Origin: Helicobacteraceae bacterium
Lineage (GTDB): Bacteria; Campylobacterota; Campylobacteria; Campylobacterales; Sulfurimonadaceae
Length of the DNA: 64,000 nucleotides
Direction: 5' to 3'
NCBI GenBank assembly: GCA_947498025.1
Contig: CANMJR010000004.1
Location: 16,708 to 80,707, forward strand
Part shown: one piece after another, positions 1 through 64,000 of the stretch
How positions within the stretch are numbered: position 1 is the first letter of the stretch
How the letters are laid out: each line of letters begins with the position of its first letter
Program-made: the position numbers and the translations under genes
Notes under the pieces: model-generated
What the model was told of the DNA's origin: nothing
Databases searched by the model: none
What the model saw: the letters and a program-made list of their open reading frames with translations, nothing else

Positions 1-1106
1 GCAAAGTTTTCGTAGTCGTTTAAGTTTATACATCTGTTATATTCAGAGGTGTTGTGGCGAATTGTATAGTCTGTATAGCCTAAAAAGTGGTCGCTCTCTT
101 GTACTGATTTTCTCACATATAATTCAAAGTTCGCTCTTACATCCTGCTCCGGAATACCAAACCAAAATATATCTACTTCAAACTGGTCATCACCAACCCT
201 AAATATAGTCATAAGCGTATAAGTTGGCATAACTTTATTTATGTCAGTTAAAAGTTCACCGATATACTCACGCCAATCTTTTACAACCTCAGATGTAATG
301 ATAAACTTATCTAAAAGTTGCACCTCAAACTCTAATAGGTCTTTATCGACTGCAATGGCTTTTAGTTTTATTGCCAGCTCATTTACATTTGTGATAATTT
401 CATTCATTTCACTAAATTTTAAATCTATCTCTGTGGGGTCAAATTTTTTAAAATCTTCTACCGAGTTGATGTTTTGAACTTTTTGATTAAATAGTTTCAG
501 AGCATCTGTTATTTTTGAAGTTGTATATCTTGAAGCAAGAAATGCCGCTAGTGCGAAGAGAGGAAGGACTATTAAGAAAAAATAGATGTACTCTAAAAAT
601 GTTTCTTGAATAATGTTGATTAAATTTTGTTCAACATCTATAACGCCTAGCGTGTCTCCAACCTTTGCGTTTGTGTGGCAAGTAAGACACTCTGCTTTTG
701 CGTTGAGTGGCAAAAGATTTCTAATAATTTGAGTTTCACTCAAGGTTAATTTTTCACCACTGTTAAAAACTCTATTTACAATTTCATCTTTTGTTTTCTC
801 ATGAACTTCCCCAAAAAGCTCTTTTACTACATCACTACGATAGATATTTATGGTGTAGTTGCTATCTTTAAAGTTATATTTGAGTGCGTTCATAAAATCA
901 TTTATATCATCTTTACTCCAGCCTTTCTTCATCACTTGGTACATAGATGAAAAAACTTGATTGGAGACAGCATTCGCATGTTTAATTGCCTCTTTTTGTG
1001 CCAAAGCTGTATGCAGATAAGTGGTAAAGATAAATATTAATACAAATAGGGATGATAAAAGTATGATATTAATGGAGAATATAAAGTTTTTTAATGTTTT
1101 TGGCAT
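1..1106 (-). CDS. Membrane sensor with periplasmic c-type heme motif (CLTCH), 3'-truncated by window edge; likely diguanylate cyclase/phosphodiesterase-type signalling protein
   Basis: Not in ORF track. Manually read open frame from ATG 1106 (MPKTLKNFIFSINIILL...) with RBS AGGAAG to position 1. Layout is TM, periplasmic ...AKAECLTCHTNAKVGD..., TM, HAMP-like helices. The output domain lies outside the window and is inferred. Confidence 0.75.
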   Translation of the reverse strand, partial: MPKTLKNFIFSINIILLSSLFVLIFIFTTYLHTALAQKEAIKHANAVSNQVFSSMYQVMKKGWSKDDINDFMNALKYNFKDSNYTINIYRSDVVKELFGEVHEKTKDEIVNRVFNSGEKLTLSETQIIRNLLPLNAKAECLTCHTNAKVGDTLGVIDVEQNLINIIQETFLEYIYFFLIVLPLFALAAFLASRYTTSKITDALKLFNQKVQNINSVEDFKKFDPTEIDLKFSEMNEIITNVNELAIKLKAIAVDKDLLEFEVQLLDKFIITSEVVKDWREYIGELLTDINKVMPTYTLMTIFRVGDDQFEVDIFWFGIPEQDVRANFELYVRKSVQESDHFLGYTDYTIRHNTSEYNRCINLNDYENF

Positions 1107-1161
1107 TGCCGCTTCCTATTATGTGTTACTACTGCATTTAAATTGAATATATAATTATATA

Positions 1162-2364
1162 TCAGTTGTCAAATTTTAGTATGTTTTTCGCTTGTATCAT
1201 ATCTTTATCGCCACGACCTGATAGGTTTACTATGATAAGTTTATCTTTTATATTTGTCATTTTTTTAAGGTATGCCACAGCATGTGCACTCTCAAAAGCA
1301 GGAATAATTCCTTCTCTACGAGAGAGCCAAACAAAGGCATCTAAGGCTTCTTGATCTGTTATATTGTCATAGCTTACAGATTTATTATCCTTATGAAAAG
1401 CGTGCTCAGGTCCGATTCCCGGGTAATCAAGTCCTGCACTTATGGAGTGAGCCTCTTGAATTTGCCCATCCTCATCTTGAAGTAGATAGGTCATTTGACC
1501 ATGTAAAACCCCTGGGCGACCTTTTTCTAAAGAACAGCCATGTTTGTCGGTTTCTATTCCTAGTCCGCCGGCTTCTATGCCGATACACTGAACCTCTTTA
1601 TCTTCCAAAAAGTGTTGAAAGGTTCCGATAGCATTGCTTCCTCCGCCGATACATGCAATTACATAATCCGGTAATCGGTTCTCTTTTTCCAAAATCTGTG
1701 TTCTTGCTTCATATCCGATAATAGCCTGAAAATCTCTTACCATCATAGGGTAGGGATGCGGTCCTGCAACGGTTCCTATGATATAAAAAGTATCTCTTGC
1801 ATTTGTAACCCAGTGGCGGATTGCATCATTCATAGCATCTTTTAGAGTTTTTGAGCCGCTTGTAACGGAGTTAACTTTTGCACCTAAAAGCTTCATTCTA
1901 AAAACATTCAGCTCCTGTCTCTCAACATCTTTGGCACCCATGAAAATTTCACACTCTAAACCTAAAAGCGCGCAAACTGTTGCAGTTGCTACGCCATGCT
2001 GACCTGCACCTGTTTCTGCAATTATTTTTTTATAGCCAAGTCTTTTTGCCATGATTCCCTGAGCGATAACATTGTTTACTTTGTGCGCACCAGTATGGTT
2101 TAAATCTTCTCGTTTGAGGTAAACTTTAGCACCGATTTCATCCGAGATGTTTTTTGCAAAGTAAAGAGGTGAAGGGCGCCCTACATAATCTTTTAAGTAG
2201 TAGTGAACTTCACTCCAAAACTCTTTGTCAAAACGAATTTTTTTGTATTCGTCGCTGAGTCTTAAAAGTGCCGGCATGAGTGTTTCAGGAACATATCTGC
2301 CCCCGAAAATGCCAAAGTGCCCGTTTTTATCCGGATCATATTTTGATGGTGACGGTATATACAT
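1162..2364 (-). CDS. trpB: Tryptophan synthase beta chain
   Basis: [15 protein letters not shown]-lysine motif, [24 protein letters not shown]. Confidence 0.97.
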
Positions 2365-2912
2365 TATGCGACCTCGATAATAGAATAAACTGTAGTTTGA
2401 TTTTTTAGATTTTCAATTCCGTCTAAAAAAGTAAGTCCTAGAACAAAACATGCTTCAACACACTCTCCGCCGGCTTGTTTTATAAGTTTTGCCGCCGCAT
2501 TAGCAGTTCCGCCTGTGGCAATGAGGTCATCTATGAGAAGAACTCTTGCATGGGGAATCTTACTAAAAGCATCTATATGAACCTCTACTTCATCTATTCC
2601 ATACTCGAGAGAATATTTTTCGCTGATAGTCGTATAGGGAAGTTTGCCTTTTTTTCTGATAGGTACAAAACCTATACTAAGCATCTGAGCCAGAGCAGCA
2701 CCAAAAATAAAGCCTCTTGCGTCAATTCCGGCGATATAATTTAAATTATAATCTTTATATTTTTGATAAAGATGATTCATCAAAACGCCATACGCTTCTT
2801 TGTCATTCAAAAGGGTCGTGATGTCCTTAAAAACTATTCCCTGTTTTGGAAAATCTTTTATGTCTCTTATGGAGTTTTCTATAATTTTTCTCTCAATTGA
2901 GCTAAGTTTCAT
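2364..2912 (-). CDS. apt: Adenine phosphoribosyltransferase
   Basis: [16 protein letters not shown]; PRPP-binding [11 protein letters not shown]. Confidence 0.96.
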
Positions 2913-2920
2913 AAATATCC

Positions 2921-3253
2921 TTATAATAGAGCGTCTATACGACTCTCTAACGCTTTGATTTTGCCGTTTAAACGGTCTGTCTCTTGTCTATGTTTAGAGT
3001 TTCTCTGTTTTAACACTTTGAGTTCATTCCTTAGTTTTGTTAACTCTTCACTTAAAATATCAACATTTCCCAAAGCTCTTTGAAGCTGGATCTGATATTT
3101 TCTGATAAGTATTTCGGCCTCTTGAAGTGTCAGTTTCATGAGGTCATTGCTTCTCTGCTCTCTGTTTGTAATACTTTTAAAGTAGTACATTTTAACAAAT
3201 AGATAGATAGAGAGTGTTGCCAATATCGTTAAAAGTGACCATTCCCAAAACAT
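2921..3253 (-). CDS. Conserved membrane-anchored coiled-coil protein
   Basis: N-terminal TM helix then heptad coiled coil; in operon between rpiB and apt. Confidence 0.75.
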
Positions 3254-3271
3254 GATTTTTCCTTTAAAGTT

Positions 3272-3709
3272 CTAAGATTTTATAGCTTCTATCTTTTCAA
3301 CTCTGCCGACATGTCTTCCACCTTCAAAACTACCTGCAATCCAAGCATCTATGATTGATTCGGCAACACCTTTACCGATGATTCTCTCGCCAAAACAGAG
3401 TATATTTGCATCATTATGGGCGCGGGCAACCGTTGCGGTGTATGCGTCATGGCAGAGTGCTGCGCGAATTCCTGAGTGTCTGTTTGCTGCCATGCTCATA
3501 CCGATTCCCGAACCGCAGATGAGGATTCCTTGTGACTCAGAATCGCCTAAAACGCTCTGTGAAACCTTGACTGCATAATCAGGATAATCAACTCTCTCTT
3601 TATCGAAAGGTCCTAGGTCTATCACTTCATGCCCTTTTTCTTTGAGCAGCTCTACGGTGAAATCTTTTAAATCAATTCCGGCATGGTCGGTAGCTATATA
3701 AAATTTCAT
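3272..3709 (-). CDS. rpiB: Ribose-5-phosphate isomerase B
   Basis: DHAG, DYPD, CGSGIGMS, AHNDAN, FEGGRH motifs. Confidence 0.96.
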   Translation of the reverse strand: MKFYIATDHAGIDLKDFTVELLKEKGHEVIDLGPFDKERVDYPDYAVKVSQSVLGDSESQGILICGSGIGMSMAANRHSGIRAALCHDAYTATVARAHNDANILCFGERIIGKGVAESIIDAWIAGSFEGGRHVGRVEKIEAIKS

Positions 3710-3718
3710 TTTTTTCCT

Positions 3719-4396
3719 TTATGGTAAGAGTAAATTTAAAATAAGTTGTACAGGTAAGAGAAGCAGATAATCTTTTAACGGAGTCATAAGTATGATTAAA
3801 ACGATGATAATGCCGTATCTCTCATTTTTATAAAAAAACTCTGCAATAGAGTTGATTTTATATTTGAGAGCAAGATGCATAATAAAATGTGCTCCGTCAA
3901 ATTGAGGCACAGGAAGCAGGTTGAATATACCAAGGACTACATTTATAATGAGAAGTTTGAAGACAAAAATATAGAAGAAAATGTAGATTAAACTATCCAC
4001 ACTTGTCGGTTTATCTAAGGCTACAACAGCGATAGAGGCTAACACCGCTAAAGTAAAGTTATAAACAATCCCTGCTAAATCAACCTGCATGGCTGCATTG
4101 TAGCCGCCTCTGTTTATAACGGTTGACATGTTGATAGGAACAGGTTTTGCCCAACCAAATAAAAATCCGCTTTCTCCGCCAAGAAGTATAGGCAAAAAGT
4201 ACAGAGTGAGCGGAACGATGATTGTACCGACTAAATCAATATGAGTGAGTGGGTTGATAGATAAGCGTCCTGCATTTTTAGCAGTTGTATCGCCATACAT
4301 GTAGGCAATGAAACCATGCATAATCTCATGCCCGATAACAGCTACCGCTAAGGCTAAGACAGCTGCTGCTATTTTTAGTAAATCAATAGATTCCAT
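3719..4396 (-). CDS. Site-2 protease family (M50) membrane metallopeptidase
   Basis: HEIMH zinc motif, NLLPVPQFDG motif, multiple TM helices. Confidence 0.9.
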   Translation of the reverse strand: MESIDLLKIAAAVLALAVAVIGHEIMHGFIAYMYGDTTAKNAGRLSINPLTHIDLVGTIIVPLTLYFLPILLGGESGFLFGWAKPVPINMSTVINRGGYNAAMQVDLAGIVYNFTLAVLASIAVVALDKPTSVDSLIYIFFYIFVFKLLIINVVLGIFNLLPVPQFDGAHFIMHLALKYKINSIAEFFYKNERYGIIIVLIILMTPLKDYLLLLPVQLILNLLLP

Positions 4397-5192
4397 GGTC
4401 GGCTTTGTCTTCTTTTATTCTCTGTTTTTGTGCTCTCTCTAAGATAGCCGGAGATTCTAAATCAGTCGGTGTTTTACCGACTCTATCCCATCTGATCTCC
4501 CAATTCTCGTCAATTGAGAAGTAAACAAACCAAGGAGTTCCCTCTATATTCTCATATGGAACTGTGCCCCAAAAACGGCTATCGTTGGAGTGGTCACGGT
4601 TGTCCCCCATCATAAAGTAGTTGTCTTTAGTAACTTTTACAGGGGCGAAATTAAAAAGTTCTTGCGGGTATCTTCCATCATTTGTGATTTTGTCATCATG
4701 GTGGATTCCCGGATGCTCTTTTTGATATGGATTTTTAACCCATAGCTTTGAGTCAAACATTACTACTTCATACTCTTTAAAGTTCTCTTTTATCCACGCA
4801 TCGCCCTCTCTGTGGTGCAAATACAAATCTTTATTGAGCACAAAAAGTTCATCATCCGGAAGTGCGACACATCTTTTTACAAAGTGCTGTTTAATATTAT
4901 TCGGATATCTAAAAATAACTATGTCGCCTCTTTTTGGCGTATCTCCGTCAATGAGGTGAAGTTTGTCACTCCATGGCATGATTGAGAGTTCTAAAAATGG
5001 GAGATGCGGCATAGGAATGCCATAGGCAAATTTTTTGGCAAAAAGGTGGTCACCTATGAGAAGGGAATCTTTCATGGAACCCGAGGGAATTCTGAAAGCC
5101 TGCGCTATAAAGAAGATGACAAAGAGAACTATGATGATAGTTCCCGTCCATGAGTTGGAAAACTTATATGTTTTTTTTAAAAATTCTTTCAT
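4383..5192 (-). CDS. lepB: Signal peptidase I
   Basis: IPSGSM catalytic Ser, VKR Lys, GDNRDHSNDSR. Confidence 0.96.
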   Translation of the reverse strand: MKEFLKKTYKFSNSWTGTIIIVLFVIFFIAQAFRIPSGSMKDSLLIGDHLFAKKFAYGIPMPHLPFLELSIMPWSDKLHLIDGDTPKRGDIVIFRYPNNIKQHFVKRCVALPDDELFVLNKDLYLHHREGDAWIKENFKEYEVVMFDSKLWVKNPYQKEHPGIHHDDKITNDGRYPQELFNFAPVKVTKDNYFMMGDNRDHSNDSRFWGTVPYENIEGTPWFVYFSIDENWEIRWDRVGKTPTDLESPAILERAQKQRIKEDKADHGIY

Positions 5193-6050
5193 TTATGCTC
5201 TTTTATCTGCGTTTATTTGGGCTGCTTTTAGAGTGTTACTCAAAAGCATAGCGATTGTCATGGGACCGACTCCACCCGGAACAGGTGTAATGTAAGAGCA
5301 TTTTTTGCTCACATTGTCAAAATCAACATCACCGACGAGTGTTCCATTTTCTGCACGGTTAATGCCGATATCGATGATAATAACTCCATCTTTGACCATG
5401 TCTTCTTTGATGAGATTGATTACGCCTACGCCAACCAAAAGAATATCAGCATTAAGGGTATGCTTTTTTAAATCATCTGTAAAGATATGGCAAATCTCAA
5501 CCGTTGCATTTGCATTTAAAAGCAGGGCAGCCATTGGTTTTCCGACTATATTTGAAGCACCGACAACGACACAATTTTTACCTTTTACATCTATGTTGTA
5601 CTCTTTTAAAAGTTCCATAACACCAAGCGGAGTACATGGCACGAAACCATCAAGCCCGGTTGTAAGGCGACCTACATTAAATGGGTGAAAACCATCTACA
5701 TCTTTACTCGGCTCTACAAGTTCAAGAATTTTTGTTGTCTCTATTTGCGGAGGAAGTGGGAGCTGAATCAGAATGCCGTCTATGTTTGGATTGGTGTTCA
5801 TCATTTTGATTGTGTTTTCTATGGCGTCTTGCGAAATATCTTCGGGCATCTCATGTGTAACGGAGTAAAAACCTACTTTATCGCAGGCTTTTTTTTTCAT
5901 GTTTACATAGGCTGCACTTGCGGGATCATGTCCTACAAGAATGACTGCTAAACCGGGAACCGAACCTGTTTTGCTTTTTAACTCTTTTACTTGACTATAT
6001 ACTCGTTCTTGTATTATTTGCGAAAGTTTTTTACCATCAAGAAGCTGCAT
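5193..6050 (-). CDS. folD: Methylenetetrahydrofolate dehydrogenase/cyclohydrolase
   Basis: KDVDGFHP, PCTPLG, PVPGGVGPMT. Confidence 0.97.
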   Translation of the reverse strand: MQLLDGKKLSQIIQERVYSQVKELKSKTGSVPGLAVILVGHDPASAAYVNMKKKACDKVGFYSVTHEMPEDISQDAIENTIKMMNTNPNIDGILIQLPLPPQIETTKILELVEPSKDVDGFHPFNVGRLTTGLDGFVPCTPLGVMELLKEYNIDVKGKNCVVVGASNIVGKPMAALLLNANATVEICHIFTDDLKKHTLNADILLVGVGVINLIKEDMVKDGVIIIDIGINRAENGTLVGDVDFDNVSKKCSYITPVPGGVGPMTIAMLLSNTLKAAQINADKRA

Positions 6051-6111
6051 TTATACCCCATAAATTATTTTTTTGTTATTATATCATTTAATGATAAAAG
6101 GTCGCTTTACA

Positions 6112-6726
6112 ATGAAATATCTACTCTATCTTACTTTGCCGTGCTTACTTGTTGCTGATTCGAGTTTTATAACTATTATGGAATATTCCTCTCAGCTCTA
6201 CAAAAATCCAAGAGGAATCGGCTGTCAAAATTGCCATGGCGAAAAAGGCGAAGGCAAATTAGTTGCAAATTATATGCATAACAATGAGAAAAAAAATTTT
6301 GCCGGATCGGCTATCAATAAACTTGAATGGAGCACATTTTACTATGCACTCAACAGATCAAATAACGGCATGCCGCGATACTATTTAACGGAAAAAGAGA
6401 TTCAGGCACTCTATTTGTATATCAATGAAGATGAGCTCAGAAAAGCTGAAAAAGAGGCTCTCAAAACCAAAAATGAAACACCAAGAAAAGAGGCAGTGAA
6501 AACTGCGGCAGAAGAGCCGAAAATTCAAAAAATAGAACCAAAAGTTCAAAAAACAGAGCCGAAAAAAGAGGAATTTAAAGTTCAAAAAATAGAACCAAAA
6601 GCAGAACCAAAAAAAGAGAAACCTCAAATGAAGATGGAAGATCCTAGATATCAAACATTTCAAAAGATGGAACCAAAAAATGAAGGACCGAAGAAGTTGA
6701 GATATGAAGACTATCCAGATAGATAA
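6112..6726 (+). CDS. Monoheme c-type cytochrome with Lys/Glu/Pro-rich repetitive C-terminal tail
   Basis: Signal peptide, CQNCH heme motif, distal Met in GMP; likely ATG 6112; QKIEPK-type repeats. Confidence 0.85.
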   Translation: MKYLLYLTLPCLLVADSSFITIMEYSSQLYKNPRGIGCQNCHGEKGEGKLVANYMHNNEKKNFAGSAINKLEWSTFYYALNRSNNGMPRYYLTEKEIQALYLYINEDELRKAEKEALKTKNETPRKEAVKTAAEEPKIQKIEPKVQKTEPKKEEFKVQKIEPKAEPKKEKPQMKMEDPRYQTFQKMEPKNEGPKKLRYEDYPDR

Positions 6727-7651
6727 TTTAAACAGTGTTTCTTTAGCTTTTGAAAATAGGGATTTAGAGGCACTTCGTAAGTTAGCCGTTCCAACGCAAA
6801 GAGTTGTAAACAGAAGCAGTGATTTCTCTTCGGTTTTGATGCTCTCATGCAATAATATAAAACACCTCTTAAAGATTGACACATTAGAGGCTGAGTGCAT
6901 AATATTGAATTTGGAAGATGGAGTGAGCAGGGAAGATAAACCTTTTGCACTTCTTCTTTGTGCCATTTTTTTATCGCAACACACGCATAGCAATAAAAAA
7001 CTTGTTGTGAGGGTCAATGCTCTTGATGAGGGGGGATACGAGGAGATAAGTTATTTAAACCGATTTATGCCTGATGCCATAAGGGTTCCAAAGATTAAAA
7101 ACAGGGATGAAGTCACATCTGTTTTGGAGCGTTTAAACAGCGATATAGAACTTCATCTCTCAATAGAAACAGCCTCGGCATGGCAGAACCTGCACTCATT
7201 TGCAGTAGATGGAAGAGTTACCGCTTTTTATCTGGGGATACTGGATCTGTTTGCAGATATGAAACTCCCTCAATCTTTAATAAAAAGAGATAATCCGACC
7301 ATGCTATACATACTTTCCCATTTTTTAGTAACATGTAAATCCATGGGTGTCAAAGCTGTCTCTTTTGTCTATCAAGAGTTTCAAAATCTTGAAGAGTTTG
7401 GCATGTGGCTATCTTTAGAAAAAAGCATGGGTTATGATGCAAAAGGGTGTATCTCTCCAAACCAAGTTATGTTGGTCAATGAGATTTTTTCACAAAGTAT
7501 GCAAGAATTAGAAAGAGCAAAAAAAATAGTAGAGCTTTTTGAATTGAACAAAGAAAAGGGAATAAGCGGTTTTGTGGATGATGAATATGGTTTTATAGAT
7601 GAGCCAATTTATAAAGGAGCTTTGAATTTATTAACTGATGTTACGCACTAA
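6704..7651 (+). CDS. HpcH/HpaI aldolase / citrate lyase beta-like protein
   Basis: LNLEDGV, VVRVN, IRVPK, IET, KGCISPNQV, FIDEP motifs of the CitE-like family. Confidence 0.85.
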   Translation: MKTIQIDNLNSVSLAFENRDLEALRKLAVPTQRVVNRSSDFSSVLMLSCNNIKHLLKIDTLEAECIILNLEDGVSREDKPFALLLCAIFLSQHTHSNKKLVVRVNALDEGGYEEISYLNRFMPDAIRVPKIKNRDEVTSVLERLNSDIELHLSIETASAWQNLHSFAVDGRVTAFYLGILDLFADMKLPQSLIKRDNPTMLYILSHFLVTCKSMGVKAVSFVYQEFQNLEEFGMWLSLEKSMGYDAKGCISPNQVMLVNEIFSQSMQELERAKKIVELFELNKEKGISGFVDDEYGFIDEPIYKGALNLLTDVTH

Positions 7652-7752
7652 AACGAACGCGTCCGTTTTAGTGGCAGGGACAAATTGTCCCTACAACCCC
7701 CTAAAGCTACAAAAAACTTTGTTTTTCGAGAATTACAAAGGGCGTAACATCA
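7636..7752 (+). repeat. Structured interspersed repeat copy 1 (117 bp, MITE/REP-like) with 11-bp terminal inverted repeats
   Basis: TGATGTTACGC at 7636-7646 and GCGTAACATCA at 7742-7752; internal hairpins cactaaaacg/cgttttagtg and agggaca/tgtccct; near-identical to 20018-20120. Confidence 0.9.
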
Positions 7753-7792
7753 TTTAATAACAAAAGCTGTAATATTAAATCAAAGGAGTTAC

Positions 7793-8707
7793 ATGAAAAT
7801 ATTTATATTTATACTGCTAATCAGTTTAAGTCTCTTTGCAAAAGAGATGACATCGAGTGAGGTGTATGGTCAGGTAATGCTCATAGAAGAGGAGGTTGAA
7901 TTTCTGCTTGACCATTATAAAGTGGTGCATCATCACAACAAAAATAGTGAGAATATAACACATATAACGGCAGAACTTAGACCTAGAAATGTTTGGCAAA
8001 AAACGTATGAGATAATGATAAAAATAAATATATTAAGAAATAGGTTTGGTTTGGAAACGAATGAACCTGTCAATACATCACCTGTCCTAAATTTAAATCC
8101 GAATATGGTGTATGGGCAAACACAAAGAATATTGACGGAACTAAGTATCTTCAAAATGAGAGAGGACATAGTGAGTCCTGTTTTTAAAAAGCAGGAGTTC
8201 AAAAACAAAGTGCCTTTGGATGTTTTTAATGCCCTCTATCATGTCTCTGTGTTGTTAGACGAGCTAAATGGGGCTGAGATTTCTCTCTCTTTTAGTTACG
8301 GTGAAACTCTTAGGATATATGATGATATTACATCTGTTTTGCAACACTTAAATATAGAAGACAATACAATTCCTGAAATTAAGAACCCTAGTGCAACACC
8401 CACAGATGCACTGAATAATAGCATTTTGCTACTCGAAAAAATAAAACAGCTTCAGATACTCGCAGGCATAGCTGTCGTAGATTTTAGTCAATTTAAAAAA
8501 GCCGAGGCGAAAGAGAGGGATGTATTTGAAATATCTGAGATGGTATTGGCAGAACTTCAAACGATAAAAGCGTTCGTAGGGGTAAAAACAATCACACATG
8601 CAGCAACGCAGTACGAAGGTAAAACAGCTGCGGAAGTGAATCAGCTTATGAGTTGGAATTTAAGAAAACTTAATCTGATTCAATCCTTAAAAAGAGGAGG
8701 AGAATGA
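7793..8707 (+). CDS. Secreted/periplasmic protein of unknown function with internal repeats
   Basis: RBS AAGGAG, signal peptide, recurring x-P/S-x-D/E-V-Y/F motifs; overlaps start of the kinase. Confidence 0.75.
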   Translation: MKIFIFILLISLSLFAKEMTSSEVYGQVMLIEEEVEFLLDHYKVVHHHNKNSENITHITAELRPRNVWQKTYEIMIKINILRNRFGLETNEPVNTSPVLNLNPNMVYGQTQRILTELSIFKMREDIVSPVFKKQEFKNKVPLDVFNALYHVSVLLDELNGAEISLSFSYGETLRIYDDITSVLQHLNIEDNTIPEIKNPSATPTDALNNSILLLEKIKQLQILAGIAVVDFSQFKKAEAKERDVFEISEMVLAELQTIKAFVGVKTITHAATQYEGKTAAEVNQLMSWNLRKLNLIQSLKRGGE

Positions 8708-11700
8708 TGCATTTTTCTGTTAAAAATAAGATATTAACACTCTTCATCACGGTTATTATTATCTCACTCTCTGTAGTTGGGTGGTACGGTTTTAAGAGTG
8801 CAAAGAACTCTTATATAGACTCTGCCCTGCTGATAAATAAAAGCGAAACACTAGCCTTGTCAAATGAGCTAAAAGGAATATTAGAAACCGTGCCTAACGA
8901 TGTTATTTATAACTCTAATTTTTACGCATTGAAAAATCTTCTTATCTGGAAGGATTTAGAGGAGCAGGAGAAGATAAATGATTGGCTGCATATTTACACT
9001 CTATCTCTTAAAGATTATCTCTTAAATAAAAAATTATATTATAAAATCGGGTTTCTTGATATCAACGGCAACGAAAAAATAGCACTGAATTATGATAAGA
9101 AAGAGAATAAAGTTATTGAAATAAAAGAAAAAGATTTTCAAAATCAATCAAATAAAGATTATTTTATAGAGGCTATGAAATTAAAAGAAGATGAGATATA
9201 TATCTCGGAATTAAATCTAAATACAGAATATGGAAAAATCGTGGAGCCGCATGCTCCTGTTTTGAGATACTCGACTCCCTTTATAGATGAGAACGGTGAA
9301 ATAAAAGGGGTTCTTGTAGTGAGTCTCAATGCCGAATATATTTTAAATGCAGTTGCATCCGCAAAAGCTACGGATGCGACCAAAGAGTTTAAAAAATATT
9401 ATCTTATAAATGAGCAGGGAGATTATCTCTATATTGGTGATGAAGCTAAAAAATGGGGTTCCGAGCTGGGAACTAATTACAACTTTAAAAATGATTATAA
9501 AGATGTAATGGATGAGTTTGTAAACAAAGACGAAGCACTTTTTGTAAAAAATCATAAAATATTCTCAATGAATAAAATTTACCCGGACAAAAAAAACAAT
9601 AAAGCCAGATTCTTCTATCTTGTAACTGAACTTGATGAGTCCGTTGCACTCTCCTCTTTAAATTCTTTCATCTTGATGTTTTTTATAATTTTAGGAAGCA
9701 CACTTCTTCTAGGTCTGTTTTTTGTTAATGGTTACATCTCAAAACTTATGAATCCTCTCACTAGAATTACCTCGCAGTTAAAGGCTCTCTCAAGCGGAGA
9801 GATACAAAAAGAGGCTATTGATTACAGAGAGGATGATGAGATTGGTGCAATTGTAAAAGCGACAACTATACTTATAGATGCCATAGAGACTACAATAAAT
9901 CAGGCAAATGCAGTTGCAAACGGTGATTTTACTAAGGATATAGTGCTTCTTGGTAAAAATGACAAATTAGGTCTTGCCCTTATTGAGATGACAAAAAGGC
10001 TAAAGGAGATTTCTGTTCTTGCCACAAGCCTTTCAGGGGGTAATTATGATGTCACTATATTGGCAAAGGGAAGCAGTGATGAGTTAGGTTTGGCACTTAT
10101 TGAAATGGTTAAGTATCTGAAACAGATTACGACAATTGCCGAATCCATAGCCCACGGTAATTTAGAGGTAAGATACAAATCAAAAGGGTCTGATGACAGA
10201 CTGGGTATCGCAGTTTTGGAAATGATAGCGTATCTGAAAAGTATCTTAAAACAAGCAAATGCCATAACTAAAGAGGATTTTACGCATTCTATTGAGGTGA
10301 AATCAAAGAATGATGAGTTGGGATTGGCGATTGTAACCATGACCGATATTTTAAGAATAAATAGCGTGAAAAACAGAGATGATATCTACTTTAATGAAGG
10401 AGTAAGTGAGTTTAATGATGCTATAACCGACATAGCAGACATAGCGGAGCTCTCAAAAAAAGCTATTACGACTCTGAGCCGTTATGTGGGTGCTGTGAGC
10501 GGGGCTGTTTACGGCTATGAGCAAAGTAAAGCCAGCTTGGAGCTTCGAGCAACTTTTGCCATGAATGAGTTCAACATGCAACCCCATAGTTTTAAACTAG
10601 GTGAGGGTATTGTCGGTCAAGTTGCTTTAGAAAAAATTCCAATGCATTTAAAAAATATACAAGAGAGTGATTATAAGATAGAAACGGCTACGACACTCAC
10701 GAATGCAAAAGAGGTTTATATTTTTGCTCTTGCCTATGAAGAGGTGCTTTTTGGTGTGGTAGAAATTATGAGTTTGAGAGAGCTCACAAAAGTTGATAAA
10801 GAGTACTTTGCTAAAGTGGCAACTATCTTTGCAACCGCACTCTATTCAACAGCGCAAAATGCGCAGATAAAAGTGCTGCTAGAAAAATCACAACAAGCCT
10901 TTGAGGAGTTACAGGTTCAAAGTGAAGAGCTCCAAGAGTCAAATGTTCAGATGGAAGAGCAGCAGCAGCAGCTTACACTTCAATCAAGAGAGCTGCAGGA
11001 AAAAAATAGTACTTTAGCTCTGGCAAAACAAGAGATAGATAAAAGAGCAAAAGATTTGGAAAAAGCTTCAAAATATAAGAGTGAATTTTTGGCAAATATG
11101 TCGCATGAGCTTCGCACACCGCTTAATTCAATCATTCTTCTCTCAAAACTTTTGAGCATGAACTCGGATGAAAAACTTGACGAGGAGAGCGTGAAAAAAG
11201 TTTCTGTAATCAATAGGGCAGGGAACGATTTGCTTCTTCTGATAAATGATATTTTAGATTTAACCAAAATAGAGTCCGGAAAAATGGAACTTGTTATTTC
11301 AGAGCTGAGTTGCGAGGATATTCTAGAAGATATGAAGGGGCTTTTTGGCGCTTTGGCCGAAGAAAAAGGAGTTGAATTTATCATAAACGACAACTTTAAG
11401 AGTGCCTTTGCAACCGATAGTGTGAAGCTCTCTCAAGTACTTAAAAACCTTTTGTCAAACGCTTTCAAATTTACAAAAGAGGGTTCGGTTATCTTAGATA
11501 TAAGCTTAAGAGATGAAGATATTATGATTAGTGTCAAAGATACAGGCATCGGCATACAAGATGATAAGATAAATACAATCTTTGATGCGTTTAAACAGGT
11601 GGATGGCTCTATCAGTAGAGAGTTTGGCGGAACAGGGCTTGGTCTCTCAATTAGTAAAACAATAGTAGAGCTTTTACATGGACATATTTTCGTTGAGAGT

Positions 11701-12225
11701 GCATTCGGTAAAGGTACAACATTTACTGTAACACTGCCTATGGCACATGAGGCTTCGGAAGTTAAAATTCCACACTCAATAAAAGAGGAGATACATGGGA
11801 GTAACCAGGAACTTATCTCTTTGGTATCGGATGATAGTTTCTTGTTCAACGGAGATGAGTTGTCAAATAAAAATATTTTAATAGTGGATGATGACAGTAG
11901 AAATATATTTACTCTTACCTCTGTTTTAGAAAATTTGAATGCGGAGGTTTATAGTGCTTTTAATGGAAAAGAGGCTATTGAAATTCTTGAAAAAGAGAAG
12001 AAGATAGATATTGTTTTAATGGATATCATGATGCCTGTTATGGATGGTTTAAATGCTATAAGAAGTATCAGATTAAAGGATAAAAATATCCCTATCATTG
12101 CTATTACCGCAAAAACTATGCAGCAAGATAAACAAGATTGTCTCGATGCGGGTGCGAGTGATTATCTGCCAAAACCCTTAGAACATGGTGCCCTCATCTC
12201 CATGGTTAAGGCCTGGATAAAGTAG
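8704..12225 (+). CDS. Hybrid sensor histidine kinase: TM-Cache-TM, poly-HAMP, GAF, coiled coil, HisKA, HATPase, REC
   Basis: FLANMSHELRTPLN H-box, QVLKNLLSNAFKFT N-box, DTGIGI, GGTGLGLSIS; REC LIVDDD...DIMMP. Confidence 0.95.
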   Translation: MMHFSVKNKILTLFITVIIISLSVVGWYGFKSAKNSYIDSALLINKSETLALSNELKGILETVPNDVIYNSNFYALKNLLIWKDLEEQEKINDWLHIYTLSLKDYLLNKKLYYKIGFLDINGNEKIALNYDKKENKVIEIKEKDFQNQSNKDYFIEAMKLKEDEIYISELNLNTEYGKIVEPHAPVLRYSTPFIDENGEIKGVLVVSLNAEYILNAVASAKATDATKEFKKYYLINEQGDYLYIGDEAKKWGSELGTNYNFKNDYKDVMDEFVNKDEALFVKNHKIFSMNKIYPDKKNNKARFFYLVTELDESVALSSLNSFILMFFIILGSTLLLGLFFVNGYISKLMNPLTRITSQLKALSSGEIQKEAIDYREDDEIGAIVKATTILIDAIETTINQANAVANGDFTKDIVLLGKNDKLGLALIEMTKRLKEISVLATSLSGGNYDVTILAKGSSDELGLALIEMVKYLKQITTIAESIAHGNLEVRYKSKGSDDRLGIAVLEMIAYLKSILKQANAITKEDFTHSIEVKSKNDELGLAIVTMTDILRINSVKNRDDIYFNEGVSEFNDAITDIADIAELSKKAITTLSRYVGAVSGAVYGYEQSKASLELRATFAMNEFNMQPHSFKLGEGIVGQVALEKIPMHLKNIQESDYKIETATTLTNAKEVYIFALAYEEVLFGVVEIMSLRELTKVDKEYFAKVATIFATALYSTAQNAQIKVLLEKSQQAFEELQVQSEELQESNVQMEEQQQQLTLQSRELQEKNSTLALAKQEIDKRAKDLEKASKYKSEFLANMSHELRTPLNSIILLSKLLSMNSDEKLDEESVKKVSVINRAGNDLLLLINDILDLTKIESGKMELVISELSCEDILEDMKGLFGALAEEKGVEFIINDNFKSAFATDSVKLSQVLKNLLSNAFKFTKEGSVILDISLRDEDIMISVKDTGIGIQDDKINTIFDAFKQVDGSISREFGGTGLGLSISKTIVELLHGHIFVESAFGKGTTFTVTLPMAHEASEVKIPHSIKEEIHGSNQELISLVSDDSFLFNGDELSNKNILIVDDDSRNIFTLTSVLENLNAEVYSAFNGKEAIEILEKEKKIDIVLMDIMMPVMDGLNAIRSIRLKDKNIPIIAITAKTMQQDKQDCLDAGASDYLPKPLEHGALISMVKAWIK

Positions 12226-13893
12226 ATGCTTAAATATTTTGAGGATTCGAAGGTGTGCAGAGTGATGCTTCATCCCCCTTTGGTCGCAGAAGACATCAAC
12301 GCTCTTCAAAAATTATTTTATAAAGATTATTCGAGATGGATAGTAGAGTTTGGGCGTATCTATAATATCAGCGGAGAGTTGGTACATTTACTGAATAAAG
12401 AGATAGTTAAAAACAATAAAAATATTTCAATTATTACCCATAAAAATAAACTGAGTAGATACCTAGATAAACTTGGATTTAATACAACATTTATTTCTCT
12501 TTTAAAAGATTCTGTTGTGAAAACGAGTTTGATAGAGGTGGTTTTAATAGGCGGAAGTGCAGACTCCTCACCAAAAATCATGCAAATCGTTTCAAATATT
12601 GACATTACAAACTTAAGTGTTGTCGTTGTTCAGCATGTGCAAATAGACAGGGTGGGCATATTTGATGAAATATTGCAAAAATATACCACTCACAAAGTGT
12701 GCTATGCAAAAGAGGGTGAAGCAATTCAAAAAGGTGTTATCTATTTAGCTCCCAACAACAAGCATCTTAAAGTAAAAAATGGGCTCTTTTTTTTAAGTGA
12801 TGAAGAGAAATATAACTATGCAAAGCCATCCATCTCTCTGAGTTACGAGTCATTTTCTGCATACTACAAAGAGTCTCTTCTTGTGATACAGGAGTGTGGA
12901 TATGCGAGTGACGGGGTGGATAAATTAGAGTTTTTAAAGAGCAACAAATCAACGCTCATCGTGCAAGACCAGTGCGAGTGTGAGGCAAAAAGCATGGTTT
13001 TAAACGCTGTTGCCCTCAATGTTCATGATTACATATTGAATCTAGAAGATATTGTACTCTTTATAAATTTTGTAAACAAAAAAATGACAAAAGAGGAGTG
13101 GATAGAGTATTTGTTAGAGATGATTTTAGAACGCTACGGTTATGATTTTAGGCTCTATCAGAGGGATATGATTCAAAGGCGTATTGGAATTTTTATGATT
13201 AAGCATGCGATAAAAGAAATTAAAGATGCGGTCGCTCTTATACTTTTTAACAAAACCGCATTCAAAGTTTTCTTTTTAGAAATCTCTATAAATGTAACGG
13301 AATTTTTTAGAAAGCCAAGCTCCTTTGCTCATATAATTCAACTTTTAAAAAAGCACTATAAAAAAGCTCATAACATAAAGGTATGGAGTGCGGGATGCAG
13401 CAGCGGAGAAGAGGTTTACTCTTTGGCTATTTTGCTGCAAAGCTTAGGAATGCTTCAAAAAACGATTCTCTACGCAACTGATTTTAACAGTGTAGTTTTG
13501 GAAGAAGCAAAGAATGGAATCTACTCCAATGACTCTTATGAACTTGCTCTTAGTAACTTTGAGCAGATTGGTTTAGATGACAGATTAGAAAAATACATTA
13601 CAAAAAATGAAAATTATATAACCATTGATGAGAAAATTAGAGAAAAGACACTCTTTTTTCAGCATAATTTGGCGACAGACAGCTCTTTTAATGAATTTGA
13701 TATTATAATATGCAGTAATGTGATTATATATTTCGACGACAATTTGCAAAAAAGAGTCTTTACTCTCTTTTATGAGTCGTTAAAGTTTGGCGGGTATCTG
13801 ATTTTGGGGCAGAGTGAAACCGTTCACTCGGCATTTAAAGATAAATTTAAGAAGTGTAGTGATAAAAGTAAAATTTATAAAAAAGTGGCTTGA
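12226..13893 (+). CDS. CheB methylesterase-CheR methyltransferase fusion with short N-terminal extra domain
   Basis: GGSAD / VVQH / YAKPSI / SDG (CheB-like); INVTEFFR, VWSAGCSSGEEVYS, CSNVIIYFD (CheR). Confidence 0.9.
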   Translation: MLKYFEDSKVCRVMLHPPLVAEDINALQKLFYKDYSRWIVEFGRIYNISGELVHLLNKEIVKNNKNISIITHKNKLSRYLDKLGFNTTFISLLKDSVVKTSLIEVVLIGGSADSSPKIMQIVSNIDITNLSVVVVQHVQIDRVGIFDEILQKYTTHKVCYAKEGEAIQKGVIYLAPNNKHLKVKNGLFFLSDEEKYNYAKPSISLSYESFSAYYKESLLVIQECGYASDGVDKLEFLKSNKSTLIVQDQCECEAKSMVLNAVALNVHDYILNLEDIVLFINFVNKKMTKEEWIEYLLEMILERYGYDFRLYQRDMIQRRIGIFMIKHAIKEIKDAVALILFNKTAFKVFFLEISINVTEFFRKPSSFAHIIQLLKKHYKKAHNIKVWSAGCSSGEEVYSLAILLQSLGMLQKTILYATDFNSVVLEEAKNGIYSNDSYELALSNFEQIGLDDRLEKYITKNENYITIDEKIREKTLFFQHNLATDSSFNEFDIIICSNVIIYFDDNLQKRVFTLFYESLKFGGYLILGQSETVHSAFKDKFKKCSDKSKIYKKVA

Positions 13894-15155
13894 TGAAAAA
13901 TATATTATGTATAGATGACGTGGCAACAAACCTATTTGTTTTAGAGAGTGTTCTTAAAGAGACGGAGGATGCGTTGTACGGTGTTGCTGTTGCTAAGTCC
14001 GCACAAGCCGGTTTAGATATTTTATTGAAACAAAAAATTGATTTAATTCTTCTTGATGTGATGATGCCGGATGTTGACGGCTTTGCTTGTGCCAAGATAA
14101 TAAAATCAAATAAAAAAACAAAAGATATACCTATTATATTTATAACTGCAAACAAAGATGACGCAACGATTGAGAAGTGCTACGAAGTGGGCGGTTCAGA
14201 TTATGTAAATAAGCCGTTCAATAGTGTAGAACTTCTGAGTCGTGTCGCTTTTCATTTAAAACTTGCGGATAAGGAGCGGTTAATAACAAAAGAGAAAGAG
14301 TTTACTCAAAGCGTATTAGATTTGCAGGATAACTTTATAATTGTAACCGATGCAAATCAAGTTTTACATGCAAACAAAGCTCTCCTGAACTTTTTCTCTT
14401 TTAACTCTCTGTACGATTTTCAAAAAAATATGGGCTGTATTGCCAATCTATTTATAAGAGAGGAGCTTTATTTTCATCTAAGCTTAGTTGAAAATTCTCT
14501 TGTTTGGATTGATGAGGTTGTAGAAAGACTCAAGGATGGAGATGTTCTTGTTAAAATTGCTAAAGATTCTCAGGAGTATATTTTCACCCTCAAAGTTGCA
14601 ATTTTTCATGACTATTATATAGTAACCATGACGGATGTTACGACTATTTCTGTTCGTTCACTTGAGTATGAACATGATGCTAATTTTGACAGCCTCACAC
14701 AAATTTATAACAGAAATATGTTCAATCGTCTGATTGGGAAGAAAATTTACGAAGCAAGGCTGCAAAAGAGCTCTTTCGTATTTGTTATATTTGATATTGA
14801 TTTTTTCAAAAAGGTAAATGACACCTATGGACATCTAGCTGGAGACAGTGTACTGCGAGAGATTACAGCCCTTACAAAAGAGCATATAAGAACCCATGAT
14901 GTTTTTGCAAGATGGGGCGGAGAAGAGTTTGTTATAGTCCTTGATGCGGATATAAAAAAAGGTCTTGAAATAGCTGAGAGTTTAAGAAAAAATATTGAGT
15001 GTAAAGAGTTTGTCATTGTTAAAAACATCACATGCAGTTTTGGTATTACGGAGTTTAGAGAAAAAGATAGTTTAGATAAAATGATAAAAAGAGCAGATGA
15101 ATCTCTTTATGAGGCAAAATCGGGTGGAAGAAACAGAGTATGCCAGAGCAAGTAG
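13890..15155 (+). CDS. REC-PAS-like-GGDEF diguanylate cyclase response regulator
   Basis: LLDVMMP receiver; DIDFFKKVNDTYGH and ARWGGEEF active site. Confidence 0.93.
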   Translation: MMKNILCIDDVATNLFVLESVLKETEDALYGVAVAKSAQAGLDILLKQKIDLILLDVMMPDVDGFACAKIIKSNKKTKDIPIIFITANKDDATIEKCYEVGGSDYVNKPFNSVELLSRVAFHLKLADKERLITKEKEFTQSVLDLQDNFIIVTDANQVLHANKALLNFFSFNSLYDFQKNMGCIANLFIREELYFHLSLVENSLVWIDEVVERLKDGDVLVKIAKDSQEYIFTLKVAIFHDYYIVTMTDVTTISVRSLEYEHDANFDSLTQIYNRNMFNRLIGKKIYEARLQKSSFVFVIFDIDFFKKVNDTYGHLAGDSVLREITALTKEHIRTHDVFARWGGEEFVIVLDADIKKGLEIAESLRKNIECKEFVIVKNITCSFGITEFREKDSLDKMIKRADESLYEAKSGGRNRVCQSK

Positions 15156-16942
15156 CACATACCTACAATATACTATCCGTAGATGATAATCAAAATAATC
15201 TATTTGCGCTGAGTGTCCTGCTTAAGACTCAAAAAAATATAAAAAGCATAGAAGTTTTAACGGCTAAAGAGGCTTTGAATGTACTTTTGAGCGAAAAAAT
15301 AGATTTGATTCTGCTGGATGTTCAAATGCCTGAGATAAATGGTTTTGAGTTAGCCAAAATGATAAAATCAAACAAAAAAACCAAAGATATACCGATTATT
15401 TTTGTGACGGCTGTATTTAAAAGTGAAGAGTTTATCAAAGAGGGTTTTGAAATTGGTGCAGTAGATTATATAACAAAACCCATAGACGACAACCAGCTTC
15501 TTAATAAAATTACACTCTATCTTAAAGTTTTTGATCAAAAAAACAGATTGGTTCAGAGTGAAAAAAAATTTTACGATATAGCTCAAAGCATAGGTGACGG
15601 AATTTACACACTTGATACAGAGAATAAAACTACATTTATTAATAGTGAGGCGCTTAAAATACTCGGTTTTGAGCATGAAGAGCTGATTGGCAAAAATATT
15701 CATGACTATATTCATTATAAAGATATAAAGAATAAACCAATAGCATCCAATCAGTGCCACATACATCAAACAATACTTAATGGCGGCAAATATATTAGTG
15801 AAAATGAATATTTGGTTAAAAAGGATGGCACATTTGTACATGTATCTTTAGTTGCTACGCCGCTTCTTGTAGATTACAAAACAGTCGGCACGGTAGTTAT
15901 ATTTAGAGACAAAATGCATCAGCAAAGAATACTCTCTTTGGAAGAGGAAAAGTCAAAAAATCAAGAGCAGATAATCCACTCTATGATTAACATGATAGAG
16001 TCTCGTGACTCTTACACAGCCGGTCATACAAAAAGAGTTGCGGAGTATTGTGTTTTAATTGCAAAAGAGATGGGTTATAGCGATGTGGATATAGAAACCC
16101 TCAAAAATGCAGCTTGGTTGCATGATATAGGTAAAATCTCAACACCTGACAGCGTTTTGCTCAAACCAAACAGACTGAATGAAACAGAGTATGAACTGAT
16201 ACAAGAGCATCTAAGGGCGGGTTATGAGATGCTCTCAGAAATAGATCAATACAAGGCCATGGCGGATGTCATGCGGGAGCACCATGAAAAGTATAACGGC
16301 AGCGGTTATCCGAGAGGACTTAAAGCGAACGAGATAAAACCGCTCAGCAGGGTTATGATGGTCGCCGATGCTTTTGATGCCATGACAACTAACAGAGTGT
16401 ATAAGCCCAGAAAATCTATATCTGCTGCCCTAAAAGAGTTAAAAGAGTTGAGTGGTGTACATTTTCATCCGGAAGTAGTAGATGCAGCAGTTGTCGCCTT
16501 AAAAAAGGTAAAGATAGACACTGAAATTTCGCAACTACCGAGAACAACTATAGAAGAGCAAAGATTTTCATATTTCTACAGAGACAGGCTTACCAATCTA
16601 TTTGTTTTAGATTATCTCTCTCTTATTCTTAGATACCATATAGCTTCAAAATCCGTATATATGTACAAGATACAACTGCACAATTTTTCAGATTTTAACA
16701 AAAAATTTTCTTGGGCAACAGGGGATGAGTTTTTAGTACAATTTTCAAAATTTATAGACAGTTTATATAGCAACACTATTACATTTAGAGTTGAGGGTGA
16801 TGATTTTATGATTCTAAGTGAAAATGCTCTTGATAATATAAACGAGGATATTCAAAAGAGTGAACTTCTGAAAAATTCAATTATAGTTTGCACTGTTGAA
16901 ACGGAGTACATTGATGATATTACTACACAATTCGAAAATTAG
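15140..16942 (+). CDS. REC-PAS-HD-GYP phosphodiesterase with degenerate C-terminal GGDEF-like domain
   Basis: LLDVQMP; HTKRV, LHDIGK, HHEKYNGSGYP, ADAFDAM; C-terminal RVEGDDF. Confidence 0.92.
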   Translation: MPEQVAHTYNILSVDDNQNNLFALSVLLKTQKNIKSIEVLTAKEALNVLLSEKIDLILLDVQMPEINGFELAKMIKSNKKTKDIPIIFVTAVFKSEEFIKEGFEIGAVDYITKPIDDNQLLNKITLYLKVFDQKNRLVQSEKKFYDIAQSIGDGIYTLDTENKTTFINSEALKILGFEHEELIGKNIHDYIHYKDIKNKPIASNQCHIHQTILNGGKYISENEYLVKKDGTFVHVSLVATPLLVDYKTVGTVVIFRDKMHQQRILSLEEEKSKNQEQIIHSMINMIESRDSYTAGHTKRVAEYCVLIAKEMGYSDVDIETLKNAAWLHDIGKISTPDSVLLKPNRLNETEYELIQEHLRAGYEMLSEIDQYKAMADVMREHHEKYNGSGYPRGLKANEIKPLSRVMMVADAFDAMTTNRVYKPRKSISAALKELKELSGVHFHPEVVDAAVVALKKVKIDTEISQLPRTTIEEQRFSYFYRDRLTNLFVLDYLSLILRYHIASKSVYMYKIQLHNFSDFNKKFSWATGDEFLVQFSKFIDSLYSNTITFRVEGDDFMILSENALDNINEDIQKSELLKNSIIVCTVETEYIDDITTQFEN

Positions 16943-17802
16943 CGGGTAGCTAAATTATAAAAAACATTATATCGGATTAATATCTTCTCGGTAGGTCTAG
17001 GATATTTGCTATAGGAATATTCTATTGTCTCTTTCGTTGTGTCATCAAGCTCGTAGTAGCCGCTCTTTTTTAAGAATTTAAAGTCAGTCATGTCTCCGTT
17101 TGGGTGAAGATAAAACTCTATTACATTCGTACTGTTTACATTTAAGTTTCTTGATAAATTTACACCTGCAACACGGGTAAGCGTCTCTTGCGTGATTCGT
17201 CTCATAATCTCTTGATTGTCAATAATATAGCTCTGCTGTCCGGGGGTCAGTTTTCCAAACTCATCTCCATAGAGCTCTTTTATATTTTGTGTTAAACTGC
17301 TTCCGCTAGCTGTTTTTTTTATCTCTTTTTTCGCCTCATCTGCTGATTTATCCTCTTTCATCCAAGCAAGAGGGTCTTCTTTGATTGGCTCTTTTTTCTC
17401 TTCTTTTAGAGGTATAAAAGGCAGTTGCGGTGGAAGAGGTTCAATTTTCGGTTGCGGTTTTGGCACCTCTTTAGGAGCCTCCGGCTTAGGATTTAACTTT
17501 GGTTCTGTCGGCTGTTTTTTCGGCACATATTTCAGAGGCTCTTCATGTACAATCTCTTTAAGTTGAGACCCTTTTGGCATCGGCGGGGCGATAGATGGGG
17601 TAACCGGCATGGGCTGCTCTACGGGCACCTCCGGTTTTTTCTCTTTTTTAGGCATCTCTTTGAGGGAGATTTTTATCTTCTCCTCTTTTTGTTCTTCCGG
17701 TTTTTTTAGCTCAGGCATAAAAGTCAATAGAATCCAAAATAGCAGAAAAAGCACAAAATGCAGTAAGAGAGCAACAAAGAAAGCAAAAGAGGATCTGTAC
17801 AC
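16939..17802 (-). CDS. Energy transducer TonB-family protein
   Basis: N-terminal TM, Pro/Lys/Glu-rich linker, C-terminal TonB-like domain (SGYYELDD). Confidence 0.8.
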   Translation of the reverse strand: MYRSSFAFFVALLLHFVLFLLFWILLTFMPELKKPEEQKEEKIKISLKEMPKKEKKPEVPVEQPMPVTPSIAPPMPKGSQLKEIVHEEPLKYVPKKQPTEPKLNPKPEAPKEVPKPQPKIEPLPPQLPFIPLKEEKKEPIKEDPLAWMKEDKSADEAKKEIKKTASGSSLTQNIKELYGDEFGKLTPGQQSYIIDNQEIMRRITQETLTRVAGVNLSRNLNVNSTNVIEFYLHPNGDMTDFKFLKKSGYYELDDTTKETIEYSYSKYPRPTEKILIRYNVFYNLATR

Positions 17803-17897
17803 TATTTTTCCGTTTTATCTAAAATTTTTTCCGAATTATAGCAAATGAATATTAATGCAACTTTGCTATAATAACGCAAAAATCACAAGGTCATAAA

Positions 17898-19190
17898 ATG
17901 AGCAGAGACGCATCAATAAAAGCTTTTGAAGAAGCACAAAGTTTAATTCCGGGCGGAGTTAACTCTCCGGTGAGAGCATTTAAAAGTGTTGGAGGAACCC
18001 CACTTTTTATTACTGAAGGAGAGGGTGCTTACTTAACAGATATTGATGGCAACAAGTATATTGACTTTGTTCAGAGTTGGGGACCGCTTCTTTTTGGACA
18101 CAGAGATGAAACGATAGAAAAAGCGGTGATAGAAGCTGTAAAACATGGACTAAGTTTTGGCGCTCCAACATTGGCGGAGACAGAGCTGGCAAAACTTGTT
18201 ATCTCCTTTTTTGACTCTATGGATAAAGTGAGATTTGTGAGCAGCGGAACCGAAGCTGTTATGAGTGCAATTCGCCTTGCACGCGGATTTACGGGTCGTG
18301 ATGATATAGTGAAGTTTACGGGTTGTTATCATGGGCATAGTGATTCTCTTTTGGTTCAAGCAGGAAGTGGAGCAGCAACTTTTGGAAACCCGAGCAGTCC
18401 GGGGGTTCCGGCTGATTTTACAAAACATACGCTTTTGGCGGAATATAACAATATCGAGAGCGTAAAAAAGTGTTTTAATGACTCACAGACAATAGCATGT
18501 GTAATCATCGAACCGATTGCCGGAAACATGGGGCTTGTTCCTGCAGATAAAGAGTTCTTGCATGCGTTAAGAGAGCTTTGTGATGCAAATGGAACTCTGC
18601 TTATTTTTGACGAAGTTATGAGTGGTTTTCGTGCAAGCGTAAATGGTGCAGAGTCTCTAACGGGTGTGAAACCGGACATTGTTACTCTTGGAAAAGTTAT
18701 AGGCGGCGGCATGCCCGTTGGTGCTTTTGGAGCGCGTGCCGAGATAATGTCAAAACTCTCACCTGAGGGTCCGGTGTATCAAGCAGGAACGTTAAGCGGA
18801 AATCCGGTTGCCATGGCAGCAGGTTTTGCAGCCCTTACAAAGTTAAAACAAAATGCGAGAGTTATCTCTGTTTTGGAAGAGCGTGCAAAAAGATTGGTTG
18901 AGGGGATGCAAGAAGCGGCATCGGCATGTGGAATCACAATGCAGATAGATGTGAGAGGAAGCATGTTCGGATTTTTCTTTAATGAAAAACCTGTTAAAAA
19001 CTTTGCCGATGCCTGCAACTCTGACGCTGAACTTTTTGCTAAGTTTCACTCCGGCATGTTAAATGAAGGCTTCTATTTTGCATGTTCACTCTATGAGACA
19101 GGTTTTATTTCAACTGCAATTACGGATGAGATGATAGAAGAGACAATCAAGGCGAGTGCAAAAGTATTGAAGGAAATCAGTAATGGCTGA
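17898..19190 (+). CDS. hemL: Glutamate-1-semialdehyde 2,1-aminomutase
   Basis: [37 protein letters not shown]. Confidence 0.97.
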
Positions 19191-19512
19191 AGATAAACAA
19201 GAAGAGCATGTTCCAAGAATAAAGCCTATCATAGAGGCTGCAGACAGCCTTTCTTTGGGTATTTCTATGGTTGTTGCAGTTCTTATGGGTGTTGGAATCG
19301 GTTATCTGCTTCGCAGATGGACAGATATCGGCTGGCTCTTTTGGGTCGGTGTCGGAATTGGAATTGCGGCAGCAATATTGAATGTCTATAAAGCCTACTC
19401 AAAACAGTACAAAGAGTATGAAGAGTTGGCAAAAGAGCCACGCTATGCAATCAAAAAACAGCTTGACAATAAAGACGACGACGAAGAGGATTATGGTGAA
19501 AAGAGCTATTAA
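19183..19512 (+). CDS. AtpZ/AtpI-family small membrane protein
   Basis: Two TM helices with G-x-x-L-G pattern; directly after hemL. Confidence 0.75.
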
Positions 19513-20002
19513 GCTTATAGCGCTGAGCGAGTTTTTTGTTCTACTCTCCTCTTTTATCTCTTTTGGTTTTTATATGAACCTTCAAATTGCCTATTTGAGT
19601 AGTCTCTTTATTATTTTGGGCGCATCCTTTGCTTATAAAAAAATGGTAAATGCACAAGTTGAAGCGGATATTATAAAAGAAGAGAGAGATTTTTTGGATG
19701 AGCTAGAAGACCCACATGGGCTTTATGACGATGAACCTATAAATGAAGCACCTGCAGAGGAGCTTGATCTTAAAACTATAGTTCAAGAAGAGAAAAAAAA
19801 GATAAAAATAGTGAATTTTAAAGATATGAAAAATGGCTCAAAAGCAGGGTTTTCACTCTTTAGACTCATTCCCTACCTCTTTTTAGTTTTAGGATTTATC
19901 GCACTTAAAAACAATGAGCTTTTAGATATAACTGTTTATCTTCCATCGTTGTTAGTTGGGATTATTGTAGGCTATTTGAGTTCTAAAGAGATTTTTGCTT
20001 AA
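19493..20002 (+). CDS. Conserved integral membrane protein
   Basis: Likely ATG 19493 (MVKRAIKL), four TM helices with acidic loop. Confidence 0.7.
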   Translation: MVKRAIKLIALSEFFVLLSSFISFGFYMNLQIAYLSSLFIILGASFAYKKMVNAQVEADIIKEERDFLDELEDPHGLYDDEPINEAPAEELDLKTIVQEEKKKIKIVNFKDMKNGSKAGFSLFRLIPYLFLVLGFIALKNNELLDITVYLPSLLVGIIVGYLSSKEIFA

Positions 20003-20017
20003 AAGTGCATAAAACAC

Positions 20018-20120
20018 CTTGTAACTCTCGAAAAATAAAGTTTTTCGTAGCTTTAGGGGGTTGTAGGGACTTTAGTCCCTGCCACTAAAACGGACTTGTT
20101 CGTTTTAGTGCGTAACATCA
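20018..20120 (-). repeat. Structured interspersed repeat copy 2 (one terminal repeat only)
   Basis: Reverse complement aligns to 7636-7740 with about 7 differences; lies between convergent genes. Confidence 0.9.
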
Positions 20121-20128
20121 AATTTCGC

Positions 20129-20812
20129 TTAAGCTGTAATCATTGGAATATTTATTGTTATTTTGCTCTGTATGTCTATATAAAAGTTACTGTTTGAGAC
20201 TAAAGTTTGCAATTCATTGGCTTTTTTTTCATCTAAAATAGCACCACTAACTTCAATAGAAAAAATACTGTACTTCTTATCTTCAAATTTTATATGTTCA
20301 CCGACTCTGTAGTATATTTTCGTGTTGATTTCGCTGCTCTCTTTAAAACATGCATATATTTTACTTAATATTTTTATGAAACTATTTGAATTTATTACTA
20401 TTTCCGGGATAGTCGGGTCAAATTCTTTGCCAAATTTAATTTTTGAGCCTATGGAGTTTGTAGATATACATAAATCAACAAGTGTATAGATATTTGTAAG
20501 TTCACCCGCGGGTTTTGGATTTTTAAGCTTGAATGCCGGTGCTTGATAGAGTTTGATGCCTATCTGCTCATCATCCTCATATCCAACTGTGATACCAAAA
20601 AATTTATATCTTCCAAATTCAAGCTCTAAAAATGTAGTTTTAAAACCAAAGGATACGCTCGAATAAGTTGTGGCAAGTTCAAATAGTTCAGAAGTTGAAA
20701 CACTTCCAAGTAAGAATTGAGCCTCTGTATTGAGTGAGATAATCTTTGCATTTGAGCTAAAGAGTATAAAGGGATTATAATCATACTCTAGCCACTGCTG
20801 TTCAAAAGTCAT
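20129..20812 (-). CDS. Conserved hypothetical protein (PAS-like N-terminus, degenerate kinase-like C-terminus)
   Basis: Follows rpoD; EYDYNPFILF...LNTEAQFLL PAS-like start; no H-box recognised. Confidence 0.65.
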   Translation of the reverse strand: MTFEQQWLEYDYNPFILFSSNAKIISLNTEAQFLLGSVSTSELFELATTYSSVSFGFKTTFLELEFGRYKFFGITVGYEDDEQIGIKLYQAPAFKLKNPKPAGELTNIYTLVDLCISTNSIGSKIKFGKEFDPTIPEIVINSNSFIKILSKIYACFKESSEINTKIYYRVGEHIKFEDKKYSIFSIEVSGAILDEKKANELQTLVSNSNFYIDIQSKITINIPMITA

Positions 20813-20825
20813 AGGGATTTGCTTC

Positions 20826-22685
20826 TTATTCTTCTATATAGTTTTTAAGTTTTCGCCCAACTTTAGGGTGTTTAAGCTTTTTAATAGCGCTTGATTCGAT
20901 TTGACGAACTCTCTCCCTTGTTACATTCAACTCTTTACCGATTTCTTCTAATGTTCTGTCAGATTCATCATCCATAATTCCAAAACGAAGTTTGATAACG
21001 GCTCTTTCTCTCTCATTTAATTGCTCTAAAACATGTTCAATTTGTACTCTTAAATCATCTTTGAGTACAGCGTCGGATGGTGAAAGAGATGATTTATCTT
21101 CGATAAAATCTCCAAATCTTCCATCCTCTTCGCTCCCGATAGGCGCTTCAAGAGAGATTGGCTCTTTTGTAATTTTGATAACATTTTTAACTTTTTCAAC
21201 AGATAAGCCAACCTCTTCTGCGATTGTTTCAACATCCGGCTCTTTTCCATGTTCTTGAAGGTGTTTACGCATAATTTTGTTGATACGGTTGATAGTTTCT
21301 ATCATGTGAATCGGAATACGGATAGTTCTTGCTTGATCTGCAATAGCACGAGAAATTGCCTGACGAATCCACCATGTAGCATAAGTAGAGAACTTATATC
21401 CTTTTTGGTACTCAAACTTGTCAACCGCTTTCATAAGACCGATATTTCCCTCTTGAATTAAATCTAAGAAAGGCAATCCGCGGTTTGTATATCTTTTTGC
21501 GATTGAAACAACAAGTCTAAGATTTGATTTTGCCATTTTTGTTTTAGAGATTTCGGAGATATTTTTACCTCTTTTAATCTGCTCTAAAATATCTGCAAGT
21601 TTTTCAGGTTCCATGTCAAAACTGTTTTTTGAAGCCTCTTTCGTTTGAACAAGCTTTTTAATCTCCATATAGGTACTTACCATTGTAGCCTCAGGCACCA
21701 TGCTTGCAATATCTTCTTTGTTTAAATCACAAATCTTTTCTACTAAAATTTTATGATTTGCTTTGAGTGTTGTGTTGAAAAGTGGAAGTTTATACTCCAA
21801 TCTTCTTAGCTCTTTATCATAACCCTCATCCGTTCGTAGTGCTGTCTCCATAGCGCGAACAAGCTCATTAATAAGTTTTGAAGTTGGCCCTAAATCTAGG
21901 AGCTTTTCTTTAAGAATAGATTTTTTAAAAGTAACATTTAAAAAGTAGTTTACAATATCTTCTGTAAGTTCAACTTCTAAATATTCTGGAGCTTTCTCTT
22001 CAAGTTTAATCCACTCTTTCTTAGCTTTTTCGAGTGCTTTAAAGCTTGTAGTTACTTTTTCAACTCTACTCTTATCTTCAACCGGAGGGCGATCTTCTGT
22101 CTCTTCATCACTGTCGTCATCTTTTTCTTCTGCATCATCTTTTTCATCTTCGAAGCTTTTAAATAGCTCTTTGACTCTTCTTTCACGGTTAATTAAAGGC
22201 TCTTTGTAGTCTAAAATAAACTCTATTAAGTAGGGAACAGAACAGATAGCATCAATAATAATACTTTCTCCTCCCTCTATTTTTTTAGATATCTCTATCT
22301 CTTCATCTTTTGTTAAAAGAGGAATCTGCCCCATTTCACGGAGGTACATACGAACAGGTGAATCAGAGCGAGACCACTCAAGAAGCTCATGCTCTTTTAA
22401 TATGTCAAATTTATCTGTGTCATTATTTTGAAGCATCTTTCTTTGAGCATCTTTTCTTGCATCTGCTTCTTTGTCATTTAGTTTTTTTGCATGCTCTGAA
22501 GAGGTGTAAAGACAAGTTTTGTTTTTTTGAGCAAGTTTAAAAATATTTTTTGCTTGTGCCGCTGTCGGCTGTTTATCAAAAAGGTCTATTAATGATTCGT
22601 AAGTTAAACAATCTTTCGCTTTTACATTTGTAAAGAGTGTTTCTATGGCTTTGTTGAGATCTTTTACTGTTACTTTTGCACTCAT
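20826..22685 (-). CDS. rpoD: RNA polymerase primary sigma factor
   Basis: [43 protein letters not shown]. Confidence 0.98.
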
Positions 22686-22794
22686 TTTTAGGCAAGCTCC
22701 GTCGTTTTAAGAATTTTAAAAGAGTGGATTATACCCAATTTTTCTTAGAGGTTGCTTTTTTAGAAAAAAAAATTGTTTTTTTGTATTCTGAATT

Positions 22795-22810
22795 TGGAAC
22801 AACATTTGCT
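22795..22810 (+). promoter_or_regulatory. Sigma-54 (-24/-12) promoter for flgF-flgG
   Basis: TGGAACAACATTTGCT has GG and GC at exact consensus spacing, 33 bp upstream of the flgF ATG. Confidence 0.85.
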
Positions 22811-22843
22811 AGTTACTTAAAAATATTTGTAAAAAGGGCTTGT

Positions 22844-23665
22844 ATGCAAACAGGTTATTATGCTTCAGCTGCCGGTATGGTTGCTCAGTTTAATCGTTTA
22901 GATACCATCTCTAATAATCTTGCCAATGTTAACACGGCTGGATTTAAAGAAGATAATTTAGTAGTAGGCGATTTTATGCGTCTCTATAAAGAAGCAAGAG
23001 ATGAACTGCCTATCGAGAATCAGACAAAAGAGGGAGCACAGTTTTTAAACAGAGCTATGACGAAATCTCCCCAGATAGTTGATTCTTATACTGATTTCTC
23101 TGTCGGTTCTATGCAAAAAACAGACAATACTTTGGATTTTGCTCTCTCAAAAGATGACATGTTTTTTGCTGTAAAAACTCCACAGGGTGTGAGACTTACG
23201 AGAGATGGTTCATTTTCAATGAACGACGAAGGTAAGCTTGTAACGAAGCAGGGCTATGAAGTTCTGCCGGCTGATTATTATCAGGGTGGAAACAGTATCT
23301 CTTTAGGGACGCAAAATAGCACGGTTAATGTAGATAAAGATGGTCAGATAAGCACAAACAGTTCAAATGCTCTCACCTTTACCCCTTCTTCTAAACTCAT
23401 GATTGTACAGCCGGACAACAAATCACTGCTAAAAAAAGAGGGTGACAACCTTTTTGCATATGGAGATAGCGCAGAGTTTGTAGGTTTAGAAAATAGCGGT
23501 GCAGTGACACAGGGTTTTATAGAAAAAAGTAATGTGAATGCCGTAAAAATGATGACGCAGATGATAGAAACGAATCGTTTGGTTGGAATGTACCAAAAAG
23601 CCATGAGTGCTCAGATGGATGATATGAATACTGAAGCAATTACAAAAATTGCTAGAAAATCTTAA
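22844..23665 (+). CDS. flgF: Flagellar basal-body rod protein FlgF (FlgG-like)
   Basis: ISNNLANVNTAGFK, TRDGSF, EKSNVN; true start ATG 22844. Confidence 0.88.
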   Translation: MQTGYYASAAGMVAQFNRLDTISNNLANVNTAGFKEDNLVVGDFMRLYKEARDELPIENQTKEGAQFLNRAMTKSPQIVDSYTDFSVGSMQKTDNTLDFALSKDDMFFAVKTPQGVRLTRDGSFSMNDEGKLVTKQGYEVLPADYYQGGNSISLGTQNSTVNVDKDGQISTNSSNALTFTPSSKLMIVQPDNKSLLKKEGDNLFAYGDSAEFVGLENSGAVTQGFIEKSNVNAVKMMTQMIETNRLVGMYQKAMSAQMDDMNTEAITKIARKS

Positions 23666-23679
23666 TTAAGGACTAAATT

Positions 23680-24468
23680 ATGATGCAATCACTTTATACC
23701 GCCTCAACAGGAATGTTAGGGATGCAGACACAGATAGATACTACGGCCAATAATATTGCCAACGTCAACACAATAGGTTTTAAAAAATCTCGTGCCGAGT
23801 TTGCAGACCTTATGTACCATGTAATGGAATACGCTGGAACATCAACAAGTGATGCAACAAAAAGCCCGACAGGGATAGAAGTCGGTCTTGGTGTTAGACC
23901 GACAGCGATTAATAAGATTTTTTCAGAGGGAAGTTTAAAACAGACGGATAATCAACTCGACTTAGCTATCACCGGCGGCGGTTTTTTTAAGATGGCACTT
24001 CCTGATGGAACTGAAGTTTACTCAAGAAACGGTGCATTTAAAGTTGACAGTAATGGAACGGTTGTAAATAGTGACGGTTATACGCTTACTCCTGAAGTTG
24101 TTATTCCTCCTGATGCTACGAGCGTAAGCATCGGTATGGATGGCACAGTCTCGGTTGTGCAACCGGGTCAAACAGGGGCAACACAAATAGGACAAATAAC
24201 TACAACAAGTTTTATCAATCCCGCAGGTCTTCATGCTATGGGAGACAACTTATATCTACCGACGGATAGTTCCGGTCAACCGGTAGAGGGAACGCCGGGT
24301 CTTAGTGGACTTGGAGTGTTAAAGCAAGGTTTCGTTGAACTTAGTAATGTCGAGCTTGTTGTTGAGCTGACAGACCTGATTACAGGACAAAGAGCTTATG
24401 ATTCTAACTCAAAAGTAATCACAACAAGTGATGAAATGCTGCAAACTACGAATAGTCTCAAACGATAA
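23680..24468 (+). CDS. flgG: Flagellar basal-body rod protein FlgG
   Basis: ANNIANVNTIGFKKSRAEF, QGFVELSNV, QRAYDSNSK. Confidence 0.96.
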   Translation: MMQSLYTASTGMLGMQTQIDTTANNIANVNTIGFKKSRAEFADLMYHVMEYAGTSTSDATKSPTGIEVGLGVRPTAINKIFSEGSLKQTDNQLDLAITGGGFFKMALPDGTEVYSRNGAFKVDSNGTVVNSDGYTLTPEVVIPPDATSVSIGMDGTVSVVQPGQTGATQIGQITTTSFINPAGLHAMGDNLYLPTDSSGQPVEGTPGLSGLGVLKQGFVELSNVELVVELTDLITGQRAYDSNSKVITTSDEMLQTTNSLKR

Positions 24469-24615
24469 TAACACCTTCAAAATAGCCTAATACGATATTT
24501 ATCTTAGGCTGTTCCTTCTACTCTTTCCAAATGCTGAGTGCAGTTTTATAAAAATACAATCTCAATTTAGATACAATCGCAAACTTAATTTAGAAAAAAC
24601 AGTTAGGATTTTTAT

Positions 24616-25119
24616 ATGCAAAAAGCAAATATTGATGGAAAAGTTTGGAAATTTGGTAAGGACATTGACACGGATTTAATTATAGCAGCACGCTATTTGA
24701 ACACATCTGTGCCGGAAGAGCTGGCGAAGCATGTTATGGAAGATGCCGACCCTGAGTTTGTGAACAAAATGAGTAAGGGTGACATTATAGTTGCCGGTGA
24801 CAATTTTGGTTGCGGAAGTTCTCGTGAGCACGCTCCTATTGCACTTAAAGCTGCGGGCGTTGCTGCTATTATTGCTCCAACTTTTGCTAGAATTTTTTAT
24901 CGAAATGCCTTTAACATGGGACTTCCAATCTTCGAACTGGAAGAGAGCAGTGAGATAAAAGAGGGTGATGAAGTGAGTGTGGACATGAATGCAGGAACTA
25001 TCACAAATAAGAGTACAGGCAAAACGTACAACTTCACTCCGATCCCGGAGTTTATGCAAGAGCTTATAGATGCCGGCGGTCTTATGAACTTCGCACAAAA
25101 TGAAATAAATAAAAAATAA
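24616..25119 (+). CDS. leuD: 3-isopropylmalate dehydratase small subunit
   Basis: [28 protein letters not shown]. Confidence 0.95.
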
Positions 25120-25142
25120 TTACTTTTGGAGACTAAATAATA

Positions 25143-26219
25143 ATGAAAACATATAAAATTGCACTGATTAAAGGTGATGGAATCGGTCCGGAAATTATAG
25201 ATGAAGCTGTGAAAGTTTTAGACTCGGTTGCCTCATGTTACGATTTTGATTTCTCTTATGAAGAGGCTTTGATGGGGGGATGTGCCTATGATATTACGGG
25301 CGACCCGCTTCCTCAAGAGACTATAAATATTTCACTAAACAGTGATGCGGTTCTTTTTGGAGCAATCGGCGGAACAAAATGGGATAATTTGCCTCGTGAA
25401 AAACGCCCAGAAAGCGGACTTTTGAGATTTAGAAAAGAGCTCGGCGTTTATGCAAACCTTCGTCCGGCTGTTGTGTATGATGAGCTGGTAAATGCTTCAT
25501 CGCTCAAACCGGAGATTGTTCGTGGTGTTGATTTAATGGTTGTCCGTGAACTTATCGGCGGAATCTATTTTGGTGAGCCTAAAGGGCGTGATGAAAATAG
25601 AGGCTGGAATACCATGGTTTATACCCGTCCAGAGATAGAAAGAATTGCGCATCAAGCCTTCAAAATAGCGATGACAAGAAGTAAAAGAGTCTGTTCTATA
25701 GACAAAGCAAATGTTTTGGATGTTTCTCAACTTTGGAGAGATGTGGTAACGGAGGTAGCAAAAGAGTACCCAGAGGTTGAGCTTTCTCACATGTATGTGG
25801 ATAACGCTGCCATGCAACTCATTCGCGACCCTAAACAGTTTGATGTAATGCTTACGGGAAATATTTTTGGAGATATTTTGAGCGATGAGGCAAGTATGTT
25901 GTCGGGTTCAATCGGTTTGCTTCCATCGGCCTCTGTCGGAGCTAAAATCGGTGTTTATGAGCCTATTCACGGTTCAGCACCGGATATCGCCGGACAAGGT
26001 ATAGCAAACCCGATTGCTACAATAGCATCGGCTTCCATGATGCTTAGATATGCACTCGGTGAAATTTCTGCTGCAGATAAAATTGATGAAGCTATAAAAA
26101 GAGCATTAAGTGAAGGGTATAGAACAAGAGATTTGGCACAGTTTGATGCTAAAGAGGTCTGTTCAACAAGCGAGATGGGCTCTATTATCGCTAATTATGT
26201 TGCAAAATGCAAACACTAA
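25143..26219 (+). CDS. leuB: 3-isopropylmalate dehydrogenase
   Basis: [32 protein letters not shown]. Confidence 0.97.
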
Positions 26220-26455
26220 CACTCGCAAATATCTATGAACTGCAAGGACTCAAAGAGGAGGCCTTGGACATCTATAAAGGGGTTCTAAAAAAAGACCCCT
26301 CAAATAGTGATGCAAAAATTGCAATACGAAGACTCTCTGGCATGAGAAAAAAATTCTTAAATGTAAATACTCAAATGAAAGCCTTCTTCCTAAAAATGGA
26401 TACCGATGTTGAATTTAACGAATTTGAAAGGTGGTTACTAAAGTCATGGAACTAA
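26207..26455 (+). CDS. Small TPR-like protein
   Basis: [10 protein letters not shown]...ALDIY TPR-like helix pair; overlaps both neighbours. Confidence 0.7.
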
Positions 26456-26832
26456 AAGATGTAATACTCTCAACCCTTGCAGAGATGGAAGATAATGAAG
26501 TTGCCAGAAAAGCTCTTGAAATTTCCGAATATGAAATAAAAGAGATGGTGAGACCTAATCTCAACAATATAAATGCAATCATAAAACAAGAGACAGAAAT
26601 AGAGATAGAAGTTCAGGCAGAAACTAGAGGCTCAACGCCTGAGAGTGAGCTTATGTATCTCAACTCTATAAGAGAGAGACTTCTAGTGTTATTTGAAGGG
26701 TTTCAAGCACCAAACAACACAAATATAGAAGCCAAAGTGGATATGACACTCAACTTTTTAGAGTATGTTTTGGCAACAATAGATAATAGAGTTGAGAATT
26801 TAAAAAGAGGACAAAGCAATGAGTCAATATAG
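26431..26832 (+). CDS. CiaD-like domain protein
   Basis: IRERLLVLFEGFQAPN...KVDMTLNFLEY; position before purU recalled from Campylobacterota. Confidence 0.65.
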   Translation: MVTKVMELKDVILSTLAEMEDNEVARKALEISEYEIKEMVRPNLNNINAIIKQETEIEIEVQAETRGSTPESELMYLNSIRERLLVLFEGFQAPNNTNIEAKVDMTLNFLEYVLATIDNRVENLKRGQSNESI

Positions 26833-27655
26833 AGTGTTGATAGATGCCTATGATGAGAAGGGATTAGTGAATAAAGTTTCCGGTGTTTTTTACAGCTATG
26901 ACTTAAATATCATGTCAAACAGTGAATTTGTTGACCAAGAGAATAATAAATTTTTTATGAGAAGCGTTGTGGATGGGGATGTTAATTTAGAGGAGTTGAA
27001 AAAATCTCTGACTGATATTTTACCGAGTAACACAGGGATAGAAGTAATAGAACCTAAAAAGAAAAATATTATTATAATGGCAACGAAAGAGATGCATGCT
27101 CTTGGGGATATTCTAATCCGCCATGAAGCTGGTGAGTTAGAAGCAAATATATTAGCTGTTGTTTCAAATTACAATGATTTGGAATCTTTAGTTCAAAAAT
27201 TTGATATTCCATTTATTACAATCTCACATGAGGGATTAGACCGCTCAACGCATGAAAATAAAATTATTGAGTGCATTAATGGTTTTAAAGATGTAAATTA
27301 TATAGTTTTGGCTAAATATATGAGAATTCTAACCCCTCGATTTGTGGAGACGTATGAAGATAAAATCATAAATATTCACCACTCATTTTTACCTGCTTTT
27401 ATAGGTGCAAATCCGTACAAACAGGCGTATGACAGAGGTGTTAAAATTATAGGTGCCACTGCCCACTTCGTAAATAATAATCTTGATGAAGGACCAATTA
27501 TTGCTCAAGAAGTTATACATGTTGACCATGCCTATGGATGGAGAGATATGCAGAGAAAGGGCAAAGATGTAGAAAAAATTGTACTCTCTCGTGCACTTAA
27601 ACTAGCCCTCGAAGATAGAATTTTTGTTTATGCAAATAAAACAGTTATATTTTAG
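26819..27655 (+). CDS. purU: Formyltetrahydrofolate deformylase
   Basis: ACT domain plus INIHHSFLPAF, GATAHFV, LDEGPII. Confidence 0.96.
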   Translation: MSQYRVLIDAYDEKGLVNKVSGVFYSYDLNIMSNSEFVDQENNKFFMRSVVDGDVNLEELKKSLTDILPSNTGIEVIEPKKKNIIIMATKEMHALGDILIRHEAGELEANILAVVSNYNDLESLVQKFDIPFITISHEGLDRSTHENKIIECINGFKDVNYIVLAKYMRILTPRFVETYEDKIINIHHSFLPAFIGANPYKQAYDRGVKIIGATAHFVNNNLDEGPIIAQEVIHVDHAYGWRDMQRKGKDVEKIVLSRALKLALEDRIFVYANKTVIF

Positions 27656-27714
27656 GATTCCTTAGTGCATTTGTGCAATAATCATTTTAAAAAATATATA
27701 CCGCTGGAGTTCAT

Positions 27715-28185
27715 TTGTTTAACATAGTTTTAGTAAACCCTCAAATTCCAAATAACACAGGTGCGATTGGCAGACTCTGCGTAAATGCGGGAGCTGCTCT
27801 TCATCTTATCAAGCCGATAGGTTTTGACATAGATGAGAAAGCTGTAAGACGTGCGGGGCTTGATTATTGGCATAAACTGGATTTACATGTTTGGGAGAGC
27901 ATAGAGGAATTTTTTGAACAAAACGAGATAACAAACAATGCCTATTTTGCTACGACTAAAACAGATAGACCCTACTTTGAAGCGGAGTTTAAAAGTGGTG
28001 ACTATATATTCTTTGGCAGTGAAACTGCCGGAATTCCTGAAGATATACTGAATAGATACAAAGAGCAAAATATTACAATTCCTATGACAAAAGAGGGCAG
28101 AAGCCTTAACTTAGCGATAAGTGCAGGTATTGTTCTTTATGACGCAATTAGGCAAAACTATATGACTTTCAAGGAAAATGAATGA
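27715..28185 (+). CDS. trmL: tRNA (cytidine34-2'-O)-methyltransferase
   Basis: PQIPNNTGAIGR, RRAGLDYW, FGSETAG, RSLNL. Confidence 0.93.
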   Translation: MFNIVLVNPQIPNNTGAIGRLCVNAGAALHLIKPIGFDIDEKAVRRAGLDYWHKLDLHVWESIEEFFEQNEITNNAYFATTKTDRPYFEAEFKSGDYIFFGSETAGIPEDILNRYKEQNITIPMTKEGRSLNLAISAGIVLYDAIRQNYMTFKENE

Positions 28186-28322
28186 ATCCAATTATAGACA
28201 ATATTATGATGTTTTTGTTTGTCCTATTTCTATTTTGGGTATTTATGGGCTATCATAAAACAAAAACAGAAAATAGAGAAAAAGAACAAGAAAAAAAAGC
28301 TAAAGAAAATTTGGACAAATAG
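28182..28322 (+). CDS. 46-aa single-TM protein (not in ORF track)
   Basis: MNPIIDNIMMFLFVLFLFWVFMGYHKTKTENREKEQEKKAKENLDK; ATGA overlap with trmL stop, RBS AAGGA. Confidence 0.7.
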   Translation: MNPIIDNIMMFLFVLFLFWVFMGYHKTKTENREKEQEKKAKENLDK

Positions 28323-28326
28323 CTTT

Positions 28327-28410
28327 TTAGAAAAGTTTTTTTGCCCAAATTTCTATGCTGTTTTCAAATCTCTCCAGTAAACTCTCCGCACTTTTAATTA
28401 TCAATATCAT
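28327..28410 (-). CDS. 27-aa small ORF divergent from the S24 regulator
   Basis: AAGGAG 5 nt before ATG; MILIIKSAESLLERFENSIEIWAKKLF. Confidence 0.5.
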   Translation of the reverse strand: MILIIKSAESLLERFENSIEIWAKKLF

Positions 28411-28480
28411 CTCATCTCCTTCAGTTAATTTGAGAAAGTTTATACTATTTTGTAATACTTTTCCAAAAATATTGCAATTT

Positions 28481-28521
28481 GTCAATAAAATATTGACTTA
28501 GAAAGTAAATAGTATTATAAT
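28481..28521 (+). promoter_or_regulatory. Sigma-70 promoter with overlapping palindromic operator
   Basis: TTGACT (28493-98), 17 bp, TATAAT (28516-21); GTCAATA-aaa-TATTGAC inverted repeat at 28481-28497 covers the -35. Confidence 0.75.
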
Positions 28522-28548
28522 CTTACAAAATGCAATGGAGATATTGTT

Positions 28549-29208
28549 ATGAATAATTTTATAGAAATAGTTGAAGAGATAAAAAGCATAGTGTCTAATG
28601 AGTATAGTGGTAAAAAGATATTTGACAAAGATGTGGCAGATATTTTGGGTATAACACAGATGAACTTTGCAACAATGAAAAAAAGAAATAAGATTCCATT
28701 TGGAGAGCTTTTAGACTTTTGCGCTACAAGAAATATATCTATAAATTGGATGTTATATGGGCAATCACCGGAGAGTCTTATTGAGGCTACAAATAAGTTT
28801 TACATAGTTAAATATTTTAATGATATTCATGCAAGTGCCGGTGGTGGAAGTGAGAATGAGTGTGAAGAGATCAAAGAATTAGAAATACCGGAGCAGTTTG
28901 TTTTTATGCTTGGTGGAGAAAAAGAGCTAAAAAACATAGAGGCAATTAATGTTTCAGGTGATTCTATGGAGCCTACCTTCAGTTATAATGATATTGTTTT
29001 TATAAATAGAGCAAAAACTGACCTACAAAGAGGCGGTATATTTACAATCAAAACAGAGGCAGGACTATTCATAAAACGGGTACAGAAGAGGATAGACGGA
29101 AAAATTGATATAATATCTGACAATAAAGTTTACTCTACACAGACCCTCAATCCTGAGGAGATAGAAGTTATAGGCAGGGTAGTAAGCAGATTTGGTGATG
29201 TTGACTAA
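28549..29208 (+). CDS. CI/LexA-like transcriptional regulator with S24 autopeptidase domain
   Basis: N-terminal HTH (DVADILGI...SINWMLYG), ASAGGG cleavage region, VSGDSMEPT Ser, IKRV Lys. Confidence 0.88.
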   Translation: MNNFIEIVEEIKSIVSNEYSGKKIFDKDVADILGITQMNFATMKKRNKIPFGELLDFCATRNISINWMLYGQSPESLIEATNKFYIVKYFNDIHASAGGGSENECEEIKELEIPEQFVFMLGGEKELKNIEAINVSGDSMEPTFSYNDIVFINRAKTDLQRGGIFTIKTEAGLFIKRVQKRIDGKIDIISDNKVYSTQTLNPEEIEVIGRVVSRFGDVD

Positions 29209-29220
29209 AAAGGTTTTGAT

Positions 29221-30540
29221 TTGAGATATTTTTTTGCACTTTTGGCAATTTTTTTATTTTTTGGTTGCTCCTCAAAAGAGATAAAGCCTAAAGGCGAGGA
29301 AATAATAATATCTGATTTAGTCAATCTTCCACAAAATGTAGAGTCTTACACTAAAAATATTGACGAAAACATATCTCTTTATGATATTCAAAAGAAATAT
29401 AACGCATTTTACTTTAGCATGTGGAATTTAGAAAAGCCTAAAGAGAGTATAGAAAATATAAAATGGCCGTTTTATGCGTATGCAAATATAAAAACTTTTG
29501 GAGAAAATTTACAGCCACTGCAAAAAGAGTTTTTTGACAAGATGTATGAAAACTCAAATTTTGACTCTTATTCTACACTGAATCAAAGAGCCGTAACACT
29601 GAAATATTCAGATTTAAGATTATTTCCAACAATTGCACCTCTGCTGAAAGATCCATCTTTGGCTGGAGAGGGTTTCCCTTTTGACTATCTGCAAAATAGC
29701 TCAATTCATGCAAATGAACCTGTTTTTGCTTCTCATTACTCAAAAGATGGGGAGTGGGTATATGTATTTGCGAGTTTTGCAAGCGGATGGATAAAGAGCG
29801 ATAGATTGGCATTTATAGAAAAAAAATATACTGATATTTGGCAAAAATCAAAGCAGATTTTTATAACAAAAGAGGATGTCTCTCTCTTTACGACGGAGGG
29901 AACTTTTCTTTACAGATCGAAGATAGGCATGTCCTTTGCATTGATAAATGAAGATAAAGATAACTACACGGTGCTGGTTATTGTTGCATGCGGAAATTCT
30001 AAGCCGCTTTATAAACAGGCAAAAATACAAAAAGAGATTGCAACTAAAAATGTTTTGAGTCTGAACAAAACGAACTTAAATAAAATTATAGGCGAAATTT
30101 CAAAGTCGCATTATGGCTGGGGCGGCATTTATGAACAGAGGGATTGTTCTTCATCGCTCCGTGATTTGTTTGCGCCTTTTGGCATGTGGCTGCCAAGAAA
30201 TTCTGCAGAGCAGGGTAAGATAGGGAAAACAATTAGTTTAAAAAATTTAGCAGATGATGAAAAAATAGCACTTATAAAAGAAAAAGCCATTCCGTTTCAA
30301 ACACTGCTCTATAAAAAAGGACATATAGTACTTTATGTCGGAACATATAATGATGAGATAATTATATTTCATAATACATGGGGAGTCAAAACTATAAAAA
30401 ATGGTGTTGAGGGCAGAATAGTAGTTGGAAAAATAGTTTTTAGCACCCTAAAATTGGGAGAGGAACAAGAGAATTATGACCCAAATGCAGAGTTGCTAAA
30501 AAATATAACGAGTATGAATATTTTAACTAAGAGAGATTAA
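29221..30540 (+). CDS. NlpC/P60 SH3-containing lipoprotein peptidoglycan endopeptidase
   Basis: Lipobox FFGC; YGWGG...RDCSS Cys; KGHIVLYVG His. Confidence 0.9.
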   Translation: MRYFFALLAIFLFFGCSSKEIKPKGEEIIISDLVNLPQNVESYTKNIDENISLYDIQKKYNAFYFSMWNLEKPKESIENIKWPFYAYANIKTFGENLQPLQKEFFDKMYENSNFDSYSTLNQRAVTLKYSDLRLFPTIAPLLKDPSLAGEGFPFDYLQNSSIHANEPVFASHYSKDGEWVYVFASFASGWIKSDRLAFIEKKYTDIWQKSKQIFITKEDVSLFTTEGTFLYRSKIGMSFALINEDKDNYTVLVIVACGNSKPLYKQAKIQKEIATKNVLSLNKTNLNKIIGEISKSHYGWGGIYEQRDCSSSLRDLFAPFGMWLPRNSAEQGKIGKTISLKNLADDEKIALIKEKAIPFQTLLYKKGHIVLYVGTYNDEIIIFHNTWGVKTIKNGVEGRIVVGKIVFSTLKLGEEQENYDPNAELLKNITSMNILTKRD

Positions 30541-30842
30541 GCTTTTATATCCAAAAGTGAGCCGAACATCTCATTTTGTGTTTTGATTGCACTTATATTT
30601 ACGGCTGTCGCCTTTTGCACCACAATCTGGTCTGGAATCTCTTTTGTTAAATCCGTCTGACTTTTTAAAGAGCCATTATCATCAGCCATACGGCTATTTG
30701 CACTCACAGAATTCCCATTGCTAGACATTTTCGTGCTTGATGGAACAAAACCGTCACTATTTACATTTGCAATATTATTTGCATTGATATTCATCATAGT
30801 CTGATGTGACTGTATTGATGAAATATTAGTAGAAGTATTCAT
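30537..30842 (-). CDS. Small flagellar basal-body rod/hook-domain protein
   Basis: ANNIANVNS N-terminal rod motif; TDLTKE...GSLLDI C-terminus. Confidence 0.75.
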   Translation of the reverse strand: MNTSTNISSIQSHQTMMNINANNIANVNSDGFVPSSTKMSSNGNSVSANSRMADDNGSLKSQTDLTKEIPDQIVVQKATAVNISAIKTQNEMFGSLLDIKA

Positions 30843-30948
30843 AATAAACTCCTTTTTCTTTGGGTCATTCTATTATTTAATTTATAAAGGTATCTTTATG
30901 ATTTGAGATTAGCACTCATAGAGTACTTCCCTCCGCTTTGTTTAGAAT

Positions 30949-30970
30949 ACATGTGGAATACTCCACATGT
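30949..30970. terminator. Stem-loop downstream of dapD
   Basis: acatgtgga-atac-tccacatgt, 9-bp perfect stem; U-tract not in canonical position. Confidence 0.5.
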
Positions 30971-30978
30971 CAAAAAAG

Positions 30979-32178
30979 TTAGTGCAACTCAGAATTTAAC
31001 TTAATCTCTCTAGTTGAGCGAGAAGCCGTAATTTGACCTGTTTGCGAATTTTGTCTAAAGTGAAGACCATTAAGACTTGCTAACTCTTTGCCTTTAAAGA
31101 GTTCGCCTTCTAATTTAACATTTTGATTTACTTCTTTTATTTTTGAAAGCTCTTGAGCGTTGATAAAAATTTTAGTACCGGCAAATATTGCTAATCCGCC
31201 ATCTAAGATACAACCATCGCCCATAGGAATTCCGCATGTCGAGTTTGCACCCAAAAGTGTGTTCTTCCCGATTGAGATAGGATTTCCGTCTGTTCCGCTC
31301 AGTACACCTAAAATAGAAGCACCGCCGCCAACATCGCTTCCTGCTCCAACAATAGCAGAGCTGGAGATTCTTCCCTCAACCATAACCGGTCCTGTTGTTC
31401 CGGCGTTGAAGTTGATGTAGGAAGCCCCCGGCATTACCGTTGTTCCTGCTGCTAATTGCGCGCCAAATCTTACTTTAGAAGTGTCCAATATTCTTGTATT
31501 ATCTGCAGGAATTATGTGTTGCAAAAATCTTGGAAATTTATCTATAAAATCAATATGCGGATACTCGTTAGAGAGTTTTAACTCGATTTCAAACTCACGA
31601 AGATAATCAAGTTCTATCGGCTGCCCGTTTGACCAAGCAACATTAGGTAAAGCACCAAAGGCACCATTTAGGTTAATGCCCCTGATTTGTACTTTTGCCT
31701 GAGATAGAGCGTATAATTTTAAATAAGTTGCCTCTACGCTTTTAAGAGGAGCATCATTGTAGATAAATGTCACTTTGAACTCTCCCTCTAAACTTCCACT
31801 GCTGATCATTTGATTATAAAGTGCTGAGACAACTTGAATATTTTTATGAGCATCTCCATACGCTTCATCAGAGTAGGGAGTAAAAGCAGCCAAAGCACTT
31901 CTTAAAAAATCTAAATTAATGTTGTAAACAACTTCATCTTGTGTAAAATCAACAATAACTCCTTGTTCTGCTAAAGCTTTAACAAAAATTGCAGCACTTC
32001 CGAAATTTTCATTCCAATTAATTATAGGGTAGGTTGCCTGAAGAGATTTATCAACATTTAACTGCCCCAAATCTACTCTACATATTCCAAAAGCTAGGGG
32101 ATCTTTGTATCCTGCTGTTGTTGATTTAATTTCTTCAATTAACGCCTTAAAAGCGTCAGCTGTTTGAATAATTTCCAT
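30979..32178 (-). CDS. dapD: Tetrahydrodipicolinate N-succinyltransferase (Campylobacterota long form)
   Basis: VDKFPR-like IDKFPRF, GTTVMPGASYINFNAGT, VEGRISS, hexapeptide repeats. Confidence 0.92.
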   Translation of the reverse strand: MEIIQTADAFKALIEEIKSTTAGYKDPLAFGICRVDLGQLNVDKSLQATYPIINWNENFGSAAIFVKALAEQGVIVDFTQDEVVYNINLDFLRSALAAFTPYSDEAYGDAHKNIQVVSALYNQMISSGSLEGEFKVTFIYNDAPLKSVEATYLKLYALSQAKVQIRGINLNGAFGALPNVAWSNGQPIELDYLREFEIELKLSNEYPHIDFIDKFPRFLQHIIPADNTRILDTSKVRFGAQLAAGTTVMPGASYINFNAGTTGPVMVEGRISSSAIVGAGSDVGGGASILGVLSGTDGNPISIGKNTLLGANSTCGIPMGDGCILDGGLAIFAGTKIFINAQELSKIKEVNQNVKLEGELFKGKELASLNGLHFRQNSQTGQITASRSTREIKLNSELH

Positions 32179-32270
32179 GAATTCTCGCTTAAATGATTTA
32201 TTTGTGGCATTATACTTAAAAAAAACTAATTACTTTTTATATAGACTAGGGTAATTAATAAAGGAATTGA

Positions 32271-32774
32271 ATGAATAAGTGGTTGGAAATTTTTAAAAAC
32301 TGTGATTATCTAAATGCCAAAAAATATCTCAAAGAGGGCGGGAGCTTGGGTGAGGCAAATGAGGCTGGGGAGTCGGTTTTGGCATGTGCTATTAGAAGTA
32401 GGTGCGAGATGGATTTGCTGATGCTTCTTATTGATAGCGGTGCTGATATTTTTGATTTTGACAATGAGGGTGTCAGCATTTTTGACATGGCAATTACCTA
32501 TGACAATAGAGAATTAGTTGAATATTTAATAAAGCATGGGGTTGATGTTAATAAAACAAAGAGAAGAAGTGGTTTTACTGCTCTAATGGCTGCATCCTGT
32601 TATGGCAGAGTTGAGATTGTAAAAATATTGCTAGAGAAGGGAGCTAATCAGCATGTAGTTGATACTAAAGGTTTTACAGCTACTGATTTTGCTAGAAAAA
32701 TGAATAAAAAGAGCGTTTTAGAGTTGCTTGATTTTGATAAAAGCAGCTCTAAAAACAGTGCACATGCAAAGTGA
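32271..32774 (+). CDS. Ankyrin-repeat protein
   Basis: GESVLACA, GVSIFDMA, GFTALMAA, GFTATDFA repeats. Confidence 0.88.
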   Translation: MNKWLEIFKNCDYLNAKKYLKEGGSLGEANEAGESVLACAIRSRCEMDLLMLLIDSGADIFDFDNEGVSIFDMAITYDNRELVEYLIKHGVDVNKTKRRSGFTALMAASCYGRVEIVKILLEKGANQHVVDTKGFTATDFARKMNKKSVLELLDFDKSSSKNSAHAK

Positions 32775-32811
32775 AACAGATTCTTTTTTTTCCTTTTGCT
32801 GTTTAAAACAA

Positions 32812-33645
32812 TCAAGAAACATCTAAAAGATGCACAAAGCTTCTGTAGCTGTCCACAATTTTTTGGTTTTTTGTGCTTAATGCGTAAAACTCAATAGCTT
32901 TTTTACCAAGTCTCGGTATCTCATTTTTAACAGCCCAGCTACTCACAGTTCCTTCTGGGACTTCCAAAATTTCTGCAAGGTGTTTTTGTGTAATATGAAG
33001 CTCTTGACATACACTCTTTACTACATTTGTTTTTGTTTTTTTGACTTTTCTGACAGGATTAGTCAGAACTAAAAGTTCCAGTTGTACTGGCTCTTTCTCC
33101 TCTACTTGTGCTTTCTCGGTTTTTACTTCTTCCGTCTCTTCAGTTTTTACTGCCACTCTTTTGATTAATTTTATCTTTGGTAACTCTTCTGCATTAAATG
33201 CTATCGTTTCTTCTATTTTTAGTTCTTCTGCTCTTTTGATTAATTTTATCTCTGGTATCTCTTCTACTTTAAATACCACTTTCTCTTTTACTTTTTTCTC
33301 TATTCTAAATACCGGCTTCTCTTCCACTTTTTCTTCGTTAAGCTCAAGCCAAGCTAAAACATCCTGTGCAGTGACAAGCCAATCTCTAGAGTTTAGATGG
33401 CTTACTGTCTCCATAGCATATTTAGTAGCATTTCTGCTTGCTATATCAAAATTGCTCAACTGAAACAGTATTGAAAAAGAGAGCTGAATTGCCCCAGAAC
33501 CGGCAGTTCCCCAGTCAAAACCACTTTTTGATTTAGAAAAAAGCTCATATCTCGAAGGAAGCTCAACCTCTCCATATGTTACATATTTACTGCCAAGTAA
33601 TGTTTTATGTCCTTTAAAGACATGATTATTCATATTAATTGCCAT
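32812..33645 (-). CDS. DUF6166-like domain + low-complexity linker + XRE-type HTH protein
   Basis: GFDWGTAGSGAIQLSFSIL N-terminal motif; ITQKHLAEILEVPEGTVSSWA HTH. Confidence 0.7.
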   Translation of the reverse strand: MAINMNNHVFKGHKTLLGSKYVTYGEVELPSRYELFSKSKSGFDWGTAGSGAIQLSFSILFQLSNFDIASRNATKYAMETVSHLNSRDWLVTAQDVLAWLELNEEKVEEKPVFRIEKKVKEKVVFKVEEIPEIKLIKRAEELKIEETIAFNAEELPKIKLIKRVAVKTEETEEVKTEKAQVEEKEPVQLELLVLTNPVRKVKKTKTNVVKSVCQELHITQKHLAEILEVPEGTVSSWAVKNEIPRLGKKAIEFYALSTKNQKIVDSYRSFVHLLDVS

Positions 33646-33817
33646 TTTAATCTCTCTCTATTTTTAAGGTATAGCGTTGTCTGTTTTTAGCTATTTTTTC
33701 TCATTTAACTAAAAAAGAACATACTTAATAAACACAAAGCAAAAAGAGTACCAATAATCAAACCAAGATGATTGATTTCTTTGATTTATTATGAAATCAT
33801 ATCGACAAAAACTATTA

Positions 33818-34549
33818 CTACATTAAGATGTAAGGGATATTTTTGCTCTTTAACTCTTTGCAAAATAGATTAAAGTGGTGTTCAATCTTTGATTTATCAA
33901 ATCCGCTCAGTGATAATTCAACAGATGGTTTGCCATTATTTAGCATTGGCAAAGATGAGAGTTCTATATCTGAGGGAGTGCTTTGCATTAATGATATAAG
34001 AGTGTTTTCACTGGTTTGCGCTAAAAGTGTATATCTAAATTTTTCTACTCTTGTGGAAAAATAAGTTTTTATAGCACTGCTTATCATGGGATGTGCCATT
34101 TCCGGAAACCCCGGTACAAAGAAAAATCTATCTTCTATGGAATAGCCTGACATGTTATTTACCGGATTAAAAAGCAACCCTGCATTTTGTGGCAACTCTG
34201 CCATATGGATTCTGTGAGGATAGGCATCATCCCCAAATCTCTCAATAATATCCCCTTCAAACTGTTTATGAAGTCTTAAAGGCTTAGAGGTAAAAACTTT
34301 TGCAGATATTTCTCTCGTCAAATCATCGGGTGTTGCACCTATCCCGCCAAAAGAGAAAAGAACTGAGTTTTTATCACTTTTTACAAGCTCATAACTCCTT
34401 GTAATAAGATCTTCATTATCTTTTATAATAAAGGACGCAAAGAGTTCATGTCCATATTTGTGAAGCTCGGTGCGAACAAAATTGAAATGTTTATCTTCTC
34501 TTCTCGCATTTAAAATTTCAGTTCCTATTATGATTGCATAAAAATTCAT
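33818..34549 (-). CDS. CinA N-terminal-like molybdopterin-binding domain protein
   Basis: IIGTEIL, GGIGATPDDLT, FFVPGFPEM. Confidence 0.85.
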   Translation of the reverse strand: MNFYAIIIGTEILNARREDKHFNFVRTELHKYGHELFASFIIKDNEDLITRSYELVKSDKNSVLFSFGGIGATPDDLTREISAKVFTSKPLRLHKQFEGDIIERFGDDAYPHRIHMAELPQNAGLLFNPVNNMSGYSIEDRFFFVPGFPEMAHPMISSAIKTYFSTRVEKFRYTLLAQTSENTLISLMQSTPSDIELSSLPMLNNGKPSVELSLSGFDKSKIEHHFNLFCKELKSKNIPYILM

Positions 34550-34637
34550 GCTTGTACCCTTATATTTGTTATTTATATGTGGAATAAAGCTTATGATACT
34601 CTATTTTTGTGTATTATTTCATAAATGAATTAAAGAG

Positions 34638-34934
34638 GTGAGTATGTCTTATGCACAAAAATTAGAAGAGTTGATTACGAAAAGCGTTATTCCTGATATT
34701 GATGAGAGATTGGATGAAATTTTTGCAGAGATTGCAGATAGCAAAGAAGCGAGTGAAGATGCAAAAGAAGAGGTAGAAGAACTTCGTGAATTTAAAGCAG
34801 ATTTGCAAGATATTTTGGCTGATATAGAGAGTGGAGATATTGAAGAAGATGAGTGTAAAGAGCTTATAGATGATATTTTGGAAGCTCAAAAAGAGGGTGA
34901 TGACGACGATTTTGGATTTGAAGAAGAAGAGTAG
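34638..34934 (+). CDS. Highly acidic helical hypothetical protein
   Basis: RBS GAGGTG, D/E-rich coherent ORF followed by terminator. Confidence 0.75.
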   Translation: MSMSYAQKLEELITKSVIPDIDERLDEIFAEIADSKEASEDAKEEVEELREFKADLQDILADIESGDIEEDECKELIDDILEAQKEGDDDDFGFEEEE

Positions 34935-34946
34935 TTTTAAAACTAA

Positions 34947-34979
34947 ATTTTATTTCCACAACTCATGTGGAAATAAAAT
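34947..34979. terminator. Bidirectional intrinsic terminator
   Basis: attttatttccaca-actca-tgtggaaataaaat, 14-bp stem between convergent genes. Confidence 0.75.
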
Positions 34980-35122
34980 CATTCAGTAGCGCTATGAATA
35001 CCTTTTCTGGTGTTATTCCACGCGTTGCTCGTATCTTCTTTAACGCCTTCCCATGTTGAAGAACATCCGCTCATAAACAAAATAGCAACTAAAACCGATG
35101 ATAATACAAAATTTTTTTTCAT
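34979..35122 (-). CDS. 47-aa entericidin-like lipoprotein (not in ORF track)
   Basis: MKKNFVLSSVLVAILFMSGC|SSTWEGVKEDTSNAWNNTRKGIHSATE; lipobox plus T-x-x-G-V-x-x-D pattern; RBS GAGGGG. Confidence 0.8.
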   Translation of the reverse strand: MKKNFVLSSVLVAILFMSGCSSTWEGVKEDTSNAWNNTRKGIHSATE

Positions 35123-35238
35123 AAACAGACCACCCCTCACACTCAAATTTTACTTTTTTTAACAGTTCGAAGTTTAACATTTTTTTCATTTGCCGTATAT
35201 GAGTCAAGTTTATAAAGCTGATTTTGGCAACTTAATGA

Positions 35239-35973
<735 letters not shown>

Positions 35974-35981
35974 TACATGCG

Positions 35982-36004
35982 GTGTCCAGAGCTTTTCTGG
36001 ACAC
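35982..36004. terminator. Hairpin between the two convergent adk genes
   Basis: gtgtccaga-gcttt-tctggacac. Confidence 0.7.
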
Positions 36005-36007
36005 TAA

Positions 36008-36586
36008 TTAGATTTTAGATTTCACAAAACTTCCCATCTCAGCAACTATTTCTTCAATAGTCCCTTCACCACTTATTACATGCAAAAGGTTTTTATCACT
36101 GTAAAAAGCTTGAATATCTGCTAAAGGCTCCATATAAACTTTCATACGGTTATCAAACACTTCATTATTGTCATCCGCACCACGGTTACGACCTAAAACT
36201 CTATCACGAGCAGTTTCTTCACTTACATGTATTTCTATGACACTGCAAAGTTCTAAAGACGAATCACTGTTCAGATATTCATTTAAAGCATTTAACTGTT
36301 CCATGCTTCTTGGATAGCCATCAATAATAATTATGTCAGTAGGAGCATTCTTGATAGCGTTTACAATGGTCTCTATTGCTATTTTGATAGGAACGATTAG
36401 CCCTTTAGAGATGTAGTTGTTTATTTCAAGCCCGAGTTCGCTTCCGCTTGCAACTTCTGCACGAAGCATGTCGCCTGTAGAGTAGTGTGTTATTACATCA
36501 TTTTGCTTGGCAATTAACTCTGCGTCTGTAGTCTTACCGGAGCCGGGTGCTCCGATAATTAAAAATAGTTTTTTACGACTCGGCAT
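36008..36586 (-). CDS. adk: Adenylate kinase, short-LID (Campylobacterota-type)
   Basis: GAPGSGKTTDA, STGDMLR, IDGYPR, GRNRGADD; syntenic with aspS. Confidence 0.92.
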   Translation of the reverse strand: MPSRKKLFLIIGAPGSGKTTDAELIAKQNDVITHYSTGDMLRAEVASGSELGLEINNYISKGLIVPIKIAIETIVNAIKNAPTDIIIIDGYPRSMEQLNALNEYLNSDSSLELCSVIEIHVSEETARDRVLGRNRGADDNNEVFDNRMKVYMEPLADIQAFYSDKNLLHVISGEGTIEEIVAEMGSFVKSKI

Positions 36587-36703
36587 TTTACACCTTTTCA
36601 TTTAGTGAAAAGCTTGCATCAGACTTTAGTCTAGAAGTGCTTTCGCTGCATTGAATTTTTAGAAGTGCTAACCTGTGGCACTTTCCACTTTGAATTCTTA
36701 TCA

Positions 36704-38458
36704 CTATTTAACTTGCTCGCGTAAACGAATGTGTAAATCTCTGAGTTGCGTTGCATCCACCGCACTTGGTGCTTTTGTAAGAATACAAGAAGCTTTTTGT
36801 GTTTTAGGAAATGCGATTACATCACGAATGCTTGACTTTTTAGAGATAAGCATCATAAGTCTGTCAAATCCGATAGCAAAACCGCCATGTGGAGGTGCGC
36901 CAAATTTGAGTGCGTCAAGTAAGAAACCGAACTTCTCTTTTGCCTCTTCCTCGTCGATACCTAAAAGTTTGAAAACCTCTTCTTGAACTTCTGATTTGTG
37001 AATACGGATACTTCCACCGCCAAGCTCAGTACCGTTTAAAACGATGTCATACGCGATAGATTCTATCTCTTCAATATTCTCTTTATCCGTATCTTTTGGC
37101 ATTGTAAATGGATGGTGAAGTGCTTTTACTCTTCCGTCTTCTACCTCGAACATAGGAAAGTCCACAACCCACACAAACTCAAATCTATCTTTGTCAATCA
37201 GGTTCATCTTCTCATGTTCGGCTATGAAAATTCTAAATCTGCCCATGTAGTCAAGTACGGTTTTTTTATCTCCGGCACCGAAGAAAACAACATCGCCGAC
37301 TTGTAGTTCAGTTCGCTCAATAATGAGTTGAATATCTGCTTCGCTAAAAAATTTAATAAGCGGACCTTTAAGACCATCCTCTTTAAGTTGAAAATATCCA
37401 AGACCATGCGCACCGAATTTGCGTACAAACTCTTCAAAACTTTGCATCTCTCTCTTTGAAAATACCAAATCGGCACCAGGAACTTTTAAAGCCTTAATAC
37501 GGTTCGTATGCGGGTGTTTTGCGATATTTGTAAAAATTTCATTACTGCATCTTTCAAATATATCGATAACATCTACCATTTTGAGGTCGTATCTTAAATC
37601 CGGTTTATCACAACCGTAAAATTCCATAGCGTGATTATAAGTGATACGGTTAAACGGAGGTTTGATTTCGTGTCCACATGCCGCAAACATTGCGACAAGT
37701 AAATCTTCTGCAACTTTGATTACATCTTCTTGATTACAAAAACTCATCTCAACATCTATTTGAGTGAATTCAGGTTGTCTATCGGCTCTTAAATCTTCAT
37801 CTCTGAAACATTTTGCTATTTGAAAGTAACGGTCAAATCCGCCGACCATCAAAAGTTGTTTGAAAAGCTGCGGTGACTGAGGAAGCGCATAAAATTCTCC
37901 GCTGTGAACACGAGAGGGAACTAAATAATCTCTTGCACCTTCAGGAGTAGATTTTGTAAGAATCGGAGTTTCTACCTCTAAAAAGCCGTTTGCATCGAGA
38001 ATATTTCTAGCCGCAATTGCCGCTTTCGAACGAAGACGGAAAGTCTCATACATGTCGGGGTCACGAAGCTCTAAATAGCGGTATTTAAGTCTCGTCTCTT
38101 CACCTACATTTTTGTCACCGATGACAAAAGGCATAGGAGCAGCTCTGTTTTCAATGATAAGTTCATGAACAATAACCTCAATAGCCCCTGTTTTTAGGCG
38201 TGGATTTACTAAGCCTTCGCCACGAAAACGAACTTTGCCTTTAGCGATAAGAACAAATTCATCACGAACGCTATCTGCCATTTTGTGAGCTTGCTCACTG
38301 TCTGCAGGATCACAAACAAGCTGAATCAGACCGGTCTTGTCTCTTAAATCAATAAAAACAATACCGCCATGGTCTCGATTATTATTCGCCCAACCCATTA
38401 GAACAACATCCTGTCCTACATTTGTTTCATTTAAATCTGTACAATAATGACTTCTCAT
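36704..38458 (-). CDS. aspS: Aspartate-tRNA(Asp/Asn) ligase
   Basis: [36 protein letters not shown]. Confidence 0.98.
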
Positions 38459-38700
38459 AATATCTAAGTCCTAGAAAAAATTTTCGCGATTGTACCTAAA
38501 ATCTACTTAGAAAAAAGATTACATGCCATTTAACAATAAAAAGAACGATTCTCTTTGTTCATATATACTCCTTCGCTTGTAGCGGGGTAGTTCATTATTG
38601 GAAGCTCATAAAGAAGTAAAAAAAGTATGACAGATTGAAATATTTTTATCTTTGTTACTTCAAAAGTGTATAATCACCAGAAATATTTAGTACAAATTAG

Positions 38701-39579
38701 ATGAATATAGGATTTATTTTGCAAACAAATAGCATTACAAAAGTTGGTGTGGTTTTGAGACCATCCACTCCAGAGCTTAAAAGTAGTTTTTTTAAACTTG
38801 AAAAGATTTTTAATAAGCACAATATAGAGGTCTATATCGACAGTATCAGCGGCGGTATGATTGATGTTATGGGCATGGAGTTTGAATTGCTGTGTAAACA
38901 GTGTGATATTCTTTTGACACTTGGCGGGGACGGTACGCTTATATCAGTCGTAAGACGCTCTTTTAATTATGAGATACCTGTTCTTGGTGTTTATGCAGGA
39001 AGTTTAGGATTTTTAGCAGATGTAAGCATGGATGAGCTCGATGCATTTGTAGCAAAATTGGCATGTGGAAAATATCGCATAGACGAGAGAGCGGTTTTAG
39101 AAGCCAAAGTTATCAAAAACGGTGAAACAGTAAAAATTCACGCCTTTAACGACATAGTTTTAACAAGACCGTCTATCTCAAACATGATACATATAGAGAC
39201 TTTAGTGGATGGAAAAGCTTTTAATACCTACTATGGAGATGGTGTTATCGTCTCGACTCCGACGGGTTCAACTGCTTATAACCTCTCAGCCGGAGGGCCT
39301 GTTCTTTTCCCTTTGACCAATGTTTTTGCACTCACTCCAATCTGCCCGCACTCTCTCACACAAAGGTCGGTTGTTCTTCCCGGAACATTTTCAATAGAGA
39401 TGAAAACTCCAAAAAACAGAGCCTTGATGATAATTGACGGGCAGGATATGCATGCGTTTGAGCAAGGCGAGAGTGTGCATATAAAATTAGCCGAGAAGAC
39501 TGCAAAACTGATTCATAGAGAAGAGTTTAACTATTTTGATGTTTTAAAAGAGAAACTTAAATGGGGAGAAAAAAGTTGA
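38701..39579 (+). CDS. nadK: NAD(+) kinase
   Basis: LGGDGT, AFND, GDGVIVSTPTGSTAYNLSAGG. Confidence 0.95.
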   Translation: MNIGFILQTNSITKVGVVLRPSTPELKSSFFKLEKIFNKHNIEVYIDSISGGMIDVMGMEFELLCKQCDILLTLGGDGTLISVVRRSFNYEIPVLGVYAGSLGFLADVSMDELDAFVAKLACGKYRIDERAVLEAKVIKNGETVKIHAFNDIVLTRPSISNMIHIETLVDGKAFNTYYGDGVIVSTPTGSTAYNLSAGGPVLFPLTNVFALTPICPHSLTQRSVVLPGTFSIEMKTPKNRALMIIDGQDMHAFEQGESVHIKLAEKTAKLIHREEFNYFDVLKEKLKWGEKS

Positions 39580-41120
39580 TAGAGAGATTTTATTTAAAAG
39601 AGTATCTTAGCTTTAAAGAAGTTGAGTTAAATTTGGCATGTGGGCTTGTTGTTTTTACAGGTCCTAGCGGAAGCGGTAAGTCTATTTTGATGAATTCTAT
39701 ACTCTCATCGCTTGGTGCAAGCGGTTGTGAAGCAACCCTCTGTGAGTCTAGCGTCACATGGAATCTTGACGCGGAAGAGATGGGTATAGAAAATGATGAA
39801 ATAAATATTTTTAAACATATCAAAAAAGAAAAATCTAGATACTTTATAAATAATCAAAGTATCTCTAAAAAAACTATGAGTGAAGTAAGCTCTAACTATT
39901 TAAGACACTTAAGTTTAAAAGATTATAGCGACTTTGAAAATTCAAATTTAACATCCATATTAGATTTGAGAATTCAAAGTAAATTTAAAAACATAAGTAA
40001 GTTAAAAGATGAGTATTTAAGCTCTTTTAACGACTTTGTAGAGTCATCCAAAAAGCTTGAAAAACTGAATAAAGAGGAGAATAAGCTTTTAGAACTTAAA
40101 GAATTTTTATTGTTTGAGATTAAAAAGATAGAAGATGTTAATCCTGTGGTTTCAGAGGATGAGGAGCTGCTTAAAATTAAAAAAGAGCTCTCAAAAAAAG
40201 AGAAAGTACTGGAAAATATTTCATCTGCAAATTCGATATTTGATTATGAGCATTACGTCTTCAGTGCACTTGACTCTTTAGATATTGATAGCACATTCTT
40301 TAATGATGCCATGAATGAACTCAGGGTTGTACTAGATAATGCGCAAGAGAGATTTAGTGCCTTGGATGATGTAGATGTTGAAGATGTTTTAAATCGTATT
40401 GAAGAGATAAGCAGCCTGAAAAAGAGATATGGAAGCATAGAAGAGGCACTGGCTTATCGACAAATGAAGAAGGATGAGTTAGCAGAATATGAAAATATAG
40501 AGTTTGTAAAGGATGATTTAGAAAAAAGATGTGCAATTTTGGAGCAAAATGTAAGAGAGTTGGCGGATAAAATGAGTGCACTTCGACATGCAGAGCTGAA
40601 ACCATTTATAAAGGATTTAAACAGATATTTAAAAGAGTTATATTTAAGAGAAGCAGAGGTAAAAATAAATGAGACAGAGTATAACAGTTTAGGAAAAGAT
40701 GAAATTATACTGAAGCTAAACAACACGGAACTTCAAAAAGTGAGTACTGGCGAGTTTAACAGACTGAGACTTGCAGTATTAGCTCTAAAATCGGAACATA
40801 TGAGTCAAAATGGCGGTGTTTTAATGCTTGATGAGATTGATGCAAATCTTAGCGGAGAGGAGTCTATGAGTGTTGCAAAGGTTTTAAGAGAGCTTTCAAA
40901 ACATTTTCAAGTCTTTGTTGTTTCACACCAGCCACAGCTTACTTCCATGGGGAATCAGCACTTTTTAATTTACAAAAATGGTGATGAATCATTTGCAAAA
41001 GAGCTTGATTTTGAGAGTAAAGTAAATGAGATAGCCAGAATAATAAGCGGCGACAGTGTCTCGGATGAGGCAAAAAAGTTTGCAAAAGAGCTTTTAGAAG
41101 CAAATAGATGTGTTTTGTAA
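39561..41120 (+). CDS. recN: DNA repair protein RecN
   Basis: GPSGSGKS Walker A, coiled coil, STGEFNR, DEIDANLSG, SHQPQ. Confidence 0.92.
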   Translation: MGRKKLIERFYLKEYLSFKEVELNLACGLVVFTGPSGSGKSILMNSILSSLGASGCEATLCESSVTWNLDAEEMGIENDEINIFKHIKKEKSRYFINNQSISKKTMSEVSSNYLRHLSLKDYSDFENSNLTSILDLRIQSKFKNISKLKDEYLSSFNDFVESSKKLEKLNKEENKLLELKEFLLFEIKKIEDVNPVVSEDEELLKIKKELSKKEKVLENISSANSIFDYEHYVFSALDSLDIDSTFFNDAMNELRVVLDNAQERFSALDDVDVEDVLNRIEEISSLKKRYGSIEEALAYRQMKKDELAEYENIEFVKDDLEKRCAILEQNVRELADKMSALRHAELKPFIKDLNRYLKELYLREAEVKINETEYNSLGKDEIILKLNNTELQKVSTGEFNRLRLAVLALKSEHMSQNGGVLMLDEIDANLSGEESMSVAKVLRELSKHFQVFVVSHQPQLTSMGNQHFLIYKNGDESFAKELDFESKVNEIARIISGDSVSDEAKKFAKELLEANRCVL

Positions 41121-41287
41121 TCTCAATAGTTTTTTTAGCTCTTGGCTATAACTTTTTTATGGCTAATAACCTATTCTTTGCAATAGGCTCTTTTTTTGTT
41201 TCGGCTATATTTATTTACATGATGATAAAAAATATACTATTTGTAAAAAATTTAAAAAGTAAAAGGAAAGAAGCGCTTGATAGTTGA
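41108..41287 (+). CDS. 59-aa two-TM membrane protein (not in ORF track)
   Basis: MCFVISIVFLALGYNFFMANNLFFAIGSFFVSAIFIYMMIKNILFVKNLKSKRKEALDS; overlaps recN stop and tatD start. Confidence 0.6.
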   Translation: MCFVISIVFLALGYNFFMANNLFFAIGSFFVSAIFIYMMIKNILFVKNLKSKRKEALDS

Positions 41288-42053
41288 TACACATGTACAT
41301 TTGGATGACCGAAGATATGATGAAGATTTAGATGAAGTTTTAAATAGAGCCAGAGAGGGTGGAGTAAACAGGTTTATAATCCCGGGAGCTGATCCAAAAA
41401 CAGTTGAAAGAGCAGTTAAAATTGCAGAGAATAATAGTGATGTTTATTTTGCCGTCGGCGTTCACCCTTATGATATGAATTTATTTGAAAAGCTTGATTT
41501 TGACAGGTATTTGAAACATGAAAAATGTGTTGCCGTGGGCGAATGCGGATTGGATTACTTCAGGCTTGAAGGGAGTGATGAAGAGAAAGAGGCAGAAAAA
41601 AAGAGACAAAAAGAGGTTTTTATAGCTCAAATAGAGTTGGCAAAAAAATATAAAAAGCCCTTGATTATCCATATTAGGGATGCTTCAAGAGATTCAAAAG
41701 AAGTGCTTTTGACATATAATGCACATGAGGTAGGTGGAGTTCTTCATTGCTATAATGCAGATGAGGAGCTTCTAAGTTTAGCAAACAGTGGTTTTTATTT
41801 TGGAATAGGTGGAGTCTTGACATTTAGTAATGCAAAAAAGCTAATAAATGTGTTACCAAAAATCCCACATGAAAAATTACTTATAGAAACTGATGCTCCA
41901 TATTTGACTCCGGCTCCTCATCGCGGAGAGAGAAATGAGCCCTTGTATACAACTTTTGTAGTAAAAAAGATTTCTGAACTTCTAAATATGTCGGTGAAAG
42001 ATATAAAAAAAATTACTACACAAAATGCCCTTGAACTCTTTGATATTTCTTAA
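41277..42053 (+). CDS. tatD: TatD-family nuclease
   Basis: DTHVH, GVHP, VGECGLDY, IIHIRDA, ETDAPY. Confidence 0.92.
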   Translation: MIVDTHVHLDDRRYDEDLDEVLNRAREGGVNRFIIPGADPKTVERAVKIAENNSDVYFAVGVHPYDMNLFEKLDFDRYLKHEKCVAVGECGLDYFRLEGSDEEKEAEKKRQKEVFIAQIELAKKYKKPLIIHIRDASRDSKEVLLTYNAHEVGGVLHCYNADEELLSLANSGFYFGIGGVLTFSNAKKLINVLPKIPHEKLLIETDAPYLTPAPHRGERNEPLYTTFVVKKISELLNMSVKDIKKITTQNALELFDIS

Positions 42054-42148
42054 TATAACTAGAGAGGGAGTGTTGGAATTATAAATTTCTATGAATATTA
42101 ATGCTTTTTAAGATAGAATGAAAATCTCAAAAATCCAAATATGAAAAG

Positions 42149-43222
42149 TTGCGAATCTTGAAATTTTTATTATTTTTACTATTTCCCATTTTGCTTGCTG
42201 CAAATTTAACTTATGTCTCAAATCATAATAAAGAGCTTTCAATATTAGACTCTTTTAATATTGAATCGTCATTTTTGTATGATCCTATGATGAATAATAT
42301 GAGAAATAATCAGACTGCGATCAATAGAGATAAAGAGTTTTTTCAAGCTATGGAAGATGCATATCTCTTTATTCCTGCTGTGAAAAATCTTCTTAGTGAA
42401 TATGGAATTCCTCCAGAGTTTTTATATCTAGCAATGGCAGAATCAAATTTTCATACCAGAGCTTACTCCAAAAAAAGTGCATCTGGCTTTTGGCAATTTA
42501 TGCCAGATACTGCCAACCTTTATCATCTGAGAATTGATGATTGTGTTGATGAGAGAAGAGATTTAATTAAATCAACAAGGGCTGCTGCAAAACATCTTTC
42601 ATATTTACACAAAAAATTTGGTAAATGGTATTTAGCTGCTATAGCTTATAACTGCGGTGCAGGGAAACTAGAGAGAGCCATAGAAAAAGCAGGAAGTGAT
42701 GAATTGTCTGTTTTGCTTAATGAGAATAAAAAATATATTCCAAAAGAGAGTAGAGACTATATAAGAAAAATTATTGCTCTGGCGTTTATTGGAAATGATG
42801 AACAGTTTATGCTTAAAAGCGAATATGAATATCTTCTAAATAGAGCAAATGCTTACTCTATCTCAACAGTAGAATTGCCGATGGGAGAGTCGTTAAGCAG
42901 GGTTGCTACTCTTATCGGAATTCCTCTTGAAGAGTTGCAAAAGCTAAATAAACATTTGAAATATGACTTTATGCCTCCACATGCAAAGAGTTATGATATA
43001 TATATTCCATATATCAAACTTTCAGAATTTAAACAAAAGTATCAAGAAGAACCTATCGGGGAGATATATAAGGTTCATTTAGTTGCATCAGGTGAAACTT
43101 TGTCTCAATTAGGTAAAAAATATGGAATATCTTATAAAATTATTAAAGATTTTAACAGTATACAAGGTAAAAATTTGACCCTGAATCAAAAGCTAATTAT
43201 TCCTATAAGAAGGGCAGGTTAA
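42149..43222 (+). CDS. mltD: Lytic murein transglycosylase (MltD-like) with LysM
   Basis: YLAMAES, GFWQFMP, AIAYNCG, C-terminal LysM. Confidence 0.88.
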   Translation: MRILKFLLFLLFPILLAANLTYVSNHNKELSILDSFNIESSFLYDPMMNNMRNNQTAINRDKEFFQAMEDAYLFIPAVKNLLSEYGIPPEFLYLAMAESNFHTRAYSKKSASGFWQFMPDTANLYHLRIDDCVDERRDLIKSTRAAAKHLSYLHKKFGKWYLAAIAYNCGAGKLERAIEKAGSDELSVLLNENKKYIPKESRDYIRKIIALAFIGNDEQFMLKSEYEYLLNRANAYSISTVELPMGESLSRVATLIGIPLEELQKLNKHLKYDFMPPHAKSYDIYIPYIKLSEFKQKYQEEPIGEIYKVHLVASGETLSQLGKKYGISYKIIKDFNSIQGKNLTLNQKLIIPIRRAG

Positions 43223-43232
43223 AGGTATATGA

Positions 43233-44024
43233 ATGAATAAAATCTTTCTTTTATCTCTTGCCTCTTTGATTTTACTCTTTAGTGGATGTAGCATAAAGGG
43301 GGGAACACGTATCTATTCTGATAATAAAGGTGATTATTGTCAAGACATTGATAGCAAAGCATATTCTCATCCTACAATGCGACCTTATGAAATTAGGGGA
43401 ATCAAATATTGTCCAACGATTGTGAGTGTTGGCGATGAATTTCAAGGTAATGCTAGTTGGTATGGTCCTACTTTTGACGGTAAAGCAACTTCTAACGGCG
43501 AAACATATAACATGTATGACATGACAGCAGCGCATAAAACTTTGCCTATGAATACTATTGTAAAAGTAACAAATAAGAATAATGGGCGCAGTACAGTTGT
43601 TCGAATTAATGACCGAGGTCCATTTGTTGCTACAAGAATTATAGATTTATCTAAATCAGCAGCCGATAAATTAAATATAATTGGACCGGGAACAGCACCT
43701 GTTTCTATTGAAGTACTGGGTTTTAATACAGCTGGCAGAAAAAATATTCCAACGGATAAAGAGCTTAAAAATACTCCGCAAAATAAAGAGGTGGATGGCT
43801 TCGCTCTACAAATAGCCTCTTTTTCAAACATCAGCGGGGCCATGAAAACGCAGGCAAAATATGATAAAACCGGTGGCTATCATACGGTCATAAAGGATGT
43901 TGAAGTTGATAAAAATAGAATGTTTAGAGTTTATTTACAGGGATTTAAAAGTGAGCAGGAAGCAAAAGATTATCTAGCTTCTAACAGTAGTTTTGAAAAC
44001 GCATTTATAGTAAAAGAGGATTAA
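43233..44024 (+). CDS. rlpA: RlpA septal lytic transglycosylase lipoprotein
   Basis: Lipobox FSGC, ASWYG, AAHKTLP, INDRGPF, IDLS, SPOR domain. Confidence 0.95.
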   Translation: MNKIFLLSLASLILLFSGCSIKGGTRIYSDNKGDYCQDIDSKAYSHPTMRPYEIRGIKYCPTIVSVGDEFQGNASWYGPTFDGKATSNGETYNMYDMTAAHKTLPMNTIVKVTNKNNGRSTVVRINDRGPFVATRIIDLSKSAADKLNIIGPGTAPVSIEVLGFNTAGRKNIPTDKELKNTPQNKEVDGFALQIASFSNISGAMKTQAKYDKTGGYHTVIKDVEVDKNRMFRVYLQGFKSEQEAKDYLASNSSFENAFIVKED

Positions 44025-44025
44025 A

Positions 44026-44598
44026 ATGATTAGTAAAACAAGAGTAACAAAAGAGACTGATATAGAGATTTCACTTAATCTACATGGAACTGGTTCAAGT
44101 GATATAAATACCGGTGTAGGTTTTTTAGACCACATGTTAGAGAGTTTTTCAAAGCACTCTTTGATTGATTTAAACATTGAGTGCAAAGGTGATACGCATA
44201 TTGATGATCACCACAGCGTTGAAGATATTGGGATTGTTTTAGGTTCTTTAGTTCATGAAGCAATCTATCCAGTTAAAAATATGGAACGATTTGGAAGTGC
44301 AAATATTGTAATGGATGAGGCCTGTGTGAGTTGTGATTTAGACCTTAGCAACAGACCATACTTAGTTTATGAAGTAGAGGTAGATGGTAAAATAGGTCAG
44401 TTTGACTCGGAACTTGTTGAGGAGTTCTTTAGAGCTTTTGTATTAAATGCAAAAATCAGTGTGCACATAATTGTATTAAGAGGAAAAAATAAACATCACA
44501 TTATAGAGGCAGCTTTTAAATCTTTAGCCGTAGCTCTGCGTCGCGCGATGATGAGAAATGAGAGAATAGGAATTCCAAGTACCAAAGATGTTTTATGA
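44026..44598 (+). CDS. hisB: Imidazoleglycerol-phosphate dehydratase
   Basis: FLDHML, DDHHSVEDIG, NKHHIIEAAFK. Confidence 0.96.
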   Translation: MISKTRVTKETDIEISLNLHGTGSSDINTGVGFLDHMLESFSKHSLIDLNIECKGDTHIDDHHSVEDIGIVLGSLVHEAIYPVKNMERFGSANIVMDEACVSCDLDLSNRPYLVYEVEVDGKIGQFDSELVEEFFRAFVLNAKISVHIIVLRGKNKHHIIEAAFKSLAVALRRAMMRNERIGIPSTKDVL

Positions 44599-45107
44599 TT
44601 AAATTAATTGTTTTAGATGTTGATGGTTGTTTAACTGATGGTAAAATCACATATTCAGAAAGTGGTATTGAGAGTAAAAATTTTAACATTAAAGATGGTC
44701 TTGGAATAAGTGCTTGGGTGAAGATTGGAAATCAGGTGGCTATTATCACCGGACGAAACTCCAAAATAGTTCAAAAAAGAGCAGAAGAATTGGGCATACA
44801 GCACGTTTTTCAAGGTATCAAAGATAAAGATAGAGTTTTAAAAGAGTTAGTAAAGTCGCTCGGGTTTAGCCTTGAAGAGGTTGGAGCAATTGGTGATGAT
44901 TTAAACGATTTTCACATGCTAAGCCTTGTTGGAAGAAGTTTTACTCCAAAGAATGGGGTAAAAGAGATAAAGAATATGGTCAACACCACGCTTTCTCTGG
45001 ATGGCGGAGAGGGTGCAGTAAGAGAAATGATAGATATTTTAGTGGATGAAAATAGTCAGAGAGAAGATTTTATGGCAGTTTGGATAAAAAAGATAGCTGA
45101 ATTTTAA
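44595..45107 (+). CDS. kdsC: KDO-8-phosphate phosphatase
   Basis: LDVDGCLTDG, IKDGLG, GDDLND, GEGAVRE. Confidence 0.93.
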   Translation: MIKLIVLDVDGCLTDGKITYSESGIESKNFNIKDGLGISAWVKIGNQVAIITGRNSKIVQKRAEELGIQHVFQGIKDKDRVLKELVKSLGFSLEEVGAIGDDLNDFHMLSLVGRSFTPKNGVKEIKNMVNTTLSLDGGEGAVREMIDILVDENSQREDFMAVWIKKIAEF

Positions 45108-45119
45108 AAACTTATTTTT

Positions 45120-45236
45120 CTTAAAAAACGGAGTTTTTTCTAAAGAAACTTCGTTTTGTAGCATAAGGAAAGTTGTAAGAACTTCTGCATCAGTCACCTA
45201 AATGGACGCGTTCGTTTGGTGCGTAACATCAGTTAA
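45120..45236 (-). repeat. Diverged copy 3 of the structured repeat
   Basis: Reverse strand begins TTAACTGATGTTACGCAC-caaacgaacgcgtcc as in copy 1; retains acaac and gctacaaaa anchors. Confidence 0.7.
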
Positions 45237-45239
45237 AAG

Positions 45240-45764
45240 GTGGGTACCATTAATATAAATGTTTTTTTTCTTTTTGTTACGAGTAGTCTGATGATGATTT
45301 TTTTTCTCTTTGAGCCATTAAATATAAGAGAACAAAATTTTACAGATGTTCCTCTCTTTGAGATGTCCTCATTTACCCTCTTAGAGTTTAATGATAAAAA
45401 TTTAATAACTCTTATGACTGGGAATAGTGCTGTGCGCTATAGCGACCGTTATAAAGTTGCAAATATAGACTATACAGACAATTCAAAAGGGTATAGGGCG
45501 AATATGAAGGCAAGTGACGGGCTTTATCAAAATGAGATAATTGAATTAAAAGGGGATGTTGTTTATACAAGAGAAGATGGTTTAACATTTAAATCGCAAA
45601 CAGCAGATTATAATAACATAACAAAAGTTGCACACACCGATAGTGACTATGTTTCATATCAAGATAAAAATAGAGTTATTGGCTCATCGCTCATATATAA
45701 TAATGTTTTAAAAAAGATTGAGTCAAAAAATATTGTTGCAAACTATCAACTACAAGAGAGATAA
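45240..45764 (+). CDS. lptC: LPS export protein LptC
   Basis: N-terminal TM then beta-jellyroll-type sequence; between kdsC and lptA. Confidence 0.8.
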   Translation: MGTININVFFLFVTSSLMMIFFLFEPLNIREQNFTDVPLFEMSSFTLLEFNDKNLITLMTGNSAVRYSDRYKVANIDYTDNSKGYRANMKASDGLYQNEIIELKGDVVYTREDGLTFKSQTADYNNITKVAHTDSDYVSYQDKNRVIGSSLIYNNVLKKIESKNIVANYQLQER

Positions 45765-45766
45765 TT

Positions 45767-46234
45767 ATGAAATTTTTACTATTTTTTACTATTTTTTTAG
45801 CATCAACATTAATTTCACAAGAGCTAAAGATAAAAGCAGATTCGTTTGACGGTGATGAAAAATCCGGTATTTCAATTTTTGAGGGCAATGTGAATGTCGT
45901 TAAAGGAAATGACGAGCTTAATGCTTCAAAGGTCACTGTTTATACAGATGCTCAGCACCAGCCAACAAAGTTTATGGCAATAGGCAATACCTCTTTTACG
46001 CTTTACACAAAAGAGGGTTCTATCTATAAAGGCAAAGCAGAAAAGGTCATCTATTTCCCGGAAACTAAAGAGTATCACTTTTTTCAAAATGTACATTTAA
46101 GACAGATAGATGAGAAAAAAGAGATTATCGGAGAAGAGGTTATTCTTAAAAGTATAGAAGGAAAAGCGTATGCAAAAGGTGCCAAAAATGAGCCTGTTAT
46201 TATGATATTTGAACTGCCAGAGGAGAAAAATTAA
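45767..46234 (+). CDS. lptA: LPS export periplasmic protein LptA
   Basis: Signal peptide, IKAD...FEGNVNVVKG...LNASKV OstA-like domain. Confidence 0.88.
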   Translation: MKFLLFFTIFLASTLISQELKIKADSFDGDEKSGISIFEGNVNVVKGNDELNASKVTVYTDAQHQPTKFMAIGNTSFTLYTKEGSIYKGKAEKVIYFPETKEYHFFQNVHLRQIDEKKEIIGEEVILKSIEGKAYAKGAKNEPVIMIFELPEEKN

Positions 46235-46236
46235 TT

Positions 46237-46863
46237 ATGATAGAAATTGTTGATGCAAAATTTATAACTTCTGCTCCAAACGTACTTAACGCACCCGATT
46301 CCTCGTTGCAAGATGAAGTGGTATTTATGGCAAGGTCAAATGTTGGTAAGAGTTCGCTTTTAAATGCACTTACAAACCATAAAAATTTGGCAAAAGTCTC
46401 TTCAACACCATGTAAAACAAGACTTATTAACTATTTTGATGTAACTTTTATTGATAGAGATAATGAAAAAAAAAGTACTGCAAAGTTTGTTGATTTACCC
46501 GGTTTTGGGTACGCAAAAGTTGCTAAGTCCATGAAATATGATTGGGAAAGAAATTTAACCGATTACATAGAACAAAGAGAACAGATTAAGCTTTTCATAC
46601 ATTTGATTGATTCTAGACATCCTGATTTAGAGATTGATACAGCTGTAAGTGAATTTTTACTGAGTAATATAAGAGAAAACCAATATATACTTCAAATATT
46701 TACAAAGATAGATAAGCTCAATCAAAAAGAGCAGAGTGCTTTAAGAAAAGAGTTTCCACATGCCATTATGGTTTCTAGTTCTAAAAAAAGAGGTTTAGAA
46801 AAAGCAATAAAAATTATTTATGATATTTTGCAAGAGAATCAAGAGAGTATAGATGAAGATTGA
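46237..46863 (+). CDS. engB: GTP-binding protein EngB/YihA
   Basis: ARSNVGKSS, DLPGFG, TKIDK; note atypical STPCKT. Confidence 0.93.
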   Translation: MIEIVDAKFITSAPNVLNAPDSSLQDEVVFMARSNVGKSSLLNALTNHKNLAKVSSTPCKTRLINYFDVTFIDRDNEKKSTAKFVDLPGFGYAKVAKSMKYDWERNLTDYIEQREQIKLFIHLIDSRHPDLEIDTAVSEFLLSNIRENQYILQIFTKIDKLNQKEQSALRKEFPHAIMVSSSKKRGLEKAIKIIYDILQENQESIDED

Positions 46864-47314
46864 GTATAAAAAGGCAAAGCTCAGCGATATAAATAACATG
46901 CAAGAGCTTATGGAACCTGAAGTCGAAGCCGGCATTATTTTGATGAGAACAGCAGATGAGATAGCTACAAATATTAGGTCTTACACGCTTGCTTTCCATG
47001 AGAATGAACTGGTTGGTTTTTGTGCACTCCATATTCACACATCTTCTCTTGCCGAAATTAGGTCTTTGATAGTAAAAGAACAACATAGGGGACAAAAAAT
47101 AGGAGAAAATTTAGTAAACAAATCTCTTGAAGAGGCATATATTTTAGGACTTCAAAAAATATTAAGTTTAACTTATAAAAAATCATTTTTTGAAAGATTG
47201 GGTTTTATAGAAATTTCAAAAGAGTCGCTGCCAGAGCATAAAATCTGGGCTGACTGTATTAAATGTAAACACTTTCCCGTATGCAACGAAATAGCACTCA
47301 TAAAAAATCTTTAG
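46853..47314 (+). CDS. GNAT N-acetyltransferase (short ArgA-like)
   Basis: AEIRSL, HRGQKIG, LPEHKIWADC..C.HFP.CNE. Confidence 0.85.
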   Translation: MKIEYKKAKLSDINNMQELMEPEVEAGIILMRTADEIATNIRSYTLAFHENELVGFCALHIHTSSLAEIRSLIVKEQHRGQKIGENLVNKSLEEAYILGLQKILSLTYKKSFFERLGFIEISKESLPEHKIWADCIKCKHFPVCNEIALIKNL

Positions 47315-47733
47315 CACCGCTTCCTTATATTCTATTTTTTATAGTATATGAGAGCCTTAGCAGTATATATCTTTTTTTACCGCCGCTTTTTGGTGTTTTG
47401 TTTATCCTCTTTGTTTATGCCCTAAACAAAGAGGATGTTGTCTCTTTACTTACAATATCATTATGTTTACTGCTCTTTGAGGCTGATAAAGGGTATGCTC
47501 TTTTTACCTCAATTATATATTTTGCAATTGCATACAAATTTATTATGCCAAAAATTATACAAAATGTTAGCTGCAATTCATGTGTGAAAATTTCATACAT
47601 TTTATTGGCATATTTTGGATTTTTTTTATTTAATGTTATTTTGTCTAAACTGTTTTTGTTCCCTATGCCAACAATAAATTATTATATATTTTATTATATA
47701 GTAGTTGAATTTTTGATAGCGAGTCTTTTATGA
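47281..47733 (+). CDS. MreD-like membrane protein
   Basis: Five TM helices, LLFEADKG; immediately before PBP2. Confidence 0.7.
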   Translation: MQRNSTHKKSLAPLPYILFFIVYESLSSIYLFLPPLFGVLFILFVYALNKEDVVSLLTISLCLLLFEADKGYALFTSIIYFAIAYKFIMPKIIQNVSCNSCVKISYILLAYFGFFLFNVILSKLFLFPMPTINYYIFYYIVVEFLIASLL

Positions 47734-49523
47734 AAATAAAATTCATATTAGCTCTATTTGCATCAATCTGGTTAGCTCTGATTGTAAGGCTCTTTTTTTT
47801 AGCTGTTGAATCAAATAATTATTATTCAAAACTTTCACGCAATAACACTGTGAGAGTTGAAAAAATAGCGCCGGTGAGAGGTGAAATAGTTGATATAAAT
47901 AATAAGCCGATTGCCATAAATAAACTGGGCTTTAAAATATTGCTTAAGCCTAATTTATTACAAACGAAAAATATTGAAATATTTAATGAAGAGATAGCAG
48001 TACTAACGAAACTGTTGCCTAGTTTAAAGTCTAGTGAATTAATAAAAAATTATAAAAAGAAGGATTCATACTATAATCATAACTACATAGATATCGTTCC
48101 ATTTATCTCTTACGAAGAGATTGCACCAGTCTATTCTATACTTAATTTAAGAGAGAATATACAAATTGTCTCAGCTCCAAAAAGATACTACCCATATGAA
48201 GAAATCGGTGCGCATGTTATAGGATATGTTTCTCGTGCAAATAAAAAAGATATAGAGAATAATGATTTGTTAGAACTTATCGGCTACATAGGCAAAACTG
48301 GAATAGAAAAACAGTATAACGAATTTTTACAAGGTGAATCCGGATATAGAGAAATAAAAGTAAATGCCAGCAATCAAGAGATAGAAGAAATTTCATATAA
48401 AAGCCCCTTAGAAGATAAAAAATTAACTTTAAATATAGATATAGAATTAGAAAAATATATTGCAACCCTTTTTGCGGATCAAGCAGGAGCAGTGGTTGTC
48501 ATGAATGTAGATGGCTCAATTCTCTCCGCCGGCAGTTTTCCTGAATATGATTTAAATACATTTGTCTCCGGCATTACTTACGATTTGTGGGATAAGCTCT
48601 CAACTAGTCTGGATAAGCCATTTACAAATAAGCTGATTAACGGCTTATACCCTCCCGGTTCAACAATAAAAACAGGTTTGGGACTCATATATATAACAAC
48701 AAAGTTAAATGAGTATTGGAATGTTAATTGTACTGCTGAATTGCCGGTTGGAAATAGAATTTTTAGATGTTGGAAACAGCAGGGCGGACATGGAAGTACA
48801 AATATCATAAAAGCAATAAGAGAGAGTTGCGATGATTTCTTTTACAAGGGCAGTCTTATTGTTGGAAATGAAAAAATGAGCGAGGGACTTATTCGATATG
48901 GGCTTGGAAGAAAGAGCGGTATTGATTTACCAAATGAGTTCATAGGTACAGTTCCTTCAAGAGAATGGAAAAGAGAAAAATATAATCTTCCATGGACTCT
49001 TGGAGAAACTGTAAATACTTCTATTGGTCAAGGGGATTTTTTAACTACTCCGATTCAAATGGCACGCTTTACAGCACTGATGGCAACCGGAAAGCTTCCT
49101 GTTCCTCATTTTGCTAAAATGATAGGAGATAAGCCATATTCGCCACAGGCGGAAGAGGTTTTAAGTAATACTGAGTTAGCAAAACTTCCACTCATACAAA
49201 AAGCGATGTACGGGGTGTGTAACGAGCCGGGAGGGACAGCGATAAATTATGTTAATTCAAAAGTAATTATAGCCGGAAAAACCGGTACTGCACAGGTTGT
49301 AGAAATTAAACAAGATGAAAAAAAGAGAAAATTGGAGCATGATATGGAGTATTATAATCGCTCACATGCATGGTTTACAACCTATGGACCCTATGATAAT
49401 CCAAAGTATGTTGTTTTAGTTATGGTTGAACATGGCGGGCATGGCGGCTCTGCCTCCGGTGATATAGTTTCAAAAATATATAATAAACTTTTAGAACTGG
49501 GTTATATTACTAAAGAAGATTAA
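47730..49523 (+). CDS. mrdA: Penicillin-binding protein 2
   Basis: YPPGSTIK SxxK, ESCDDFF SxD, GKTGTAQ, SHAWF. Confidence 0.95.
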   Translation: MKIKFILALFASIWLALIVRLFFLAVESNNYYSKLSRNNTVRVEKIAPVRGEIVDINNKPIAINKLGFKILLKPNLLQTKNIEIFNEEIAVLTKLLPSLKSSELIKNYKKKDSYYNHNYIDIVPFISYEEIAPVYSILNLRENIQIVSAPKRYYPYEEIGAHVIGYVSRANKKDIENNDLLELIGYIGKTGIEKQYNEFLQGESGYREIKVNASNQEIEEISYKSPLEDKKLTLNIDIELEKYIATLFADQAGAVVVMNVDGSILSAGSFPEYDLNTFVSGITYDLWDKLSTSLDKPFTNKLINGLYPPGSTIKTGLGLIYITTKLNEYWNVNCTAELPVGNRIFRCWKQQGGHGSTNIIKAIRESCDDFFYKGSLIVGNEKMSEGLIRYGLGRKSGIDLPNEFIGTVPSREWKREKYNLPWTLGETVNTSIGQGDFLTTPIQMARFTALMATGKLPVPHFAKMIGDKPYSPQAEEVLSNTELAKLPLIQKAMYGVCNEPGGTAINYVNSKVIIAGKTGTAQVVEIKQDEKKRKLEHDMEYYNRSHAWFTTYGPYDNPKYVVLVMVEHGGHGGSASGDIVSKIYNKLLELGYITKED

Positions 49524-49538
49524 ATATTTTCAAGCTCA

Positions 49539-49958
49539 CTATCCCTGTGTTCTAATTATTAAACTGCTTGGCAAGTTAAACTCTTGAATCAAACTAGCCT
49601 CTTTTTCTCTCATCTCTCCGCTGTCAATTTCATGGTCGTATCCAAGCAGATGGAGTAGCCCGTGAATAAAAAGCAGAGCCAGTTCATCATCAGTGGTATG
49701 AAAAAGCTCTTTGGCTTTAGCTTGAACATGCTCAGATGAAATCACTATGCTGCCAAGCGGTGACATAGGCATTTCTACATATGGGAAACTTAAAACATCT
49801 GTTTCTTTATCGATGTTTCTATGCTCTTTATTGATACTTCTTATCTCTTCATCTGAAGTGATTATAAGTTCTATCTCTTTATCTGTAAATTTATCAGCTA
49901 TTGCATTTAAAAATACTTCGTCAATTTTAAGTAAGGTTCTGTTATCTAGTTCAAGCAT
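49539..49958 (-). CDS. ybeY: rRNA maturation RNase YbeY
   Basis: TDVLSFP, HGLLHLLGYDH; likely start ATG 49958. Confidence 0.94.
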   Translation of the reverse strand: MLELDNRTLLKIDEVFLNAIADKFTDKEIELIITSDEEIRSINKEHRNIDKETDVLSFPYVEMPMSPLGSIVISSEHVQAKAKELFHTTDDELALLFIHGLLHLLGYDHEIDSGEMREKEASLIQEFNLPSSLIIRTQG

Positions 49959-50030
49959 AAAAAAATTTGTCCAATGGGGTTTATTTTTTTGTAAATCATG
50001 TACAAAAAAGTACATGATTTTGAAGGTATG

Positions 50031-50213
50031 TTACGCAGTAAAATTTAAATTATTTCCCATACCTGTTTTCTGAGCAGTTACCTGTTTTGACTGCTCATTA
50101 GCACTTTCAAGAACTTTTAGAACGCTTTTTTCTTGAACATCAATAGCTTTCTTAAGAACCTCTACTTGAGTTGAACTATTTACATTCGCTGCCGTTGAAG
50201 ATGATACATCCAT
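50031..50213 (-). CDS. YjfB-family putative motility protein
   Basis: QVEVLKKAIDVQ...GNNLN pattern; RBS AAGGA. Confidence 0.75.
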   Translation of the reverse strand: MDVSSSTAANVNSSTQVEVLKKAIDVQEKSVLKVLESANEQSKQVTAQKTGMGNNLNFTA

Positions 50214-50300
50214 AATATTTCCTTTGCCTATAATATGCGCACATTGTATTGTTTAATTAATTTAGGGAATATTAAAAAAATATATTATGTATGATAAAAT

Positions 50301-50981
50301 ATGCGCATGAAAAATAAAAATAAAAAAGCAGTTTGTGTGATGAGTGGCGGGATGGATTCGACGCTGAGTGCATACATGATGAAAAATGACGGTTGCGAAA
50401 TAGTTGCGGTGCATTTTAATTATGAGCAAACAACTCAAGCAAAAGAGTTGGAATGTTTTTTAAAGATATGTGATGCATTAAATGTATCTAATAGATACGT
50501 TCTAGATTTGGATTTTTTTAAACAGCTTGGTGCATCTGCTTTGACAGATAAAAGTATAGAAATCCCTACAAGTGGGCTGGAAGATGGTGTTCCAGTGACT
50601 TATGTGCCTTTTAGAAACGGTATATTTTTGAGCATGGCAGCGGCTATTGCAGAAAAAGAGGGTGCTGAATTTATATCTATCGGCGTAGTGGAAGAGGATA
50701 GCAGCGGTTATCCAGATTGTAGAGAAGCCTATATAAAAAGCATGGAACAGAGTATAAATCTCGGTACAAAAGATGAGACAAATATAGAGATAAAAATGCC
50801 CCTCGTTCGTCTAAAGAAATCTCAAATAGTTGAAAAAGCATTAGAACTCGGTGTACCGCTAGAACTCACTTGGAGCTGCTATAAAAATGAAGAGGCGGCA
50901 TGCGGAGTTTGCGACAGCTGCAGGTTGAGATTAAATGGATTTAAGTTAGCCGGAGTTATAGACCCAATTGAGTATGAATAA
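50301..50981 (+). CDS. queC: 7-cyano-7-deazaguanine synthase
   Basis: SGGMDS, TYVPFRN, YPDCR, TWSCY, CGVCDSC. Confidence 0.96.
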
Positions 50982-51627
50982 AATTTTTTTCAAAGATTTA
51001 GAGATTGAACATATCTGCAAAATTAGTTTAAAAAATAGTTACATAAGTGTTACGAAAGACGCTAAAGTAGTTTTAAAAACACCAAAAGTTTCTCAAAGAT
51101 TTATAACGGATTTGCTAACACAAAGAGAGAGTTGGATACGTGGGCATCTTTTAAAAATCGCATCCAATAAACCAGAAACGGTAAACTTGGAAGATGAACT
51201 TCTGCTTTTTGGCGATATTTATAGTATTGATATAGAAGAGGCTAAGGAGCTAAGAGAGTTACTGCTTAAACTTAGAGTGGCAAATCAAAAAAATATCCTC
51301 GGCTGCTATGATAATTTTTATAAACTTTATGCAGCAAAATACCTTATTCCACGAGTTGCGCACTTCTCTACAATTATGAATCTTGAGTACAGAGAGATAA
51401 AATTTAGAAAGATGCGAAGCAGATGGGGCAGTTGCAGCTCAAAAAAAGTTATAACACTCAATATTGAGCTGCTCAAGGTAAAAAAAGAGCTTATTGACTA
51501 TGTAATAGTTCATGAACTGGCACATTTAGTCCATATGAACCACTCAAAAAATTTCCATAATTTAGTGCAAAAATATATTACAAACTCAAAGCTGGTCAGA
51601 AAAGAGTTAAGAAGCATTCATTTATAA
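50968..51627 (+). CDS. M48/YgjP-like (DUF45) zinc metallopeptidase
   Basis: [23 protein letters not shown]. Confidence 0.88.
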
Positions 51628-51667
51628 GTGATAGTACGCATATTTACACTTTTTAAATTTGAAATTA

Positions 51668-52261
51668 TCATTTGTCCAAATCAGCTGCTTTAATAACACT
51701 ATCCTCTCGCGCTTCTATTCGACTTCCCATTTTGAACCCGATGAGTGCAATACCGGAGAGAAACAGTAAAATCAGCCATGTAGGTAGTCCCATTAATGTG
51801 CTAAGGGTTTCTCCATTTACCCCTTTCGCTGCCAAATAAAGCTCTTGCAAACTATCAAAACCGGCGGCAAATATCCAAGTACCTATCACCATTCCAATCA
51901 TAAAAAAGAGGGCATCTAATCGACCGCTGAAAAATCCGACGACGGAAGTACCGGGGCAATATCCCCCAACAGCAAGTCCAGCACCCAAGAGCGCACCACC
52001 TATAGCCATCGCCCAAAAGAATGTAGTTTGTACTCTCAACGCATCGAATCGCACCCATCCGAGAATGTCAAAGAGCCATAGTCCTACTGCCGCCACCACA
52101 ATAGCAACAAACATCACTTTAAAAACGCTCCAATCCTTAAAAGTAAACTGAGCATTGAGTTTACGAGGACTTCCAAGCCCCGATACTTCGAGAAAATAGC
52201 CGAAGAAAAAACCGCCGATGATAATCATACTACCGCTGGTGTATTCAAGAGGAAAATTCAT
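51668..52261 (-). CDS. YeeE/YedE-family sulfur-compound transporter subunit 2
   Basis: GFFFGYFLE, GGYCPGTS motif; likely start ATG 52261 overlapping upstream TGA. Confidence 0.85.
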   Translation of the reverse strand: MNFPLEYTSGSMIIIGGFFFGYFLEVSGLGSPRKLNAQFTFKDWSVFKVMFVAIVVAAVGLWLFDILGWVRFDALRVQTTFFWAMAIGGALLGAGLAVGGYCPGTSVVGFFSGRLDALFFMIGMVIGTWIFAAGFDSLQELYLAAKGVNGETLSTLMGLPTWLILLFLSGIALIGFKMGSRIEAREDSVIKAADLDK

Positions 52262-52776
52262 TGCCATATCCTTCGTGAAATAAATGAGACAACTATCCCT
52301 GCAACGAAAAATGCGATAAGAAATACAAATGCTGCCACCGACAGTGTTGCGCCGCCTGAGAGTCCGAGCCCGCTTGTGCATTCGCGTGCAAGCTGTGCTC
52401 CAAAACCAGTCAGGATTCCTCCGCCAATCGCCAGCATTAACCGGGTGATTCTTCCGATGCTTTGACCGCGTTCAATCTTGAAACGAAATCGTCTGCTCAT
52501 CAAACTCCCCGCCAATGCGCCCAAGGCTACCCCAGCAATCTCCCAGCTAATCCATGCATTCATTGGGTTACCGTCTCCCGTCATGGTGTAGAAAAAATTA
52601 TTATTTTCCGTCCATAGGGGAATCAACGTATCGCTCAGCCATGCACTCAGCCGGATAAAAAAGCCATTTGCACCGAGTCCATGTCCCGTAATAAGAAACA
52701 TGAACATAAGAGCTAAACCGAGCCCTATGCCGGCAGCTAGAGGGGACAAAAACTCTTTAGGTGTTTTATTCTTCAT
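52258..52776 (-). CDS. YeeE/YedE-family sulfur-compound transporter subunit 1
   Basis: GFGAQLARECTSG (canonical A-x-G-C-T-S-G), TM helices, RBS AAGGAG. Confidence 0.85.
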   Translation of the reverse strand: MKNKTPKEFLSPLAAGIGLGLALMFMFLITGHGLGANGFFIRLSAWLSDTLIPLWTENNNFFYTMTGDGNPMNAWISWEIAGVALGALAGSLMSRRFRFKIERGQSIGRITRLMLAIGGGILTGFGAQLARECTSGLGLSGGATLSVAAFVFLIAFFVAGIVVSFISRRIWQ

Positions 52777-52827
52777 GAACGTACTCCTTTTAATGAATGC
52801 AGATTATTATAGAAAAGAACTCTCCAC

Positions 52828-53064
52828 TTATTGAACCTTGATGAACTCTACAATAGCATCAACACTTAGAACTTTCCCAGCGCTAAGAACCTTCCCATTT
52901 ATAACGAGTGTTGGAGTGCTCATGACACCGTACTCCATGATTTTTTGGATATCTTAGACCTTTTCGATTTGAACGAACTTGCCACTTTTAGCTACTGCTT
53001 GTTTCGTTGCTTCTTCGAGGGCTTTACATTTAGCACAGCCGGTTCCTAACACTTCTATTTTCAT
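52828..53064 (-). pseudogene. MTH895-family small thioredoxin-like protein with in-frame TAA
   Basis: MKIEVLGTGCAKC...IEKV*DIQKIMEYGVMSTPTLVING...; TAA at 52956-52954, codon 37. Confidence 0.88.
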
Positions 53065-53501
53065 TTTAGCTTCTTCTTATACTCTTCCATAAAGTCTTTT
53101 GCATTGCTGCCTTTTAGGTAATCTGTCACTGATAAAAGTCCATCACTTAAGTATTTTACATTATAGCCTTTGAGCATTAAAAACATTCTAGCAATATTTG
53201 ACCTATCATTATGCGGACATGCAGTAATAATGAGTTTGGTTTTATCTAGCTCGTTTAAACGATTTGGAAGTTCATTCAGAGGTATGTTTTTAGAAAAGCT
53301 TATATGCCAAGCTTTAAATTCATCACGGAATCTTATGTCTATGACCTGAGCTGTACCGTCCTCCACCATTTTAAGCATTTCAACGGTTTTAATTTTCATC
53401 TCTTTTATTTCTTTGTAGTCAAATTTTTTTAGATAATCATCAAAACTATCTGAATACAATAAACTGCAAAACAACATCACACCTAATAATGACTTTTTCA
53501 T
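53061..53501 (-). CDS. Exported single-domain rhodanese (sulfurtransferase)
   Basis: Signal peptide, VIDIR, ACPHNDRS active-site Cys, YLSDGL. Confidence 0.85.
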   Translation of the reverse strand: MKKSLLGVMLFCSLLYSDSFDDYLKKFDYKEIKEMKIKTVEMLKMVEDGTAQVIDIRFRDEFKAWHISFSKNIPLNELPNRLNELDKTKLIITACPHNDRSNIARMFLMLKGYNVKYLSDGLLSVTDYLKGSNAKDFMEEYKKKLK

Positions 53502-53520
53502 AATACCACCTTTATCTCTT

Positions 53521-54240
53521 TTAAAAATCAGCTTTATCAAATTCTTCTTGCATTTGTTTCTCTTTAAGGGCTTTTAACTCAGCTTCAGACATCATCATAA
53601 GTGTTACTTTCTTCATAAGTAATGTTTTATTTTCAACTTTTGTCATATAGGCGTACATACCATAGGTAATCAGTAGAGTGAAAAATATAACAATAATTTT
53701 TTGTGCTGGGTTAAAAGTTTGTATTTTATCTTTGTTCCTAATTTCACAAGCACCTCCCGGGCAATTTTTAGATTTTTCTTTGTTTATAAAATTGTATATC
53801 ATACATCCAAAACAGATTGAAAATGCGGATTCACTGAAAAGAAGAACCAAACAGACGATACAAATCAGTACTTTAATCGGATTTGGAGCAAAGTTTATGA
53901 CAAGAAGATAAAACATTGGCAATGCTAACACCAAGCCTATTAACCAAGCAAATCTTTTTTGAGCCGCACCGACATATTCCGGTAGCTGGTTTCTCACAAA
54001 AAATCTTCCAATCAATAAACTAGGAGAGTAGCTTGGATTTATGACGCGTATTAAAAAATCAAAGGTAAAAAAAGTGATGAAGTATTTTGTAAAAATCACA
54101 TTGTGCAACATGACACTATTTGTTAAACTCAAAAGACCAAAAGCAAAGAGTAATCCGGCCCCAGCCCTAGCTTCACGCTCATTTACAACTCTGACATCAT
54201 AACCCTCTACTTCTTCACCATATTTAAAAAAATCTTTCAT
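53521..54240 (-). CDS. DUF4395-family membrane protein
   Basis: VNEREARAGAG, PEYVGAAQKRFAW, SICFGC, CPGGAC. Confidence 0.8.
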   Translation of the reverse strand: MKDFFKYGEEVEGYDVRVVNEREARAGAGLLFAFGLLSLTNSVMLHNVIFTKYFITFFTFDFLIRVINPSYSPSLLIGRFFVRNQLPEYVGAAQKRFAWLIGLVLALPMFYLLVINFAPNPIKVLICIVCLVLLFSESAFSICFGCMIYNFINKEKSKNCPGGACEIRNKDKIQTFNPAQKIIVIFFTLLITYGMYAYMTKVENKTLLMKKVTLMMMSEAELKALKEKQMQEEFDKADF

Positions 54241-54336
54241 TTATTCACTCTTCTCTCTTTGAGCTACCGCTTGTTTTGTTACTGCTTCAAGGGTTTTGCA
54301 CTTACTGCATCCTGTTCCTAAAATCTCGATTTTCAT
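54241..54336 (-). pseudogene. Truncated second copy of the small thioredoxin-like gene
   Basis: MKIEILGTGCSKCKTLEAVTKQAVAQREKSE*; matches the first 25 aa of the 52828-53064 copy, then ends. Confidence 0.85.
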
Positions 54337-54578
54337 AGTAAGCACTCCTTCATTAATGGCTCTAGCACTTGAGCATCTACATCGCCTGTAATCGTGATAC
54401 TTGTTCCATCATTTTCACTTGAAACTTCTATATTTTCAATCTTTTGCATGATTTGAGGGTCGCAATCACAACTACAAGAACCATTTTTACATGCCTCAAT
54501 CTTTGCAGACAGCTCCTCAGTTTTAAATCCTGTTATGAAGGCTTTCACACCTTTTTCTGTATTTGTTACTTTAAACAT
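54333..54578 (-). CDS. Small Cys-cluster protein of unknown function
   Basis: CKNGSCSCDC motif; translationally coupled within the ars operon. Confidence 0.75.
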   Translation of the reverse strand: MFKVTNTEKGVKAFITGFKTEELSAKIEACKNGSCSCDCDPQIMQKIENIEVSSENDGTSITITGDVDAQVLEPLMKECLL

Positions 54579-54581
54579 AAT

Positions 54582-54992
54582 TTAGCAAAGCTCCTTTTTT
54601 ATTATAGGTAACAACTCTATTTCTATGAGTTGCAATGTTTTTTCATACTCTTCTACTTCTTTACCGCTAGGGTCATCAAATCCTAAATGGATGGTCTTAA
54701 CGGCATGTGGAAACATTGGACATGTCTCTTTTGCATGGTCGCAAACTGTAATTATTAAATCAAATTTTGTCTCTAAAACACTCTCTATTACTTTAGAATG
54801 GTAACTTTCTCTCCAGTACCCTTTGTTTTTTAAAAGAGTCTTGGCATGTGGATTTACTGCTCCACTCGCTTTAACACCTGAACTTTGAGCTTCGACGCAA
54901 TCGCCTAATTTAGCGTTGATTAAAGCTTCTGCCATAATGGAACGGCAACTATTTCCTGTACATAAAATAAGCACCTGTTTTTTTTGACTCAT
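54582..54992 (-). CDS. arsC: Thioredoxin-coupled arsenate reductase (LMW-PTP fold)
   Basis: CTGNSCRS, TVCDHAKETCP, FDDP. Confidence 0.93.
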   Translation of the reverse strand: MSQKKQVLILCTGNSCRSIMAEALINAKLGDCVEAQSSGVKASGAVNPHAKTLLKNKGYWRESYHSKVIESVLETKFDLIITVCDHAKETCPMFPHAVKTIHLGFDDPSGKEVEEYEKTLQLIEIELLPIIKKELC

Positions 54993-55312
54993 ATTTTACA
55001 TCCTCCTGTTTCTGATGATTTTTTTAAAGGTGGAAGTTCGACTGATAAGTATCGAATCTCCTCCAAAGCTTCACTGCGGAAGCGATCAAGGGGTGCTCTG
55101 ATTGAGTAATATGCCCAAGTTCCCTTACGTTCAACGCGTAAAAAACCGGCATCTTTTAAAATCTTCAGATGACGCGAAAGACGCGATTGAATCATCTCTA
55201 AAGATGCTTGTAAATCACATACGCAACATTCGCCATTCACATCAATAAACCGCAAGATTAATACTCGGGTTTCATCATTGAGTGCTGAAATACTTTTTAA
55301 AAAAACTTCCAT
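54989..55312 (-). CDS. arsR: ArsR/SmtB As(III)-responsive repressor
   Basis: ECCVCDL alpha3 site, SRHLKILK, RKGTWAYY; likely start ATG 55312. Confidence 0.92.
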   Translation of the reverse strand: MEVFLKSISALNDETRVLILRFIDVNGECCVCDLQASLEMIQSRLSRHLKILKDAGFLRVERKGTWAYYSIRAPLDRFRSEALEEIRYLSVELPPLKKSSETGGCKI

Positions 55313-55356
55313 TTTTACCTCCATTTGAAGAAATTGTAGCATAATTAAATTACAAT

Positions 55357-55407
55357 ATCAATATATGTTGATTTATGGATTTTATTTGGATATAGTTTCA
55401 ACATATA
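55357..55407. promoter_or_regulatory. Candidate ArsR operator in divergent arsR/arsB intergenic region
   Basis: ATCAA-tatatg-TTGAT palindrome; TATATGTTGA (55362-71) / TCAACATATA (55398-407) 10-bp inverted pair. Confidence 0.6.
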
Positions 55408-55424
55408 AAATGAAAAGGTAAATA

Positions 55425-56687
55425 ATGATTTTAGCATTGGGCGTTTTTTTAGTCACACTTGTGTTTATAATATGGCAGCCTAAAGGTTTGCAAATTGGAA
55501 CGACAGCCGTTTTCGGTGCAGTTGTGGCACTTTTAGTAGGCGTTGTAAGTTTTGCAGATGTACTCATTGTTACAGGGATTGTTTGGGATGCGACTTTGGC
55601 ATTTATCGGGATTATTCTTCTTTCAATGATTCTTGATGAGATAGGATTTTTTGAATATGCTGCAATAAAAATGGCAAAACTCAGCGGTGGTAACGGACAT
55701 AAGATGTTTGTTTACATCTTACTTTTAGGTGCGATAGTTTCTGCTTTTTTTGCAAATGACGGAGCAGCACTGATTTTAACTCCGATTGTACTGGCAAAGA
55801 TGAAATACTTAAAAATGAAACCATTAGCGATTTTCGCTTTCTTGATGGCGGGTGGTTTTATAGGCGATAGTGCTTCCAATCCGCTTGTTATTTCAAACCT
55901 CACAAACATCGTAACCATAGGCTATTTTGACATAGGTTTTGTGGAGTATGCAAAAAATATGTTTTTACCGAACTTGTTGAGCATAGTTGCTTCGGTTGCT
56001 GTGTTATGGATTTATTTTCGTAAAGATATTCCTTTTGTCATCGATGTTTCACAGCTTCCGGAAGCTTCGTCTGTTATAAAAAATAAAACAATGTTTCAGT
56101 TTTCTTGGTTCTTTTTAGCATTTTTGATGCTAGGTTATTTTATCGGCGATTATTTTCACATGCCGGTTTCTCTCTTCGCTCTTGGCGGTGCTTTGGTGTT
56201 TTTAGTCATAGCAAATCACTACAAAGCAGTCAAACCAATGATGACGATAAAAGCAGCTCCTTGGCAGGTTGTCTGGTTTAGTGTCGGGCTTTATGTTGTT
56301 GTTTATGGTCTTAAAAATGCAGGGTTAACAGATGTTATTGCCTCTTGGATTGTGGAGTTAAATAGACATGGAGCGACTGTAGCTATCATAGGAACTGGGT
56401 TCTTATCGGCGTTTATAAGTTCTGTGATGAACAACATGCCGACAATTATGATTATGGATATAGCGATTGATAAAGTGGGCTTCGTTGGACATGAAGCACT
56501 GGTTTATGCAAATATCTTAGGTTCAAACCTAGGTCCAAAAATGACACCTATCGGCTCACTCGCAACGCTTTTATGGCTCCATGTACTCGCACAAAAAGGT
56601 GTGAAAATAGGGTGGGGTGAGTACATGAAAGTAGGGCTTGTGATAACACCGCCGGTTTTACTTGTAGCACTTCTTGGATTGGTTTAG
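55425..56687 (+). CDS. arsB: Arsenite efflux pump ArsB
   Basis: VWDATLAFI, FANDGAALILTP, SNLTNIV, GPKMTPIGSLATLLW. Confidence 0.95.
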   Translation: MILALGVFLVTLVFIIWQPKGLQIGTTAVFGAVVALLVGVVSFADVLIVTGIVWDATLAFIGIILLSMILDEIGFFEYAAIKMAKLSGGNGHKMFVYILLLGAIVSAFFANDGAALILTPIVLAKMKYLKMKPLAIFAFLMAGGFIGDSASNPLVISNLTNIVTIGYFDIGFVEYAKNMFLPNLLSIVASVAVLWIYFRKDIPFVIDVSQLPEASSVIKNKTMFQFSWFFLAFLMLGYFIGDYFHMPVSLFALGGALVFLVIANHYKAVKPMMTIKAAPWQVVWFSVGLYVVVYGLKNAGLTDVIASWIVELNRHGATVAIIGTGFLSAFISSVMNNMPTIMIMDIAIDKVGFVGHEALVYANILGSNLGPKMTPIGSLATLLWLHVLAQKGVKIGWGEYMKVGLVITPPVLLVALLGLV

Positions 56688-56742
56688 CTACTATTTTTAT
56701 TGAAAAACAGTTCTACAAAAATTAAAATAAAGAGAGCGAATT

Positions 56743-57639
56743 ATGTCCGAACATCACCACCATCACCATGTAAGCGGTAAAAATTTATTTATTACAATTA
56801 TTTTAAATAGTATTATTACTATTGCCCAGATTATTGGAGGTATTGTCTCCGGTTCACTAGCGCTTCTTAGCGATGCCATGCACAATTTCAGTGATGTACT
56901 TTCTTTGGTCATTGCTTACGGTGCAAATAGAATCTCAAGCAAACCGAGTAATGCTGAGAAAACTTTTGGTTATCATAGAGCAGAGATATTGGCGGCACTT
57001 TTTAACTCCTCCGTTTTAATTGGTATCTCTCTTTATTTGATTATTGAAGCATGTAGCAAACTTTATCATCCGGAGCCTATAGATTCGACATGGGTTATTG
57101 CACTTGGAGCTTTAGGGATTGTCGTAAATGCACTCAGTGTTTGGATGGTTAAAGAAGATGCCGAAGAAAATATGAATCTGCAAGCTGCCTATTTGCATCT
57201 TTTAGCGGATGTTATGACATCTATCGCCGTTGTTATAGGCGGTGTGCTCATGTATTATTTTCATATTTTTTGGATTGACCCTATTATCTCTATTTTAATA
57301 GCTTTGTATCTTCTTTGGGCTTCCTTTGGATTAGTAAAAGATGCAACTTTTGTGTTGATGCAGTTTGTACCAAAAGGTATAGAACTAAGTGAAGTTGTAA
57401 AAACGATAACTGCCCTACCTCAAATTGAGAATGCTCATCATATACATTTATGGCAGTTAGATGACCATCGCATCCATCTTGAAGCACACCTTGATTTTAA
57501 TGAAAATATTACAATTGAAGCTTCAAATCAAATCATTAATATACTTGAAAAAGAGCTAAGAGAGCTGTTTAAAATATCACATGTTACATTTCAATGTGAA
57601 TATAATCGATGTGATAATAAAGAGGTTATCAAACTTTAG
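56743..57639 (+). CDS. czcD: CDF-family divalent metal efflux transporter (CzcD-like)
   Basis: His-rich N-terminus, SDAMHNFSD, TFGYHRAE, HLLADV, HIHLWQ. Confidence 0.9.
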   Translation: MSEHHHHHHVSGKNLFITIILNSIITIAQIIGGIVSGSLALLSDAMHNFSDVLSLVIAYGANRISSKPSNAEKTFGYHRAEILAALFNSSVLIGISLYLIIEACSKLYHPEPIDSTWVIALGALGIVVNALSVWMVKEDAEENMNLQAAYLHLLADVMTSIAVVIGGVLMYYFHIFWIDPIISILIALYLLWASFGLVKDATFVLMQFVPKGIELSEVVKTITALPQIENAHHIHLWQLDDHRIHLEAHLDFNENITIEASNQIINILEKELRELFKISHVTFQCEYNRCDNKEVIKL

Positions 57640-59256
57640 TTAAAACTCAATCCCGTATTTTTGTATTTTATACCCTATTTGACGGGCAGTCATGCCGAGT
57701 TGTGTGGCTGCTTTGGTCTGAATTCCGCGGTGTTCAATCAATGCTTGAATGATAGACTCTTTTTCCATGTCTAAAAGGCTTGCTTTTGTTAACCTTGGAG
57801 TAGGTTGAGTATTTTCATGGTTCGGTGCCACCGGAGCTGTTTGTGAAATATAAACAGGTGCAGGCTCCGGTGGCATGTACAGTTTTTGGTAATTAAAAGG
57901 CAAGACATGGTTGAGCATATCAGGTTCTATAATCCCATTTGGGCAGATGAGAACAATTCGTTCCATTGTATTTTGCAATTCACGAATATTTCCAGGCCAT
58001 GGATAATCAAGAAGAATTTCAAGTGCCGTTTTTGATAAACTCATCTCTTTGCGATGCTCCTGCATAAACTTTTGCAGATAGTGTTCAACAAGCAGTTTTA
58101 CATCTTCATATCTCTCTCTGAGTGGCGGAAGATTGACAGGGATGACATTTAAACGGTAGAACAAATCCTCTCTAAATGTACCGTTTCTAACCATCTCTTC
58201 AAGGTTTCTATTGGTTGCGGCTACAAGACGGACATTAGTTTTTATGGTTTTATTTCCGCCGACTCTCTCAAACTCCTGTTCTTGCAAAATTCTAAGAAGT
58301 TTTACTTGAAGAGAGGGTGTAATATCTCCGATTTCATCCAAAAAAAGTGTTCCTCCGTCTGCCAACTCAAAACGACCTTTTCTAGCTTCTTTGGCATCTG
58401 TAAAAGCGCCTTTCTCATGCCCGAAGAGTTCACTCTCCAGCAGCGTTTCGCTGATAGCTGCACAGTTTAATTTTATAAAAGGTGCATTGCTTCTTTTGCT
58501 GAGATTATGTACGGCTGTAGCAATAAGTTCTTTACCCGTTCCAGTTTCGCCACGAATTAAAATTGTCGCATCTGACGGAGCAACAGTTTCTAGCATGCTA
58601 AAAATCACTCTCATTTTAGAACTTTTGCCGATGATGCTCTCAAATTTATATTCGCTGAGTGCTTGATCTTTATAGTAAGTTTTTAGCTCTGTAAGCTCCT
58701 CTTTTTCTTTGGCAAATTTTCTTTGTGTCGCCAATGTTCCTCCAAAAAGTGAGCCGACAATCGTCAGCATGCGTACAACATCATCAAAATCCATAGCCGA
58801 TGATTTACATGTATTTGCAGAGATAACCGCTATAACACCGTCATCTTGAATGATTGGCACGGCGACGTAGGAGATAGAGTTGATATTGATTGTTCCCATT
58901 TTGTTGATGTAGTTGATATTATTATGTATGTTTTCTATGACAACCGGTTCGGCACTTTTTGCAGCGAGTCCGGTTGCCCCTTCACCTAATCTATAAACAG
59001 CCATTTTTTTCTGCTGAGCGGTTAAATCTATTGAAGCATAAAGTTCTAATTGAGTTTTGTCGTCACTCAACATAAAAAGTGTACAGCGGTCAAGATAGGC
59101 GTTTCGCTTCAGCATTCGCATGCCTTTTTCTATGCTCTCATGAACATCGGTAGTACTTGAGAGCATTACGGCAATGTCATACATGAGGCTAATCTCATTG
59201 TATGCAAATGTAAGTGAGCAACTTTTACAATCTTGTTTATTTATATTGTTAGCCAT
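57640..59256 (-). CDS. nifA: GAF-AAA+-Fis sigma-54 activator, NifA-like
   Basis: GAF (YRLGEGATG), GETGTGKE, GAFTDA, FREDLFYRLNV, WPGNIRELQN, HTH TARQIGYKI; the NifA subfamily call is inferred. Confidence 0.75.
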   Translation of the reverse strand: MANNINKQDCKSCSLTFAYNEISLMYDIAVMLSSTTDVHESIEKGMRMLKRNAYLDRCTLFMLSDDKTQLELYASIDLTAQQKKMAVYRLGEGATGLAAKSAEPVVIENIHNNINYINKMGTININSISYVAVPIIQDDGVIAVISANTCKSSAMDFDDVVRMLTIVGSLFGGTLATQRKFAKEKEELTELKTYYKDQALSEYKFESIIGKSSKMRVIFSMLETVAPSDATILIRGETGTGKELIATAVHNLSKRSNAPFIKLNCAAISETLLESELFGHEKGAFTDAKEARKGRFELADGGTLFLDEIGDITPSLQVKLLRILQEQEFERVGGNKTIKTNVRLVAATNRNLEEMVRNGTFREDLFYRLNVIPVNLPPLRERYEDVKLLVEHYLQKFMQEHRKEMSLSKTALEILLDYPWPGNIRELQNTMERIVLICPNGIIEPDMLNHVLPFNYQKLYMPPEPAPVYISQTAPVAPNHENTQPTPRLTKASLLDMEKESIIQALIEHRGIQTKAATQLGMTARQIGYKIQKYGIEF

Positions 59257-59394
59257 TTTGTCATCTTTTTTGTTTGAATTATACTACATGTCTATGCAAA
59301 TATATGTATAAAATATAGGCAATTGTATGATTACTTTATAGAATATTATATGCATTTCTCTATTTAAACAGTATCTTATAAAAATGGAAGAAAA

Positions 59395-59943
59395 ATGCAA
59401 ATAACAGTACATGGAACTCCCGTAACACTCGAAGTAAAAGAGTTAAAGATAGGCAAAGAAGCGCCTGCAGCCCGCATAACAAAGCTTGATGGCACACAAA
59501 ACGTCATAGGGATGATAGCTTCAAATATTCAGCTTCTTATCACTATCCCATCACTTAAAACTGAAGTTTGTTCTTTGGGAGCAAAAAAATTCAACGCATT
59601 AGTACAGCAATTTAAAAACTTAACGACCGTCATGATAACAACGGATGACAAAGAAGTTGTAAAAGAGTTTGCACAAAAAGAGTCCATTGAGAGTGCAGAA
59701 ATAGTTTTGGATACAGAACTTCAATTTGCAAAAAAATTCGGTGTACTCATTAGTGAGGGTAAACTGAAAAATCGCTTGGCTAGAGCGGTGTTCGTTATTG
59801 ACAGAGAAGGTATAATCGCTTATAAAGAGATTGTGGCTGAAATTGTCGATGAGATAGATTACGATGCATGTATGCGTGCAATTGAAAAAATACAGAGTGA
59901 GAAAAAAGGCGGACATACGCATGAGAATTGGATGAGTGTCTAA
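59395..59943 (+). CDS. Tpx-like peroxiredoxin/redoxin
   Basis: PSLKTEVC (PxxxTxxC), LARAVFVID, YKEIV. Confidence 0.85.
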   Translation: MQITVHGTPVTLEVKELKIGKEAPAARITKLDGTQNVIGMIASNIQLLITIPSLKTEVCSLGAKKFNALVQQFKNLTTVMITTDDKEVVKEFAQKESIESAEIVLDTELQFAKKFGVLISEGKLKNRLARAVFVIDREGIIAYKEIVAEIVDEIDYDACMRAIEKIQSEKKGGHTHENWMSV

Positions 59944-59955
59944 GCGTGTAAAGAG

Positions 59956-60297
59956 ATGTCAGACCTCTATTGCAAAAATCTAAAGATGAAAAAAACTCTA
60001 AACATGGAAGCTGAAAAAATTTTAAATTTTTACAGGCTCTTTCACAAAAACGGTGCATTGTATCTTGATGATGATTTTGAGTCATTAGACATGTTGTTTG
60101 ATGCCGTAGTCAATGCAATCAATCACTGTGCTTCACTCAAAGAGGAGCTTCCATTCAATGAATTTGTGCGACCAAGCAAAGAAGTGGCATGTGGAGATAA
60201 AGGATGGGTAGGACATTTTGAAGATCGTGACAATCGCAGATTTTTTTTGAGTGATGTATATGATTATTTGCAACTTGTGTATGGGCGGAGAGAATAA
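59956..60297 (+). CDS. Hypothetical protein
   Basis: Coherent 113-aa ORF co-oriented with the redoxin; no recognised motif. Confidence 0.65.
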   Translation: MSDLYCKNLKMKKTLNMEAEKILNFYRLFHKNGALYLDDDFESLDMLFDAVVNAINHCASLKEELPFNEFVRPSKEVACGDKGWVGHFEDRDNRRFFLSDVYDYLQLVYGRRE

Positions 60298-60419
60298 GCA
60301 GGATATTTTTATAAAATCTTGTGCCAAAAATGCATTTTAATATACAGTCAATGAATAAATGCAAAATTAACATATTCTTTTAATAGATATTAATAAGTAT
60401 TCTGTGATAATAAACAGAT

Positions 60420-60641
60420 TTATTTTAATATTAAAGAATTGTTCATTATTTTGTATCTATTTAATAGTGAATTTAAAAAGTTGTTACTTTTTTCACTATC
60501 CGAACAGCTATAACTCATGGCAAGTGGAAGTTCTTTTGATATTATTTTTTTCGCTTTGGTAAAAGATATGTATTCAAAAGTATTATCTAAATATTCTATG
60601 TATATATCTTTTTCCATAATATCAATATATTTTATTACCAA
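60420..60641 (-). CDS. Small hypothetical protein (start 60641 TTG or 60617 ATG)
   Basis: Downstream of a perfect consensus promoter, with RBS AAAGGA. Confidence 0.5.
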   Translation of the reverse strand: MVIKYIDIMEKDIYIEYLDNTFEYISFTKAKKIISKELPLAMSYSCSDSEKSNNFLNSLLNRYKIMNNSLILK

Positions 60642-60663
60642 AACAGAAATAATTCCTTTAATT

Positions 60664-60698
60664 TTACTAATTATAGTAAATTATTTCTATTATGTCAA
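60664..60698 (-). promoter_or_regulatory. Perfect sigma-70 promoter with palindrome over the -10
   Basis: Minus strand TTGACA (60698-93), 17 bp, TATAAT (60675-70); TTACTA-atta-TAGTAA at 60664-60679. Confidence 0.8.
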
Positions 60699-60722
60699 GT
60701 ATCCAATATGGGAAATGATTAT

Positions 60723-60899
60723 ATGACCAAAAAAGAATTAGCAGAACGCATAAATGTTGACCCAAAGACTTTGAAAAATTGGGAAGTTTCAAAACCAGAG
60801 CTTTTAAAACTTATCTATCTTGGGTTAGCTACTGAAAAACATTTGAAGCAAGCAGAAGAGTATATTAAAATCATTAAGGAACTCCATGAAGGCAAGTGA
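60723..60899 (+). CDS. Small XRE/Cro-like HTH protein
   Basis: MTKKELAERINVDPKTLKNWE; overlaps start of GmrSD-like gene. Confidence 0.8.
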   Translation: MTKKELAERINVDPKTLKNWEVSKPELLKLIYLGLATEKHLKQAEEYIKIIKELHEGK

Positions 60900-62604
60900 A
60901 GCTAAATTAAGTAATTTAATCGGGCATGCAGAAAAGCAGTTTATTATTCCTATCTATCAACGAAGTTATAAATGGACAAAACAAAATGTTGATAGATTGT
61001 GGGAAGATATAACTGAAATAGATTTTGACGTGCCTACTAATATGCACTTTCTTGATTCTATTGTATATTCTAAACTTTCACATATAAATATGGCTTCTTC
61101 TATGGGGCATAGAATAGAAAAATATCAAGTTATAGATGGACAACAAAGATTAACTACCGTGAGTTTGCTTTTAATAAGTATCAGAGATAGATTGATTTTT
61201 TTTACAGAATCTCAAGAAGCAGAAAGGTTAAATAATCTTTTTATTATTAATTTATATGCAAAAGAATACGATGACAAAGTAAGGCTAAAACTCTCTGATA
61301 CTGACCACATCGTATATAAAAAATTAGTTTTTAATGATACATTAACTTTGGACGACAAAAAAGCAATTATCTTTAAAAATTTTAATGTACTAAAAAAATA
61401 TGTGGCAGAACTTACCCTTGAAGAGTTAAGAAAACTAATAAGAAAGTTTGAAGATAGACTAGACATTATTGATACTTTTTTAGAAGCTAACGATAACCCT
61501 CAAAAAATATTTTCAAGTCTCAATTCAACCGGTAAAGAACTGAAAGCATCTGATTTGGTAAAAAATTATATTTTAATGAATTTGGACTCTTCCGTACAGA
61601 TAGAATTTTATAATCGTTTTTGGATAGATATAGAAAAAAAGCTTCAAAACGAAGAAAATATTCTTATGAACTTTTTACAACACTATTTGACTATGAAAAT
61701 AGAGAACGGCACAGTTGTAACTACAAGCAGCATCTATGATACTTTTGAAAAATACTATAGTATGCAAAAAAGTCAACATTCACACTTAACAGACAAAGAT
61801 TTCATAGAGATATTACTGCGTAATATTTCTGAGTATGCAGAAGTGTATAAAAAACTCTTTTTAGACTTTCATGTTGTCAACTTTGATAGTATGAAAAACT
61901 CTATGCGAAAGCTTGGTATTGAGTCTTACTACCCATTGATAATGAAAATAGAGTATGAGTGCTACACAGAGACAGAATCAGTTTTAAAAGTGATAGAAAA
62001 CTACTTAGTTAGAAGATTTGTAGTTGGACTTCAAGCTGGAAAAACAAAAAATGTTTTTGCAAAAATGGTTAAAAATTTAGAGATAACCCAAGCTAGCATG
62101 GGACTTGCTCAAAATGTGCAAGAACAACTCAAACTAGAACAAAAACAAAATAGATATCCAAACGATAATGAGTTTACAGATAGCCTAAAACATAGCCCAA
62201 TTTATGCTAATTCATCTACTGGTACAAAATACTTACTTTATAAAATAGAACACTTTAGAAACTCTCAAAACAGAACATTAACAGTAAACTTTGAAGATTT
62301 AACAGTAGAGCATATCTTACCTCAAACAGAATACTCAAATCTTGATATTTGTTGGACTGATTCTTTTGACCTTGGTGAATACGAAAAATATGTACATACA
62401 TTAGGTAATCTTACGCTTGTAACGCAAGAGAAAAACTCTCAACTTGGCAATAGATGTTATGGTGCAAAAAAAGACATATATAAAACAGATAGCTTTATAG
62501 GCACAAAAGATATAGACAATACTTACAATGAATGGGAAGCTTCTAGCATTGCAGAGCATGCTGATAAATTGATAAGTGATTTTGTTTTAGAAATTTGGAA
62601 ATAA
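60886..62604 (+). CDS. GmrSD-family (DUF262 + DUF1524) type IV modification-dependent restriction nuclease
   Basis: IPIYQRSYKW, IDGQQRLTT, IFSSLNSTG, TVEHILPQ, LGNLTL..NS. Confidence 0.9.
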   Translation: MKASEAKLSNLIGHAEKQFIIPIYQRSYKWTKQNVDRLWEDITEIDFDVPTNMHFLDSIVYSKLSHINMASSMGHRIEKYQVIDGQQRLTTVSLLLISIRDRLIFFTESQEAERLNNLFIINLYAKEYDDKVRLKLSDTDHIVYKKLVFNDTLTLDDKKAIIFKNFNVLKKYVAELTLEELRKLIRKFEDRLDIIDTFLEANDNPQKIFSSLNSTGKELKASDLVKNYILMNLDSSVQIEFYNRFWIDIEKKLQNEENILMNFLQHYLTMKIENGTVVTTSSIYDTFEKYYSMQKSQHSHLTDKDFIEILLRNISEYAEVYKKLFLDFHVVNFDSMKNSMRKLGIESYYPLIMKIEYECYTETESVLKVIENYLVRRFVVGLQAGKTKNVFAKMVKNLEITQASMGLAQNVQEQLKLEQKQNRYPNDNEFTDSLKHSPIYANSSTGTKYLLYKIEHFRNSQNRTLTVNFEDLTVEHILPQTEYSNLDICWTDSFDLGEYEKYVHTLGNLTLVTQEKNSQLGNRCYGAKKDIYKTDSFIGTKDIDNTYNEWEASSIAEHADKLISDFVLEIWK

Positions 62605-62615
62605 AAGGAATAAAT

Positions 62616-63704
62616 ATGAGTGGAAGATTGGAAATTATTGAATTAGAAAAGTTACAACTAGATGTAGAAAATCCAAGGTTACCTATGTCATTTAGGTTAG
62701 GAGGATTGGATGAAGTAAAAATAATAAATTGGATGCTAGAAGATGCCTCTATTATTGAATTAATGTTGGCTATTGGACAGAATGATTTTTTTGTTGGAGA
62801 ATCATTACTTGTAATCAAAGACAAAGATAGTGAAAAATATATCGTTATAGAAGGTAATAGACGCCTTACATCTTTGAAACTTTTAAATAATCCATCTTTA
62901 GCAGAAGTACATACTCGCAAAATTGAAAAAGTCTTGGCGGAAACTTCATTTAGACCGAGCATGATACCTTGTATAGTTTTTGATGAAAGAACTGAAATTA
63001 TGAAATATTTAGGCTTTAGACATGTAACAGGAATAAAATCTTGGGGCATGCTTGAAAAAGCGAGATATTTATATTCTCTAAAACAAGAACTGACAATTAA
63101 AGATTTTGATTTACAATGCAGAGAACTCGCAAAAACAATAGGTAGTCGTTCTGATTATATAAGAAGAGTATTGACTGGTTATTCAGTATATTTAAAAATT
63201 CAAGATAACTCTTTTTACAAAATTCCACAACTTGATGATACCTCTTTCCATTTTAATTATATTGCTGATGCCTTAACTAGAGAAAATATTAGGGAATTTA
63301 TTGGAGTTGATTTTGACATAGATAATCCTATTGAAAAATTAGATGAAACAAACTTAGCACAATTGACGAATTGGTTTTTTAGAAAAAATCAATATAACAA
63401 AAGCCAAATTCTTGGTGATAGCAAGCATCTTAGTGCATTAAATGAACTATTGGCTGATACAAAAGCGTTAGAACATTTTTTACAAAATGGTAATTTTTGG
63501 GAAGCTTATAAATATGTTAATTTATCACCTGATACATTTCATCACTCTATTAAAGAAGCTTTGAGAAGTTTAGAAGTTGCATGGACTTATATTAATGAGA
63601 TAGAAAAGCATAATCAACAAGATAAAGACATATTAAAAGAAATACAAAGTTATTCTAAGAATATGTCTGCAATTGTAGTTTCTAAAGAAAATAATGAGGA
63701 TTGA
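62616..63704 (+). CDS. ParB/Srx-like N-terminal domain protein
   Basis: LDVENPRL and VIEGNRRLTSLKLL; RHVTGIKSW; RBS AAAGGA, ATG 62616. Confidence 0.75.
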   Translation: MSGRLEIIELEKLQLDVENPRLPMSFRLGGLDEVKIINWMLEDASIIELMLAIGQNDFFVGESLLVIKDKDSEKYIVIEGNRRLTSLKLLNNPSLAEVHTRKIEKVLAETSFRPSMIPCIVFDERTEIMKYLGFRHVTGIKSWGMLEKARYLYSLKQELTIKDFDLQCRELAKTIGSRSDYIRRVLTGYSVYLKIQDNSFYKIPQLDDTSFHFNYIADALTRENIREFIGVDFDIDNPIEKLDETNLAQLTNWFFRKNQYNKSQILGDSKHLSALNELLADTKALEHFLQNGNFWEAYKYVNLSPDTFHHSIKEALRSLEVAWTYINEIEKHNQQDKDILKEIQSYSKNMSAIVVSKENNED

Positions 63705-63706
63705 AA

Positions 63707-64000
63707 ATGCTTATTAATTTAGAAAGAACTCCCAGTGAAAGCTTTTTTAATGAACATTACTTTTGTGATTATATTGAGTTATTAGCTTTGGTGGCTAATT
63801 GTGATCCCGTTTCTAAAAATGATATTTATGATAGATTTCAAGAAGATGGAAAAATTTCAACTTCTGGCTCTGATGACAATTATGAAGAAGAAGATAAATG
63901 GGATATCAAATTTAATGGATTATTCAATATTTTAGAATCTAGAAAAAATATTTTTTTGGATTTTTATCCATTTCAAATAAGCAACAATAATACATCTTTA
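63707..64000 (+). CDS. Hypothetical protein, truncated by window end
   Basis: Not in track. MLINLERTPSESFFNEHYFCDYIELLALV...SRKNIFLDFYPFQI, open to 64000; 2 nt after the previous stop. Confidence 0.75.
   Translation, partial: MLINLERTPSESFFNEHYFCDYIELLALVANCDPVSKNDIYDRFQEDGKISTSGSDDNYEEEDKWDIKFNGLFNILESRKNIFLDFYPFQISNNNTSL

Follow-up and report, generated by a model that had tools for sequence, protein, structure and literature searches.

Correia/NEMIS elements of Neisseria have 26-nt repeats and duplicate a TA target. The element described here resembles them: both are gene-less units of 100–160 nt with terminal inverted repeats, and both have short and long forms distinguished by an internal segment. 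Both reach a hundred or more copies per small genome, lie adjacent to genes, and form hairpins when transcribed, and the cognate transposase is not known for either. However, the present element has 14-nt repeats, a 7-bp duplication, four internal hairpins, and an invariant linker; it has no sequence similarity to Correia/NEMIS and lives in another host phylum. The structured repeats ERIC/IRU, RUP, and BOX are likewise assembled from modules, contain hairpins in which base changes are compensated, and lie between genes or in 3′-UTRs, but their sequences are unrelated, and mobility with a 7-bp duplication is demonstrated directly by empty sites in the present case. Like the REP/REPIN elements, the family consists of abundant extragenic palindromes, can be read as having a GTAG beside a short G+C-rich stem, and occurs in a genome with Y1-type genes. 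It differs from them in its terminal repeats and target duplication, and it does not border the local Y1 genes. To our knowledge, REPs and IS200/IS605-type elements have neither terminal inverted repeats nor a target duplication.

In this study, we analyzed a locus in a window of 64,000 nucleotides (the whole stretch of DNA examined) from a Sulfurimonas genome. The locus is very probably one copy of a MITE of Campylobacterales, a non-autonomous element that transposes by a cut-or-copy mechanism and is present in high copy number.

Anatomy of the element and its copies in the window

The family falls into two size classes, a full element of approximately 141 nt and a form of approximately 185 nt with an extra hairpin module. 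The terminal inverted repeats are 14 nt long (CTGATGTTACGCAC and GTGCGTAACATCAG), and their cells are complementary in 85–88% of cases compared with at most 53% when the partners are slid. The 5′ repeat reaches outward to a C/G pair, as indicated by the empty-site alignments and a copy from another family of bacteria (L204), and the 3′ end has the consensus ...CATCAG. Stem 1, an A/T-rich stem of 10 bp, takes in the inner part of the left repeat and is followed by stem 2 (AGGGAC/GTCCCT) and a near-invariant unpaired linker, CAACCCCCTAAAGCTAC. The linker is at least 95% conserved at most columns among the copies of the host genome, where it has 90 matches with no more than one mismatch. After the linker come stem 3, which optionally bears the 44-nt extra hairpin, a variable spacer, and stem 4, in which the 3′ repeat serves as the right arm. 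Other lineages carry unrelated hairpins at the stem 3 position, such as CCCGCATC..GGATGCGGG. Folding predicts the four hairpins with z-scores of −7.1 (RNA) and −6.8 (DNA). The copies (119–190 nt) are shorter than the MITE limit of approximately 600 bp and have no coding capacity; neighboring ORFs only enter their ends.

Three copies were claimed in the window from the sequence alone, and all three exist. Copy 1 occupies 7635–7753 on the plus strand, including the terminal C and T (core, 7636–7752), and is a short form of 119 nt whose ends read TGATGTTACGC...GCGTAACATCA as described. It comprises the 5′ terminal inverted repeat CTGATGTTACGCAC (7635–7648), stem 1 (7646–7673; CACTAAAACG, loop AACGCGTC, CGTTTTAGTG), stem 2 (7676–7692; AGGGAC, loop AAATT, GTCCCT), the linker ACAACCCCCTAAAGCTAC (7693–7710), which is near-invariant family-wide, stem 3 (7707–7730; CT(A)CAAAAAAC, loop TTT, GTTTTTCGAG), which is the site of the 44-nt module in the long form, and a remnant of the 3′ terminal inverted repeat, GCGTAACATCA plus T (7742–7753), all on the plus strand. 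Read on the other strand, stem 2 is the "GTAG-tagged hairpin" of the sequence-only reading. The copy is bordered by the plus-strand target-site duplication TTATTAA (7628–7634) and TTAATAA (7754–7760), which match at six of seven positions. Copy 1 is atypical because an internal deletion of approximately 25 nt took the left arm and loop of stem 4. The upstream ORF (6704–7651) enters it by 16 nt and uses the TAA of the element (7649–7651) as its stop codon.

Copy 2 (19993–20120, minus strand) is intact in its 5′ repeat, stems 1–3, linker, and the left arm of stem 4. It has lost the other arm of that stem together with the 3′ repeat, in agreement with the earlier description of a lost second terminal repeat, and identity to copy 1 is 92% over 103 nt. 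It forms the whole spacer between the convergent ORFs 19382–20002 (plus strand) and 20129–20812 (minus strand). Copy 3 (45109–45232, minus strand), flanked by ORFs 44595–45107 and 45240–45764, had been called diverged; it is a decayed long-form copy with 75% identity that scores 58.5 bits with the long model. It keeps a complete 5′ repeat, CTGATGTTACGCAC, followed by an imperfect stem 1 and a degenerate stem 2 and linker, and has no 3′ repeat. The window also holds many short two-copy repeats.

Copy number, distribution and insertion sites

The family is far larger than the three copies first proposed. The genome-wide and cross-relative search suggested by the sequence-only reading gave 114–120 loci across contigs of the host genome (120 by nhmmer), amounting to 15.7 kb or 0.54% of the 2.9-Mb genome, and 17 of 41 relatives carry the element. 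The similarity of the window copies could be regarded as a chance or low-complexity artifact of an AT-rich genome, given a host G+C content of 36% and the frequency of short two-copy repeats in the window. The census refutes this explanation: dozens of loci have BLAST E-values of 1e-61 to 1e-30, nhmmer recovers the 120 loci, and a reversed-pattern control for the terminal repeat gave 0–1 matches against up to 65 for the real pattern.

The distribution within the order is patchy: the element was seen in 32 of the 301 genomes and 13 of the 89 genera sampled. Among 401 genomes sampled from the phylum, no match fell outside the order. In other families, full-length matches reach 82–85% identity, and the carriers among these include a Sulfurospirillum MAG with approximately 100 first-look candidate copies. 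The sister species, G019, also has approximately 100 candidate copies. The linker motif was seen in contigs of Sulfurimonas, Sulfuricurvum, Sulfurovum, and Sulfurospirillum. The plasmid records yielded a single match, an unannotated partial copy in Sulfuricurvum kujiense, and the phage records searched gave no element-like match. Identity with an Rfam family, which had been named as a possible refutation, was not found: the 64-kb window gave no matches at the gathering score, and the element received only chance-level matches (E above 1) at a permissive threshold. The literature on repeats and MITEs of Sulfurimonas and Epsilonproteobacteria did not contain a description of the family.

The copies are mostly intergenic (105 of 111) and are concentrated in convergent gaps, which hold 34 of 101 copies but make up 12% of gaps (p=6e-9). 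They are the entire spacer in many convergent gene pairs. No orientation bias relative to genes was found (31:23, p=0.34). Gene ends lie −10 to +16 nt from the element boundary in 71% of cases, and 39 of 118 facing genes end inside the element, 10 of them at the terminal TGA and eight at the TAA, at positions 14–16. Because each end contains a stop codon, genes hit near their 3′ end terminate inside the element. A simple scan of the window copies found no canonical terminator or promoter.

Insertion duplicates 7 bp of AT-rich sequence, often TTAnnnn. The flanking 7-mers match at six or more of seven positions in nine of 29 full copies, five of which match perfectly, compared with 2.8% of mismatched pairs (permutation p=0.0002). 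The L204 copy shares the C...G ends, and its 7-bp duplication, TAGATAA, is perfect. A recognizable duplication persists in only about one-third of the full copies. A 9-bp duplication model gave a weaker signal, with mismatches systematically at two positions that are the element's own C and G. A TTAA duplication, as suggested by the first reading, was also rejected: the "TTAA" flanks sit within the 7-bp TTATTAA/TTAATAA, and the family-wide 7-mers, the empty sites, and the other genomes all indicate a duplication of 7 bp.

To search for empty sites, the concatenated flanks of the 29 full copies were compared with the genome of the sister species G019, which has 87% amino acid identity in a neighboring gene. 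Approximately 14 of the 29 sites are contiguous (empty) in G019, often 8–10 nt shorter, and approximately eight are filled. Three clean empty sites hold a single 7-mer: C1:73227 (TTACTTT), C6:85570 (CTTATAT), and C12:44140 (TTAAACT). The first reading had proposed looking for empty sites with a single TTAA; the single-copy target is a 7-mer. The site of copy 1 contains approximately 120 nt of unrelated sequence in G019 and thus is not a clean empty site. Many insertions postdate the divergence of the two species. Lineage-specific and shared copies resemble the consensus to the same degree (0.879 for each group), which gives no indication of a very recent burst. At two "shared" sites, the element is oppositely oriented in the two species, which needs repeated hot-spot insertion or in-place inversion.

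Structure conservation and competing explanations

Because a MAFFT alignment misplaces stems 3 and 4 between lineages, RNAalifold found no stem other than stem 1 on it. Covariation was instead evaluated with a stated structure on 47 sequences and 500 shuffles. Both-side changes occurred in 17 pairs compared with 8.6 ± 1.7 in the shuffles, none of which reached 17, and paired cells amounted to 90.8% compared with at most 52% when the partners were slid. Stems 1, 3, and 4 covary strongly. Among the copies of the host genome, stem 1 has 97% of its cells paired and 73 cells doubly substituted. The stem has 12 distinct perfectly complementary 10-bp haplotypes; among the 47 sequences, helix 1 has both-side changes in seven of its 10 pairs. 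The structure-preserving change proposed from the window copies is thus real in these three stems. The particular claim that stem 2 covaries was only partly correct. The A/T versus T/A swap occurs family-wide at the loop-closing position 47:50 (AT in 78 copies, TA in 16, and other combinations in 17), but no compensatory change was found in the six helix pairs, whose sequence is conserved. The closing pair stays complementary even where it would be of little use to a hairpin. In 13 copies, a replaced arm of stem 2 has no compensating change in the other arm, and the stem is broken in approximately 12% of copies.

Retention of structure and the reverse-strand motif might be explained by a REP/REPIN-type element in which the GTAG-tagged palindrome of stem 2 is the substrate of a RAYT (Y1/HUH) enzyme and copies spread as single-stranded hairpins. 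GTAG-GGAC...GTCC-CTGC can indeed be read on the reverse strand of most copies, as the sequence-only reading noted, and the genome contains 85 GTAGGGAC. The hairpins are kept by structure and not by sequence, and the persistent complementarity of the stem 2 closing pair would be expected if DNA symmetry matters. The genome also encodes two Y1 (RAYT-like) transposase genes (C47:1967–2806 and C22:2047–2790), whose products were assigned by eye from the HxH-type motif ...SNHYHLL.... However, no copy of the element adjoins either gene; they are flanked by a different motif, GTGCCTGACACC, with 17 copies listed at three loci. Moreover, the AG of the "GTAG" is paired within the stem, stem 2 is broken in the fraction of copies given above, and the terminal inverted repeats, 7-bp duplication, and clean single-copy empty sites are not known from such elements. 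The REP/RAYT half of the proposed "hybrid" was therefore abandoned, and we regard this origin as extremely improbable.

Alternatively, the family could consist primarily of structured RNA or DNA motifs with a function, such as bidirectional 3′-end protection or termination modules or a protein-binding site, kept by locus-level selection with mobility incidental or extinct. In favor of this are the strong covariation in stems 1, 3, and 4, the near-invariance of the unpaired linker, the swapping of whole stems in other lineages for hairpins of unrelated sequence at the equivalent position, and the many convergent pairs whose whole spacer is the element. It also fits a comparison of six orthologous sites in the two species, in which the left half, from the repeat through stems 1 and 2 to the linker, is 89.5% identical and the right half 73%, with mostly coding flanks at 92.9%. 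The segmental differences at orthologous sites, however, resemble sequence exchange among copies more than selection acting site by site. The sister species lacks the element at about half of the sites sampled, and neighboring genes therefore do without it. The lack of an Rfam match, of an orientation bias relative to genes, and of a canonical terminator or promoter in the scanned window copies also argues against such a family, and G.T (G.U) versus A.C mismatches showed no consistent strand asymmetry. We consider this explanation very unlikely. The hairpins of the element are unusually well preserved, and transposition by itself accounts neither for the invariant linker nor for whole stems being replaced with their structure kept. 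A further, rather unlikely proposal is that the left half, made up of stems 1 and 2 and the CAACCCCCTAAAGCTAC linker together with stem 3, forms a functional module of its own, acting as folded RNA or single-stranded DNA, for example in protein binding or 3′-end protection. The transposon would have delivered this module to gene ends across Campylobacterales, and hosts would keep and homogenize it while the right half decays.

Transposase candidates and implications of the probable MITE

The MITE reading rests on the small non-coding size, terminal repeats, fixed 7-bp duplication, dispersed copies, and single-target empty sites; the class also includes full-length autonomous elements with the same ends, and none was found here. 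The sequence-only proposal of an unnamed non-autonomous element agrees with these repeats, the duplication, about 120 copies, and the empty sites, and with the lack of an ORF, Rfam family, or paper. A transposase or RAYT gene flanked by the same ends, which that reading had suggested looking for, was not encountered in the host genome, 16 relatives, related loci, or viral contigs. Repeat pairs 0.3–6 kb apart enclose only housekeeping genes in the host, other genomes, and related loci, and none of those in the host genome encloses a transposase with these ends. A terminal-repeat scan of 16 other genomes and searches of approximately 0.8 Mb of related loci and 1 Mb of viral contigs likewise revealed no transposase with the element ends. 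The viral contigs gave 14-mer chance matches and two short candidates with unrelated interiors, one with a clean duplication. The latter (L287) is a 94-nt element with an unrelated interior and the same kind of ends (5′ CTGGAGTTACGCAC, with two differences; 3′ GTGCGTAACATCAG, exact) and a perfect 7-bp duplication, TTAATAA. The abundant IS of the host genome, collapsed at contig ends, was rejected as a partner; its repeat is different (GACTTCTTGCAAAACTC). Some accepted MITE families, such as Correia, are likewise not known to have an autonomous element, and the missing partner therefore does not exclude membership in this class.

We propose that a DDE transposase acting in trans would recognize the terminal repeats and make a 7-bp staggered cut. 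The best candidate is an IS4-family enzyme of the ISPepr1 type. Members of the ISPepr1 subgroup of IS4 have 5′-CT ends, 7–8-bp direct repeats, and AT-rich targets (PMC2266710), and the element shares the CT ends, a 7-bp duplication, and AT-rich targets. The ISPepr1 end consensus, YT-AA-YTT---A (PMC2266710), matches CTGATGTTACGCAC at six of eight specified positions by our own count. In contrast, ISPepr1 elements are 1.5–1.6 kb long and encode a DDE/YREK transposase, whereas the MITE encodes none. In 16 genomes, the flanks of PF01609 and PF00665 loci do not carry the element ends, and a DDE/YREK (DDE_Tnp_1, PF01609) gene bounded by these ends was not found; G019 has zero PF01609 matches despite its candidate copies. 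The link to the ISPepr1 subgroup is therefore a lead only. Copies come to lie a few bases from stop codons and between convergent genes, and their hairpins may be kept by some mix of a filter for transposition competence, use of the folded transcript (e.g., 3′-end protection), and gene conversion.

The element is an uncatalogued structured MITE, ordinary in kind, for which we found no earlier description. If it is missed in annotation, gene ends are distorted (39 genes of this genome terminate within a copy), synteny comparisons are broken, and copies can pass for small RNA genes. The family takes up approximately 0.5% of the genome, is present in many uncultured sulfur-oxidizing Campylobacterales, and provides a presence/absence marker between closely related Sulfurimonas lineages. 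If the ISPepr1-type lead is true, an orphan MITE family would be tied to a small, little-studied IS4 subgroup. The combination of mobility, a conserved multi-hairpin core, and no partner transposase makes the family a good case for studying why MITEs retain structure, with transposition competence, RNA function, and gene conversion as testable candidates.

Copies, anatomy and genic surroundings

The three stretches singled out by the sequence-only reading are present, and a repeat search of the window detected them as inverted repeats (I1/I2). Profile searches, with profiles built on full-length copies, placed exactly three element loci in the window, at 7636-7759 on the forward strand (copy 1) and at 19993-20120 (copy 2) and 45109-45231 (copy 3) on the reverse strand. 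In the window's own assembly (G000; 2.93 Mb, 102 contigs, 36% G+C), a BLAST search with copy 1 returned 165 HSPs at 114 loci, and the profile searches returned 120 loci, which together span 15.7 kb, 0.54% of the assembly. The earlier description as a three-copy family was a window effect, because the view was restricted to the window.

Aligning 54 copies together with their flanks, as well as copies in which both ends are present, indicated that the typical element is longer than copy 1. It consists of a 5' repeat, (C)TGATGTTACGCAC; stem 1 (CACTAAAACG, 8-nt loop, CGTTTTAGTG); stem 2, preceded by GGC (AGGGAC, 4-5-nt loop, GTCCCT); a linker, ACAACCCCCTAAAG; stem 3 (CT(A)CGAAAAAC, TTT, GTTTTTCGAG); a variable spacer; stem 4 (TTACGCACTTTT, loop, AAAAGTGCGTAA); and a 3' end, GGTCA(G) or CATCA(G). 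Copies fall into two size classes, ~141 nt and ~185 nt; in the longer one, stem 3 contains an added hairpin module of 44 nt with AAAAC direct repeats on both sides. The consensus folds into four hairpins (z = -7.1 as RNA, -6.8 as DNA). Copy 1 is missing ~25 nt that form the left arm of stem 4 and its loop; the loss brings its terminal repeats nearer each other and hence gave the neat picture of the sequence-only reading. In copy 2, stem 4 has no right arm and the 3' repeat is missing, and copy 3 is an old copy of the long form.

Relative to genes placed by a crude ORF-based model, 105 of the 111 copies of at least 80 nt are intergenic. Convergent gaps hold 34 of 101 copies and make up 12% of gaps (p = 6e-9); copies are rarer than expected in divergent gaps, and beside tandem genes their two orientations number 31 and 23 (p = 0.34). 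Copies are faced by 118 gene 3' ends, 71% of which fall between -10 and +16 nt relative to the element boundary. The stop codon falls within the element in 39 genes, the terminal TGA (of TGATG) serving 10 of them and the TAA at positions 14-16 another 8. The ORF at 6704-7651, ending in ...LLTDVTH*, takes its final codons and stop from copy 1. These positions would reflect a TA-rich target preference (TTA/TAA-like 7-mers) together with selection against insertions elsewhere. Nearby, tandem 36-nt repeats at 6527-6619 (repeat family D4), inside the ORF at 6073-6726, give a cytochrome-c-like lipoprotein its KIEPKVQK-type repeat.

Target duplication and candidate transposases

For 29 full copies, 200 + 200 nt of flank were joined into one query and searched against the sister species (G019; 87% amino-acid identity in the neighbouring gene). 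About 14 flank blocks are contiguous there, commonly 8-10 nt short of the query length; about eight are split by 120-190 nt, the site being filled in both species; and the remainder are rearranged. At C12:44140, pairwise alignment sets the empty site of G019, GAATTTAAACTAATAC, against the filled site of G000, GAATTTAAACT-C[TGATG...GGACA]G-TTAAACT-AATAC, and the same pattern recurs at C1:73227 (TTACTTT) and C6:85570 (CTTATAT). The duplication is therefore 7 bp, and the element itself runs from CTGATG to CATCAG, its repeats being 14 nt long. A 9-nt flank test had given a modest signal, with mismatches clustered at the two flank positions touching the element; retested with the 7-bp model, 9/29 copies match at 6 or more of 7 positions vs 2.8% of mismatched pairs (permutation p = 0.0002), and five of the 29 have perfect duplications. 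In another family, one genome has a copy set in a perfect TAGATAA duplication (L204). Copy 1 is flanked by the duplicates TTATTAA (7628-7634) and TTAATAA (7754-7760), of which the TTAA-c-...-t-TTAA arrangement was a partial view; TTAA-specific targeting is not borne out, and the clean empty-site orthologues foreseen by that reading do exist in G019, with a single 7-mer rather than TTAA alone.

The copy 1 locus was rejected as a clean empty site. The G019 orthologue of window 7652-7760 (L155:2047-2170) holds ~120 nt of unrelated intergenic sequence, and the upstream gene ends in ...GALYLIEKN* in G019 and ...GALNLLTDVTH* in G000. The insertion in G000 was therefore accompanied by the loss of the gene's original end and of the spacer.

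No transposase or RAYT gene flanked by the element's ends, as the earlier reading had envisaged, was found in G000, the related genomes and loci, or the viral contigs examined. Repeat pairs at IS-like spacing in G000, its relatives and related loci enclose housekeeping genes alone, no locus matching PF01609 or PF00665 in 16 carrier genomes bears the element's ends, and PF01609 matches are missing from G019 altogether. The abundant IS of G000, collapsed at ~32 contig ends, was rejected as partner on its different repeat, GACTTCTTGCAAAACTC, which has 45 matches in G000. It occupies ~17+15 contig ends (e.g. C8:1-150 and C6:1-155), and both IS ends finish in GAGTTTTGCAAGAAGTC. A ~90-nt palindromic derivative with its ends (C58, ~6412-6510) adjoins an element copy at C58:6227-6411 and has several copies in G019.

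The REP/RAYT half of the proposed hybrid is not supported: the motifs flanking the Y1 (RAYT-like) genes are GTGCCTGACACC, not the element, and the element has terminal repeats and a 7-bp duplication. The Y1/HUH (RAYT- or IS200-like) genes, with a C-terminal helix-turn-helix, are at C47:1967-2806, C47:3486-3785 and C22:2047-2790, where a short hairpin motif, AAAGAGTGCCTGACACCTTTTTT, is clustered; of its 17 copies, those listed are confined to three loci, on C6, C22 and C47. A protein of 470 aa that carries an HUH-like motif (..TPHIHMSLF..), encoded in two copies at C1:86129-87538 and C8:94484-95893 (at least 80% identical), resembles rolling-circle replication initiators of small phages and plasmids.

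A 94-nt element in a viral contig (L287:1826-1919; IMGVR_UViG_2574179789_000002) has a perfect 7-bp duplication, TTAATAA, and ends CTGGAGTTACGCAC / GTGCGTAACATCAG, with two differences in the 5' repeat and an exact 3' repeat. A ~94-nt candidate in another viral contig (L279:6737-6829) has ends CTGATGTTACGCAC / GTGCGTAACATCAA and flanks without a match. Both interiors are unrelated to the element and G+C-richer. Because L287 shares the ends and the 7-bp duplication around an unrelated interior, it suggests that the enzyme reads the ends and not the interior; transposases of one type may move MITEs that are unrelated to each other. In the IS4 subgroup table, ISPepr1 has ends YT-AA-YTT---A, 7-8 bp direct repeats, AT-rich targets and 5'-CT ends (PMC2266710), and the element's repeat agrees with this end consensus at 6/8 specified positions. 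An ISPepr1-type IS4 enzyme is the best lead to the source of movement, albeit a doubtful one.

Conservation of the hairpins and possible exchange between copies

Across all nhmmer-aligned copies of G000, paired cells amount to 97% in stem 1 (73 doubly substituted and 12 G.T cells), 92% in stem 3, 86% in stem 4, 85% in the terminal repeats and 82% in stem 2. Stem 1 occurs as 12 distinct haplotypes, each of 10 bp and perfectly complementary. Covariation claimed for stem 2 holds in part: the A/T-T/A swap is real at the loop-closing pair 47:50 (AT 78, TA 16, other 17), and the six helix pairs show no compensatory change, 13 copies carrying an uncompensated GCTGCTGC-type arm. Counts of G.T vs A.C mismatches show no strand-consistent asymmetry, so structure may be kept at either the DNA or the RNA level.

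In 47 full-length copies aligned across species on the structure stated here, 90.8% of cells are paired vs 85.5 +/- 0.3 in shuffles (reached by 0/500), and at most 52% pair when partners are slid. Structure-preserving change is upheld outside stem 2: 17 pairs have both sides changed vs 8.6 +/- 1.7 in shuffles, with 7 in helix 1, 5 each in helices 3 and 4, and 0 in helix 2. In distant lineages, unrelated hairpins stand in place of stems 1 and 3, and GGCAGGGAC...GTCCCT and the linker are fixed, partly due to the loci being fetched by exact linker match.

Eight sites filled in both G000 and G019 were compared, two of which hold the element in opposite orientations. At one site the 44-nt module and a stem-2 arm differ and the remainder is 95% identical (G000 C3:67502-67642 vs G019 C3:83506-83691); the whole AAAAC-bracketed module is present or absent, and the stem-2 left arm changes from AGGGA to TGCTG, a pattern suggestive of conversion from one copy to another or of slippage over a hairpin. 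Two sites show the same two-pair swap in both stem-3 arms, CGAAAAAC/GTTTTTCG vs CATAAAAC/GTTTTATG. Such differences fit copying between copies or hot-spot re-insertion, and because they are segmental and affect both arms at once, concerted evolution may lie behind part of the "compensatory" signal. The six same-orientation pairs are 89.5% identical in the left half and 73% in the right half, with mostly coding flanks at 92.9%; distance to consensus is equal (0.879) in lineage-specific and shared copies.

Distribution and kind of element

Contigs carrying the linker motif number >111 and come from Sulfurimonas, Sulfuricurvum, Sulfurovum, Sulfurospirillum and unclassified Campylobacterales MAGs. 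The 140-nt consensus matches 17/41 relatives and, within the order, 32/301 genomes and 13/89 genera; a 401-genome sample of the phylum gave no match outside the order. Full-length matches in other families reach 82-85% identity, and this similarity, with the patchy distribution, points to horizontal spread.

The element has every structural feature by which a MITE is recognised, a known partner transposase being the sole exception, and departs from REP/REPIN sequences in two defining features. It matches no Rfam family and we found no published description, in keeping with its earlier designation as unnamed. It is of a familiar kind, and what stands out is the close preservation of its hairpin core and linker.

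Follow-up and report, generated by a model that had tools for sequence, protein, structure and literature searches.

The window, the whole 64,000-nucleotide stretch of DNA analysed here, carries an ars operon of a sulfur-oxidising Sulfurimonas-type bacterium. Nine tightly packed ORFs lie on the minus strand in the order arsR, arsC, a Cys-rich ORF, trx', a DUF4395 gene, a rhodanese gene, trx* and two halves, A and B, of a yeeE-type pair. arsR and arsC overlap by 4 nt, 3 nt separate arsC from the Cys-rich ORF, which shares an ATGA overlap with trx', and trx' abuts the DUF4395 gene (0-nt gap). The rhodanese gene follows after 19 nt and overlaps trx* (ATGA), the 51 nt between trx* and half A form the largest gap of the unit, and the two halves again overlap by ATGA. 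A sequence-only reading had placed these genes on one strand with overlapping or near-abutting junctions, and all were found there, no gap exceeding 51 nt. The span it gave (52258-55312) takes in half A but omits half B, which extends down to 51668, and arsB, which also belongs to the unit.

Three genes form the core of the operon: arsR, an arsC of the thioredoxin type and, in divergent orientation, arsB. The ArsR/SmtB repressor gene (54989-55312, minus strand; HTH_5, 2.4e-13) scores 83 bits against a cut-off of 55 for the NCBIfam ArsR/SmtB metalloregulator, which identifies a repressor at the sequence level; a longer ORF begins at 55342. Three of its cysteines lie in alpha3 (CCVC, within GECCVCDL) and one near the C-terminus, an N-terminal Cys pair is absent, and GECCVCDL lines up with ELCVCD of Lmo1102. 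The score for a BigR-type persulfide sensor falls far short (NF040642, 27.4 bits against a cut-off of 155), in agreement with the earlier description of the CCVC site as not an obvious persulfide-sensor layout; the cysteine placement was compared by eye with the alpha2/alpha5 pair of BigR/SqrR. arsC (54582-54992, minus strand; LMWPc, 1.3e-20) encodes an LMW-PTP (thioredoxin-coupled) arsenate reductase with the CTGNSCRS, VCD and TCP cysteines, and in NCBIfam the model arsenate reductase (thioredoxin) fits it best, short of the equivalog cut-off. The arsenite efflux permease gene arsB (55425-56687, plus strand; PF02040, 2.3e-143; NCBIfam ArsB, 612 bits against a cut-off of 457) starts 112 bp from arsR, so that arsenate reductase and efflux pump share one control region, as members of an ArsR-controlled ars operon.

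Within this region, a promoter-like site on the minus strand (TTGATA-17-TACAAT with a TG extension, 55333-55361, 10 of 12 positions matched) lies 5' of arsR and is the sole strong and top-scoring one across 51400-55600. Its -35 box is overlapped by an imperfect 16-bp palindrome, ATCAACATATATTGAT (55357-55372, no strand assigned), which occurs once within the operon region, is kept with one central change at a second arsR copy on contig C11, and is a candidate ArsR operator. In the scan of 51400-55600, terminator-like sites were no commoner than the shuffled expectation, and no terminator sets the yeeE pair apart from the genes before it. We infer from the sequence that the whole operon would be co-transcribed and induced by arsenite.

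Thiol proteins behind the ars core

The Cys-rich ORF (54333-54578, minus strand) encodes CysRich81, an 81-residue tri-Cys protein with an invariant C30-x2-G-x-C35-x-C37-x2-D40, for which Pfam and NCBIfam searches gave no match. The motif C-x2-G-x-C-x-C is invariant in both CysRich81 subfamilies, and the gene occurs in arsP-CysRich-trx clusters as well as directly upstream of DUF4395. Its AF2 model (pLDDT 85) is a small alpha/beta fold that found generic alpha/beta matches in the PDB and no specific one. CysRich81 is a candidate As(III)-binding protein.

Both copies of an ArsE-type thioredoxin gene are broken in this strain, leaving no intact CxxC ORF of about 77 residues (TIGR00412). trx' (54241-54336, minus strand; translation beginning MKIEILGTGCSKCK) is a 31-residue N-terminal stub of an ArsE/Thioredoxin_3 gene and a remnant of a rearrangement; L033 and L034 carry the same stub, and L036 has the CysRich81-trx pair intact. 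trx* (52828-53064, minus strand) is full-length and inactivated by an in-frame TAA at codon 37 (52954-52956), where relatives read GAA; its intact homolog in L033 scores 108 bits for TIGR00412 against a cut-off of 62. An arsP ortholog and a further Thioredoxin_3 gene are both absent from the genome.

The DUF4395 membrane protein (53521-54240, minus strand, 239 aa; PF14340, 6.7e-25, 88.3 bits against a gathering threshold of 24.5) has six near-invariant cysteines, C127xxC130, C143xGC146 and C160PGGxC165, common to 53 diverse members. Its AF2 model (pLDDT 92.7) found no match in a PDB fold search (best E 0.76). Among 44 ortholog-like species loci, ars genes were found at 14 and the tri-Cys protein at 11 (directly upstream in 5), whereas of 36 paralog-like loci 3 had ars-like genes and none had the tri-Cys protein. 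Within the clade there are minimal arsR-arsC-DUF4395 and arsB-DUF4395 operons, without sulfur genes, and further minimal operons read arsI-arsR-arsC-DUF4395 and arsC-CysRich-DUF4395; in distant bacteria, too (L038, L126), DUF4395 is part of an ars gene cluster or adjoins one. About two thirds of the ortholog loci have no ars gene, many adjoining RND or CDF pumps, and the nearest ortholog beyond the species cluster, G019 (76% identity), is on its own. DUF4395 had been read as a sulfur-trafficking gene; because minimal ars operons of this clade carry it without sulfur genes, this reading is not supported. Like the tri-Cys protein, DUF4395 has the look of an arsenic component rather than of a sulfur carrier. 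A DUF4395 paralog in the same genome has a KCG-repeat tail and lies beside an exported KCG-repeat ORF.

Alternatively, the locus could be a general thiophile or reactive-sulfur stress operon whose regulator senses persulfide, Sb or Cd instead of As(III), with DUF4395, the tri-Cys protein and the rhodanese handling reactive sulfur or soft metals and arsC and arsB as passengers. The frequent RND and CDF neighbours of DUF4395 orthologs, the KCG-repeat paralog and the CVCD motif common to ArsR and the CadC-type sensor Lmo1102 would fit such an operon. This is nevertheless very improbable, since ArsR has three alpha3 cysteines, lacks the N-terminal pair and scores far below the BigR cut-off, since arsR shares its divergent promoter with arsB and overlaps arsC, and since the operon contains neither soft-metal pump genes nor a persulfide dioxygenase.

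Exported rhodanese and the YeeE/YedE pair

The rhodanese gene (53061-53501, minus strand; PF00581, 1.3e-14, 54.8 bits against 22.2) encodes an exported single-domain protein with one Cys in its mature form, in the active-site loop CPHNDR (CX4R). Its ACPHNDR aligns with the active-site loop, including the catalytic Cys, of the rhodanese domain of CoADR-rhodanese 3icr; the persulfide reductase 3nta is a weaker match. As quoted in PMC5525254, the short, six-residue CX4R loop is of the sulfur type and the seven-residue CX5R loop of the Acr2/Cdc25 type. An Acr2/Cdc25-type arsenate reductase was rejected on this ground, the loop being CX4R and not the extended CX5R.

Orthologs of the rhodanese were found in 16 genomes, within 3 kb of arsC in nine and beside arsP in one more, and these ten come from five families of the order, the window's own and four more. 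Every ars-linked ortholog keeps the signal peptide and the ACPH(N/K)DR loop. Most genomes with an ars-linked rhodanese lack a YeeE/YedE partner for it, so that the role of the rhodanese cannot depend on the channel. The literature search found no paper on a biochemical link between rhodanese and arsenite.

Half A of the YeeE/YedE-family pair (52258-52776, minus strand, 172 aa) matches PF04143 (Sulf_transp) at 1.7e-16, and half B (51668-52261, minus strand, 197 aa, a length matched by the L034 gene call) at 3e-14, together with DUF6691. The match is at the family level of PF04143; the TsuA/YeeE thiosulfate transporter assignment was rejected (35 bits against 400 and 21 against 645). No TusA-like (TsuB) ORF was found in 51600-55400. 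The 51-nt spacer ahead of half A (52777-52827, minus strand) is a candidate internal promoter with a TATAAT (52811-52806) and a conserved leader, CATTCATTAAAAGGAGTACG, both kept in L033 and L133 and partly in a stand-alone yeeE pair of Ca. Sulfurimonas marisnigri. That stand-alone pair adjoins a transposase. GC3 is 0.39-0.46 in the yeeE halves (0.46 in half A) against 0.27-0.31 in the ars genes, trx* being foreign in GC3 as well, and beyond the genus half A is closest, at about 67% identity, to proteins of betaproteobacterial sulfur oxidisers. Given the foreign GC3 and the pair's own conserved -10-like box and leader, the yeeE pair may be transcribed independently as well.

Arsenic stress increases the demand for sulfur. 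Possibly, arsenic is not what the accessory genes act on: as arsenite depletes thiols, the operon would add sulfur import, with the exported rhodanese feeding thiosulfate or sulfane sulfur to the YeeE/YedE channel, and cysteine and low-molecular-weight thiols being remade with the help of the thiol-redox proteins. One member of the YeeE/YedE family is the thiosulfate importer TsuA, Sulf_transp matches both halves, the rhodanese loop is of the short sulfur type, and rhodanese-trx-yeeE-yedE moves as a block in two lineages, all of which favours this explanation. We consider it unlikely, though, as the ars-linked rhodanese mostly occurs without the channel, a TusA/TsuB-like acceptor is absent from the operon, the yeeE halves fall far below the TsuA cut-offs, and the DUF4395 and tri-Cys genes of minimal ars operons would be left unexplained.

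Conservation, decay and a proposed mechanism

The gene order of the window recurs, at about 92% nucleotide identity between CysRich81 and PBP2, in a MAG from Lake Pavin and in two assemblies made from reads (L033, L034 and L035), which have arsP and an intact thioredoxin gene. Another lineage (L133) carries arsR-arsC-arsP-CysRich-rhodanese-trx-yeeE-yedE at a different chromosomal site, beside minCDE. The copy in the window is a mosaic with a breakpoint between arsC and CysRich81, and arsP was lost in this strain at a recombination breakpoint. That the genome has neither an arsP ortholog nor another Thioredoxin_3 gene fits a joint loss of the ArsP-ArsE pair, with the remainder kept; the accessory genes other than the two ArsE copies are intact. 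Compared with L033, CysRich81, DUF4395 and both yeeE halves have a low dN/dS (0 to 0.18); this comparison leaves out the rhodanese, whose length differs from that in L033.

A chance fusion of two operons and a linkage unique to this strain had both been raised; the linkage is neither, as the same order recurs in three relatives and the block at the second site. A related explanation is that yeeE/yedE, perhaps with rhodanese and trx, is a horizontally acquired sulfur cassette with its own promoter that landed behind the ars operon in one species cluster and was kept by chance or hitch-hiking, with no functional integration. That trx* and the two yeeE halves are foreign in GC3, the betaproteobacterial relatives of half A, the mosaic structure and the TATAAT and leader ahead of the stand-alone pair beside a transposase are all in line with such an acquisition. 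Mere juxtaposition is still rather improbable when the same block stands behind ars genes at two chromosomal sites, no terminator stands between it and the genes ahead of it, the rhodanese is ars-linked across five families and both yeeE halves are under purifying selection.

We favour, as a fairly likely reading of the sequence, a single ArsR-controlled ars operon, a mosaic and in part decayed version of an extended design recurring in Campylobacterales, its induction being predicted. Behind the core stand modules that recur in the ars clusters of relatives, namely the tri-Cys protein, the ArsE-type thioredoxin, DUF4395 and the exported rhodanese; a split YeeE/YedE channel joins them in the window's lineage and one more. 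The neighbourhood check proposed earlier bears this out, with rhodanese and DUF4395 orthologs recurring in ars clusters of many Campylobacterales. As the same gene combinations are found in related genomes, the exported rhodanese, DUF4395, the tri-Cys protein and the thiosulfate-channel pair probably belong to arsenic handling.

In such an operon, As(III) would bind the CCVC site of ArsR and release it from the candidate palindrome over the -35 box, ArsC would reduce arsenate and ArsB would export arsenite. The tri-Cys protein could hold As(III) by three thiolates and form a chaperone and thiol-relay pair with DUF4395, whose cysteines would be placed from mid-membrane to the cytoplasmic face; this topology and relay are predicted from the positive-inside rule and AF2 secondary structure. 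In the periplasm, the rhodanese might take sulfane sulfur from thiosulfate or polysulfide and hand it on to arsenic species after their export, yielding thioarsenate, and the YeeE/YedE channel might move a thiosulfate-like anion.

Comparison with known systems

Campylobacter jejuni, of the same phylum, has an arsP-arsR-arsC-acr3 operon with ArsR and an LMW-PTP-type ArsC, and relatives of the window locus likewise have an ArsP permease, whereas the window uses a divergent ArsB in place of Acr3 and has four to six extra thiol- or sulfur-type genes. In the bigR-blh operons of Xylella and Agrobacterium and with other ArsR-family persulfide sensors, a repressor with an alpha2/alpha5 Cys pair likewise precedes rhodanese-domain and YeeE/YedE-type membrane proteins, but the operon in the window has arsC and arsB, no persulfide dioxygenase, and putative sensor cysteines that, as judged by eye, lie in alpha3 (CCVC). 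PspE of E. coli and Sud of Wolinella are periplasmic rhodaneses and, like the window protein, exported single-domain enzymes with one catalytic Cys and a short sulfur-type loop; similarity is weak, however (PspE 21.7 bits against a cut-off of 102), and the CPHNDR loop of the ars-linked orthologs is distinct. Functional analogies may be drawn to the MerP/MerT relay, where a small soluble Cys protein stands beside a membrane protein whose Cys pairs lie within a helix and on the cytoplasmic side, and to the metallochaperone ArsD, with three thiolates as in ArsD/ArsR As(III) sites; no relation in sequence or fold to these was found, as judged from PDB searches (none for DUF4395, generic alpha/beta for the tri-Cys protein).

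The extra genes had been held to lie outside canonical ars operons. This stands for rhodanese, DUF4395 and YeeE/YedE, which descriptions of ArsE-type ars systems do not list (nor do they list the tri-Cys protein), but not for the thioredoxins, since MTH895/ArsE-type thioredoxins are already on the list of ars determinants (PMC2963123). Like those operons, the locus combines an ArsR-controlled arsC with a Thioredoxin_3/ArsE gene, and its relatives have arsP, CcdA and an exported thioredoxin in addition; unlike them, the window has no arsP and both ArsE copies are broken. The yeeE pair shares the Sulf_transp fold and a conserved Cys per half with TsuA(YeeE)-TsuB(YeeD) and SoxT (PMC11582611), but is split into two genes, has no TusA-like partner and falls far short of the TsuA/YedE equivalog cut-offs. 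In the suoR-suoS/suoC-suoT system of Synechocystis, the ArsR-like SuoR controls a sulfide:quinone oxidoreductase and an arsenite transporter, with thioarsenate proposed as the link (PMC4307280, PMC6620896). Although the accessory genes are non-homologous, a cytoplasmic-membrane SQR there standing against an exported rhodanese and YeeE/YedE here, in both cases an ArsR-type repressor ties arsenic handling to an enzyme of sulfur metabolism.

Operon structure and its control region

The ORF survey of the window found nine closely packed ORFs on the minus strand (51668-55342), whose junctions either overlap or leave 0-19 nt, the one exception being the 51 nt ahead of the first YeeE half. By Pfam, arsR (HTH_5), arsC (LMWPc), DUF4395 (PF14340, 88 bits), a rhodanese and two Sulf_transp halves (the yeeE/yedE pair) are recognized, and the 81-aa Cys-rich ORF (CysRich81) has no Pfam match. 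The gene for ArsB (479 bits, Pfam) is divergent, 112 bp from arsR. Upstream of arsR is the region's top promoter-like site (TTGATA-17-TACAAT with TG), which is overlapped by a 16-bp imperfect palindrome present in a single copy; no further operator copies were found within the operon, terminator-like hairpins in its region showed no excess over shuffled expectation, and Rfam found no RNA element there. The locus is a single compact operon under an ArsR-type control region, with the core detoxification genes present. The gene description in the sequence-only reading was borne out by the ORF, Pfam and junction data, with the additions that the second YeeE half extends as far as 51668 and that neither thioredoxin copy is intact: trx' (54241-54336, minus strand) is a 31-aa stub abutting the start of DUF4395, and trx* (52828-53064, minus strand) is a full-length copy interrupted in frame by TAA at codon 37.

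ArsR carries three alpha3 cysteines (CCVC) and passes the ArsR/SmtB model, while it fails the BigR model (27 bits against a cut-off of 155), a score that rules out a BigR-type sensor. ArsC has all three cysteines of thioredoxin-coupled reductases and scores below the equivalog cut-off. The 81-aa protein and an 84-87-aa subfamily have an invariant C-x2-G-x-C-x-C-x2-D in common; its AF2 model is a small alpha/beta domain (pLDDT 85), for which the fold search gave nothing beyond generic alpha/beta folds and de novo ferredoxin-like ones. The thioredoxins are of the MTH895/ArsE type (TIGR00412, 108 bits for an intact relative), a family previously listed with CcdA and thioredoxin as an ars determinant (PMC2963123) and forming a pair with ArsP in an operon that arsenic induces (bioRxiv 10.1101/2022.10.17.512643). 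The core genes make up an ordinary ars operon; as accessories of such operons, ArsE, CcdA and thioredoxin were known before.

Directly after arsB follows a CDF pump (56743-57639) with an N-terminal tag-like His run (MSEHHHHHH), whose stop abuts that of a convergent NifA-like sigma-54 activator. In Sulfurimonas sp. CS5 a CDF gene also lies alongside the yeeE pair.

Recurrence, decay and the yeeE cassette

Three related loci (L033, L034 and L035) share the window's gene order at ~92% nucleotide identity, from the Cys-rich gene by way of trx', DUF4395, the rhodanese and trx to both yeeE halves and on into flanking housekeeping genes; the closest is a MAG with an isolate name beginning LacPavin. 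All three have an intact thioredoxin (GAA at codon 37) and arsP between arsC and the Cys-rich gene. A second lineage (L133) has such an operon elsewhere in its chromosome, next to minCDE: there arsB is divergent from arsR-arsC-arsP-CysRich-rhodanese-trx-yeeE-yedE, and DUF4395 is missing. A further locus (L036) has arsR-arsC-arsP-DUF4395-CysRich-trx at that same minCDE site. The alternative raised from sequence alone, a chance fusion of two operons, is contradicted and ruled out by the collinear relatives and by the gene order of the second lineage elsewhere in the chromosome. As the whole arrangement recurs, the rhodanese is ars-linked across the order and many species show the same link for their DUF4395 orthologs, the linkage is more than chance.

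The window copy itself is a mosaic. A second arsR-arsC-CysRich81 module in the same genome (2.93 Mb, 36% GC, 99.8% complete, with soxYZ; contig C11:13106-14085) is 89% identical at the nucleotide level over a stretch that begins 45 bp ahead of arsR and ends precisely at the stop codon of the Cys-rich gene; no further operon genes lie behind it, and two large unannotated convergent ORFs (767 and 842 aa) follow. Between window 54578-54992 and L033:4233-5890 the Cys-rich gene is 98.8% identical whereas arsC is only 84% identical, with dS against L033 of 0.79 for arsC and 0.06-0.26 for the downstream genes. This divergence next to a near-identical Cys-rich gene indicates a recombination breakpoint exactly at the position of arsP in L033. 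Neither an arsP ortholog nor a further Thioredoxin_3 gene is present in the genome. The joint loss of ArsP and the two ArsE copies fits an ArsP-ArsE working pair and offers natural evidence of that cooperation. The TAA in trx* may be an assembly error. A recent duplication of trx' and trx* around an insertion is ruled out by an identity of only ~77% over 80 nt; the stub corresponds instead to the CysRich81-trx pair in L036, a sign of rearrangement. Values of dN/dS against L033 are 0-0.18 for CysRich81, DUF4395 and both yeeE halves, figures that exclude the rhodanese, whose ORF is intact and differs in length from that of L033. The accessory modules are recurrent, and these four genes are under purifying selection.

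GC3 is 0.38-0.46 in trx* and the yeeE pair, compared to 0.27-0.31 from arsR through the rhodanese, and the nearest YeeE relatives outside the genus belong to betaproteobacterial sulfur oxidisers. The 51-nt spacer holds a TATAAT and leader conserved in L033 and L133 and partly kept in a stand-alone yeeE pair of Ca. S. marisnigri. These features together indicate that the yeeE pair is an acquired cassette, which probably came with its own promoter. The stand-alone pair of Ca. Sulfurimonas marisnigri (L132:6001-8418) is 80% identical, has the same leader and lies adjacent to an IS3-type transposase, a setting consistent with cassette mobility. Mere juxtaposition of such a cassette with the ars genes would require no common function, and we regard it as distinctly improbable given the recurrence of the linkage.

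Exported rhodanese and DUF4395 in other loci

Among the 16 genomes with a rhodanese ortholog (E below 1e-45), it lies within 3 kb of arsC in nine and beside arsP in one more, counts that are lower bounds since many contigs are short. The family is ars-linked in five families of Campylobacterales, for example as arsR-arsC-arsP-CysRich-trx-rhodanese (G043, G031), arsC-arsP-CysRich-trx-CcdA-exported Trx-rhodanese (G023) and arsR-arsB-arsC-CysRich-rhodanese (G035), or downstream of arsB (G012). Every ars-linked copy keeps its signal peptide together with the ACPH(N/K)DR loop, and tandem copies without signal and with the loop CPHYDR are not ars-linked. The best alignment is to the rhodanese domain of a CoA-disulfide reductase (3icr), where the catalytic Cys positions coincide; the persulfide reductase 3nta is a weaker match. 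The active-site loop is of the short CX4R type, which has been assigned to sulfur or selenium, as opposed to CX5R in Acr2 (PMC5525254), and this loop length rules out an Acr2-type arsenate reductase.

In other families, arsP-rhodanese-arsE clusters contain insertions encoding a GGDEF protein (L040:7425-8858, genome G058) and a CorA-like protein (L041:2414-3364, genome G037). CcdA (DsbD_TM) and an exported thioredoxin also occur within ars operons, either between ArsE and DUF4395 or beside the rhodanese (L014:7723-8787 in genome G025; L045; L048), which suggests a periplasmic reducing branch within such operons.

The nearest database relatives of the DUF4395 protein are annotated as Sulfurimonas or Campylobacterales. 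In 80 species-representative loci fetched with up to 8 kb on each side, 44 were ortholog-like (at least 54% identity) and 36 paralog-like. Ars genes were present in 14 of the 44 ortholog-like loci, again a lower bound, and a small Cys-rich protein in 11, directly upstream in five; the paralog-like loci had ars-like genes in 3/36 and the Cys-rich protein in 0/36, and about ten adjoin sox and housekeeping genes. Examples of minimal operons are arsI-arsR-arsC-DUF4395 with divergent arsB and arsC-CysRich-DUF4395, and two distant bacteria (L038, L126) have DUF4395 within an ars gene cluster or next to one. There are exceptions to the linkage: a 76% identical ortholog (G019) stands alone, and many orthologs have an RND pump before or a CDF pump after them. 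A general thiophile-stress role of the accessory genes seems highly improbable.

Near-invariant DUF4395 residues are C127xxC130, E137, C143xGC146 and C160PGGxC165. The AF2 model is confident (pLDDT 92.7), the fold search against the PDB gave no similar solved structure (best E 0.76), and long relatives checked for domain fusions were uninformative. The positive-inside rule would place the N-terminus, the 68-96 loop and the Cys-rich segment at 147-178 on the cytoplasmic side.

A DUF4395 paralog in the same genome (C14:26382-27330, 58% identity, C-terminal end SKCETGKCETGKCGSAK) adjoins a GMC-type oxidoreductase and is preceded by an exported 81-aa ORF rich in KCG repeats reminiscent of HvfA/bufferin-type RiPP precursors that bind metal. 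A protein of ~100 aa ('M.NEACH.M.EGEILN...KDPTL.LDG') with a weak Thioredoxin_3 match recurs beside DUF4395 and RND pumps (L028:5132-5437, L015:6697-7008), and in one genome (L050) forms the N-terminal part of a rhodanese ORF.

Possible roles and relation to known systems

In the favoured reading, As(III) would de-repress the operon, and ArsC and ArsB would carry out canonical detoxification. The tri-Cys protein CysRich81 may bind As(III) and cooperate with DUF4395 at the membrane, perhaps by a thiol relay through the DUF4395 cysteines. The exported rhodanese would carry sulfane sulfur in the periplasm, its single cysteine in the relatives possibly kept reduced by CcdA and the exported thioredoxin. 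The rhodanese is commonly found with ArsP or ArsB and can do without YeeE, so the exported arsenical would be the most economical target, with thioarsenate as the product. The YeeE/YedE channel might transport thiosulfate or the isostructural monothioarsenate, an anion analogy noted before (PMC6620896). That the accessory genes serve sulfur supply is a rather unlikely alternative.

Two undescribed arsenic systems could be envisaged: a tri-Cys/DUF4395 pair acting as As(III) chaperone and cysteine-relay at the membrane, and a rhodanese sulfurating exported arsenite or methylarsenite to thioarsenicals, with YeeE/YedE carrying the thiosulfate-like monothioarsenate. We consider this combined proposal unlikely. 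In sulfidic waters, thioarsenates dominate arsenic speciation. Mechanisms of thioarsenate resistance were expected, and yet to be verified, in a 2018 review (PMC6205960); if the two-system proposal were true, genetic determinants of thioarsenate formation or resistance would have been identified for the first time. More modestly, three recurrent accessory gene families are added to the ars repertoire of sulfur-oxidising Campylobacterota, and the exported rhodanese family, the tri-Cys protein and DUF4395, with its confidently modelled six-cysteine membrane fold, are concrete clonable candidates.

The literature searched did not describe DUF4395, YeeE/YedE, the tri-Cys protein or an exported rhodanese as ars-operon members; DUF4395 turned up in two papers, neither of which links it to arsenic, and an ars-linked rhodanese plus YeeE tied to arsenic was not found beyond the rhodanese operon of Thioalkalivibrio. 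That arsenite-induced operon, beside an ars cluster, is the nearest mention, and conceptually closest is the control of SQR by ArsR-like SuoR in Synechocystis. For the proposed tri-Cys/DUF4395 pair, MerP/MerT and ArsD/ArsA would be functional analogues, although unrelated to it.
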